Source: Octopus sinensis
Lineage: Eukaryota
Reading direction: 5' to 3'
Assembly: GCF_006345805.1 (NCBI RefSeq)
Contig: NC_043003.1
Coordinates: 91,326,001-91,390,000 of the forward strand
Length of the DNA: 64,000 bases
A model generated the notes under the pieces. It ran no database searches. It saw only the letters and a list, made by a program, of their open reading frames with translations, and was not told the DNA's origin. The position numbers and the translations under genes were made by a program. The first letter of the stretch is position 1, and each line of letters opens with the position of its first letter. Positions 1-64,000 of this stretch are shown piece by piece.

Positions 1-477
1 GTAGGGTGCATGCGTGTATTTGGATGTATGCGTGTATGCATAAACATTGTTTATGCCAAAAAGCAAAAAACAAATAACCTTAGAAAATTGTAAGCATTCA
101 TGCGAAAGTCACTGGGGTGTAGTCCATGCATGCGAAATACTTGTTTTGTTGCATTTCGTTGTTTTGTAAAGCTGACCGAGGTTAGTTAGCAGCAGCGAGA
201 ATCTTAGGCGACGTATTCGGGAGTGCAGCTACATATTCAAATGGGTTTTAATAGTTTGCCGTATTGCTTGTGTACGTGGCCCAGCTTATACATGGGAATC
301 GCAAATTTTCACCGGATTATTTTCAAATGGGTTGTTTTGCATGCTGACGACGAAAATAACATTCATTTTTTTCTGGAAATTAATATTAAAGAATTTACAT
401 CAATGTTGAAAATTTGAGAAAATTTATGTTATTGATGGGCATCATTTTTTTTTTCATATTAAATTCCGATACCACCT

Positions 478-2095
478 ACAGGGTATTTATAGAAAATTCT
501 ATCCAAAAATATCTATTTTTCTGAAAGTTATGAGGAAACGAAGTTCGAAGTAGGAAGCATATTTGCGTATGTATGTATATATATATATATATAAGTAGTA
601 TCGAAAGTTTCTGTAGAAAGTCAGTGCTTGGAATGAACGTATGTAGCGTGTGATCGTCGCATTAGACATGACAGAGAAAGTTGTCATGGTGATACCGGCT
701 CAGAGGCCTACGCAAAGTTGCAAAAAGTGTAATGGAAAGGAGTGTATGAACCGCTCACAAGTGTACGAATGATTCAGACGTTTCCAAGATGGCCGAAAAA
801 ATGTCGCTATAGACCCGCAACCAGCAGAACTGAGAAAACAATGCAGCTGTGAGGGGAAATCGTCGAATCTGTGAGTTATCAGAGGATGTGCAGATTAGTT
901 ACGGTTCAGTTCTAGTCCATTATCACTGAAAATTTAGGATGTTATTATAGTATGCGATCCACCACGGTGCCAAACAGGGTTATCTACCTTATCTTTCAGA
1001 TATTCTAGAGATAAAATACTTGAGATATTTCAGATCATTTTTTTTTTTTTTTTTTTTCAAAATCATAGTTTTAGCAACTAACCATGATCACTCAATGGCC
1101 TGAGCGTGTGCTCCAGTCACTGGATCCACATAATGTCATTGATGGTTCGCTGTCAGATGGTGGTAACCTATGGCATTTAAATTATTATAAGCGGGCCACT
1201 CATCTGAATGAATTAGTGAACATTTTTCATTCTTTTTCAATAATTAGTATCAGACTGTTCCACACAGAAGTATCGACAGTCTGCGACCAAAAACCTACGG
1301 CCCATTAATTCTACGTCTATGGTTCCAGTTGTGTAGTTGTTCCGCATTACTGTCTTCGAAGAGAGGAGCGTTGTCGCTATTCAGCATTCTTCCTCAATTG
1401 TATTTTCCTCGACCAGCAAATCTTGTTTCTTCCATCTGAATGGAGTTATCGTTTGTTTCAACCATCTGCCCTCGTCATTCATGATAAACTATGACTCCAC
1501 ACACCCCACGGCACATACTGTACCAGTCATTTATGTTTTTAGATTTTACTGTTAGAGTCACTCCTATGGTCATGGGTAGATCCATGACAAAGAAAAATAT
1601 TAGTTCTAAATTCTCACTGAGACTCAACTTGAAGTTTAATTTGTTAATGTCCGTATAATGGAAAACATTGGTTTCCTTTACTAACTAAACATGTAAGGTA
1701 GATAACCCTGGCTATACTGTTTGACAACGTGGTAGACTGCATACTATTAGCATAAGATTTGATTATGAGACGCGTGTCTGCCAAGTTGGTGCCAAAACTG
1801 CTTTCAGCTGACCAAAAAGACATTCAGGTTTCATTTGCACAAAATGTTGATTGTATCGAAAACGATGAAAACTTTGCGTAGGCCTCTGAGCAGGTATCGC
1901 CATACTTTTGGCAAAATTTGATGCAGATTCTTTGCTCAACTTTCTGTCATAGCCAATGCGATGATCACACGCTACACACCTTCCTTCCAAGCACTGCTGT
2001 AGACAGCGAAAGTTAGCTAGAATGTTAAAACTTAGTGCGCATGCATAGCAGAGTTCAAGGTTAATTAGTGCCAACAGTTCGGATACTTATTGATG
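478..2095 (+). mobile_element. Decayed, internally deleted mariner transposon interrupted by a Merlin element
   Basis: HTH remnants SEAYAKLQKV..CMNRSQVYE*FRRFQDGR..ISYGSV..IITENLG (about 700-938) resume as MRRVSAKLVPKLLSADQK at 1765; boundaries approximate. Confidence 0.75.
939..1753 (-). mobile_element. Decayed Merlin/IS1595-like (ISXO2 DDE) DNA transposon
   Basis: Imperfect 50-60 bp TIRs (939-991 and 1694-1753); minus-strand remnants FAGRGKYN*GRML, RINGP*VFG, IHSDEWPAYNNLNAIGYHHLTANHQ*HYVDPVTGAHAQAIE. Confidence 0.8.
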
Positions 2096-2779
2096 AGACC
2101 ATGTATATAGTCAATAGAGATGACTAGTTAATAGTGTACCGGCAGTTTGGGTTACCTCAGGTTTCGAAATACATATTTGTAAACAACTGTTTAATACCCT
2201 CCCTCCTGAAAATTTGCTGCACCAGATAACTGTGTGTACGTGTACATAAGTGCATTCGAGTGTGAACGCGTATATACATATGCATGTTCATTCAAGAATG
2301 AAAGTAGTTGAAGGGAGATAACTCAAGCTACTGTTTCTAATACTTCAAAGATTTGTAATGCAAGCTGTTCCATGCTAATGAGATGTAACCGAGAATATAT
2401 TTGGTAAAAATTTTATCTAAACATGAGTTCATTAATCCTCTAAGCGGTTGTTGCTTTGCCTCAAATCTGCTTCAAGTGAGCAGACTTATGAATTACCATC
2501 CCATCTTTTATTTTCCCTCAATCATTGAGTATCCAGGTCTACACTAACAAATGTTCTGTTTAAAAGATAACGTAATATACTTGAGATTTGAAAGATAAAT
2601 GACGACTCTTTTTAGCAGGTAAACAACGTTATATCTCGTTTGTTCAAAGATATGATAAAGCGAAGTTAATTGAAAAAGAAAAACGATATCGCTGACACTG
2701 GTTCAATTATTTTGGACACAAAGCATTGATAATAGATCTAATAGTGCTTCGTGTCGGAAATATTTTTTAAATACAATTT

Positions 2780-3270
2780 TTCTTGTGTAGTGATAAATAT
2801 GGCAGAAATGCATTATAGCCTCCATTTAAGGCATAAGCGATCCTGGCCAGCGATATACGGTTGCAGATATTCGGATTGTCGGGTTATTAGAAAGTGGTTC
2901 GATGGCTGCAAGCTGGTAAATTTCCTACTACACCAGACAAGCTCTGTTTGGTAGTATTTCGCCCATCTTTACGTTCTCAGTTCAAATTCTGCCGAGGTCA
3001 GCTTTGTCCTTCATTCTTGGGCGGGGAGGGGATAGAATAAGAACTGGTCAAATACTTGAGTCAAAATTTCAAGCCTTGAAAAAGAAAGGATATTAAGTAA
3101 GGATTAATAGGAAGTGGTTTGAAAGCTATGAGCTGGTAGAATCATTAGCACACTGCACAAGCAAGGTATAAAAGTTTAGCCAATCAAGCTTAGGGCTTTA
3201 ATTCCAAGATGTTCAGCAGCATTTCATCCATCTTTAAGTACCAAGTTCAAATTCTGCTATGGTTGACTTT
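2780..3270 (+). mobile_element. Cluster of degraded tRNA-derived SINE copies (family B)
   Basis: Recurring gagctggtagaatcattagc / gttcaaattctgccgaggtcagcttt motifs shared with the 37.5-39 kb array. Confidence 0.6.
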
Positions 3271-3589
3271 ACTGTATGAAAACCAAGACCACTTTCAAAC
3301 CTGCAACAGTATATCGCTGAGGCTGGCCAGGATCGCTTATGCCTGAAATAGAGGCAATAATGCATCTTGGGGGTCAACCAGCACTGAGGCTGAATCAGTT
3401 CTGTTCAGCTTTCACTTTTCCAGTCCTTCAATTTTGTTCCAATTGATTTCAAATGTGGTACTGATGTTTGTATGGTAATTATGAAAATGAAACTCATCTT
3501 TGCTTCAAATTAATTAAAAAGCCTAATGACTGTTTGCAAATTTTGGGTAATTTTAGTCAATTGAAAGCCACAAATAACAGGGCATAAAT

Positions 3590-3960
3590 ATGCTCCTCTG
3601 CTGCAGAAACTGCAGGACGCCATCAAAGCAGGTGTGGCATGCTGCCTTGGAAGAGTCCATCTACAAGACAATGCCCCAGTTCATTATACACATTGCCCAG
3701 ATGAGAGACTGGTTATGAAATCTTTCCTCACCCACCTGACTTCCCACTGTCTCCAACCATGAAGTCTCTTTTGAAGGGAAAGCACTCTTCTGATAATGAG
3801 CATATTTCCAAGTTAAAATCTTGGCTCCAGACAAGTTCTTCGTAACTGCATAAAGCAATGAGAGAAGTGTATCACCATCGGTGATGGCTATGTAGAATGA
3901 CTAATAATTATGCTAAGTTTCATTTACCCCAATCCTTGACAAGGACGGAAATCTTTAACT
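3590..3960 (+). mobile_element. Mariner transposase C-terminal remnant
   Basis: LLQKLQDAIK...LQDNAPVH...GYEIFPHPP..DF..MKSLLKGKH, frameshifted. Confidence 0.65.
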
Positions 3961-5524
3961 CTTTCATTACCACCCCAGTTCTGAGTACAAATGTCTTGTT
4001 TTTATAAGTTTTTAATTAAAATCTTCCAAACCTTAGTCACAATTTGTTCCTAACACTAGCTGAATGATTAAGTTATTTTACTAAATTCTTTGTTATATTT
4101 GAACTGAAAGAAACAGTGCATCTCAAAATAAATACAACAAAAGGGCTAATGAATACCCCTTGTATGCATTAACCTTTTTGACTGCCAAATAAAATTTTCT
4201 AAAGTCATTCCTGTAATGTAAATTATTCACAAAAAAAAATTCCACTTTTGCAATACATTTTCAGTATCTCCTAAATGTTGTTTTCCTACCCACCAGTATA
4301 AGTATTTGATTCTTGTTATTTGATGCGAAAAAATTAAAATATGAAAAATTGTCTTTTGTGAAGTGTGGATGGGTCTCCACCTCTCACAGCAGTTTTCTTT
4401 TCTTTCCTAAATTTTAGAGTAAAACCCAATTTCTCAATTAACATAAAATTTTCTGAATTTGTCCACTGTTAAAAGGATTAACAAAAATAAAATTATCCAG
4501 CTTGATATGTCACTGAAGGAAGGTGTAATTGCCCATGACATCAGAAAAAGTAAACAGTCAAATCATTAAGTATGATCAGACTAAGTAAAACATAAGCTCA
4601 CTTATTTGCTTGTTTATGCACTAAATACTTATTCAGCTTTGAAGCTGCAATGTGAAGGTTTCTTTAACACATTCCACATAGTTGCAAGTTGGGGAAACAC
4701 TTGAGTGGTACTTTATCGATGTGGTGAAGCCAAAGCATTTGACCCGGTCATAAAAACAAAAAAGAAAGTAGTGTAATAGGTGTAAAACAACTTCCACTAA
4801 ATGAATATGACAAAAAAAATGCGCAGCAGGTTTAATGCTTTCCACAAATAGGAATCTAGAGGTATTGCTTTAAAAAATTGGCACAAATGCCTGGGCAAAC
4901 CACCAATCCTCAATCTATCATCTGAGTGTGCACCAAAGTGTTTGTAGGATCTACAAAATTTTCGCTGTGGTTGACCCGTAAGTGGGTATACCCAAGATTT
5001 CCCAGAGAATTATATGCAGCCCAAGAATCGCTATATACTATGGACCCTTAGCATATATAGAGGGATCAGTGTGGCAGCATCTTGCCTTTCATCTCGTTCT
5101 ATCCCACTGAAAAGCCAGATAGTTTTTATAAGTCTTCTACAATTATATTTTCTCCTTACAATAACCGACTCAATTTCCACTTTGACCCCTGGTCCAGATT
5201 TAATCCTGGGGATTTTCTACCCAATGCTGACAAACCTCCTAACAGAAGGATGGTCAATCAACTGAGGTCAGATATGAAATCCTCAAATTCTCCATGACTA
5301 ATGCATGTGACCAACAGTCTGTGAGAAAGTAGTTCACAAACAAAAGAACTTTACAGGGTGGTACCTGGCTCCACTCTAAAAAGGTGTTATAGTACAGGGA
5401 TACAGAATATCCAATCAGTGGGCCAAGCTAAATGACATGTAAGGCAATCTACAGTACAGAACATTAGTGCCTGTCATTATTAAATTGGCGAATTCCATCT
5501 TGTAATGTCAATTCACATGAATTA

Positions 5525-5826
5525 CTGTCTTCTGCTATAGCCCCAGGCCGACCAATGCCTTGTGAGTGGATTTGGTAGACAGAAACTGAAAGGGGTGTGT
5601 GTGTGTGCGTGTGCGCGCGCGTGTTTGTGTTTGTCCCCCTAGCATGGCTTGACAACCGATGGTGTGCTTACATCCCAGTCATTTAGCGGTTCGGCAAAAG
5701 AGACCGATAGAATAAGTACTGGGCTTACAAAGAATAAGTCCCAGGGTCGATTTGCTCGACTAAAGGCAGTGCTCCAGCATGGCCGCAGTCAAATGACTGA
5801 AACAAGTAAAAGAGTAAAAAGAGAGT
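5525..5826 (+). mobile_element. tRNA-derived SINE family A, 5'-truncated
   Basis: High identity to copies at 52428, 55990 and 63683; internal (GT)n and agtaaaag tail. Confidence 0.8.
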
Positions 5827-6306
5827 GGGGAAGGGTTGTTCACATTTCGAACCCTTTGTTGTAATACCATGATCTTATTTCAGACTTAAAACGATAGTTA
5901 TGGTTTTAAAAAGAATAGCATCAAAAATTTAATTCTTTTCTTTTCCACAAGAAAGCAGTTTTCTTGATTGCCTTTTTTTTCATTTCGAATAAAATTCAAC
6001 ACAGCAACTTATTTCACCCTTTTCCCTGAAGCTTTAAAATATTTGTTTTGAAGACACTACAATTTTAACAGCTATAATGTTCAGCATATCATTGGTTACT
6101 GTGTGAAAATTTGATCTTTTTTCATGAACCTGCTCTGTAATTCAGTGTGGTAGCATGCGTTTGTGTCTAAATATTTCCTGTCTTTGAAACCATGGCAAAC
6201 CCCTGACAAAAACTGCATCTCTTGTCAGTGAACATGTCTCACTTTCAAAGCGACAAAAATATCGACATTGAAATGTTATTTAAATGTTGCAGTGAACCAA
6301 CCATTT

Positions 6307-6361
<55 letters not shown>

Positions 6362-7330
6362 CTTGATAATTGATTAGAACAAGTAGTTTTACACCAATTA
6401 CACTATTTTCTAATTTCTTTCCGACCCGGGTCAAACACTATAGGCCATGGACTGAAGATGTGAATTTTCCAAGTCCTCTCCCCCACCCGCCTTCGCGAGC
6501 GCGCATTTTTTTTATGTCATACGTTTAAAGCAAGATGTTTTGCACCTATTACACTATTTTTTTGCCTGTTTTTATGACTGGGTCAAACGCTCTAGTTTAA
6601 CCATCGATGCCACGGGATGAAATGCGAAGTTGATCTTGGTGTATAAAGAACCGGAAAAAACTCAATCCAACACTAATAATTCTAATTCACTTTCCTGACA
6701 TTTGTCATTGAAATGGCTACATAAAGAAAACAATGGTAAAAAAAAAATGAAAATGCGCGGTCTCAAATTTGCTTGCATCTTTTTGCTATATCCCCCCCTC
6801 TCCCATGAGTTAGGTGACACTTAACCAGCAATGTTGGTTCCTCCTCTTCGCCAGTTTTGCTCCTTAACAGTAAGTCATGTCCCTTCACTTGCTTTCCAAA
6901 CACAGCTTCAATCCCACTGCATAGAACCTTCCTTTCATGAACCCAACCCTTGCAAGTGAATTTGGCCAGTTGAAAAGTTTCATGTCATGCATGACTCCAT
7001 CTTGAAAATTGCAAGGTAGTTGTAAATGAGCACCACTGTTCTATAAGCAACGTTCCCACTCTAATGAGAAAAAATAGCATTTACTTGAAAATATGACAGG
7101 ATAGACATCCACTCAGAAAACCTGCCTCAATTCTCATCCAACTCATGAAAGCATGTACTAAGTACACATTAAGGCAATGCAGGTCAAAATCATGTTACGT
7201 CAAATATCCACAAAGCAAAAGGCTGCCAAACCCTTCTGCAGATATGAAGATCTATAAGAAATAGAAACGGTTTATCTATTTCCATAACACAATCAAAAGA
7301 AAAAGAAAAAACATGTCTAATGTCACTTTT

Positions 7331-7336
7331 TTTATT
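7331..7336 (-). terminator. RPL3 polyadenylation signal AATAAA
   Basis: AATAAA on the minus strand 18 nt after the RPL3 stop; short 3' UTR typical of ribosomal protein genes. Confidence 0.8.
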
Positions 7337-7354
7337 ACAGACTCTTCAAACACT

Positions 7355-7396
7355 TTATGCAGCCTCCTCCTTAAGACGATCCTTTTTGAGTGGACC
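7355..7396 (-). CDS. RPL3: RPL3 exon 8 (last coding exon)
   Basis: tacag|[16 protein letters not shown]. Confidence 0.95.
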   Translation of the reverse strand, partial: GPLKKDRLKEEAA

Positions 7397-10300
7397 CTGT
7401 AAAAGAAAATGTATTTTTGTAAATATAATGTAAAATACTGTTCATTTTGTATAATAAACAGTAAAATGAACATGTATCAGCCATTGGCGTCAGAGTAATG
7501 GTAAATATCACACTCTAAGCATTTAGACTGAGCTTTAATATTCGAGACTCACAGCACCAAGAAATTACCGACAAACAGCTCAGTGACTCTTGAGCTCGGA
7601 AAAAATATCAGACTGACTGCAACACTTGATAGTGCATATTTAAATTACAATTCAAATAAGGAACTTTACACAAACATCTTCACATACAGACATATCAACT
7701 TTAACCAGATTTCAATTCATCACAAGAACAATAAAACACTTACCATAAAGTTTCTCTTTTCAGCCAATGTTTGGAAGCGACCATTTCCAAATTTACTGGC
7801 AGTATCAATAAACTTCAATGTTATCTTCTCCAGAGCCTTACGCTTGAAGTGAGTCAGGAGAGACTAAAAAGAAAAAGAAAAAAAAAATCGAATTACAAAA
7901 TGTTGATGGCTGCCTGGTTTAGAAGCTTGGTTACAAACCATGTCTTTTGGTTTAAATGCAAACTGTATGACACGTCTGTACAATTTATATGTGGTAGAAG
8001 CATACAAAAAGGAAAAAATACCAGCAAAATATAGACTAAGCTACAACCTCCAGTATAAACTGGTAAAGATCACAAAGAAACACTACAAATACATTCTTTC
8101 CATACATGTTCTTGCTGGATCGTCCAATCGATGCCAGCATGGAAGAGACGTTGAAACAATTATTGTTTATGCACTAAATACCTTGGCAGGTATTTAGTGC
8201 ATAAACAAGCAAATAAGTGAGCTTATGTTTTACTAAGTCTGATCATACTTAGGAAATTTCATATATTTTATAAGTTTCTGTGTGATCTCATTTTGTGTAG
8301 AACATTTAATTTTAATGGAATTCAGGATATTTACCTTACGCATAGTAAGAATCCTTTTTCTGGGTCCCATAACACAGCCTTTTAACATCAGGAAATCTTG
8401 ATTCACTTTACCATAGTGAGGGAAGCCACCGACAGGAGTGATGGATTTGTCAGTTGGATCATATTCAGTAGCAGCATTGTTTTTAACTACTTTACCTTCA
8501 TGGGTGTGAATACCACGACCAACACGATAGATTTTTTTGTTGATCTCAGTACGATGATGATAACCTTTTTGACCAGCTCTTGCTACAGAATACTGGACTC
8601 TGCTAGGATGCCAAGCACCAATACAAGCAACTTTTCGCAATCCTTTGTGAGTTTTCCTGGGCAGCTTTTTGGTATGCCAACGAGAAGTAACACCTGAAAA
8701 GATAAATTTAAATTTTTGGCACTGTCATGCTTTTAGTTGTCAGGAGGAAAGTAGAAAAAGTGTGACATCCACCTTCGTTTCTTTCCGTAGAATTTATCAA
8801 AACGCATGTAAATTTATCAAATTAAAAAACAAAAATTTATCAAAAACGCGTGTAAACATATCAAATTAATAAACGCAAATTATTTAGAATGTAAAAATAT
8901 TATTTTCAACAGAGAATTTATCAAAATAAAACAAATGAAGCTTGAAGTTAAGTTTTAAAATAAATATGATACTTATGCTCTGTAGATACTTATACTCTCT
9001 AAGGTCTCAAACACATGGATATAGCTGTCGAATTTACTCCAATAACTTTCCGAATATATCAAAATATATCAACATAACGCCACATGAATTCGATGAGATG
9101 GGTCTGAAGTAAATTTCGAGCTGTTCCATTTTCTCTTTTGTTACAATTCTTCACATGCATCCATAAACATTCTAAATGGTTGGTTGTGGCAAATGTTACC
9201 GGATCAACAAAATTTATTGAATGATTCACGGTCAAATGCCTGTGTCCTAGCTGATTGAGCGTATTGTACGAACGCGAAAGGTCAGAAATTATGGTTGTAC
9301 CAGGCAATATACGGTCTTGTATAATTTGTAAAAGAGTGTCCGCTCTTCCAATGCCACTAAAAAACATCTGGTATCTCTTTCTAAAGCGCCAAATACCCAC
9401 TGCGTTTTAACCCGATGGCCAACATATTTTCTTCTAACAAACACGCTCTCGTCTATCTCTACAATTCAGTTCGGCCCTCCGAGCTTAATGTTTTGTGCAA
9501 CATAATTTTCTGCACATATATCACGGCAAAAATTCCTCCAATCTGTTACGGCTACATTTGCTATATAACATTCCTGTCCTATTCCCTTTGCTAAATCTTT
9601 TGCCCAATACAATATATCTATAATTTGTTGACACTTCAATTTACTATTTTCTAAAAATGTTCCTTTTCTAATTGGAACTGTTTTTCTACAAGGCCTTCCA
9701 CATGACCATATTACTTCATCCGACAAATTTTTTTTCGCTATTTCACTCATGCTACCTCCACACGATATACATATTTTCTGGGTATTCAAAAGTCCATGTC
9801 TCCTAAGACAATGCTATCTGCTGTATTTATTTATAAAATGTATTTATTCATAAACTTTAAACTGAACTTGTTTTATAAACCTAGCGTGGTGGTACGTAAA
9901 TAAACGGCGTAAATTAACGAAGGTATAAACCTGACGCAAATACACAATTGACGTCCGACGTCAGATTTTTCTACTTTCACTTCTGACAACTAAAGGCATG
10001 ACAGTGCCAAATTTTTCCTTGAGTATATTAGAAATTACATAAGAAAGCCATCAGATACAAGTGGCAACACCCCCTCCGCACAACGTAAATAATACTAGTT
10101 TTCCAGTAAAACCTACTCACCTTTCATACCCTTGCCACGGGTCACACCAATTACATCAATTAATTCATCTTGCTGGAAGACATCAGCAATGGATATTGGC
10201 TTCTCCAAATTGGCTCTAGCCCACTTCACCTTATCTTCAGTGGTGCCACCATTCAGCTGAATTTCACAAATATGTGCCTTCTTGGTGCGCTTCCTGAGCT

Positions 10301-13300
10301 GGCGAATCTAAAATGTAGAATTCCAGTTCAAAGTAAGTTTGAAAGTGACATCCTTCTAAACATTTAACCATAGTTGACATACACTGCACTCATTTCAAAT
10401 AACTTTCGTAATTAAACTAAGTCTTACAATCAACAGGAAATTTTTTTATGTAGGATTTTAGTTTAGACCACTCAAATACATATTAGCTTCAGTTATCAAA
10501 CTTTGTTAAAATTGATAGTGTGAACTCACCTGAGTATGGACAATAATCCTAATGGTGTTGCAATAACGGATCAACTTTTGATAATCCTTTTCAATACTCT
10601 TCTTGCCAGCTGCATCTTGGTACTTCTTGGCGTATTTGGTATATGCCTTCCTCTTAGAGCGGGACCTTTAAAGTAGGAGGGTAATTAAGTAGCAAGTCTC
10701 ATCACGTAAGAACAGTGAGCGGAGACTCGTTACATCAAGCAACTCAGCTCAGTCAAACCAGCCACCGAAGTAAATACTAAATATGCAAGATAGTTTACAC
10801 AACCTGTGTGCCAAGCATTTAAGTAACTAGCATTGACTTCGAAGACCATTTGAGAGGAACTATACCATTGCTTATCTGCAGACTTCCCCTGCATTTATGT
10901 GGTATAGTCCTACAAGAGAAAGTCAGCACAGTTTAAGATATGCATGTTATGAACGGAGATAAAATAATCCTTCAGTATGGAAAATTTTAAAAAGTAAGAA
11001 AATTCATGAGGCTTGCTCTTGAATTTCAGATATCCTTGAAAATGAATATCGTATTTAGGAATGGTCATGTTGCCAGTTTGGCCAATAAAAGCACACACAC
11101 TATATATTTGGTGTTAATTTGCTTCAGTTTTATTTCTTAATCTTATTTCGGCCAGAGTTATTTCATCACACTTCTGTGTTGGTTCTCTTGTCTGCCTGTT
11201 GGTCCCTCTGTTGTGGTTGTTTTTGTTCCTACCAGTAGTGTTTTCCGTTTCAAGTCTACTGACTCCCTGTCCAAGAATTCTGTTGTATTCAACTTTATTT
11301 TCCATCCCATGACAACTTTTATTTGTCCTTGTGACTATGGTTATCTGTGTGTGTCCATTCCCCCTATTGTTGTATACGATTTTTCTGCTTTTGTATTTGT
11401 ATCTGTTGCTTGTGTTCTTATGTTCGTTTTCGCCGTTGTTATTGTTGCTGCTGCAATTATTGTTGAGTTGTGTTTGTTGATCTTATTGTCATACATAAAT
11501 TCCAACATATTTTTGTGACCCATCAATCTGATAGGCATTGGATGGTATTCACCTTATTAAATACAGCATAGTAGTTGAAGTATCAATTTTTAGTCTGAGT
11601 CATTGTCCTTGCTGAATTCAAATGGTAGTGAGACATCTGCCATAACAATTCTGTTATTATACCTGGGCACCTCTTTCTCTTTTGCAAGTTTGTATTGTTA
11701 CGTTTTAACCACGAGAATTTCTTCTTTAAAATGTCTATTGCACTGGCGTATAATGTGTTCTCTGCATGTATTACATCCACAAGTGTGATTCTCTCTGTTC
11801 GTGGCAATGCTTTTAATTCCTCTTAATATGCGCCTGCATTTTTCTTGTTCACTTAGTTCTTTGTAGATTTTGTTCTTTATATTCACCATCAGCTTGGCCT
11901 TTGGGGAGTTCTAGTCGTTCTACACTTGATGTGACTCTGCTAATGCATATTTTGGAGGAGACATTATTTAATGGAGCTGTTGAGTCGTCACGGTTTTTCC
12001 GTAGGCAACTGAATATAGGGTTCTTCAGCATCTTGCTAGCCTGGCTAGAGTTCACAAAGCTGAAGCAAATTAATACCAAATATATATTTTTATTGGCTAA
12101 ACTGGCAACATGACCATTCCTAAATACAGCAATATCTGTTTCAACACACGATTTCACACGAAGAATCTTGCAAAACAAATATATAAACCTGAAAATGAAG
12201 CTATGAGAAACCTTAACTCAGCACACCGAGGGTGCGATTCCAGAAATATACAGAATTTATGATTCTGCAAAATAAATATATTCTGTAATATTTCAATTAA
12301 AAAAAAAAAAAAATCAAACCTCACTCCTGTCCCCCTCCAACATATCAAGTGAAATTAAAGTGTTTTTTCTACAACAGTTTCATGCCAAACATGTAATTGA
12401 TGGTCTTTTGGAATTAAGACGTATGTAAAAATTAGTTTTTTTGCACACACAAAATGTTACAAAAGATTTTTTTTTTTTGGTAATTCGTATTTCGAAAGTT
12501 GATCCTCGATTTGACTTTTTTTTAGCTTGTCTGATTTCCGGTTGGGGCTAGTTTGTTAACTTGTATTAGAAATTTGAAAACGTTGTTTCTGTGTCAGGTT
12601 TCCTGTTTAGATACCTTTTGCACCTGCCATTTTATAATTCTATGGACGTGTGAAACTTAGTAGAGAAAACACTAATTTCACTTCGTATCACAGGCCGGAG
12701 GGGAGTCGTTTTTTGAAAAATTGAAATTTTACAATTTTTCTGAATCATAATCTCCCTATTCTCTCCGTATTTCGCCTAAAATTTTTTTTTGAAAGTGAAA
12801 ATTTAAAAAACTGGGAGGGGGGGGGGCAAATTTTGAAATGCAGATTCGGACGGAATCTCCGCCCTTGATATATAGTGTTCCTGCATTAAAAAAAGCCATT
12901 CTTTCGATATAACTCGATAAAATGAAACCATTTCACTTCGGGTATTTCCGTGCCAAATGACAGAAGCCAATGAGTTGTCCATGATCTTTAAACCCTGCCC
13001 AGTGTCTACGTTGCTTAATAGTAAAATTAACTTTTATTCCAGTTTCGTTTACTTTTTAAAAACACTGAAGGATTACCTAAGATATAATTAACTTTACTTA
13101 CCAGTTCTTATAGAAACGACGCCTGCACTCTTCTCCAAGATGTTCAGCAAAAATAGACTTGAAAGCACGTGGACCACGTGGAGTATCGATGTAGCCAGTG
13201 ACTCCAATACAGACAACAGGTGGACATTCAATAATGGTGACACCTTCCAATACCTCTTTCTTATTCACCTCTGAAATGTCAAATCATTTTAATTGATTAC

Positions 13301-15148
13301 CGAAACTAGACACTGAGTAACAAATTAGTATCGATTACTAAAATCTATCAAAAACTGGTTTAAACACTAAAATTTCAGTTTCTTAAATACCAACCCCGGT
13401 AGGTCCCCGTGCGCGCTAGCTAGTCGTGATTAGGCGATCCTCACTAAGTTTTATTTACTTTGTAAAAAATTGTTTTAGTGTTTTATATACTTTGCTACGT
13501 AGTCGTTGTAGGATCGCATAGTAACGACTAGCTGGCGCGGATGCGCGAGAACGCGCACCGGGACCAAAGTACCAAACCCCACACTGCAAATCCAACTTTG
13601 GGGCTAATGCAGATTCGCATCGGATTGCTACGCTTTTTATGTCGGACATAACGGAATAAGCTACTACTTAAGAAGAGTGGTCCCGCTGCGCGCTAGCTAT
13701 TCGTGACCAGTCGATCCTTTGTGGTTTTGTTTTATTTTATTTTGTTTAAAATTATTTTGTGTTATATTTACTTTGCTAGGTAGTCGTAGGATCGCCTGGT
13801 CACGACTAGCTAGCGCACTCTTAAGTAGTACCGAATTATGATTTTGCTTACTTTGAAGATATCGTAGCGAACTGAACATATGCAATACAAAAACATTGAA
13901 ATTAATCTAAATTAAATATACACCATTTTATGAGAAACTTTATTTTGGTTGTATACTGTCAACTTAACGTGACAGTATACAACCACTATATCGCTCCACC
14001 ACCGTACATATCTGAGATATTTAGAATTTTTTTTTATTTTGCATATTCGTAATCTGACATTGTGTGTTATATATTGGAACCCTAACGTTTCATAGCAAAA
14101 AATGCATTTTTCAAGGACAGGTGCGAACTTGCATTAGCCCCCATCATTTCATGAGAAACAAAAAAATGTTTAATAATTTCACCCTCTCCCCCAATTTTAA
14201 ACTTTTTCATCCATTTATTTATCGCTATCCGTTTACTCATAAAATCTTAGTCAACTAAATTTGGTGGCCCTATAGAAGACCGTACTGTTGATTTTAGCCT
14301 TTGAAAATGGGGTTTCTTGCATATTAGGAATCTGTCATCTAAAACGGAAAATAATTTCGATAAAACTCAAAATTTTTTTTTTTTCATATACGTAATCTAA
14401 AACTCAAATTTTTTTTTTTTTTATATTCGTAATCTAAAACTCAAAATTTTTTTTTTTTTATATTCGTAATCTAAAACGTGGGGATCCGATTTTTTTTCTG
14501 TTCTTTTTAATAAAATTGCATTTTTCAAGGAGAGGTGCGAAACCGCAGCGATCAGTTTTTGCCTCCATTTCATTTCTAACGAAAGTTTTATATTTTCAAC
14601 TAAATTTTTGAAAATTGTCAAAAGAGAGAAAAAAAATTTACATGCTGCGCGAGAGAAATTTAAAAAGAAAATTATGAACATATGATGGGCTTAAAATAAA
14701 AAAAAAAAAGTGAAGTTTTTAATGTAAAACCATCGGATGCACGTGGCGGAGGAATGTCGGCCATCTTCATCGACAGCATCGTAGCAGGAGAACATTAATT
14801 AAAATGCGACTAATTACTCAAAATATAACTTACTTGAGCCAGGTCTGTCAACTTCGCGGACGATATGAGTCATCCCAGCCTTATAACCCATAAAAGCGGT
14901 TAAATGAACAGGCTTTTTGGGATCATCTTTTGGAAATGCCTTGATTTTGCCCTTATGACGTTGACTTCTCTTTTTGGGCAGAAAGCCCTTGGAGCCATGC
15001 CGTGGGGCAGAAAATTTACGATGAGACTGAAATGATTAAAAGAATAGGCTCAACATACATAAAAAACTGAAGGGTTTTAAGTAGTATTAATAAATTTGAC
15101 GACATAATTTGTGTAGTGGAGCAACGAGAGACGATGACTACTCACCAT
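7355..15148 (-). CDS. RPL3: 60S ribosomal protein L3 (uL3), 8 coding exons, 402 aa
   Basis: Manual splice reconstruction, all GT-AG: 15148-15146 (ATG only), 15026-14834, 13270-13102, 10665-10530, 10307-10121, 8693-8335, 7863-7744, 7396-7355; total 1209 nt. Protein [21 protein letters not shown]...[13 protein letters not shown]...[15 protein letters not shown]...[13 protein letters not shown] has the uL3 hallmark motifs. Confidence 0.98.
7470..7600 (-). ncRNA. Candidate box H/ACA snoRNA in RPL3 intron 7
   Basis: About 130 nt hairpin-hinge-hairpin-tail. Hairpin 1: CGAGCTCA/TGAGTCTCG and CACTGAG/CTTGGTG. H box ATATTA at 7541-7536. Hairpin 2: TCAGTC/GGCTGA and TTAGAGTG/TACTCTGA. ACA at 7475-7473, 14 nt below the pocket top. 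Ends about 73 nt before the 3' splice site. Confidence 0.62.
7744..7863 (-). CDS. RPL3: RPL3 exon 7
   Basis: [40 protein letters not shown]|gtaagt, 120 nt. Confidence 0.97.
8335..8693 (-). CDS. RPL3: RPL3 exon 6
   Basis: [30 protein letters not shown]...[11 protein letters not shown]|gtaaat, 359 nt. Confidence 0.98.
8718..10008 (-). mobile_element. Merlin/IS1016-IS1595 superfamily DNA transposon in RPL3 intron 5
   Basis: TIRs GGCACTGTCATGC(T/C)TTTAGTTGTCAG...; perfect 8-bp TSD AAATTTTT (8710-8717 and 10009-10016); broken transposase 9789->9059 with [48 protein letters not shown]. Confidence 0.92.
10121..10307 (-). CDS. RPL3: RPL3 exon 5
   Basis: [21 protein letters not shown]...[12 protein letters not shown], 187 nt. 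Confidence 0.97.
10530..10665 (-). CDS. RPL3: RPL3 exon 4
   Basis: [15 protein letters not shown]...IRIIVHTQ|gtgagt, 136 nt. Confidence 0.96.
11051..12127. mobile_element. About 1.08 kb segment bounded by 70-80 bp inverted repeats in RPL3 intron 3
   Basis: 11051-11130 is the reverse complement of 12057-12127, with few mismatches and one indel; interior has decayed ORF-like sequence on the minus strand. Confidence 0.6.
13102..13270 (-). CDS. RPL3: RPL3 exon 3
   Basis: [17 protein letters not shown]...[11 protein letters not shown], 169 nt, ag/gt flanks. Confidence 0.97.
13402..13830. mobile_element. Two tandem related palindromic MITE-like units in RPL3 intron 2
   Basis: Units 13402-13565 and 13662-13830; arms GCGCTAGCTA.TCGTGA..AG.CGATCCT / AGGATCGC..GT.ACGACTAGCT.GCGC around AT-rich cores. 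Confidence 0.65.
14834..15026 (-). CDS. RPL3: RPL3 exon 2
   Basis: tttcag|[20 protein letters not shown]...VREVDRPGS|gtaagt, 193 nt. Confidence 0.97.
15146..15148 (-). CDS. RPL3: RPL3 exon 1 coding part (ATG only)
   Basis: Minus strand ...gctgtgATG|gtgagt, downstream of a pyrimidine TOP tract. Confidence 0.9.
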
Positions 15149-15165
15149 CACAGCAAGCGAACTGC

Positions 15166-15203
15166 AAAGAAAGAATGTGGACGATTGGGTGGTGATTTAT
15201 ATA
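15166..15203 (-). promoter_or_regulatory. RPL3 core promoter: TCT/TOP initiator (TTC+1TTTCT, predicted TSS about 15173) and TATATAAA at about -30
   Basis: Minus strand TTCTTTCTTT at 15175-15166 fits the YYC+1TTTYY TCT motif; TATATAAA at 15203-15196. Confidence 0.8.
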
Positions 15204-15584
15204 GTAGAAGGTTGCGCGCGCGAAGTTCACAACACTACGAGAGTTTGATTTATGATTAAAATTTTTAATAATTTCTATTAACTGAAAATGTACACTAAAG
15301 TAGTTATAATAAAAATTATTCAAGAATGTGTTAAAACTAAAAAATATGTGATTCTAAACTATAAAGATTATTTGTGAACAAGAATTAAGAGTCAAATTGA
15401 AATACACTTTTCGTATCAAATAAGTTTGTTTTATTTTTAATTAATTCGTTAAATATAGTGAAAATGTAACTAAAAATTAACATGTAAAATTATAATGCTT
15501 CTTGGTTTTAAATTACCTAAATGCTCAAAATCTTGATACTGTTAGCTTTGTTATTTCACAACCTTGTCGTTCTGGGTTGGCAAA
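15174..15584. promoter_or_regulatory. Bidirectional promoter region shared by RPL3 and NDUFB10
   Basis: Divergent start codons at 15148(-) and 15585(+); GCGCGCGCG CpG cluster near 15214-15222. Confidence 0.75.
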
Positions 15585-15681
15585 ATGGTGGCAGACGACA
15601 CCGTTGACCGCGATCTTCCTTATAATAAATTTGTTTTCAGCATTTTTAAGATCATAGATAAACCAGTGACTGCTTTTAGAG
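15585..15681 (+). CDS. NDUFB10: NDUFB10 exon 1
   Basis: caaaATGGTG...IIDKPVTAFR G|gtaaac. Confidence 0.9.
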
Positions 15682-18600
15682 GTAAACTTCGTCACTTTAT
15701 AACTAAATCTCTTTTATATTAACTGTCAAGCATTAACTTTATTTAAATACCTTTGTTTTGATTTTGCCCTTGAAGTTGAAAGAGTTCTTTTTTTTTTTAA
15801 TCCGTGTTTTTAAAACTCGGTTTATTTTGTTATGAGAAAACAATTATTAAATAACGACATTTATTCTATTTTCATTTTGCAATACTATTTTCCAACAAGG
15901 CTTTTTTTTTTAATGCATGTCATTAATGTTAAGGTTAAAGATAATAAAGTAAACGGTGAAATTATAAGGACAAACTTATTTTCTTAGTAAGTTTGGTCAG
16001 TCTGAATTAGTCTTACAGTCAGTATTTTTCTGTTTCGGTTACATCTCTGCACGACCTATCTTAAATTTGTAGGGCAACTCCAATTTAATTTTCTGTTGAG
16101 GTCTATTAACCTCATAATTCAAATTTTGGCAGTCTTGGAATATATCTGTCAATATCACCTTTAGTTTCTGTGGTAAACCTGATTGAATAACATGACCCTC
16201 AATCAATGGGTTTTATTATTATTAGACAAATGATAACACTGTTTTAGCCTCCAAACCAAGGTGAGGAGAACGTAAAAGATTATTTTTATTTAACAAAATT
16301 TCAAGTCAATTACAGGTTAAAACTGAAAATCCGACAACATCTTTAGATACTACTGTCAGTCAGCATCAGTCTGTTGCCATGGTACTCTGGTTGAAGATTG
16401 CAGTTCCCCTATTTCATTCATCTTAAAAGAAATTATAACAGAAAATCAAGTACTCTGATAACTTCTTCAAAATATAGACTCTTATCTTTTTTCTAACTGA
16501 AATGGATACATATTTCTTTTGTGTAGTGTTGTAAGTGCATCTGCTTAGCAGAAGAAAGCAACAGGGACGTGTTCCAATGTACCATTTTGAAATATTACTT
16601 GAAGACCTAAAAATTTGTTGACCAAAATTATACTTTTACTTGAGTTTTAGTTTCTGAGAATGTGTTAGTTTTGGAGCAGAAACTGAGTGATGATTATTTT
16701 TCTCTTTGCAACAATACATTATTGTTAAATTGTATGGTTTTTAAGTTGTTTCCATTGTCTGTGATTAGCAGTTTAGCTTGTGGTAAACCTGACTGTGATG
16801 CCATATCCATTCACCTGCTGCGTTGTGCTGTTCTGTGGCCCAACTCTTACTAGTTCTGTGCAGCTCAGTGCTGTAAGAAGCAGGTGTAGTATGTAATTAA
16901 AGTGTTTTGTTTGCTGCATTCATGTTATTAATTATGCTTGTATAGACAACAGTAAGTGACTCAAATGTATCTTCATGGGGAGAACCTGAAATCATTATGA
17001 TCACAGGGAAATAAATCTCAACTTCTGTATAAAGCATTAAAAGATGGAAGAAGATATTTTAGTACCAGTTGCAAGTTATTGATGCTTATCAACTTGAAAC
17101 CATACTGCTTCTTGGTCTGTAGAAGAAAAAAATCTATAATTCTCCAAACTTTAGCCACCCTTATCATGATATCACAAAGCACGCACACACACCTATATAT
17201 ATAGAGAGATAGTCATACTAGACCAGTCATCTCCCTTTTAAATATACTCAAACTTCACCATTCTGTGCCACCATCCAACACTTTCTTTTCTGAAAGACCT
17301 CTATTCCCAGCCTTCACCTACTCTTGCAGTTATCTCATCATTCAACTCTGCTGTTACCACTCATTCCATTCTCCCTGACTTCACTCAAATAGTCTCTTTT
17401 TCCCCCATCATACTCTTGCTCTTTTCACCCACTCACCCATACCATTACCACTTCAGCCATTACCACTTACTTTCCTACCAACAGTACCCCTAAATATATC
17501 TCATCCCTCAGATGTCATGGTTTTCTCTCCTCTTCAAATATCCATTTCAGGCATCATTCTTCCCTTTACTGTTCACACTATAAGGTGGCTGGCTAAATCA
17601 GCAGAGAAAGTGTATGGTTATGAGGTCCCTCTAGTCCTGTCTCACAGATGACTGTTCAGCCTCTCAAGTGGTGATGCCATAAGAAAATGCACCCAGTATA
17701 CTGTGTAAAGTGGTTGACATTAGGAAAAGCATCTAACCATACTAGCCATAAATACCAAGCCACATGACATGTATGAACACCAAAACACCTTGGCTTCAAA
17801 GCCAGTCACTCCCAGTGGGAAATAACTAAACTGCAATGACCCAACCACCTTGTGCCAGCATAGAAAATGGACATAAAAGGATAATGATGATATTATAATA
17901 ATAATAATGAAATTATTGTATACAGTGCTCAGGTGCACCACAACTTGTCAGAAAGTGCGTATAAAGTATATGCAGTAATGTACAAATGTCTGGAAAGTGA
18001 ACAGTGTATGAGTCAGATACATGCTTGTGTGTGTATGGAGGGGAGAAAATCAGGTGTAGTGTTGGCGAATCTCAGAAAGCATGGAAGTTTTTAAGGATGC
18101 AGTGCTCTGACAATTAACAACTGATGCTGGCAGTTTGTTCCATGCTTCAGCAACTCTCAGCGTGAAAAAATGTTTCCTAAAGTCATGGGAGCTGTGCTGT
18201 TTTCTGACTTTGTGAATATGTCCACGGGTGTTAGACGGGTGGAGTTCGAAAAGGTGCTCAGAGTTATTGTTTGTAAGATGGTTGATAATTTTATGGGTGT
18301 CTGCCAAGTCAGCTGCCAGACATCAGAGTTTCAATGTGTCCATGCCCAGGGAAGTAAGGCGCTCAGAATATGGCAGATGCCTGATGGAGGGTATTCTTTT
18401 GCTTGCACGTTGCTGAACGGCTTCCAGACGATTGATATCCTGAGCAAGATGGGGGTTCCAGGCAGGTGATGCAAATTCCAGGTGAGGTCTTACCATAGCT
18501 ATATAAAGCCCCGCAGATAGATAGTCGGAGAGCGGCTCACAAAGGACTTTGTGAGTGATGCCAAAACACCCTCAGCCTTCTTGACAATTTTAGCGATGTG

Positions 18601-21600
18601 TTTTGTCCAACGCAAATCACTGTCGACAATAACACCCAGGTCACGTTCACATGAAGACTTTTTGAGATTAGTGTTGTGGGGGGGAATAGGTGGACTCTGG
18701 GTTTCTCCTCCCAAAATACATAGTAGTACATGAGTTGCCAGTCCATGATCCACTGCTGCAGTATTACTTAAATGAACACAGTAGTAATGGATTAATTAAA
18801 AATTGTTGACCATCAATAAATGTACTCAATATCTCCTTGCTAAACATATTTCCATCTGTATCTTTCTTAATACCATCACCATTCTTGCCACCACTATGAG
18901 AGAACTTTTATGCAGTCACTGGACTTGCTTGAAACAGAAACTTTCCCTCACATTCCACTCTAACATTTTTAAAACAAACAAATGACACACACAGTTTACG
19001 TGGATATAAAAGCAGGATGGTTCATAGGTGGAAGATCTGTGATAATATTCTCTTTTTATTCAATGAGGGCATGTGATTAGAATGTCACAGGAAAGAATAG
19101 TGAGAGGGATTCTTCAAACCGGCAGGAAAACTAAGGGTATACCAAGAACAAAATGGTTGGAAGATATCTATAGTCCTAGTTGGTCACACTTGAAATTCTA
19201 ATGACAGTTGTTTTTGATAAGACCCTATGGAGGAGTTGCCTAAGGACTCTGCTCCCAATGACCCTCTCAGAAATAATGGGCAGAGAAGATGGATGGACAA
19301 GAGCAGACCTGCAAGTAAGCAACATGAACAACAACATGGATTTTATCATACTCATCATTTGATGCTTTGAATTTTCTTTTTCTTTATTTATTTTTTTTTA
19401 TTTAGAAAAAATCGTTGAGCCACTTCAAAGTAGGAATAAACACTATTTTTATCACCGTCGATTCAGAAGAGTGCCAACCGTCGACCAGTGTGAATTTAAT
19501 GACGTAGTATGTGTGTTTGAAGCTAACCAACAGTTCAAACGAGACTGGTAGGTTAAAAATTCTTTTTCTGTTGCTTAACATTTTTTAAAGCTGTCTGGGT
19601 TTTATAGGTTATTTAGAAGGTTCTGAATTATGTAGAGAGAAAATGATAGCATCTTTTGTCCTACCTTACATGTCATTTCATTTGTTATATTTTCTTTTAA
19701 TCAATTTCAGTTTCTCTGATTTCAATGTATATACATATCTTCTAACAGTGCTTGAATTTGGAGTGTTTATAATCAATACAAATTGTGTGTATGTGTGTGT
19801 AATGTTTTTTAGGCCCTTGTTAAGCCTTGATTCAGGAAACCCATGATCAAAGGCTTTGTCTTTTAGCTGTGACCACTCCATGTCTCTCTTTTTCTTTTTT
19901 TTCTGCATTTTTTCAGACATAGTGTATCTAAGATCACAATATCCAATGTACCATTTTTAAGGCAGTAGAGTTTGAATTTAAGAAAAAATAGGCTGCTATT
20001 TTTAGCAGATCATATAGACACATCGAGATTCTGAAGTATGTATATTTACTCTACAGCAAGAATCCTATTCCTAAACTTAACACCTAGCATAAAACCACCT
20101 CCCTCTCTTCTACAGTCCTACTCAATCAATCTGGATCTTGTGAGTTACGTGGTAACTTCAATATTGCTGGGGCCACAAAATAAAACACCCAATACTCTCT
20201 TTTGAGCTAAAATCATTTGCTGCGTCTAAAACTGAGACAACATCCTGTCTCTGTTATGTTTACGTACGGAAAGCGTGTGTATAAAATTATAGAATTATTT
20301 TGTTTGTTAATTGTTTAAATTATTTTCCATTGCTTTCATTTTTGCCTTTCGTTTTTTTTCTTAAGCAATGGAAAATAGTTTAAACAATACACGAGTATCT
20401 CAAAACAAAAACTCAAAACAAAAACAAAACGAATAATTTTAGACACACGCGTAACAATTAAATTAATTTAACAATTAAGAAAAAAAATGAAAGGCTAAAA
20501 TTTAGGGTTAGTGTTAGAGTTAGGGTTTGGGTTAGTGACAGGATGTTTTCTCAGTTTTAGACGCAGCAAATGATTTTAGCTCAAAAGAGGTCATTGATTG
20601 GTTAAAATTCGAAAAATTAAACTACGTTAAACTTACAAATTACAATTTTCTCAAGAAAGCCAAGAGAAAAAAATGTTTTATTTTGACACATTCTACCAGT
20701 ATACGAAGTTTAAAAGTGTTTAGTTAACTAGAAATTGTGTTGACATGTGCCGTTCAAACGGAAAAGATCCAAAATATCATTTACTGCATACATGCCTACA
20801 AGGTAGGGAGAATTATATTGGTTAAACGAGAACAAAATTAGTACACTGGATGAGGGTACATGAACAACAAATAAGATTCATCTCCAAGAAATGTTCTATA
20901 AATGGAAAATTCAAAATCTTCTCTTTTTACCATTTAAAGGAAGAAAATGATCAACTACAAAAGAAGAAAGAAGAGTACTTTATAAGTATATATTTGCACA
21001 ACAAATATATACTTTATAAGAATTCTAAATCTCAAAATAAACTGGAAATATAAAACAGTGCTGCTAAAAACAACCTCCTCTATACAGATTATCCTATAAT
21101 ACATGTTTGAAAAGCTACAACAAGCTTTCACAATATGAAATCTTTCTAAAAGATTTGTGTTATTCTTTTCTCTTTTTAAGATTTTTTAATATAATTAATA
21201 ATTTTATATTTTAAGAAAATCTTCTTTAAATATTGTGACCATATCAAGAATCCTTTCTAAAAACTTATATATAATTATACATGTTTATCTTCAGAGACAA
21301 TTGAATGTGGTTCAATACTCTTGAAAATTTAAAGATGATCAACTGTGTATATATATATATATTTTTTTTTTGTATTTAAATTTTTTTTAACTTTTAGGAG
21401 CGTTGATTCAAATATCTTGAAGATTCTTCGTAAACGAAAGATGGAATGCATTATGTATGAAGGTGCTAATGCTCCACAAAAATGCAAAAAGGTTACTGAA
21501 GATTATGAAAATGCTTCTACTAACTATTTCATAAAATGTAAGTTTAAATTTCTAGTACCAAATTATTTCTGTCCAATAGGTATTTATTTCATTTTACTTA

Positions 21601-24600
21601 TTGATACAGAAATTGCTTTTTAGTTTGTTTTTGAGCTGAAAATAATTAGCTGACTATTAGTAGCAGAAGTTCTACTTAAAGATAATATATCATCATAATT
21701 GTTTTAACATCTACTTTTCCATACTTGCAAGGGTCAAATGAGAGTATGTTGTGGTAGAGTTTTCTATGGCTAGATGCCAACCCTGTCACCAAACCACACC
21801 GTTTCCAAATGACGTAATATTCTTCCAGTCAATCAAACAGCAAACAGCTTGGACATGCTTTTGTACAAGCAAATGATACTGTTAGTCATTTATAAGCCAG
21901 TGAGCTAAAGAGGTGTAGACACAAGGAACTAAGAAATAACTCGTATAAATATGCCCACACACATACATATATGATGTGTCTATATGTGTGTGTATACACA
22001 CACACACATGATGGGCATCTTTTAATTTCATTTTGCCAAACTTAATCATATGACTTTGGTTGGCCTTGTGCTATTCATCATCACCATCATTATCGTTTAA
22101 TGTCCGTTTTCCATGATAGCATGGGTTGGACGGTTCGACCGGGGTCTGGGAAGCCAGGAGGCTGCACCAGGCTCCAGTCTGATCTGGCAGTGTTTCTACA
22201 GCTGGATGCCCTTCCTAATGCCAACCACTCCGTGAGTGTAGTGAGTGCTTTTTACGTGTCACCGGCACAGGGGCCAGGGGAGGCTGGCAACAGCCACAAT
22301 CAGTTGTGCTTTTTACGTGCCACCGGTACAGAAGCCAGTCTAGGCTGCGCTGGCATTGGCCACGTTCAGATGGTGCTTTTTACGTGCCACCAGCACATAA
22401 TTTCCATTTGATTTTTATTTTGATGTTGATGTTGATATACTTGACTCAATAGGTCTCCTCAAGCACACCAGGTCGTCCTATGATCCAAGGTACTTTGAAT
22501 GGGCTGGAGCTGGTTATGTGAAGCTGGTGTAGGATACACCATGGACTCACTTTATTTGTCGGGTCTTCGCAGACACAGCTTATCTTCAGAGGTCTCGGTC
22601 TTTCGTCATTGCCTCTGTGAGGCCCAACATTCGAAGGTCATGCTTGACCACCTCATCCCATGTCTTCCTGAGTCTATCTCTACCCCGGATTCCTTCAACT
22701 GTTTGGGAGTGGCACTTCTTGACACAACTCTCCTCATCCATCCATAGTACATGATCATACCAGCGCAAACGTCTCTCTTGCACGCTACATCTGATGCTTC
22801 TTATGTCCAACATTTCTCTCAGGGCACTTACACTCTGTTGTGTGTGCACACTGACATTACACATCCAGTGGATCATGCTAGCTTCATTTCTTTTGAGCCT
22901 ACACATGTCCTCTGCAGTCACAGCCCCTGTTTTACTGCTGTGAAGCATGGCAGTTCGCACACATGCATCGTACAATCTACCTTTCACTCTGAGCGAGGAA
23001 CCCTTTGTCACCAGTAGGGGTAGAAGCTTTCTAAACTTTGCCCAAGCTATTCTCATTCTAGTGGTAACACTCTGAGCATCCACTCCCACTACTAACTTAG
23101 TCACCCAGGTAGTGGAAGCTATCAACTACTTCTGGTTTCTTCCCCTGGAGTGTGATGGAATCTGCTTTCTGTGCATCTGTGGTATCTATTGCCCCTATGC
23201 ATCTGTCACACACACAAGCTATCTTCTCAGTTAATCTTCTTTTAATGTTGCTGCACCTCTTATGTGCCCATAGCTTACACTGGGTACATCTTATGGAGTT
23301 TCTACCTACACCTTTTCGACAGATCGAGCAGGGCCACCTACCTGAAGGTGTGTGTGATGAGTTCACTTTCCTACTTACTAGAACTTTGGTCTTTGCTACA
23401 TTGACTCTAAGGCCTTTTGATTCTAAACCTTGCTTCCACACCCAAAATTTCTTTTCTAGTTCCAGTAGTGATTCTGCTATGAGAGCCAGGTCATCAGCAT
23501 AGAGGAGCTCCCAGGGGCAACCCGTCTTGAATTCCTCTGTTATTGCCTGGAAGACTATGATGATTAAAAGCAGACCGAGGGATGAATCTTGGTGGACTCC
23601 TACTTCTACCCAGAATTCTTCACTATACTCATTGCCAATCCTAACCTTATGAACGGCCTCTCTGTTTTGGGCCTGTACAGCCCTTATTAACCATTCGTTG
23701 ATCTCCAGTTTCCACATCGCCCACCAGATAAGGGGTTGGGGGACCCTGTCAAAGGCTTTCTCCAAGTCCACAAAAGCTAAGTATAGGGGTTTATCTTTAG
23801 CTAGGAATTTCTCCTGCAGTTGTCAAACCAGGAATATTGCATCAGTGGTGCTTCTACCCGGCACAAAACGAAACTGCATCTCATCTAAGCAGACTCTCTC
23901 CCTAATGAGATGGGCTATGACCCTCTCCGTGACCTTCATCACCTGGTCCAGTAATTTGATATCCCTGTAGTTATTTCTATCTAGAGTATCACCTTTACCC
24001 TTGTAGCAGTCAACTATGGTGCTACTATGCCAGTCATTGGGTACGACTCCATCATGAACTACCTGGTTTATAATGCAGGTGTCTAGGCCATAGCCCACAC
24101 CACCAGATATTTTAAACATCTCTTCAGTGATTCCTGATGGGCTGGGAGCTTTTCCTAGCTTCATACCCTTAATTGCTTTATCTACCAGGGAGCTGTTGGG
24201 TCAACATTTGGCAGGCTTGCCTCCTCCCATTCATTCTCCGCATTCAGCAGTCTTTCATAATGGTTTCTCCAAGCCTCTTTCTTTTCAGAATCATTAAAAG
24301 CAAGTGCACCATCATCCATGTGGACACATTTCTCTCTTGTAGCATCACAATTTTCTCTCACACTCTGTCTTGCAATCCGAAATACCTCATTTCTTTGGTC
24401 CTCGCGTCACTGGACATTGGCAAACTTCTTCTTTTCTGCTTCACCCTTGGCTATGTTTACCTGCTATCCAGACTCCCTTTTGGCTACCTGGTACAGTTCC
24501 CTGCTACCACCACCCTTCCAGACATTCCAGGCCTGTTTCTTTGCTCTGATGGTTTTGTATACCGTACTATTCCACCACCACATAACTCTAGGTCTGGAAG

Positions 24601-26518
24601 GGACTTTGCACCATCCACAGACTTGGTCTGTGGCACTCAGCAAGCTGTCCCATTGGAATTTCCAGTCACCTTCTATGTCCGAAGTCTGTAGCTCCTCCTC
24701 CCTCTCATCAAACTTCTTGATGAGGATCCAAGATACCATACAGTGAGACCAAATCCAAAACCACGTGATTTCTTAGTGCCACAGCCATGCCTACACCATA
24801 ATATAGAGCTTGAAATAGTGTTAGCATAATTTCTAATGTTTAATGGCAGTGAAAATATTTCAAGTGACTGCTTACATAGTGGCCACAAAAATATTTCTTT
24901 TTGGTTTGAAAGAAAGATTATATGAAGCATTTATAGATATGTGTAGTGATTGATAATGAACTGAATGTGTTGTGTGTGTCATTGGTTACCCTACTCAACT
25001 CTGCCCAATTTCTACTGTTGTCACCTACTCTTTCCTACCTTCTTTACTTATCATCCCTCATCACCCACTAACTAATTCTCCATCTCCAACCATCTATCAT
25101 TCTCTTGTACATTTTTGCAGCCTCTATCCACCCACTTTATATATTGAGGGTTCTCTCATATACCACATCACTACTACATTGCTTTATTTCCTGCTCTACC
25201 CTAACCAAAACCCTCTCTTCTATGACGTGAGTAGCTCTTTTACAGCAAGAAACCTGTTTTGTTATATCTCCTTCTCTTAGACTTCAATTCCTCATCCCAA
25301 TAGCATAAAGCTGCCTCCTTCTGTACTATAGTCTCACCCAGTCAGCGAGATCTTAATCTTGCAAGCTGTATGTATGACAACCTCATTTATGCTGGTGACA
25401 TGAAAAAAACAGCCTTGTATAAAAATTATAATCTCAAAGTTGTTGCTACATGAAATGGTTTGGTACCGTCTCTACATTATTGTACATCAATGTTAAAATT
25501 ATTTGTTGAAAGTAACACTGACATAGTAGTGTGGTTGAGAATTTCACTTTGCAACGATGTGGTTACAAGTCCTCTATGAGGCACTTGGGTCAGTGACTTT
25601 GACTATAACCCCAGGCCAACTACTTTCGAGTGGATTTAGCTAGATGGAAAATGAAAGAAGCCTGTTGTGTGTGTTTGTGCAAGTACATTTGCATGTGTCT
25701 GGAAGTGTTTACAATTGTGCTTCTTTGAATATCACTGAGCTACAAGCAGTGAATATAATTATTATTTCCCCTATCAAGAAATTGTTTAATGGTTTAGTTT
25801 CTTTGAAGACTTTTGTAGAATGAGATACCTTATGTGGAAAAACCAGTAGCGGTTAGTGACAGGAAGGGCACCAGGTTATAAAACAGTACCTCAATAATAT
25901 ATTTGCTAGAAAACAGATATAAAAACAAATAAATATAGTGAATCTATGATCAATAGTCTGGCAAATATTGAGAAGGTCTAATGAAATGTAGACATGCCTG
26001 GGGTTGTTACCCATAGTTACCAAGATTAGTTTATCCAATTTTAGTCATTGAACTATTGATTTCTTCTCATTGCATGATTATTGTTAATTAATTACATATT
26101 ATTTTTCCCTATTCATATTATGTATGAGGATCCTAACCAGAATGAATTTAACCCTTTTGTTGCAGTTAATTTTGAAAATAATGAAGTATTTAGTAAAATA
26201 AATTTGTCATTATTAAACTGGTGTTTGAAACATAAATTAACATGGAATTTTAGTTAAAGGTTTTAATTTAGATCACTTCAAGACAGCAATTTTTCATCAT
26301 ACAACCAGAGTGGTTTTGAGCAAGTTGGTATTAAAAAGGTTGAAATTATTTGTTGTTGAATTTTGAGTTAATATATAATAATTCACATATGTTGTACTCC
26401 AACAGATGGTGAACTTGGAGCTGCAGCTAATGCTGTCGATGCCTACATGAAACAGAAACATCGCATGATCTGGGAAAGAAGACAAGAAATACAAGGCACT
26501 GGTAAACGATTACGCTGA
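15585..26518 (+). CDS. NDUFB10: NADH dehydrogenase [ubiquinone] 1 beta subcomplex subunit 10 (PDSW), 4 exons, 163 aa
   Basis: Exons 15585-15681, 19406-19547, 21398-21537, 26406-26518 (492 nt, all GT-AG). Protein MVADDTVDRDLPYNKFVFSIFKIIDKPVTAFREKIVEPLQSRNKHYFYHRRFRRVPTVDQCEFNDVVCVFEANQQFKRDWSVDSNILKILRKRKMECIMYEGANAPQKCKKVTEDYENASTNYFIKYGELGAAANAVDAYMKQKHRMIWERRQEIQGTGKRLR* carries the NDUFB10 motifs D.PVT..RE, YYHR.(Y/F)RRVP, paired Cys, YG.LG, KQ..RM..ER. Confidence 0.95.
17900..18780 (-). mobile_element. CR1-like non-LTR retrotransposon 3' fragment
   Basis: ERDLGVIVDSDLRWTKHI...VRPHLEFASPAWNPH...YSERL...TRGHIHKV..RKHFFTLRVAEAWNKLP, the CR1 C-terminus. Confidence 0.85.
19010..19290 (+). 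mobile_element. RTE-type LINE C-terminal remnant
   Basis: GHVIRMSQERIVRGILQ..RKTKGIPRTKWLEDI. Confidence 0.55.
19406..19547 (+). CDS. NDUFB10: NDUFB10 exon 2
   Basis: tttag|..KIVEPLQSRNKHYFYHRRFRRVPTVDQC...FKRD TG|gtaggt. Confidence 0.95.
20197..20589. mobile_element. MITE with about 53 bp TIRs and internal TTAGGG-like repeats
   Basis: CTCTTTTGAGCTAAAATCATTTGCTGCGTCTAAAACTGAGA.AACATCCTGTC and its reverse complement; degenerate ttagggttagtgttagagttaggg at about 20502-20535. Confidence 0.75.
21398..21537 (+). CDS. NDUFB10: NDUFB10 exon 3
   Basis: ttttag|SVDSNILKILRKRKMECIMYEG...NYFIK T|gtaagt. Confidence 0.95.
22076..24745 (-). mobile_element. 5'-truncated RTE-clade LINE (RT pseudogene) in NDUFB10 intron 3
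   Basis: KGKGD..DRNNYRDIKLL, QFRFVPGRSTTDAIF, DLEKAFDRVP, GVHQ.S, LLYADDL, SFHYLG, RRLRWY.HV, GRDRLRKTW; frameshifts; (GAT)n 3' tail. Confidence 0.92.
26406..26518 (+). CDS. NDUFB10: NDUFB10 exon 4
   Basis: ccaacag|GELGAAANAVDAYMKQKHRMIWERRQ...TGA; AATAAA at 26590 and 26648. Confidence 0.93.
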
Positions 26519-27299
26519 AAACTTTGCAGGAAATGTCTGTAATTCTTAGGCTTCTTCTATTTTACCAAATTTAAAAGTATTAGAAAACCAATAAAATATA
26601 AAAACTGTTTTATGCTCTTTGTTTTATTTCATTTTTAGAGTGTTTTTAATAAAGTTATTTAAAATAGATTCTTGTTGTTATTGAACTGCTTCAAATCTAG
26701 GTATAACTAAATACTGAAAGCTAACTTCCATATTCATTAATCAAATAATTAAATTTTCTGACCATGTATTTCAATTTAAATGATTGCTTATCATTATCAT
26801 CAATTTACATCCACAGAAAGATGACATACTTAGATGGGATTTGGCTATTTAACATTCTCATGGTATTGATCCCTTTCTTGTTATATTTTGTTTGAATTAT
26901 ATTTACTTTTAAAACGTTTTTATTCCTTTTTTTTACAAACAATATTAACAAAGCTATTTGACATAAATCTATTAACTTTGTCTCTGATAATCTGTTAGTT
27001 ATTACTACTGAAATACAAAAGTATCATAGTATATGTTAATGTGTTGGTGATGCAAAAAAAAAGCACCCAGTACATTATGTAAAGGGATTAGTGTTAGGCA
27101 GGCATCAAACCATAGAAACCTTACAAAAGCAATCAGTGGAGCATGGTGGCTGTCATTAGGTCCATTGGATCCTGTCAAACTTCAAACCATGTCAGTATGA
27201 AACATGGACGTTAAATGATAAGGATAATATTTTGCATTTAATCTATCTGCTTGATACAATCACTTGCTGGGTCACACCTAGTGACCCAGCACATGAGAA

Positions 27300-27860
27300 G
27301 GTTCAGAGATGTTTAGACATAATTGAAAGTGGAGGGAGGCAGTACAGAAAACATTCATATGATACAACATAACATTTAATTTGATAGGGTTTTCCCAAGG
27401 ATGTGGGCAGTATTTGTCAGCACAGTCTTTTGGATTTCTTTGAGAGACACATTTATTAAGGTGCTATTTAGATGTTTCTGACATCCTACAGTAATAGGGA
27501 CAGTTTTCACTTTAAGATGCCACATCTTGAATTTCAAATTTGAGGTCCTTATATTTTATGAGCTTGTCAGATTTCCTTGCTTATGTATTTTCCAATACAA
27601 ATATTGTTTTACCCTATTGTGGCAATTTTTATATTCTTTTGGTGTCAGTGCAGGACACCTCAAAACAAAATGGTCTATTGATTCATCAAATTTGTTACAA
27701 AATCTGCATTTTAGGTCTGCACTGTTTTTAAGAATATCAGGTTTATTATTATTAGTAGCTGGCCTCATACCAATGATGGCTAATTGTAGTATTTTATACA
27801 TAAATAAGGACAAAAGATAGAATACGGATGGTAATTCAAACTAATACACTTCTCAATGTT
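27300..27860 (-). mobile_element. R4/Dong-like (RLE) non-LTR retrotransposon C-terminal remnant
   Basis: CRFCNKFDESIDHFVLRCPALTPKEYKNCHNRVKQYLYWKI matches the CCHC knuckle plus RHN motif region of RLE elements. Confidence 0.7.
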
Positions 27861-28483
27861 ATCTACTGGTTGTATTTTGAGATTTGACATCAATCATTTG
27901 TTACTGAAAGAACACTGATTCACACATATAAACGTTCACATACTTTCCTTATATACACACACACATACTCACACAGAGTAGAAATGCTGTTTGAGTTTTT
28001 TTTTCACCATAGAATTTCCATCATCCCACTATCAATTTTGCCATCACCCCTTCCTTTCTCATTTAGACAATGTGACAGGGAAAAACACGAGTGTATTATT
28101 ATAGTAGAATATTAGGGCTGTGAGCTGACAGAATTGAGCATACCAGACAAAATGCTTAGCAACACTTCTTCTGGCTTTACATTTTGGATTCATATTCTAT
28201 CAAGATCATCTTCTGCATTTCATCCTTTCAGGATGGACAGAATAAATACAGAGGTTGATAAAATCCCCACAACTTCAGGCCTTGTGCCTAAGTAGTGGAA
28301 AGGATTAATATCATCTTGGCATTTGTCAGTAAACATAGACAGTATTGAACTGAAATGAGAACATAATTGGACAAAACTAATATTGATGATGATCTACTCT
28401 ATGTATTTACCTGCTACATTAAAGTCCATACTAGAGATCATTCACTTACGAAGAGGTTAATTTACCAGATAATAAATACACTT

Positions 28484-28790
28484 GAAGGCACATGGCTAAT
28501 TGGTTAGGATATTTGACACAATCATAAAGACATGAGTTAGAAAACCAGTGGTATGTTGTGTCCTTTGAGTAAAATACTTGATTTCACATTGCTCCAGTTC
28601 ACTCAGCTGGTAAAAATGAGTAGTACTTGTAATTCAAAGAATTAGCCTTGTCACGCTGAATCTCCCTCAGAACTATGTTAACGGTGTATGCATCTGGAGC
28701 GCTCAGCCACTTGCTCTTTAATTTCACAAGCAGGCTATTCCATTGATCGAATCAACTGGAACCCTCGTTGTTATACTAACGGAGTACTAC
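28484..28790 (+). mobile_element. tRNA-derived SINE family C
   Basis: tRNA-like head and gtgtcc.ttgag.aa.a.actt core; related copies at 43247-43560, 49555-49700 and about 62330-62470(-). Confidence 0.65.
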
Positions 28791-29245
28791 TTTAAATAAA
28801 TACACTCAGAAACTTTGTTAGTATTCACTGACGTTCTTTTTTTAATTTTATTTACATTTTATTTTTTTGTACATCATTTAGTAGATAGGATTAACAACAT
28901 GAATGGATGTGGATTAATTAATGAATTAATGGTTGAATTGAAAATATATATGAGAGGTGAAATGTAAAGGAATGAAGAAGAAAAAATTTTAAAAACTAGA
29001 GGACATTCCCCAGTCTGTTTGGTATCAAGCAAAAGGGTGAACAATTTATACAAACTGAGCATTTTAATTACAAGGATGTATGTAATAGAAATGTTTTCAG
29101 ATCTTTATATTTTATAAATATATAAATTTCTTTTTCCTCATCAGATTTTCTGATCATCTTCCTCATCACTATCATAAATTTTTTTTTTCATTTTTCTTTA
29201 TGCAAGTTTCTCAAAATCACAATACAACAACTTTTATATATATAT

Positions 29246-29590
29246 ATCATCATCATCATCATCATTTAGCGTCCGCTTTCCATGCTAGCATGGGTTGGAC
29301 GGTTCAACTGGGGTCTGTGAGGCCAGAAGGCTGCATCAGGCCCAGTCTGATCTGGCAGTGTTTCTACAGCTGGATGCCCTTCCTAATGCCAACCACTCCA
29401 TGAGTGTAGTGGGTGCTTTTTACGTGCCACCCGCACAGGAGCCAGACAGAGCTGGCAAACGGCCATGGACGGATGGTGCTTTTTACATGCCACTGGCACG
29501 AGGCCAGTCGGGGCGGTGCTGGCAACGGTCACGAACGGATGGTGGTGCCAGATGAGTCTGGCAAACGGCCACGAACGGATGGTGTTTTTT
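29246..29590 (-). mobile_element. RTE LINE 3' UTR fragment with (GAT)n tail
   Basis: Near-identical to the 3' ends at 22076, 49705 and 56444. Confidence 0.8.
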
Positions 29591-29929
29591 TTTTATTTCC
29601 TGCATTATTTCTTTTGTGAAACCCAATATTTTCTGAACTTCATTGCTTTTTCTAGGACTTCTTCAGTTTTCTTCTGTTGTGTGTCGAGAGCTGGTTGTCT
29701 TGATGATTTTGAATGAGTTTCTTTTGAAAAATGTGAGTATTTGTTTGAGTTCTTGGGATTTGATGACATCTTTATCATCAATTTCTATCACAGTACTGGC
29801 AAAGTCATAGATAGCTATAAATGTTTGGGTGTGTGTGTATTATAAGTTGTTCATTAGTCGGAAAAAAAGCACACAATATAATTAACAGAGGCGTGTTTTT
29901 TTCTATATCAGCAAACCATATATAATGTG

Positions 29930-30931
29930 TTACTGCAAATTTCCATTGTATGAAGATATTTTTATGAAGTCTGCATGAGGTAAGCCTTGCTGCTTCTTAA
30001 CAAATATATTTTTTTTCTTCAGATGAAACATGTCTCGGTATGCTTTATGAAAACCTTTGTTCAAAAAGACATAAGTTACAGGGTTAGTTATAGAAGTTGT
30101 AAGTCCTAATAATGTGAATCCTCTGCCAAATATCAGGAGAGCATTATTGTTAAACCACAACATTTGTATTAAAACAACCGTGAAAAATGGTGTCCATAAA
30201 AAGCAGAAAAAGCAAACCACTATTCCGTACAAAAGAAGTGATCTTGAATTCTTGAATTTTTTCTTAGTTGGACCAGGAGTAATGTCGTTATTAGGTTTCA
30301 GAATGCCTTTCTGTAATCTCTTAGCAATTGCAAATACTTTTAAATAAAGGATTATAACAATGATGCTGATGAAAAAAAACTGCACTACTAAAATAATCAT
30401 ATAACCAACAGGAAATACAATGTTAAGATTGCAGGCACTGTGACCATCCCAGTAATTCCAGTAAAATGGTACAAATCCAAGAACAGAACTGTAAAGCCAA
30501 AGCAATCCAGAAATGATAAAAACTTTTTTGGTGGACATTAGTGAACTGTAATGGAGGGGATGAACCACAGATAAATATCGATCCAGTGTGATAGCCAACA
30601 CATGTGTCTGTGATGTACCACAAGGAAGCAAGAAGGAGATATATCGCCAGAGGCAAGCATATTTTTGCTTTGTTAAGAATGGATGTACATAGGACACTGT
30701 GTGGTAAGGCAGAGATAAAGCCAGCATGATGTCAGTTAATGCCAATGTTAAAACAAAGTGATTTGTAGGGGTGCGTAGGTGTTGGTATCTTATAATAGAT
30801 ATTACCACAGTTCCATTTCCAAACAATATAACAACCATGATCAAAACCGAAAAGACAGCCATTGTGTCTTGCCTTTCCCATAATGCATTAACATCTAAAG
30901 TTTCAGTGATGTTCAGATCATTCTGTAGCAT
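29930..30931 (-). CDS. Rhodopsin-like class A GPCR with intronless CDS, about 333 aa (orphan; adenosine/amine-receptor or GPR119-like)
   Basis: Seven hydrophobic segments with GN (TM1), LALTD (TM2), DRY (TM3), TM4 W, FCFLWTPF (TM6), NPVTY (TM7). The track ORF starts at TTG 30967; first in-frame ATG is 30931, with an in-frame TAG upstream. Splice acceptor ttttaaacag at 31055-31054. Confidence 0.93.
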   Translation of the reverse strand: MLQNDLNITETLDVNALWERQDTMAVFSVLIMVVILFGNGTVVISIIRYQHLRTPTNHFVLTLALTDIMLALSLPYHTVSYVHPFLTKQKYACLWRYISFLLPCGTSQTHVLAITLDRYLSVVHPLHYSSLMSTKKVFIISGLLWLYSSVLGFVPFYWNYWDGHSACNLNIVFPVGYMIILVVQFFFISIIVIILYLKVFAIAKRLQKGILKPNNDITPGPTKKKFKNSRSLLLYGIVVCFFCFLWTPFFTVVLIQMLWFNNNALLIFGRGFTLLGLTTSITNPVTYVFLNKGFHKAYRDMFHLKKKNIFVKKQQGLPHADFIKISSYNGNLQ

Positions 30932-31302
30932 TTTTGATAAAGTGAAAATGTATTCAGGCGTATTCAAAATATCTGTTGATTTCTATCAGAATTGGTATGA
31001 AAGATTTTCTGTAAGTTTTCTTCATTTAAGAACTCCATGACATACTGATATTTCTGTTTAAAATAAGAGAGAAAAAATGGAAATTAAATTAGTTTTTTTT
31101 TAATGACATAATATACATTAATAATGTTTTTCCAAGCAGATGAGTTCTTGGTCTTTTATTGTTCATATTTAATCTGTTGTAACAAAAGAATAAAGCAGAA
31201 TTCAGGGAAAATTGGATTAGTTGGGATTTCAAATACTGTACTTACATTATTACATAGCAAAAATCCATCTGCTAAAGGATATATACATGCATGCATCTAT
31301 TT

Positions 31303-31552
31303 ATCTATGTGTATATATGTGTACATATATATATACATATATATATATTATATATATATATATACACATATATAATATATACACATATATATATACATAT
31401 ATATATATATATACACATATATATACACATATATATATATATACATATATATATATCATCATCATCATCATTTAGCGTCCGTATACACATATATATATAT
31501 ACACATATATATATATATACATATATATATATACACACATATATATATATAC

Positions 31553-31589
<37 letters not shown>

Positions 31590-31619
31590 CACATATATAT
31601 ATATATATACACACACATA
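31303..31619. repeat. (TA)n/(TACA)n microsatellite
   Basis: Direct reading. Confidence 0.9.
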
Positions 31620-33216
31620 TCTCTTATTATAAAAGGCAGATTTTATCTGCCTCCCTTTGGGAGTTATACAAATCTACAATATAGGATTTCTTCAATTACA
31701 ATTTACCTACCATTTTTAAGAGTACAATGCATCGCGTCATGCTAGGTCCAGTTTTTAAAATTTAAACTCCAATTAAGCAAAATTTACAGAAAACTCACAT
31801 TCTGGTGTGTGTGTCAAATGCTTTTCTTAGTCTGGTTTACACCACATGCAAACGCACACACACACAGTGTGCAACGAATAAAATGAAAGTAAATAGCGAC
31901 AGAGTGATTTGAGGAAGACTAAACTGAAAGTATTTAAACCACTACTCAAAAAATAAAAAAACACAGCAAACAGAAAATTTCTTCAATTAGAGTTTACCTA
32001 AGATTTTTCAGAGTACTTCAGTGGGTGATGCCATAAAAAATTTCTTTCAATTTTACCACCAATTAAGACAAAATTCGAGAAAACTCAATATTTTAACATA
32101 TCACTCCGAAAGCATTGATGTACATGTGTGCGTGCGTGAGTGTGTGTGTGTCATTCCTCACACACACGCATACACATACATATACAACTACATACAACTA
32201 CATACACATACAACTACATACACATACAACTACATACAAACACACGTGTGTTTGTTATTAGTAAAAAAGGCGCCAAATCACAACTCACTTATTCCAACAC
32301 ATTTGCAAAGACACACGGACGGACAGAAAAGGTAAATTGGTTTTTATTTTACTCTGTATATATTTTATTATATAATATTATATATAGATATATGTATATA
32401 TAATTGCAGTATGAAACAGTGTTTATGTATAAACAGACGACACTTATATATAGTTATTATAATAAGAGATTAATAAATGTATGCATCCGTTTAACCCTTT
32501 CGTTACCAAGCCGCCCGAATTTACCTATTCATATTTAAATGAGAATATCAGAGCAAATCTCTTTAGTACATTCGTGAAAACACGTATTATACTTCGTAAA
32601 CACTTCAACTACAGTTTTGTACAAAAATCAAAGTGTAATTTTAATTCCGTGAATTATGGGAGATTTTTTTCCGAAATTTGTTCCTATTGTGTTTTCAAAA
32701 TTTGTAATTCTGACAAAAAATGGATACGAATTTCATTATATCAAGCAGCGAGTCAGAATTCGAAGGATTTTCTACTGAAGACCTTCATAAATCTAACTCT
32801 ATGATTGAAAAAAAAAAAGCATCTTTATATAAGAGTGAAGTTGTGTGGTGTCTGTCTCCTACGATTTAGATTCCTAACTACTCCCACATTTTGCGGTGCA
32901 GTTTAACCAAAAGCGGGTATCTTATAGTCGTGATTCATATCGAGCCCTTCTGGGTATTAGCGTGCGTCTACGATGAGTCTACGATTTAAAAAAATTTACC
33001 ATCATATTTTTCCATTTTAATGCATTTTTTTCGCTTTTATATAAGGGAAGTAACTCTCTAAAAATATCTACGATGTGTCAACGATTAAAAAAAAATTTAC
33101 CTTCATTTTTTTTCAATTTTTAATGCATTTTTTGCTATTTTTTGGCTATGACTCTCTAAAAATGCTTATATAGTTATTTCCCTTACAACCCGAGCAACGC
33201 CGGGCGATACTGCTAG
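31620..33216 (+). mobile_element. Non-autonomous Helitron, composite unit 1
   Basis: a|TCTCTTATTATAAAAG 5' end; 3' hairpin CCCGAGCAACGCCGGG then ATACTGCTAG; internal second TC start at 32822. Confidence 0.75.
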
Positions 33217-33731
33217 TCTCTTATTATAAAAGGCAGATTTTATCTGCCTCCTTTGGGAGTTATACAAATCTACAATATAGGATTTCTTCAATTACAATTT
33301 ACCTACCATTTTTAAGAGTACAATGCATCGCGTCATGCCAGGTCCAGTTTTAAAAATTTAAACTCCAATTAAGCAAAATTTACAGAAAACTCACATTCTG
33401 GTGTGTGTGTCAAATGCTTTTCTTAGTCTGGTTTACACCACACGCAAACGCACACACACAGTGGGCAACGAATAAAATGAAACTAATTCACTTACTGTAG
33501 TGAGTGATTCTTTCACTCTGCCTCCCACTTCCTCTTTCCACACATAGACACGCAAATATATAAATAAAATTGTAAGCTAACGTGCGTGTGTGTCAGTGTG
33601 TGTGTGTGTGTGTGTGTGCGCGTGTGTGTGTGTATGAGGGTGTGTGTGTGTGTGTGTGTGTGCGTGTGCGTGAGTGTGTGACAGGAAAGTTTTTTACGAT
33701 GAATATAAGACCTATATCCAAGTAGCAGAAA

Positions 33732-33992
33732 GATAAGACAGTAAAGTGTGATTTGAGGGAGATTTGGCTGCTATTTCTACCATGTCTAGCTGCCATGTAG
33801 GGGTCTCCCTCATAGGCTCATACATATATACATAGATAAGACAGTAAGGTGTGATTTGGGGGAAATTGGCTGCTATTTCTACCAGGTCTAGCTACCATGT
33901 AGAGGTCCCTCTCATTGGCTCATATATATATACATACATAAGACAGTAAGGTGTGATTTGAGGGAGATTTGGCTGCTGTTTCTACCAGGTCT
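33732..33992 (+). repeat. About 2.5 tandem copies of a roughly 103 bp unit
   Basis: ataagacagtaa.gtgtgatttg.ggga.a.ttggctgct.tttctacca at about 33733, 33836 and 33938. Confidence 0.8.
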
Positions 33993-34356
33993 GTTAGGCC
34001 TTCTCATGTAAACTCAAGCTTTCTCATGCCTTGAACATAAGACCAAAGCAGAGAATGTATTCTTTTATTCTTCTGCTTTTTCCAGCCATTGGTCTGTGGC
34101 CATGCTGGGGCAATGCCTTGAAGAATTGTAGTTTAATGAATCAACTCCAGTTTTATTTTTGTAAGCATTGTACTTATTCTATCTGTTTCCTTTGTCAAAC
34201 CACTAGGTGACAGGGATGTAAACAACCAACATTCGTTGTCAAGCAGTGGTGGAGGACAATCACAAGCACAGACACGCACACACACACACATACATGCATA
34301 CACATATACACACATACATACATACATACATATATATATATGTGTGTATATATATA

Positions 34357-34615
34357 TTGCAGTGTGGAAGGTGTTTGTAAGCCATTTAAGAAACACACAA
34401 AAACCGTTACATTCACTTCAACATTTAAATTTAATTTGCCAAAATATTTTCGTCGCTTTGAGACCGCGACCTGTTCACTGACAAAAATATCGTGCTAACA
34501 AGTCGCGGTCTCAAAGCGACGAAAATATTTTGACAAATTAAATTTAAATGTTGAAGTGAATCTAACGGTTTTTGTGTGTTTCTTAAATGGCTTATAAACA
34601 CCTTCAACGCTGCAA
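34357..34615. repeat. Long near-perfect palindrome (about 120 bp arms, 20 bp spacer)
   Basis: 34357-34476 is the reverse complement of 34497-34615 with about 7 mismatches. Confidence 0.9.
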
Positions 34616-34683
34616 CTGTTTTCGTTCCAGCACACGATCTCAGATCAAGTCACTTGCTATGCAAGTACATCTCTGTAACTATA

Positions 34684-34723
<40 letters not shown>

Positions 34724-35177
34724 TGGTAAAAACAGTAAGATAACAAAAGAAAGAAAGAGACCTCAATATTATGTAAATAGAGGAAATCTTTATATATAAA
34801 AGTGAGGTTGTGTGTCTGTCTCCTACGATTTAGATTCCTAACTACTCCCACATTTTGCGGTTCAGTTTAACCAAAACCGGGTATCTTATAGTCGTGATTC
34901 ATATCGAGACCGTCTGGGTATTAGCGCGCGTCTACGATGAGTCTACGATTTAAAAAAATTACCATCAATTTTTCCCATTGTTAATCCATTTTTGACATAT
35001 ATAAGGGAAGTAACTCTCTAAAATTTATTATTAAATCTCAGAACGTAAAAAGCTACAGTAACACCCCTCCCCCTTTGTGGTTAGCCATATTGAGATGGCT
35101 ATTATACTTTACATCTCTAAAAATGCTTATATAATTATTTCCCTTACAACCCGAGCAACGCCGGGCGATACTGCTAG

Positions 35178-35213
<36 letters not shown>

Positions 35214-35222
35214 TATATATAT

Positions 35223-35278
<56 letters not shown>

Positions 35279-35293
35279 TATATATATACACAC

Positions 35294-35328
<35 letters not shown>

Positions 35329-35519
35329 TATATATATACACACACATATATATATATATATATATACACATATATATATACACACATATATATATTATAT
35401 ATATATAATATATACACACACATATATATATACACATATATAATATATATATATATATATACATACACACATATATATATATACACATATATATATTATA
35501 TATACACATATATATATAT

Positions 35520-35605
<86 letters not shown>

Positions 35606-35773
35606 ATATTATATATATATATATATTATATATATACATATATATATATACACACACATATATATATACACACACACACACATATATATATATATACACA
35701 TATATATATATATACACATATATATATATACACATATATATATATACATATATATATACACACGCACACACAC

Positions 35774-35804
<31 letters not shown>

Positions 35805-35902
35805 ATAATATACACACACATATATATATATATACACACATATATATATATACACAACATATATATATATACACATATATATATACATACATATATATAT
35901 AT

Positions 35903-35940
<38 letters not shown>

Positions 35941-36048
35941 TATATATATATACACACACATATATATATATACACACACACATATATATATATATACACA
36001 TATATATATATATAGATATATATACACGCATATATATATATATATACA

Positions 36049-36098
<50 letters not shown>

Positions 36099-36121
36099 AC
36101 ACACACACACATATATATATA

Positions 36122-36166
<45 letters not shown>
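35178..36166. repeat. About 1 kb (TA)n/(CA)n compound microsatellite ending in (GA)n
   Basis: Direct reading. Confidence 0.95.
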
Positions 36167-36169
<3 letters not shown>

Positions 36170-36379
36170 ATTAAGAAATGGAGTTAAATGCAGGTATTAT
36201 TCAAATCTTAATACTTCCGACACATGTTTTGAAGAAAACATTGATATTATTCCAGAGGGAAAAAATTGATGTAAAACAATCCAATCATCTCATCAGGAAA
36301 AAAAAAAGAGAAACAAAACACACCAATAAGCCATTTTAACCGAATGTATATGGTGTATTCCTCCATTTTCTTATTTTGT

Positions 36380-37200
36380 ATATATATATATAAAACTCAA
36401 CTTGTGTGTCTGTGTGTGTATCTGTGTGTGTGTATGTGTGTTTAACTTCCCAGCACATCTCCTCCTAGCCAACAAATCATAGAACCACCAAAAATGGGTC
36501 ACTTAAAGTTTAGGCAAATGAAAATTGAACTGCGCTATTTCTGTTCCGAAATTCAGTGCAAAAATCGATAATGTGTTTGTTTAAGTCTTATCCCATGCAT
36601 TGACTAGTGAACTTTACTCAGTCAGCTGTTTGACGTGAACTGTGTTCACCACACATGCAAGCATGCATAAATTGCATGAAAAATAAAAAATGAAGATATA
36701 AAAGCGAATTGCCATAAACATTGTAGAAATTCAGCAAAGAAATGAATTTTCGGGATGTAGCCTGGAGGGTTTTTTCTTATTAATCGTTTGGACTTTGTGA
36801 ACACATACCAATTGTTTTCATAACATTTTTAACGCTTTGAATTAAATGTGACCATTTTGCGTTGAGTCTGCAGTTTGAATCACTTTAACCAAATTTTAGC
36901 AGGCCGGATTTTTGATCATCACGATACATTGCCAGCGACTCCCTGAAACTCTCCCCTGAAATCCCCGTTGAGAAATACTGATCTAAAAGAATAATTCAAC
37001 AATGCAATTATTTGATCAACAAAAATTTATGAAACGCTTCTACATACTTCCTATTGAAGAAATGGAACACATAAGCGCAAAAATAGAGGGCATTAAATGC
37101 TTGATTTTAAAACCAAAATAATTGAATTTTGATTGAACTTCATCCAAGTTTAGCTTAATTCGCGCGTGCATAAAACGCACGAGCCGGGCAATACTGCTAG
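36380..37200 (+). mobile_element. Non-autonomous Helitron
   Basis: tatatataaaact..(GT)n head; 3' hairpin CGTGCATAAAACGCACG, then GCCGGGCAATACTGCTAG|t. Confidence 0.65.
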
Positions 37201-37263
37201 TATATATATATGCATATTATATATATATATATGCATACATTATATATGTTATTTTCTATACGC

Positions 37264-37313
<50 letters not shown>

Positions 37314-37504
37314 TATTTAGCATTTTTAAATAGGATTCTTGAAGATCTAAGGTGATTGAAAGATGCATTGATTTGAAACATAGTGCAGAGTACAAGAGAC
37401 AAAGCATTAATTTTGATACTCTGAAAACTCTAAACTACTCTAGCAATTATTGATTTCATGAATTTAGATATGTAATTATCATCATCATCATTACCAATGT
37501 TATT

Positions 37505-39097
37505 AGGACTGTGATCAGGAAGAAGTTTTTGGAGCATTAGGAAAATACCTTGAGGTATTTGTCTGGGGTCTTTGCATTCTGAATTCAAATCTGCTTTGCA
37601 TTTCATCCTTTTTATATCAACAAAATAAACTATCAAATATTGGGGGGATCAGGGGGAGGGCTTCAGTGGTATGAACAAACAACCCCTCCCTACCTACACA
37701 CTCAAAATATTATTTAGCAGCATTTCATCTGTCTGTACATTCTGTGTTCAAATTCCACCCAAGTCAGCTTTGTCTTTCATCCTTTCAGGGTTGATAAAAT
37801 AAGTACCAGTTGAGCACTAAGGTTGATATAATTGACGAGCCCCCGCCCTAAAAATTTCAGGCCTTGTGCCTTTAGCAGAAAGGATTATTATTATTATTAA
37901 GGTGGCAAGCTAGCAGAATCATTAGCACATAATGCGTAACAACATTTCTTCCAGCTCTTTACATTCTGAGTTCAAATACTACCATCGTCGACTTTTCCTT
38001 TCACTCTTTCAGTGTTGATAAAATAAGTAGCAGTTGGTGGAGTTAATGTAATTGACTCTCCTGCTCCCAAAGAGTTTCAGGCCCGTGCCCTATAACAGAA
38101 AGGGAAAAATAGTGAGCTGGCAGAATAAACTAGCACACTGGCCAGCAGTATTTCTTCCAGCTTTTTGCTCTGATTTCAAATACTGCTATGGTCAACTTTG
38201 CCTCTTGCCCTTTAAGGGTCAATACATTAAGTACAAGTCAAGTACTGGGATTTATATGATCAAATAGACCCTCCACTCAAGCTTTTAGGCATTGTGTCTA
38301 AAATAGAAAGAATCATTATTCTTTTTTTTTTTTTAAGGTAGCAAGCCACCAGAACCATTGGCATGCCAGGCAAAATGTTTAGCAGAATTTCATCTATCTT
38401 TATGTTCTGAATTCATATTTCACCAAGGTCGACTTTGTCTTTCATCTTTTTGGGGTTGATAAAATATGTAGTAGTTGAGCACTGGAGTTGATGTAATCAA
38501 CTAGCCCCCTCCACAAAAATTTCAGACCTTGTGCCTATAGTAGAAAGGATTATTATTATTATTATTATTATTATTAAGGTGGTGAGCTGGCAGAATTGCT
38601 AGCACACCAGGCAAAATGCTTAGCAATATTTCACCCATCACTATGTTCTGAGATCAAATTGCAGTCAACTTTGCTTTTCCTCCTTTCGGGGTTGATAAAT
38701 TAAGTACCAGATGAATACTGGGGTCGATGTAATTGACTAGTTCCCTCCACCGAAATTTCTGGCCTTGTGCCTTTAGTAGAAAGGATTATTGTTATTATTA
38801 AGGTGGTGAGGTGGCTGAATTGTTAGCATGCTGGACAAAATGCTTAGTGGCATTTCATCTGTCTACTTGTTCTGGGTCAAAATTCCATTAAGGTCAACTT
38901 TGCCTTTCATCCCTTTCAGGTGTCAATAAATTAAGTACCAGTGAAACAATGGGGTCGATGTAATCGACTAGTCTCCTCCCCCAGAATTTTGAGCCTTTTG
39001 CCTATAGTAGAAAGGATTATTATTATCATTATTATTATTATTATTACTATTATTATTATTATTATTATTATTATCATTATTATTATTATTATTATTG
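37505..39097 (+). repeat. Head-to-tail tandem array of about 7 tRNA-derived SINE (family B) copies separated by (ATT)n
   Basis: Units of about 200-240 bp starting near 37505, 37710, 37900, 38112, 38337, 38578 and 38802: ggtggtgagctggcagaat...gttcaaatt...tttcatcctttcggggttgataaa.taagtacc...gccttgtgccta.agtagaaaggattattatt. Confidence 0.85.
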
Positions 39098-39847
39098 CAG
39101 TGTTTTGTGAAATGCAGAAAAGGATGCATAATTGCTTTTTTATACTTACTGTTTCGATTGCAGCCATCAGTCCTATTGTGTGTCGCCAACATTTCCTACT
39201 TGTTGCTTCAATGGAAGTAAATCACTGATTTAAACTAGACCAAACCAGTAATGATTAATTTATGCAAGCATTACCCTTCCTTGTCTCCTTCATAAAAATT
39301 TCCCCCAAAACTCTAAGGTAATTAGATTACTAAGGGGTATATTATTATTATTATTAAGTCTTTCTTTGTATCTTTTTGTTTTCGTGGTTTTTCTTTTTTT
39401 CTTCTTTGACGCCGGTAAGTAACATTATCAGCCCAATCATTTCATTGAAATAGGTTGTATAGATGCGTCAACAATTTGTTGAGAAGGAGATAATGTAAAT
39501 TAATCTATAACCAAATCAGGTATATACGTGACATGTAGTTGTTTTTTGCTGTTGTTGTTATTTTTGTCATGAAGCAAAACTGAAGGTTTTAAGAATTAAT
39601 TAACATAATTAAGTTGCTATCAGGAAAGAAAAAAATAAGTAAAAATAAAATAAAGCTATTCTCCTTTCAAGATTTTGCAAACAACATTACTAAAAGTAAA
39701 AAATAATAATGCATAGGCTGAGTTTTTATTAAATTATTATATTTTGGAATATGTAATGTCAAAGGTCATCTAGATATGCAGAGAGGAGGTTCTCAAAAAA
39801 AAGTAGCACTTTGATTTAGCTACAGAGTTGCTACATTCATTGTTGTT

Positions 39848-40030
39848 TGGTGGTGGTGGTGGTGGCGGTGGCGGTGGTGGTGGCGGCGGCGGCGGCGGTG
39901 GTGGCGATGGTGGTGGCAACGGTGGTGGCGGCTGTGGCGATGGTGGTGGTGGTTGTGGCAGTGGTGGTGGTGGTGGTGGTGGTGGTGGTGGTGATGGCTG
40001 TAGTGGCAGTGGTGATGGTGGCGGTGACAG
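39848..40030. repeat. (GGT/GGC)n trinucleotide repeat
   Basis: Direct reading. Confidence 0.9.
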
Positions 40031-40269
40031 CCATGACAATGATATGGTTGCTGGTTTGTTCAGCCCCATTGGTCATTCTGACCTGTATGTAATAAAAGGA
40101 GTGGGCAATAGAAAAAAAATGACCCACAAATTCATTGAGCTTAGATTTTGATCCCTTTTTGCACTGATCATACTATATCTTTTATTTCTTATTGAAATAT
40201 GGTTGTTGTACAATATCTAGAAGTAGTTTTTGTAGGGACTTAATTCTGTGCAATTAAGGCAAGCAAAAG

Positions 40270-40645
40270 CTACACAAGCTCAGGTGCAATATGAAAAAGG
40301 GAGAAAAGGAGGGGACAGAAAGCAGCAATGAGTCAAGTGAAGAAAGATAACAATGATAGGCAGGAGTACATACATAATACACACAATAAAACAGAAAAAG
40401 TGACAGAAAAGTGAACAGTAAAAAAGCCATAAAGAGGGGAAGGGCGTATAAAGTATGTCAGGAGTAGTTCTGGTGAAATGGAGTGGGGCACGGAATTTTT
40501 GAAGGAGGCAGAGTTTTGACAACTAATAACTAATGTAGATAATTTATTCCATGCTTTAACAACTCTGAGTATGAAAAAGTGTTTCTCAAAGCTGAGGTGT
40601 TTTTTTAATAATTTTATAAGTGTTCCATGAGTAGAGTGGTAGACA
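40270..40645 (-). mobile_element. CR1-like 3' end remnant
   Basis: KHFFILRVVKAWNKL..VISCQNSASFK, homologous to the element at 18050-18300. Confidence 0.7.
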
Positions 40646-40882
40646 TTTTGGCACAAACTCAGCAATTTTGTGGGAGGGAGGATGTCAATTACATCAACCC
40701 CACTGCTCAGTTGGTGCTTATTTTATCGACCCCCAAAAGGATGAAGGCAGAGTCAACACCAGATGTGTTTGAATTCAGAAATAAAGACAGATGAAATGCT
40801 ACAGTTCTATATTTAAGAGATGAGGAATTATGTACATTATTTACATTATTTATATTTGATGGCTATTTGTCCCCATCTTGTT

Positions 40883-40926
40883 AACACAAAGTTTCAGCTG
40901 ATACCCTCCAGCCTTCATCAGGTGTC
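40883..40926 (-). ncRNA. Minimal hammerhead ribozyme motif (Penelope-like element associated)
   Basis: GACAC-CTGATGA-a-GGCTG..CAGCT-GAAAC-ttt-GTGTT. Confidence 0.6.
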
Positions 40927-41512
40927 TTGGGGAAATTTTGAACTTGGGTTCTCATTCCTAAAGTATTTATTAATGTTATTATTGAGTGAGAGAGCAGTTC
41001 ATGCCATCAAAGTGACACTGGGGTAAAATATACGAAGCCCAATATACCCATCATGACTACCCGTCTGATAAAGGTACACCAGGCACATGCATCACAACCA
41101 TATGTGCGCGACATGGTGATCTCATATCAAGATAAACAGCACATGACCTTGCAGGTGGGGCCCAGTTAGAATTTTCTTCAGGTTGAGTAGCCCATCCCGC
41201 TCAAACGGTCCCTGAATAAGGGTTGTTTAAGGATGTTGAAAGAACCACCCATGTTTCCAGAGGTGAATTATTCAAACCCCAAAGAATCCCTCTCAACACA
41301 TGGCTATGATGCTCCCCCACTACTTCTGCTTGTGATCAGAGATGCACATATCGTCAGCCACTAAGGGACATGCTCAACTGGTTACGGTCAAACAACTGGC
41401 AAGCAAATCTGTGGTATTGAGCAGAATATTTGCTGTAGCCCATCTTTTATACCAAGACAAAACAATGTACATATGTTATTATTATTATTATTAATATTAT
41501 TATTATTATTAC

Positions 41513-41563
<51 letters not shown>

Positions 41564-41845
41564 AAAAAATAAAGTAGACTGACATGTAATATTTGAACCT
41601 GTGGAAAGCACACTAGATGTTCAACAAATTTCACATTATATGGCACTCTTCTATTTATTTGTGTATAACTTCTGGATGTGTTACCTCGGTCCTATATAGT
41701 CTTAAAAAATAAAGTAGACTGACATGTAATATTTGAACCTGTGGAAGGCAACGCTAGATGCCGAAATATCGTTCAACCAATTTCACATGATATGGCCCTC
41801 TTCTATTTATTTATTTATTTATTTATTTATTTATTATTATTATTA

Positions 41846-41902
<57 letters not shown>

Positions 41903-41969
41903 TCACTGCCTGGAATTGAACCACTGTGTCATATGCCCATGTACAATTAAGGAGTGAATTTAGGGCTTA

Positions 41970-42140
41970 TAAATCTAATCTTTTCCTATCCTTCCTTAAT
42001 ACCAGTTCCCATATGCTGTTCATATCTGCACTTGGTCTGCTTAGGAGGTTGCTGCTTCTTTTAGTTTTCGTATTTTCCAGTGGTATTCTCTGTCTATTAT
42101 TTTAACGTCATCCCACAGGGGGAGGTGGTCTCCATTTTTT
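41970..42140 (-). mobile_element. Penelope-like element GIY-YIG endonuclease C-terminal remnant
   Basis: HLPLWDDVKIIDREYHWKIRKLKEAA resembles the PLE motif H...W..VKIL..E.....R...EA. Confidence 0.65.
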
Positions 42141-45129
42141 TTTCCCCCAAGACACCTAGATGAAATACTGCTAGCATTTTGTCTAGCACAGTAATAATTC
42201 TGCCAGTTTCCCACCTTATGAATAGTAGAAATATTGAATTCAAAAAGATGGTCAAAGCTTCTACAAGCTTCTATCAAATCAGCTGCTAGATGTGAAAGTT
42301 TTAATGCCTTGATGGAAGACATTCATCTGGTTGATAAACACGAGATCACTGTGGAATTTCAAGTAAACAGATAAGGAACCAAATGTAAAAGATGGCAAGA
42401 CTTCTGCCCATCCCCCCTCCCCTCAAAAAAACAACCCTTTTTCTAAAAAAATTTTTTTTTGGCTACAGGGAATATGAATTTGCCAAAAAATTGGCAAAAA
42501 TTATCATTTTGAAATTACCACCCCCTCACTCCTATTTCCTTCATTTTCTACCTTTTTTCAGTAATTTTTTTTTCAAAATATTTGAAAAAATACAAAGATT
42601 ATGATTCTGAAAAAATTTCCTAAAAGTTTTGTAAAATTTCACAATGCCAATTTTTGGCAATTTCTGGAACAGCTGTATCTGAAAACAGGGTTTTTTGGCA
42701 AAAAAATAAATAAATAAACAAATTTGGGAGAAGTCTTTCTTAAAAGATTAATTAGAGAAAAAAAAATACAGCTGAAATGAAGTCCATGAGCTTTCTCAGA
42801 TTGCTCACACAGAGTAAAAGATAACTTCTCTAACCAAGGTGGCCTAATTAGTATTAGAGGTGATTATATGGGAAAATGTAGAGTAGCTAGATTAAGAGAA
42901 ACCTGTAAGAAGTTAAGGGAAGTGTTGTACATGTGAGAAGTATTGAGTTGCATGGCAGTGAGGCACAGGCATTGATTGTGAAACTTCCAACAAATTTCGA
43001 GAGAAGTAAACTGAATGATGATATATTCAATACGGAAGATACATTTTCCTGGAAGCTGGAGTGCAAGTGAGATGAGGGAATGGCAGGATGTTAAAGAGTA
43101 GGGGAGGCAACTGTACTGATATGAACACAGATTCTAGTAAGGTGAAACAAAATTGCTTTCAAGCTCCATCTAGAAAGGAGGTAAGGCTTCCTCCCCTATA
43201 AGAAATTTATGGGGCCACATATTGGGCACCTCCAGATCTCTCCTTGAAGGTGCATGACATAGTAGTTATGGCATTCAGCTCACTGTCATAAGGTTGTGAG
43301 TTCAATTCCTGGCAGTGTGTTGTATTGCTTGAGCAAGACACTTTATTTCACGTTGCTCCAATCCACTCAGCTGGGGAAAATGTGTTGTACCAGTAATTCA
43401 GCCTTGTCACAATCAGTATGTCATGCGGAATCTCCCTGCAAACTACATTAAAGGTATGCATGTCTGTGGAGTGCTCAGCCACTTGCATGTTAATTTCATG
43501 AACAGGCTCTTATGTTCATTGGATCAGCCAAACCCTCATCATTGTAACCAACAGCATGCCAATGTGTTTTCAAGGCCTTTCCTTGAAATTTCTGGTGCCC
43601 GCACTGAGGCATCAGGCTAAATTCCTTTAATTAAGGTTCTGTGGGTAAGAAATGCAGGGTAAAAAAACAGACATGTACTGGTGGTAGAACAGATTAATAC
43701 ATGAGGCAGATGAGAAATGTGCAAAGAATGTAATAAGATCAAGATAAGCATTTGGATCATGCAGAGATACAGGATGATGGAAGCTCAAGAGAAGTGATGG
43801 ACTGATGGCTGGATGATAGGCAGTGTGTGTGTGTGTGAGTTTGTGTAACTATATATTATATATGTGTGCATATGTATACACACATACATATGTACATGCA
43901 CACACTCACTCTCACACACAAACACACACACACATAACAGCTATGATGTTAAGATGTTGATCTACTGACAACACAATCATAAATTCAGGTTTTACCCCTA
44001 TTATTTTATTTTGTCTCTGAGCAACTCACCACAACATCAAACTCTACTTTCTTTTCCTGGTTACACTAAAAAAACAAAATCCTAACTGCTATCATTTGAG
44101 AAGTTTGAGAAATGGGTTCAAAATACTTATTTATCAAAGAGAAAGAAGAAATAAAAACATGAATTTTTCTTCTCCATGACAAACAGTATTACCTGAAATG
44201 TCACATCCACCCCCATTTTTTTCCTTTGAGCATTTCAAACTTCATTGTATACTTCTTTGTTGTTTGTTTGTATTTTTTTTGGTTTTTGTTTTTTTGCTGT
44301 ATATTTCTACACGTTTTTAGTCCTGCACTTTCACTTACCTCATTCTATATGATATCTTTTTGCTTTTCTTTCTTTGCCTCAAATTTTACTCATATTATGA
44401 GAGTGTTTTTCTTTTTCTTTTTACCTAGACATTTGACCTCTGTAATATAATGCTATAAAGTGTTCCTCTGAGGATCTGGTGTGATTCTGCATCCAATTGC
44501 ACTTGGAACATCCAATGCAAATTTCCAGTGAAAAGTATGGAAGGAACAAATGATATGAACTTATGTTAATTATAATATCTCCCACATTTGCTCTGTGTCT
44601 CATAACAAGTATTACTGCTGAGTAATTTAAGCACCATAGTGAAAGCAGACTAGATGACAATAATTCACATAGGGCTCTAAACTTAATAGCAGCAGCTGTA
44701 CATTTAACTGTATACACAACATAAACTATATATATATATATATTATTATTATTATTTTGCTCAAGTCACTCTCTTTATTTATATATTAATCAAAGTGTGC
44801 AGAATTATTTATCCATATAGCCAATCTTACCAATTAGTTTCACCCTGGGCATTAAACTGGAAGTTAGATAACAGCATAGTTAACTAACATCATCTGTTCA
44901 TCAGAGCTAGCAAGTCTGGAAAAAAAAATATGGCGACTACTCTCCGTTATGAGATATGAAAAACATATTATAAACAAGAACCCAACAGAAGCTTTTACCA
45001 AAACACACACAAACACAAACAAGTATACACCCTAACATAGACTTAAATGTTTGGACCCCTGCCCAACATCCCCATACTCCAGTCTCCACCCAGAATACCC
45101 TATACATATATATTTCTTTACTACCCACA

Positions 45130-45335
45130 AGGGGCTAAACGCAGAGGGGACAAACAAGGACAGACAAGGGGATTAAGTCGATTATATCGACCCCAGTGTG
45201 TAACTGGTACTTAATTCATCGACCCCGAAAGGATGAAAGGCAAAGTCGACCTCGGCGGAATTTGAACTCAGAATGTAACGGCAGACGAAAAGCCGATAAG
45301 CATTTCAGCCGACGTGCCAACGATTCTGCCACCTT
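45130..45335 (-). mobile_element. Young tRNA-derived SINE (family B)
   Basis: CpG-intact copy: ttctgagttcaaattccgccgaggtcgactttgcctttcatcctttcggggtcgat... Confidence 0.8.
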
Positions 45336-45762
45336 TACAGTCTATACAAATATCAACTCCTAACCATTCGAAACATTTTCAGAAAATTTAAGTAGTCTTC
45401 ACATCTCAGAGGTTTTTTTTTTTTTGGAGAGTGGACAAAGGGAGATAACTTTTGATGTAACCTTTCTTCAGGTCACTTCATCTTTTTCCACAGCACCCAC
45501 CAACTGGATGTTTTTTTTTGTACCCAATAATGGAGAGCAGTCGCCATATATTTTTTTTTAAACCTGTTACCTCTGACGAACACATGATAATACTTAACCA
45601 TGTTGTTATCAAACATCTGGTTTTATACCTAGTGCAAAACCCATGAGTAATATCAACTGTAATGAAAATATAATACTGTATATTGATTAATATACCCACT
45701 CTATTGACAAATATATTAGTACATATTTCTTCTGACTTATGGATTCTTAGAAGACACGCACC

Positions 45763-45798
<36 letters not shown>

Positions 45799-45879
45799 AA
45801 CACACACAAACACACACACACACGCACACACACCTTATGACATCTGACGTGGCTTTTTAAACAAGACAATATATTGAAA

Positions 45880-47650
45880 AGACACCCACACAGATTGCAT
45901 ATCCGATTTGGACCACCAAGTGCTGCAGTTGAGTTCTAATCTTTGTGGATCTTAAAATGCCTTTTAAGGCCTCCATTAGATTTGCAGACCTTATGGCATA
46001 CACAGCATTGAAAGGTGTGCACAGTTATATAGGTAGAATAGCTGGTGGAGGTTCATTTTTCATGGGTCCATAAATGAGATTTGAACCCAGTAAAAGAAAG
46101 GCATGGTCTGTCACAAACTGTGCATCCCAAAAAAGTCACTGAAATTCACCTTCTCGATCGCAACATTCTTCTTTAAATCTCTTGAGTCTTACATGTGTTA
46201 TCCTGGCCTCTTCAAATGCTTTCACTCCACTCCACACTTTTGTTCACCATCCAGCTCAGTCTGGAGCAAGGGTTTCTATGGCCTTTGGATCCATTCTAAG
46301 TAACTTCATAGTAGTCCTTATGCTGTCCTTAAACCTCTTTTTAGGTTTACACTGATTGCTTTTCCCCTCTGCAATCTTACCATAAAACAGCTGTTTGGGC
46401 ATGCGTTCATTCACCATTCAGACAATATGGCCAGACCATCTCGTTTGGTTTTTCAGAATCATTGATTTAATTGAAGTGATGCCTGCAGACACAAAGACAT
46501 CTGTGTCTGGACTAAAAAAGCCCCATTTAATGTTTAAAATGTGGTGAAGGCACTTTTTGGTGGAATCGTTCTAACAATTTGAAATGTCTTTGATAAAACA
46601 TCCATGTTTCAGAAGAATAAAATAGGGATGGTAAGACGAACCATTTGTAAAGAACCATTTTGTGTTGTCATTTATATATTGTTGATGCCAAACATGAGAC
46701 TCCAAATCACCAAATGCTTGTGCTGCCCTTTAAATTCACAGATGTATTTCTGTATTTAGGTAGATGAAAGAATCAACAACCTCAAGTAACTTACCCTTAA
46801 CAAAAATTTTAGTGGGGTTGCAAACAGCACTACATGCAGGTTGATACATTACAACTGTTTTTTTTTCAAGTTGTTAGCCAAGCCAAAATCATCACAAGCT
46901 GTGTCAAATGCAGATACAAGAGATTGCAAGCCCGTTTCAGAGTGACTAACTAGAACACAATCGTCAGCGTATAAGAGTTCCCTAATGAGTAAAGTAAAAA
47001 CCTTTGTTTTGAATTTCAGTCTGGTCAGATTAAAAACATTTCCTGCTGTTCAATATTTTGAAAAGAGTTTGACAGCACAGCAGCAAAATATATTGCAAAG
47101 AAGGTGGGTGCATCAACTTTTCCTTGCTTTATTCCATTTTCCACAGCTAAAGATTCAGAGAGCCTAGCACCAAAATTAAATCTAGCCTTCATATCTTGAT
47201 GCAAAACTCTGATCATGTTTACAAATTTTTCTGGGTAACTTATTTTCAGTGTCAGTCAAAAGCAAATGTTCATTTATCCTTAGAATTAGCCTCAGAGCAT
47301 TTCAATTAGGAGTACCAAATGCCTTGCTCAAATCAACAAAGCAATGGTCTACGGCAAGATTCTGTTCAATGCACTTTCCTGAAATTCTCTGATAGTAAAG
47401 ATACAATCAACTGTACCTCTGGAGGAGCAAAAACCACACTGAGACTCAGACACTATATTTGGGACTATAAAGGTACTTAAACATTCTAACAGAACGTGGG
47501 CAAGTATGTTTCCAACTACAGACAAAAGCGAAATCCCATGAAAGTTACCACACAGATACTTAGGCCTTGATTTATACATGGAGACTAAAATGGCCTCAAT
47601 CCATTTCCTCAGCTCTCCAACAGTGACCCCATATTTCAAGAGAGTGCAAC
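45880..47650 (-). mobile_element. Decayed RTE-BovB-like LINE RT
   Basis: NFHGISLLSVVGNILA, ESQCGF.SSRGTVDCIFTIR, NGIKQG..APTFF, ELLYADDC, many stops and frameshifts. Confidence 0.8.
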
Positions 47651-48029
47651 TATATTGAGGGAATATTTTTTAAGCTCACATGCAGTAAGTGCAGTATGCC
47701 TTTCTGGCCTCTTGTTGAAATTACCATCTAGAAGTGTGCATGCATTCCAACAGACAAAATTCAGAGAGAGAGAGAGAAGGTGGGAGAGAGAGAGATTGCT
47801 TGAATTGGTGCTTGAATTAAATATATCAAGAAAAAAAAGGTAGTCAGGATTTGGATAAAAACTATCTATTTAGTATTTTCATCCTTTTTAGGGATGTCAC
47901 CATGAATGTTGTTTTATGGAAAATTCATACATTTTATATATGCATGTGAGTTAGTTGAAAAAAATGCTATTTTAAATGTGCGCATGTGTGTGTGTGTGTA
48001 AGCATGTGTGTATAGTGAATTTTTGGAGA

Positions 48030-48130
48030 AAAGAAAAGAAAAAGAGAAGATAGGAAAAAGAGAGGAAGGAAGGAAGGAAGGAAAGAAAGAAAGAAAGAAG
48101 GAAAGAAAGAAAGAAAGAAAGAAAGAAGAA

Positions 48131-48181
<51 letters not shown>
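48030..48181. repeat. (AAAG)n/(AAGG)n microsatellite
   Basis: Direct reading. Confidence 0.9.
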
Positions 48182-48380
48182 GGGTGTTTTTCTTGGATGG
48201 TTGAAATTCATGACAGAAAAGCATCACTTTTTTTCTTTCTTTCTTTCACTTTTGATGTCCTTCTCCCTATTTATTTAGTGCTTTTATCCTAAAAGGGACA
48301 AAATCACTAAATAGCTTTTATCCAGATCATGACAATCTTCTTTTCTTAATGTATACATATATACATACTCACATATATAT

Positions 48381-48418
<38 letters not shown>

Positions 48419-48721
48419 AGTTCAGCAAAATTTAGATTCAGATGAATATGGTGCTTAAGTTAAAGGCACCAGAATTTTGTATGGTATTATCCATATAAAT
48501 CAAATGGGGTTATTATAATCAAAATAAGCACAAGGATATCCAAGGTAGAGTAGTACAATAAGTATAAGAATGTGCATTGTCCATTTAATTGAAAAATTCT
48601 ATATGTGGCTGAAGATTGCTCGACATTTTACAACTGATGTAATACTTACAGTGTTTAATAAAATGAAGTAGCATGAAACAATTGTACTACCCTACCTTGG
48701 ATATCCTAGTTGCTTATTTTG

Positions 48722-48765
<44 letters not shown>

Positions 48766-49704
48766 ATATATACATATGCACACACAAACACACACATACA
48801 AAGCAACATTTAGTCACATACCGTCATTTTGTATGCTAATTTTATATAATTTTTTATTTATATATTTTGTTAACATAGAATCAACGGTCTGTGCTATTTA
48901 TTAATTTCCTGATTTGAAATTTCTTATATAAATATCAACAGGAGCTTGTTGTAGTTTTTTCACCCAGCACGTCAGTACTTATTGAGTAGGTCTATATAAT
49001 GACTTTAAGATAAAATATGTTGTTGTCATCGATGCTGTTGTCATTGCTGCTGCTATTGTTGTTTGTTGTTGTTGTCCTTTTGCCAACACATCAGTTTCAA
49101 CCTAGTAAACCCTGATGAAAGCCTGATAAATGATGTTGTTTATCAACATCCACCCTTATCCAGAAAACCTATATATAGACCATCTTAAAAATATGTAGTT
49201 GTTGTTGATATTGTTGTTATTTAGTAAATGTACATATATATACATAATTGTTGCTGCCGTGTTGTTGTAGTTGTTGATGTTGTTTTTTAGTAAATCCTTA
49301 GTAAAGCCTTATAAATAAGTAGTTGTTGTCTTTGTTGTTGTTATTATCATTGTTGTGGTTACTGTTGTTGCTACTGTTTAACCACCACATCAGCCCATAT
49401 TTGGTATGCTTATATATATTGTTGTTATAATTATTGCTGTTTTGGTGATCATTGTTGTTACTCTTGTTGTTGTTGTTTAACCACCACCATATCGACCCCT
49501 GATCCCACAAATATATTTAAAGATTATCCTATAAATAGCAATGTTTGTTATTGTATGTCACGCTGAGTCTCCCTGAGTACCACATTAAGGGTATGTGTGC
49601 TTGTGGAGTGCTCAGGGACTTACAACTTCATTTCACAAGCAGGTTGTTACATTGGTCAGATCAACTGGAACCCTCATTGTTGGAATGGATGGAATGCCAG
49701 TTTA

Positions 49705-50979
49705 TCATCATCATCATCATCATCATCGTTTAGCGTCCGCTTTCCATGCTAGCATGGGTTGGACGGTTCAACTGGGGTCTGGGAAGCCAGAAGGCTGCAC
49801 CAGGCCCAGTTTGATCTGGTAATGTTTCTACGGCTGGATGCCCTTCCTAACGCCAACTACTCCATGAGTGTAGTGGGTGCTTTTTACGTGCCACCGGCGC
49901 AGGTGCCAGACGAGTCTGGCAAACGGCCATGAATGGATGGTGCTTTTTACGTGCCACCGGCACAGGGGCCAGGCGGAGCTGGCAACGGCCACGAACGGAT
50001 GGTGCTTTTTACATGCCACCGGCACGAGGCCAGTTAGGGCGGCGCTGGCAACGGCCACGGACGGATGGTGCTTTTTACATGCCACCGGCACGAGGCCAGT
50101 TGGGGCAGCGCTGGCAATGGCACGTTTGGATGGTTCTCTTACGTGCCACCGGCACTGGTAACTCAGCTGCAATTTCTATTGATCGATTTCGATTCTGATT
50201 CTGATTCTCACTTGCCTCAACAGGTCTTCACAAGTAGAGTTTTGTGTCCCAAGAAGGGAAGGTATGCATTAGTGGGCTGGCTACATCCCATGTAGAAGGC
50301 CACGGGTTATGGTCTCACTTGTCCTGCTGGGTCTTCTCACGCACAGCATACTTCCAGAGGTCTCGGTCTCTAGTCATTTCCTCAGTGAGACCTAAAGTTC
50401 GAAGGTCGTGCTTCACCACCTCGTCCCAGGTTTTCCTGGGTTTGCCTCTTCCACAGGTTCCCTCAACCGCTAGGGTGTGGCACTTTTTCACACAACTATC
50501 TTCATCCATTCTTGCCACATGCCCATACCAGCACAAACGTCTCTCTTGCACACCACATCTGATGCTTCTTAGGTCCAGCTTTTCTCTCAAGGTACTTACA
50601 CTCTGTCGAGTATGAATACTGACATTACACATTCATCGGAGCATACTGGCTTCATTTCTTGTGAGCTTACGCATATCCTCAGCAGTCACAGCCCATGTTT
50701 CACTACCATGTAGCATGGCTGTTCGTACACACGCGTCATACAGTCTGCCTTTTACTCTGAGCAAGAGGCCTTTTGTCACCAGCAGAGGTAAGAGCTCTCT
50801 GAACTTTGCCCAAGCTATTCTTACTCTAGCAGTTACACTTTCAGCACACCCGCCCCCGCTGCTGACTTGGTCACCTAGGTAGCGGAAGCTATCAACTACT
50901 TCTAGTTTTTCTCCCTGGAACGTGGTAGAAGTTGGTCTCTGCACATTTTCAGTGTTTATTGTTCCTGAGCATCTGCCAC
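49705..50979 (-). mobile_element. 5'-truncated RTE LINE, same family as 22076-24745 and less decayed
   Basis: EKLEVVDSFRYLGDQVSSGGG..RIAWAKFRELLPLL..LHGSETW..RRLCWYGHVARM..GRGKPRKTW; 3' UTR with about 60 bp tandem units; (GAT)n tail. Confidence 0.92.
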
Positions 50980-51545
50980 AATATATATATATATATATAT
51001 TTATATATAATTCAAAGAGAGTTAGAGGTTATGAATCCAATCAACTAAGGATAGTATCTATCCAATATACTGTTGTTAGAATACCCAATTAATACACAGG
51101 TGTTGGTTATTGCATGGCAATTACACTACTGATTATAATAATTAGGCGAGGGTAATAAGTGGTTTTTACCCTTAATTTATATGGCAGGAAGAAAATGGAG
51201 GGAATCCAGAGGTAGTATTCATCAGCTGTTAGACATTATATTATGTCTATTTATTTATTTTAAACAGTTCAGGTAATATATAAATACATGTGTAAAGTAC
51301 TAGTAATTTCTAGAATAGAGAAAGAAGAGCAGTTTCTTACAGCTGTTTCAGCCAAGAGGTCACAGTACCCCACATGTTATTGCCATCTTTTCAGTGTACT
51401 GTAGTAATCTGTAGATTAAATTAGGGTACTTGGGTATGCCTCTAGGTTTCATCAGAGAGTTTTATAAGATAGTCCAAGAAGTTCATAGGGATAATTTATG
51501 CATATGTAAATATATATCATCATCATCATCATCATTGTTTAACGT

Positions 51546-51590
<45 letters not shown>

Positions 51591-52427
51591 ACACACACAC
51601 TTATATATACATTCACATCTATACATACACACCCATACATACATACATATACATATACACATGCATGCATACATGCATGTACATATTTAGAATTAGTTAT
51701 TAGTAGGTGTAGTACAATATTCTTATTAGAGAATGCATAAAAAGAGAAAGAGAAATAATGGTATAATTGAAGAAAATAATAGAGTTTGAGAGGGGTACAG
51801 TTTTTTAGAACTGAAAAGGCACATAAAAGGAGAAATACATATATATATACGTACACATACAAATACAGATACATACATATATATATGCATACATATACAT
51901 ACACATATTTCATGCGGTATATATATATATATATATATATATGTATTTATACATACACTCATATATATATATATTATTTATTTATATTATTATACATATA
52001 TGTGTGTGTGTGTGTGGAAAGCGGGGGGGGTGGAAAGAAGGAAGGAGAAAAATAAGGAAGAAAAGGAAAAAGAAAGAAGGGAGGAAGGGGGAAAAGAGAA
52101 AAAGAAAACAAAAAGACTTTCAGTGATGATCACACCACACCTTAATTTTTTTTTTTACCTTTTTGAAGATGTCACCATACTTAAACCCATTCCAACACAA
52201 TGGTAAATGACCAAATAAATAAATGAATGGTGAATAGGAAGGGAGATCCCCCTTCTCTCTCTCCCTCTCTCTCTCTATCTATCTATCTATCAACCTATCT
52301 ACCTACCACCTATCTTTCTATCTATCTATCTATCCCCATTGTCATGGAAGCTCACCTAAAAAACAAAAACAATGATCCCCTTTCTAATAACACCCCCCAC
52401 AAAACACCTGTTTTATATAAATGAACC

Positions 52428-52793
52428 AGGAGTGGCTGTTTGGTAAGTAGCTTGCTAACCAACCACATGGTTCTGGGTTCAGTCCCACTGCGTGGCATCT
52501 TGGGCATGTGTCTTCTGCTATAGCCCCGGGCCGACCAATGCCTTGTGAGTGGATTTGGTAGACGGAAACTGAAAGAAGCCTGTCGTATATATGTATATAT
52601 ATATATATAAGTGTGTGAATATGTTTGTGTGTCTGTGTTTGTTCCCCTAGCATTGCTTGACAACCGATGCTGGTGAATAAGTACTGGGCTTACAAAGAAT
52701 AAGTCCCGGGGTCGATTTGCTCGACTAAAGGCGGTGCTCCAGCATGGCCACAGTCAAATGACTGAAACAAGTAAAAAGAGTAAAAAAAAGTAA
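52428..52793 (+). mobile_element. tRNA-derived SINE family A with intact head
   Basis: Head GGAGTGGCTGTTTGGTAAG...GGGTTCAGTCCC (A/B-box-like), agtaaaa tail. Confidence 0.85.
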
Positions 52794-52929
52794 GCAGTTG
52801 ATACATTAAAAAAATTCTATTTGACAAGTTCAAGAAACAAATGAAAGCTCTAATAATAATGAATGAATAAAAATTTTTTCCAAAATTTCAGGGACCATTT
52901 TTCTCAATATATATATATATATATATATA

Positions 52930-55310
52930 TGAGCAAAACGCCCCCCCCCCCTCCAATGGACGGTGCAGAATTGTCAAACATTTAAACCAAATTTTCTCAA
53001 AACAACTTGCTCTGACCGTCCCATAGGCCTCCTCTTTGAGAAACACTGATTTAACCTAAATTTGAGACACCAGCAAAAGAAGAAATAAACATAGACTTTT
53101 TTTCTATTCCAAAGAAAAACAATTTTATTCACACAAATATGCAACCGAAGAGTTTAAAGTACCAGTAATGATAAGGCTGTTGACTGGGAGAACACAAACA
53201 TGGTTTAAACAGTAAGCTTGGCAGGAAAGAAACGTGCCTTTAAGCAGTACAAAAACAACAAAAAATGGAAGGTGCAGTTATGTACAGGTCGACGGGAGAA
53301 AAGCAGGACAAAAACGGCTTTATCGATCGCATTCTCACCTGGAATCGATTTTTGTAATTTTTTCAAGACTTATACACGCCCTGATACGGTCAGTATCTAC
53401 ATATAAAATTTGAGCACAATCGGATGGGATGCCTGAGATCCTAGAAGGCACACACACGCACACACACACACACACACACAGAACAGATTTTATATAATAG
53501 ACGAGCAAAACGCTCCCCATCCAATGGAAGGTGCTGAGTCATATCTGTTGAATAAAAAGCAATCAGTGTTTTCTTTTCATTAAAAAATAATTAAGCATGC
53601 CTTTATTTCAATAAATTTTTGGGTTTTGTTAAACGAAGTTAAGGCCAAAAAAATACTTCTTGAGAAACCAAATAGTCTTTCCTTCCTTCATGCCAAGTTT
53701 GAAGAAAATATCTCTTTTGCATCTTACTTTTTTGGTCTCTTAAAAATACTGCATTTTGTGGCATTATTTCAAGCCAGCCAGCTTTTTTTGCGCAAACTGC
53801 ACATGCATTTTTCTCACGTACACATAGTATCGATCACAACAGATGACGTACTTGCACATACAAATGCACATTCCCATGGCTTTATCGATCGCATTCTCAC
53901 CTGTAATCGATTTTTGTAATTTTTTCAAGACTTATACATGCCCTGATACCGTCGGTATCTGCATATAGAAGACACACACACAGACAGAACGGACTTTATA
54001 AAAATAGACTAGCTGTTGGACCTGGCATTGTTCATATTTTCCATGTTGAAGCTAAGCCCACCTCTGACCTTGTATTGAAATCTTCTATGTTCCCTGTGCC
54101 AACTATTACCCATTAAAATGTTATATCTGGTTCGGCAGGGATTTTACCCGGTTGACACTTTTGACATACTCCTACATACTGGATCGTCTCAAATCACAGT
54201 CAAACTTTTGGGTGTACCTCGACCTGTTAAGAGAGACAATTGTTTATTTCTCTCCCCTTAATGCCACCCTCTCTACAAACCCGATCAGCGTGTCCAATCT
54301 CAGCAAAATCCAAAGAAAAGTGTTAAGGTTATGTCATGAAATAGAATCCATGTGACCATTTACATGAAAATATCCCACTGACTTATAAATCCCAATATAT
54401 TATATGAATAATCAATGTTTCATAAGTCGAAGTGCTTAATTTTACTCATGGGTCAATGTTCTTCAAAATCAGTTCATTATTTTATTGTGAGTGAATTTTG
54501 ATGATTTCTGCCTTTCCCCGGTTTAATTTTAATTCTACTACATAACTCCAACCATAAACTTTACCTAAATGTAAAATTTCATCAAAATCGGATGAATTCT
54601 GTAAAAGTTACAGCTTAAAATATTAACCCTATGGGTAATTGAACATAAAAAGCTTATTGATTTCTTTAAATCCCCCGTTTACACACAATTATCGATCATT
54701 TGCCAACTCTTCATGCTGGCATCAACTAATGGACATGAACTGTAACCATGTGTAAAATTTCTACAAAATCAATGTCTCTAAGGAAATGCTTATTTGTATT
54801 AGGACCCTTTTCAAGCCCTTTTGAATTAAATAAACACATTTACTGTCTCCCCCACCACAAAATTGACCTATATCTCAAATTTCATTAAACTCAGATAAAA
54901 AATATAAAAGTTACAGCCAAAAATAAAATCCCTATGGGTATTTGCACGCAAAAAGCCCATAGATTTTATAAAACCACTGCTCAGGCGCAATAATCGATTT
55001 TTTGTCAACGCCATATATTGACATCACCTCACTGCTGTGATCCTCGCTCACTCATCAAAATCGGACAAAAAATACAAAAGCTGCAGGAAAAATAACATCA
55101 TTATGGGAATTTCCTTTCAAACACCCGATTGAGATCACAAAAATTGATGCCAACTGAGCATAATTGAGTTTTCGAAAAATTCTAGCCTTATTTGAACTTC
55201 AGGGCATGTGATCTACCTATGTGCCAAAAATCATTAAAATCAGTTGGACAGTGTGGGAGGAGTTAGTGTAACCCCAAATACATTAACAGACAGACACCAT
55301 TACACATTTA

Positions 55311-55320
<10 letters not shown>
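52930..55320 (-). mobile_element. Three head-to-tail non-autonomous Helitron units
   Basis: Minus-strand junctions CTAG|TCTATTTTATAAAG at 54009/54008 and CTCG|TCTATTATATAAAA at 53502/53501; duplicated blocks 53318-53410 vs 53879-53970 and 52931 vs 53503. Confidence 0.6.
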
Positions 55321-55358
<38 letters not shown>

Positions 55359-55409
55359 CGTGTGTGTATGTATGTATGTATGTATGTGTGTGTGTGCATA
55401 CATATATAT

Positions 55410-55620
55410 ATAGAGTGACCCAGAAGTAACCGAACCCTAATTATTGTTAAAGGTTACAAATAATTGGAATAAAAGTTTTTATTACAAAAGGTTACACCAA
55501 ATGTTCAAAATGTAAATCATTATTTGCAATACAGTTATAACATCGTGCAGTGATTGGATCAGTTACTTTTTTGCATAACATCAGTGTAATATCGTGCCAT
55601 GCAAATAATGACACTCTGTT
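55410..55620 (-). mobile_element. Tc1/mariner-like 3' end remnant
   Basis: ARCYNCIANNDLHFEHLV* resembles the C-terminal CI..NG.HFEHL motif; TA-flanked end. Confidence 0.45.
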
Positions 55621-55691
55621 TCAGAACATTGGTTGTTTTTGGTTTAGCAGTCTTTTACCACTTTTGTATCTGTCTTTTGCCAACGGTTGAT

Positions 55692-55975
55692 TGTTATATT
55701 CTGAAGTCATCGATAAGATGGTTCTATCTGGCACTCTACGATCCCCAGTCGTAGTGTTATTATCCCCAAAAGGTTGAATCGTTATAATATCCACTGAGAA
55801 TCACAGTATAATTACTATATCAGCACAGATATGACTATCAACACAGTCTACACATACTCTTGATCTTTTCGACCTTCTCTCTGTCGACTGGCTACCAGTC
55901 TCTTTATAATGGCTGGCTACTACCACTTTTAAGTGAGAGGGATGTACAGTTTCACTATACAACATCTCCCCTTTT
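55692..55975 (-). mobile_element. Possible LTR (about 273 bp) with polypurine tract
   Basis: Minus strand AAAAGGGGAGA|TGTTGTATAG...GAATATAACA, i.e. TG..CA ends with short inverted termini. Confidence 0.45.
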
Positions 55976-55989
55976 AATTTTTTGAATTT

Positions 55990-56403
55990 GTGGCTGTGTG
56001 GTAAGTAGCTTGCTTACAAACCTCATGGTTCCGGGTTCAGTCCCACTGTGTGGCACCTTGGGCAAGTGTCTTCTACTTTAGCCTTGGGCCGACCAAAGCC
56101 CTGTGAGTGGATTTTGTAGACAGAAACTGAAAGAAGCCTGTCATATATATGTACATATATATATGTGTATGTGTGTGTGTGTGTATATGTTTGTGTGTCT
56201 GTGTTTGTCCCCCCCCCCAACATCACTTGACAACCGATGGTGGTGTGTTTATGTCCCCGTAACTTAGCGGTTTGGCAAAAGAGACCAATAGAATAAGTAC
56301 TAGGCTTACAAAGAATAAGTCCTGGAGTCGATTTGCTCAACTAAAAAGCAGTGCTCCAGCATGGCCACAGTCAAATGACTGAAACAAATAAAAGAGTAAA
56401 GAG
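55990..56403 (+). mobile_element. tRNA-derived SINE family A
   Basis: Homologous to the 52428 copy. Confidence 0.85.
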
Positions 56404-56443
56404 TTATTTCTTTTATTCACTCTACCTCCTCATTATATATATA

Positions 56444-58304
56444 TCATCATCATCATCATCATCATTTAACGTCCGCTTTCCATGCTAGCATGGGTTGGAC
56501 GGTTCAACTGGGGTCTGGGGAGCCCGAAAGCTGCACCAGTCCAGTCAGATCTGGCAGTGTTTCTACAGCTGGATGCCCTTCCTAACGCCAACCACTCCAA
56601 GAGTGTAGTGGGTGATTTTATGTGCCACCGACACAGGTGCCAGACGAGGCTGGCAAACGGCCACGCTCGGATGGTGTTTTTATGTGCCACGACACAGGTG
56701 CCAGACGAGGCTGGCAGACGGCCACGCTCGGATGGTGTTTTTATGTGCCACCGACACAGGTGCCAGACGAGGCTGGCAGACGGCCACGCTCGGATGGTGT
56801 TTTTATGTGCCACGACACAGGTGCCAGACGAGGCTGGCAGACGGCCACGCTCGGATGGTGTTTTTATGTGCCACCGACACAGGTGCCAGATGAGGCTGGC
56901 AAACGGCCACGATCGGATGGTGCTTGTTACGTGCCCACAGCACGGAGGCCAGTCGATGCGGTACTGGCTACGGCCACATTCGGATGGTTTTCTTATGTGC
57001 CACGTGCCACCGGCACTGGTACCACAAAGATACAAATTCCATTGATGTTCATCTATTTTGATTTGTTTTGATTTGATTTTCACTTGCCTCAACAGGTCTT
57101 CACAAGTGTCACAAGAAGGAAGGTATGCACAGGTGGACTGACTACGTCCCAGGTAGGGGCCATGGGTTATGGCCTGACTAGTCTTGCCGGGTCTTCGGAT
57201 GGTGTTTTTATGTGCCACGACACAGGTGCTAGATGAGCTGGCGAACGGCCACGATCGGATGGTGTTTGTCATGTGCCCACCGCACTGACTACGGCACTGA
57301 TGGATTTCTTGTGCCACAGGCACTGGTACCACAAGATACAAATTCCATTGATGTTCATCTATTTTGTCTATTTTGATTTTGATTTTGATTTTGATTTTGA
57401 TTTTCACTTGCCTCAACCGGTCTTCACAAGTGTCACAAGAAGGAAGGTATGCACAGGTGGACTGACTAGTCTTGCCGGGTCTTCGGAAGGTGTTTTTATG
57501 TGCCACCGACACAGGTGCCAGATGAGGCTGGCGAACGGCCATGATCGGATGGTGTTTGTTACGTGCCCACAGCACGGAGCCGGTCGATGCGGAACTGGCT
57601 ACGGCCACGTTCGGATGGTTCTCATGTGTGCCACCGGCACTGGTACCACAAGTGTGTGCCACCGGCACTGGTACCACAAAGATACAGATTCCATTGATGT
57701 TCATCTATTTTGATTTGTTTCGATTTTCACTTGCCTCAACAGGTCTTCACAAGTGTCACAAGAAGGAAGGTATGCACAGGTGGACTGACTACGTCCCAGG
57801 TAGGGGCCATGGGTTATGGCCTGACTAGTCTTGCCGGGTCTTCGGATGGTGTTTTTATGTGCCACCGACACAGGTGCTAGATGAGGCTGGCGAACGGCCA
57901 CGATCGGATGGTGTTTGTCATGTGCCCACAGAACGGAGGCCAGTCGATGCGGTACTGGCTACGGCCACTTTCGGATGGTTTTCTCTTGTGTGCCACCGGC
58001 ACTGGTACCACAAAGATACAAATTCCATTGATGTTCATCTATTTTGATTTGTTTTGATTTTGATTTTGATTTTGATTTTCACTTGCCTCAACAGGCCTTT
58101 GATTTTCACTTGCCTCAACAGGCCTTCACAAGTATCACAAGGAGGAAGGTATGCACAGGTGGACTGACTACGTCCCAGGTAGGGGCCATGGTTTATGGCC
58201 TGACTAGTCTTGCCGGGTCTTCGGAAGGTGTTTTTATGTGCCACCGACACAGGTGCTAGATGAGGCTGGCGAACGGCCACGACCGGATGGTGTTTGTTAT
58301 GTGC

Positions 58305-58306
<2 letters not shown>
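56444..58306 (-). repeat. RTE 3' UTR-derived higher-order tandem repeat
   Basis: (GAT)n-tailed LINE 3' end followed by 60-63 bp units (gtgccaccgacacaggtgccagacgaggctggca.acggccacg.tcggatggtgtttttat) and about four 300-360 bp higher-order units. Confidence 0.85.
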
Positions 58307-58342
<36 letters not shown>

Positions 58343-61300
58343 AAGAGGTCTTAGGCCAGCAGTGATTGGGGTCTGAAAGTACACTGTAAGCCTAAACCCC
58401 TTATGAACAAGAAACCCAGGGTAACCCCATAAACTGGCCTCCCCATTATAATATTAACTGCTCTACATCTTAGAGTGAGCTTCTCCTCTGGATTTATGTA
58501 TTTCTACAAACGATATATATATATATATGAGAGGTTGGTACCTAGAAAACCCAAAGAGTGATAGGTAATGCTAAATAAGTGCTATGGACAGACCATAGTT
58601 AAACTCTTGGTTCGATAATGATATGAGTGAGGAGTCTAATGTTGGTCTTGTATAAGCATGTATATATATGTTAGACAAAATGAGATAACAAGGCCAAGGC
58701 TGTGAGGAGTTTTCAGGACATTTATAAGGAAAAAGATATAGATATAGTTTTACAGCTGTTCCTGGGATATTATGGATATCCCTTCATCAGAGACAATGTG
58801 AGATGGATAAATAGAGGTAAATATTTGAGTTTGAAATAAGGAATCATTATGGAAAAGGAGGAGATAGGGAATATAGAAGGAAATAAGAGAATGAAATTAG
58901 AAATAAAATATAAAATATATAAAGATATTATAGTTGCAGTTCTATTATTCGAGGAAAGTGGTGTATAGAAGAGGTAAAAAAGTTTCCTGTACATGGTATG
59001 TAAGTTCATATTTAGTCATTTCAAAGTATGAAGCCATGGATTCTGTGTTGCTCATTTGAAAGGGTCTTGTGGAGTGAATTATTAAAATTTGAGAATGTAT
59101 TGGTAGTACTTGTGGATAGATGGTAGGGGGAGATGTGTATGATTAGAATGAGGAGATAGGTCAAAATGAAGACAGGAAGAGAAAATGAGAAGAAAGAGAG
59201 AAAAAGAAAAAATGAAAGAAAAAAGAGAAAAATATGAAAAGAGTGAAAACAGTTAAGAAAGTGCAAAAGAAGTGAGAAAAGGAGTGTTAGTTGGTGGTCA
59301 AGATAATGTGAGGGGAAGATGGGAGAGGAGTGAGGGAGGGGTAGGAAGAGATGAGCAGGTAAGGAATGAATAAGTGTGAGATATGTGAATAGGGATGATA
59401 TGATAGAGCTGCATTAAGGGATAGGTAGAGAAAAGATATGGGCGGGGTGATACCAAATTGTGTAGTAGTTTTAGTAGTAAATTTTAAAGTGGATTGAAGA
59501 ATACAGGGTTGTCAAATTTCAATAAATAGATGTATGTAATTGTATATGTTAGAGTGGTTGGTAGGAATCAGAGAGGAGGAAAGAAGGTGTAATGACATAC
59601 ATATGTGTGCACACTTGTACATATACATATGCACATATACACACATACATATATATGCATATACATACACATACATATATATACATGCATACTCATGTGC
59701 ATTCATGAATGTATATGTGCATACATATTCAAATATATGCAAACACACATACATATGCACAGGTGCAAACATGCTTACACAGTCACACGCATGTGCACAT
59801 ACAGGTATATACGTCTACATATATACACATACACACACTCTCTCATATTTGTATACACATATGCATGTACGTATACATACACACACATATATATATATAT
59901 ATTTATACATACATATGACCACATACATATACATACACAAATATAAATATGGATGTCCATGAGCATGCATGTATATATATGTATGTATATGTATATGAGT
60001 ATGTATATATATGCATGTGTGTGTATATGTATGTATGTATGCATATGTGTGCATGTATATGTATGTGTGTGCACACATACGTATGTTATTATTCTGCTAC
60101 TTTTCATCCTATTTTTTACACTGTCAGTTATTTCTCCCTTACCTCATTCCAATTTATATCATTAATCACCCCTCAACCCTACCAAATTCCTACAGTTGTC
60201 ACCTACTCTTCCTTTTACTCGGCCTTCCCGCTTATCCCTCAACACTTCATTATAGTCTCTATCCCACCCATTCCTTTCTCACCATTTTTTCATTCTCTTG
60301 CACATTTTTGAAAATTATAGTGCAGAATATATCTATAAATTCTTAATTCACTCTATATATATACAGATACATCTAAACGTTGTTTTTATAAGGGAGTTTA
60401 TGTAAGTATATCAATTTTCTACCATTAGGGTTTTCTACCATTAAGGTTCATTCATTTGTTCATTTAAGTCTTGTTGTTAAATAAAAAATTAGCTGTGGTT
60501 GTCTAGAATGTTTTGAATTTTGGTTGCATAGAAATGAGTCTAGAGAATAGTGGTAAGGGAGAATATAGGCTGAATATAATTTAAAAAGAAACCTTGACCC
60601 ACCTACCCTAATGTATGACATTTATAGTTTGAGGAGGTGATTTATATAAGGCTCTAAATCAGGGCTGTTCTTGCTAAAGCATGACAAACATGATAAACCA
60701 TTACTATTTAGTTAGAAAACAACTTGCTGAAAAAAATGAGAAAGAAATCACTTGAATATATTCAAGGAACCCTCAACATAACACAACAGACATATACTAA
60801 ATGGTGGTGGTGGTAGTTGTTGTTGTCATTGCTGTTGTCATTGTTGTATTACTCCAGGTCAACCTTGATCAAGCAGAGCTATGTTCAAAGGCATTCCAGC
60901 AACAACCATCTCATCTTTTGGTGAGGTATCTAGGGCTATTATTGGCAAATGTGTCCTTTTTTTAATATTTAACAGAGGTGTGGTTTGAGAAAGAGTTGGT
61001 TGCTATTTTTGGTACATCAGTGACCATATAGATGCTTCCTTATTGACTCAGTTACAGGTGACACTGTTTAAATCTGCCTGTGTTACCTATTTAAGGTATT
61101 TAAAGTTGGATAGCCTTCCTGCTGTCAACCACCATCACTGAGTAAAGGCAAAATAATCAATAGATATGATTATATTCATGGTTTGCTGGGTCAAATCCAT
61201 GGCAGATGTCTCATGATGCCTCTAAACAGTTCTTTTACATAACTGTATATTCAGGAAAGTCACCAGCAATAGGTATCTTAAAATAACAATAGCAGTAGCA

Positions 61301-63048
61301 GCAGCAGCAACAATAATAGCAAAAAAAATTGAAAGTAAATGACAAAGAAGAAGAGAGAAATTATTAAAACAATCTGAGGAAAAGGAAGAACAAGAAGAAG
61401 AGGAAAAATTAGACAAAAATTGAAGATCTATAATAATAAGAAGAAACCAAAAAAAAAATGAAGACGTAAATTGCTTCTTTCCATGTATATATTATGATGT
61501 ACAACCCACTGTGACTCACTGAGCATTTTTGCTATCTTATCACATTCTCAAAGTTTTTAGAGGTTTTGTTTTACAGACACATTTTCTCCCCCTTGCCCCA
61601 CTTAGCTCAAAATGAATTAAAGAAAGTAGGAAATGGGTGAAAAATAAAATGCCTCTACATCATTTCAGTGACCATACATTACAAAACAGATTTGCAGGAG
61701 AGGTCTGTAATTTGCCAAAACATTATGGCCTGAAGGAAACTGACATATTTTAAAGAAACGTTAGTTAAAAAAAAATCATTATTTGTTTTATCTCCATTGT
61801 ATCAATGTTATCAGCTCATGAAACTGAAGCATGCAGAGTTCCTGAACTTACTGATATTGCAACAGAACAGACAGACATATGTGTGTGGGAGGGGGTACAG
61901 AATAAGGAGTTTAGGGCGGGGATGTTACTGCTGTAGCACTTATAGACATCCTCAACTGCATCGAGAAAACAAGTCATCCTCACTGCCACACTCCAGCCCC
62001 TGGCTCCCAGGCAGCCTGTTTGTCCTTTTCTCTGTCCTTTTCTACTGCTACTATAATATCTTCACGGATCCCCAAAGCTGGTTAGATTCCTGCAACTTTC
62101 ACACTGGTACTCCTAACTCACTCTTATTCCTTCTCTCTTTACTTTTGTAGGGTACAACTGCCACCCACAAACTGTGCATTACTTTCTGCACCATGTATTT
62201 CCTTCCATTAGCTCCTTTCTGAGTCATATAAACTCATATGGCCAGTTTCCCTGTTTCTGTGGCATGCACATTCTGCACCCCACCCGTCTCTGGATAGGAT
62301 GCCCGTCCATTACAGGAATATACACTTTTTGCCAGCTGAATTGACTGGAACAATGTGAAATGAAGTGTTTCACTCAAGAAGACAATGCATTATTCAATCC
62401 AGGAATGAAAACTACAATCTTACGATCAAGAGTCCAACACTCCAACCACTGAGACCATACACTTCCACTTCACAAGTATTAGATTGGTGTTGGTGTGAGA
62501 ACAGGAGGGGAAATGGTGAGTGTTATGTGGTGTTATGAAGGAGAGAGGGCGAGGGAAAGAGAGAAATGGGGAGAAAGAGAAGAAGAGAGAGAGAAAGAGA
62601 AAATCAGGAAATATAATATTGTTTCTCATTTAGGCACAAGATCAGCAATTTGGAGAGTAAGAGGAAGTCTATTAAATCAACCCCAGTACCTGATTGGAAC
62701 TTTATTTTATCGATCCTAAAAGGACAAAAGGCAAAGTTGGATTCAGTGGGAGTTGAACCCACAATGTAAAGCAATGGAGCAAATGTTGCAGGCCTTTTTT
62801 TTGTCTGATATTCTAACAAATTTTACTAATCCACAATAATTGCTTCTAATTTAGGCATAAGGCTAGTTGTTTTGAGGAGACAGTGACATTAGATATCACC
62901 TCCAGTACTTGACTGGTTGTCTCCATTCCATTGAACCCTGAAAAGAGTAAACACAAAGTTGATCACCAGTGATATCTGAACTCAGAATGCAAAAGAGTTG
63001 GAACAAATATATGGTATTTTTTCATTGTTCTAACCATTTTGCTATGGG

Positions 63049-63530
63049 GGAATTCTTGTTTAAGCACACCATATAACCCCTAATAACCTTTTTATTTTTT
63101 GGAATTTTCAGAAATTTTTTTAAGAATTTGCATTCTACACTCAAGAATTCATATGATTATGAAAACAATTTCTTAAAAAAATTTTTTTTTAATTCCCCAT
63201 ACCCAATAAATGCTAAAATTTCCACTCTTTTTCCAAATAAAAGAAAATACAGTCTAAATTTTTTTGCTTAAATCTCAGCAATGGATTACCCTTGGGTGCA
63301 TTATCATTCCGTTTTATCAGAAGAAAAATTTTGTCAGAGTGACAAAGAAATGAGGAAGGTATCAGGTGGTCGTGGGATGTGCTAAAAACACCAGCTAAAT
63401 CACCATTAAATCACACACAAATTTTTTTTCTTTTTCTGCATAACTAATTCCTATGTGTAGAATACAACTTCACAAGAATTTCCTGAAAATTTGAAAATAT
63501 AGTAATATGGGATGCTTAAACCAGAAATCC
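63049..63530. mobile_element. Old MITE-like element with imperfect TIRs
   Basis: GGAATTCTTGTTTAAGCACACCATAT vs reverse complement of ATATGGGATGCTTAAACCAGAAATCC; inner ttctacac/gtgtagaa. Confidence 0.55.
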
Positions 63531-63682
63531 ATCTTTGCTATTCCCCAAATAGCAATTTTAATTTAGGTACAAAGACAAAATTTGAATTCAGAACATAACA
63601 GAGTGAGAACAAATGCTACAAGCCAGTTTTTCTGACTTTTTAACGATTCTATCAGCTGGCTGTCTTCTACTAACCCATACTC

Positions 63683-64000
63683 TCTCTTTTTACTCTTTTA
63701 CTTGTTTTAGTCATTTGACTGCGGCCATGCTGGAGCACCGCCTTTTAGTCGAGCAAATCGACCCCGGGACTTATTCTTTTGTAAGCCCAGTACTTATTCT
63801 ACCGGTCTCTTTTGCCGAACCGCTAAATAACGGGGACATGAACACACCAGCATCGGTTGTCAAGCAATGCTAGGGGGACAAACACAGACACACAAACATA
63901 TCCACGCACATATATATATATACATATTACGACGGGCTTCTTTCAGTTTCCGTCTACCAAATCCACTCACAAGGCTTTGGTCAGCCCAAGGCTATAGCAG
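63683..64000 (-). mobile_element. tRNA-derived SINE family A, runs off the window
   Basis: Reverse complement of the 5525/52428/55990 family. Confidence 0.85.

Follow-up and report, generated by a model that had tools for sequence, protein, structure and literature searches.

RPL3 and its third intron in the octopus

The 64,000-nt stretch of octopus DNA analyzed here (the window) carries, on its minus strand, an RPL3 gene of eight exons. The peptide encoded by exon 3 (13102..13270, minus strand) is 96% identical to RPL3 of Octopus bimaculoides, and the octopus assembly (G000) contains only one RPL3 copy above 57% identity. RPL3-like copies at 57% identity on contig C9002 of this assembly (L221, L222) probably belong to non-host DNA. 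Exon 3, whose donor GT (13101-13100) is common to the two splice forms described below, is separated from exon 4 (10530..10665) by the 2436-nt intron 3 (10666..13101), and the normal joint skips 2436 nt. The intron interrupts the Trp codon that follows RFYKN, and related loci have an intron at the same position; this split of the W in RFYKNW is the orthologous intron position characteristic of RPL3 intron-3 AS-NMD. The normal acceptor region (10666..10688) comprises a branch A at 10685, predicted from consensus alone, a short pyrimidine tract and an AAG.

An earlier reading of the sequence alone had placed a second acceptor within this intron, and its coordinates are exact. The AG at 10911-10910 (minus strand) lies 244 nt 5' of the exon-4 acceptor and, together with a pyrimidine tract and a predicted branch A at 10923, forms the alternative acceptor (10910..10926). 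When exon 3 is joined to this AG, 29 new codons are read before an in-frame TAA (10821-10819), as had been claimed. Four later exon junctions follow this stop, and the exon 4/5 junction lies 289 nt downstream, well beyond the 50-55 nt that a stop must exceed ahead of a later junction in AS-NMD. The resulting 244-nt exon-4 extension (10666..10909) is single-copy in the octopus genome, as is the 270-nt region around it. It is also richer in GC than the rest of the 2436-nt intron (41.0% vs 34.8%), in agreement with the earlier reading, and its GC content is reached by 1% of equal-sized windows in the intron.

Elsewhere in the gene, positions 7471-7601 (minus strand, intron 7) have the form of a two-hairpin RNA with an ANANNA hinge and an ACA near the end, and match the H/ACA family ceN100 weakly (35 bits, gathering score 80, E 0.001); this is likely an unannotated H/ACA snoRNA. 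Broken reading frames resembling transposase fragments are present at ~9050-9800 (intron 5) and ~4900-5300. Two related stretches of inverted-repeat character at ~13400-13880 (intron 2) look like a small non-autonomous element, and a further hairpin is found at 13932-14001.

The upstream acceptor is used in spliced RNA

Eight of 24 sequencing runs were examined, and seven of these (X1, X5, X9, X11, X12, X13 and X20) yielded contigs with normal RPL3 exon joints. None of the runs is annotated as RNA; we took the seven to be RNA on the strength of these joints and of the absence of a retrocopy from G000. Intron 4 is without cover in six of the seven.

The junction 13102->10909, singled out beforehand by the sequence-only reading, is present with GT..AG borders in X11, X12, X13 and X20. 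These contigs, in which 2192 nt are skipped and exon 4 is extended, thus come from four of the seven RNA-like runs, four studies and organism labels A and B, and no retrocopy able to fake the joint was found in G000. Their depths (19.2, 21.2, 51 and 27.4, vs 519.6, 587.5, 5000 and 3617.9 for the normal joint) amount to 0.8-3.6% of both junctions taken together, contig depth being a poor and rough measure. X1, X5 and X9 yielded unspliced contigs across 10909 and through a large part of intron 3 but none with the junction, which does not imply absence because contigs drop rare variants.

The DNA-like run X18 (organism D) has no joint and leaves exon 3 uncovered, so it is not usable as a control. 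Relative to the window, it has 6 events over 222 nt from intron 4 and one in the 244-nt segment (p 0.048), which is too few to count; the latter removes 2 nt from the apical portion of the rod fold described below. At 11018-12709, ~1690 nt of intron 3 are swapped for 35 other bases in this run.

The contigs confirm that the upstream acceptor in octopus RPL3 is real and used, and that it adds 244 nt and a premature stop to the transcript. The proposed alternative 3' splice site with a premature-stop isoform in intron 3, as in mammalian RPL3, is borne out by both contigs and coordinates. By analogy with mammals, the product is in all likelihood an NMD isoform, and autoregulation of octopus RPL3 through this isoform would follow by the same analogy.

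A hairpin with a 3x1 internal loop recurs in the orthologous intron

For comparison of this intron between lineages, a pattern anchored on the exon-4 acceptor yielded 92 metagenome loci, five of which (L014, L059, L079, L082 and L089) were left out as their peptide is not RPL3. No convincing similarity emerged when the octopus segment was locally aligned to 68 intron ends (best z 3.9). The intron ends do contain a repeated hairpin, which escaped alignment because its stems are free and its loop has just 8 nt. A C-G pair closes the lower stem, C-K-C lies opposite a single base, and a U-A pair opens the upper stem, so that the internal loop is a 3x1 motif, C[CKC]U / A[H]G.

The descriptor of this motif was first drawn by eye from the same sequences, octopus included; controls were therefore run on one representative of each of 36 clusters without mutually alignable sequence. 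Over 69 distinct intron ends, the descriptor has 106 matches vs 12.6 in shuffles. In an unbiased scan of 659 3x1-loop keys, CCTCT came out on top (28 vs 1.45 expected, 19 clusters), CCGCT was found 13 times vs 0.9 expected (9 clusters), and the next key had a p of 1e-3. The motif occurs 46 times in 9,642 nt of intron ends, compared with 5 times in the same 9,642 nt of reverse strand, 6 times in 22,013 nt upstream and 11 times in 30,025 nt downstream. When CC[TG]CT words were chosen by sequence alone, 41 of 59 had a pairing partner that left a 1-nt opposite strand, vs 5, 6 and 8 of 59 for opposite strands of 0, 2 and 3 nt; among 44 further introns of these genes, the figure was 2 of 16 (p 8e-5). 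Given this one-base excess, the motif is not a by-product of pyrimidine tracts.

Within one large clade (33 loci, 22 distinct, 19 aligned after omission of 3 near-duplicates), 13 of 43 pairs change on both sides, a count that relatedness may inflate; the shuffle mean was 5.0 and 0 of 500 shuffles reached the observed value. RNAalifold draws the last motif copy of these 19 members unaided, and the unpaired CUC of this copy is invariant in the clade. A covariance model (R1) built from 32 non-octopus copies recovers held-out copies in L024, L020 and L065 and has no matches in the orthologous intron of the negative loci. Covariation in the corresponding alignment A3 is circular for six of eight pairs; the two outer pairs, the only ones not selected for, are paired in 30 of 32 and 22 of 32 copies.

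Of 29 animal RPL3 clusters that cannot be aligned with one another, 25 have the motif, frequently as 2-4 copies, where the orthologous intron has its 3' end; the 29 clusters comprise animals other than mammals, and no mollusc clade other than that of the octopus. According to taxon labels inferred from the tree and the nearest named protein, the carriers include insects, copepods, a nematode-like locus, a chelicerate-like locus, fish, other unplaced animals and the octopus, as well as a large unlabelled clade placed beside cephalopods. Labels given by eye to two groups, sponge and cnidarian, turned out to be wrong: one group is copepod-like and the other is unplaced. Three loci, L026, L028 and L057, hold this intron alone and represent either intron-retaining transcripts or genes from which all the others have been lost. 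The motif is missing from four of the 29 animal clusters (L027, L055, L067 and L056, the last of which has only 162 nt), from all five non-animal clusters, and from both RPL3L-like loci of a second vertebrate clade (L011 and L021), a label that rests on the tree and on the missing U83B snoRNA, which is present in the fish-like L050 and L065.

The position of the motif is also constrained, with the last copy ending at most 90 nt from the normal AG in 21 of the 25 lineages. In the fish-like record L064, otherwise intron-free, exon 3 is joined to a point 251 nt before exon 4. This point follows the AG that in L050 and L065 lies 234 and 224 nt, respectively, ahead of exon 4 and sits in the lower stem at the foot of the first motif copy. 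The extension is thus of similar length in vertebrate and octopus and contains the motif in each. We consider it very probable that the motif is functional and under selection.

The main octopus copy is the hairpin at 10689..10733 (minus strand), the second of two that the sequence-only reading had pointed out. As stated there, it lies just 5' of the canonical acceptor. Its foot and the predicted branch A (10685) are 4 nt apart. It is predicted to consist of a lower stem (10728-10722 with 10700-10694), a loop in which C10721-G10720-C10719 face U10701, and an upper stem (10718-10715 with 10705-10702), with pair probabilities of at least 0.95. Judged from these comparisons of sequence, the conserved part that the earlier reading missed is the internal loop of this hairpin, repeated in this intron across animals. 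R1, to which the octopus did not contribute, ranks 10727-10695 first in both strands of the 64-kb window (26.8 bits, E 2.4e-4). The next-best match (58480-58534, plus strand, 17.9 bits, E 0.045) lies outside RPL3 and may be due to chance. A second, degenerate (3x2) copy is predicted at the foot of a long rod (10746..10861), with C10857 [CUC] U10853 paired to A10753 [CU] G10750; it is not detected by R1.

Likeness to C-loops and to rRNA helix 96

C-loops, described in rRNA helices, the thrS operator and viroids (PMC2952876, PMC9516175), likewise have a 3x1 asymmetric loop in which, according to the accessible portions of these papers, the first loop C faces the A of a U-A pair and the third C faces the G of a C-G pair. 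The features listed in the part of PMC9516175 available to us include an asymmetric loop between two helices, the longer strand of which starts with C, and this is the arrangement of the intron motif. The cross pairs are cWS (C-A) and tWH, for which C-G is allowed in the same source, and the bases of the intron motif are compatible with both at the sequence level. The positions of the cross pairs are fixed by the descriptor, yet CCKCT stood out in the unbiased scan. We infer that the intron loop would fold as a C-loop. The middle base differs: it is A in the C-loop, as far as described, and 28 U, 13 G, 4 A and 1 C among the 46 intron copies. Unlike known C-loops, the intron motif occurs as tandem copies in a pre-mRNA intron and is known from sequence alone.

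The descriptor is matched by helix 96 of archaeal 23S rRNA at 120 of the 120 loci that were long enough (121 were fetched, with the 5' strand preselected). The excerpted text of PMC2952876 lists a C-loop at positions 2716-2722/2760-2764 of Haloarcula 23S. We take these positions, which follow the sarcin-ricin loop, to be helix 96. Other rRNAs depart from the descriptor: in E. coli, one closing pair of helix 96 differs; in yeast, the helix-96 bulge contains adenosines (PMC2275155, in the portion available); and helix 96 of octopus 28S has another 3x1 loop, G[CAA]C / G[C]C. No convincing descriptor match was found near the sarcin-ricin loop of octopus 28S. The motif is accordingly not shared with the uL3 site of the organism's own rRNA, the exact match being to archaeal 23S only, and we rejected exact mimicry of the octopus's own rRNA, as its 28S helix 96 has other bases and closing pairs. 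The motif may nevertheless work like an rRNA-type protein site, with no match to the rRNA of the animal itself. The passages seen of PMC2995063 and PMC9508819 document uL3 at H94 and H95 of domain VI. In the ribosome, uL3 probably also contacts H96, although no such contact was found in the accessible papers.

Two further observations concern helix 96 and 28S. In alignment A1 (the L002 clade), columns 9-39 form a third, very conserved hairpin upstream of two motif copies, with a loop, G[CAA]C / G[A or C]C, of the form seen at helix 96 of octopus 28S copies. A 28S locus on contig C6303 of G000 (L094) is AT-richer than the octopus copies, 70-87% like them, and probably represents non-host DNA.

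A proposed sensor of free uL3 and its alternatives

We propose that surplus nuclear uL3 would bind the motif hairpin or hairpins of intron 3. The bound hairpin, with its foot 4 nt from the predicted branch point, would keep U2/SF3b off the normal acceptor; the stretch by the branch A is where U2/SF3b must hold. Bound uL3 would thus weaken the normal acceptor, so that the spliceosome takes the upstream AG or retains the intron, and the unproductive RPL3 product would be removed by NMD. On the whole, we favor this scheme, in which a stop-carrying exon-4 extension and a shared motif likely to bind free uL3 divert splicing towards decay. The same measured preference applies to two of its parts, namely that uL3 is probably the direct ligand of the motif and that the block of the normal acceptor is rather probably the working step. 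The broadest version seems to us evenly balanced: that an as yet undescribed array of C-loop hairpins is common to intron 3 of animal RPL3 genes, is nearer to the archaeal helix-96 loop than to the animals' own rRNA, and would have been kept since before the protostome/deuterostome split as a direct sensor of free uL3 and, in vertebrate muscle, of RPL3L.

According to the accessible text of PMC12811116, RPL3L can be crosslinked to intron 3 of RPL3 and promotes the NMD form, which makes up 1.4% in human control cells and 42% without NMD. In muscle cells of that study, RPL3 itself had hardly any effect on the isoform, and human CLIP-qPCR, of low resolution, gave an RPL3L signal upstream of the alternative acceptor. 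Unlike this signal, the motif copies in fish and octopus begin at or downstream of the alternative acceptor.

The best-surviving alternative, which we regard as unlikely though worth weighing, keeps the splicing and the motif and has the latter read by another protein, be it a splicing factor, an assembly protein or a different ribosomal protein, or acting by shape alone, with uL3 involved indirectly. The published mammalian circuit, as far as it could be consulted, works through hnRNP H1 and G runs and also involves KHSRP and NPM (PMC3177206). Unrelated proteins bind C-loops (PMC9516175) and ribosomal-protein genes of the worm cross-regulate (PMC4937301), each according to the available excerpts, and the animal's own H96 loop is unlike the intron motif. 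Against an indirect role stand the crosslinking of a uL3 paralog to intron 3 and the confinement of the motif to a single RPL3 intron, with its absence from other introns of the same genes and from RPL3L-like loci.

Alternatively, the segment itself could be a two-state switch that hides and exposes the upstream AG, an idea that we consider improbable. The sequence-only reading was right that the 244-nt segment is structured (fold z -2.63; 2 of 200 shuffles fold as well) and that its two named hairpins fold in isolation, with z of -4.0 and -4.4 for windows chosen after seeing them. The first of these, hairpin 1 (10856..10910), and the long rod with the second motif copy are mutually exclusive, competing predicted folds within about 2 kcal/mol, and in fish the alternative AG is likewise located in a stem, that of the first motif copy. 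The ranking of the two folds, however, flips with the folding window. Pairing probabilities of hairpin 1 are 0.81-0.99 in unrestricted folding and 0.00-0.29 with a pair span of at most 160 nt, so that it has no fixed fold; the second motif copy has probabilities of 0.01-0.19 (at +2.1 kcal/mol) and 0.63-0.90, respectively. Whichever fold dominates, the unpaired probability of AG|G is no higher than 0.34-0.44, and that of the pyrimidine tract is lower in the rod fold (0.09 vs 0.23-0.25). The claim that hairpin 1 buries or frees the alternative AG is unsupported because both folds are predicted to leave most of the acceptor paired. The converse idea, that the second motif copy exposes the AG on forming, was rejected as well, since folding does not free the acceptor in the rod. 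The additional pairing TGACTT/AAGTCA (10925/10839) had been suggested to contribute and has a probability of 0.00. Finally, conservation, expected of both hairpins by the earlier reading, holds for the internal loop of the second one, which recurs across animals, and fails for hairpin 1, which has no counterpart among the 68 other intron ends.

It is very improbable that use of the upstream AG amounts to splicing noise at a cryptic site of a strongly expressed gene, with incidental octopus hairpins. The low junction depth would agree with noise, as would the rank of this AG among the best three pyrimidine-tract acceptors of the 71 YAGs in intron 3 and a descriptor match of equal score to the octopus copy at 51439 on the plus strand. 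However, no further GT..AG alternative joint was listed in the seven RNA-like runs, though two YAGs of intron 3 score as well as or above the one used, and distant animals have the same motif in the same intron with an extension of similar length (224-251 nt in fish). As the motif appears to span phyla, noise was already disfavored.

The least probable reading, that the segment is an intronic H/ACA-like (or C/D) small RNA, can draw on snoRNAs in RPL3 introns (U83B in L050 and L065, the H/ACA-like RNA in octopus intron 7) and on a guide-pocket-like internal loop in hairpin 1, and fails because the segment is spliced into mRNA, has no ANANNA hinge between two hairpins (the AGATAA at 10877, read earlier as the hinge, sits within hairpin 1), no ACA 3 nt from the end or elsewhere after the last hairpin, no C box with a D box 3' of it (every CTGA is upstream of the C-like box, and the C-box-like GTGATGA at 10705, with no CTGA downstream, is not kept in other lineages), and no Rfam match at gathering score or at E<=5. 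A SECIS element was set aside because the in-frame stop is TAA.

Comparison with known systems

RPL3 autoregulation has reportedly been in print since 2005, in the work of Cuccurese. Besides mammals, unproductive RPL3 splicing has been reported in worm (PMC4937301) and fly (PMC2689934), in the sections of these papers open to us. Thus, the event itself is known, and the octopus adds a mollusc to the animals that make an unproductive RPL3 isoform. The intron-3 motif in animal RPL3, on the other hand, appears to be new. No Rfam family covers it in the octopus window, and 20 related loci returned only snoRNAs in other introns. The literature on RPL3 splicing and structure, C-loops and uL3 yielded no description in its accessible part. 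There is likewise nothing on the element in the portions available of PMC8047918, PMC4114680, PMC12218528, PMC5640933 and bioRxiv 2022.03.10.483802, and the passages seen of PMC4937301 state that rpl-3 yielded no stretch of conserved sequence. PMC12811116 (2026), in which the word 'motif' is absent, ties RPL3L binding to RPL3 intron 3 to neonatal cardiomyopathy and, in its available text, names no motif. The motif supplies exact bases to mutate, to bind and to block with oligonucleotides in cells and model animals.

The closest parallel is the mammalian RPL3 intron-3 AS-NMD (PMC3177206; PMC12811116; Cuccurese 2005 as cited there). In what these sources could show us, it shares with the octopus the same intron, an upstream 3' splice site, the extension of exon 4, the premature stop and the low steady-state share of the isoform. 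The octopus case differs in coming from a mollusc and in the repeated structured motif that we propose; the mammalian accounts, as far as available, speak of G runs and offer neither a motif nor an RNA structure for uL3 or RPL3L binding. In yeast, the ribosomal protein L30 (RPL32 in the old name) recognizes an internal loop of the pre-mRNA that encodes it, by binding to it, and alters the splicing, which resembles our scheme with another protein and a purine-rich loop; the fungal ribosomal-protein motifs in the accessible part of the same source do not include an RPL3 motif (PMC5640933).

The L10ARE of RPL10A/rpl-1 likewise lies between two alternative splice sites of an orthologous intron, is conserved from worm to vertebrates, and according to the excerpts of PMC4937301 it is bound by the gene's own protein, a property that the octopus motif would share if uL3 is its ligand. 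As described in these excerpts, the L10ARE is an alignable 39-nt stretch that acts on 5' splice sites, whereas the RPL3 motif is a 5+3-nt loop with free stems, present in 1-4 copies near 3' splice sites.
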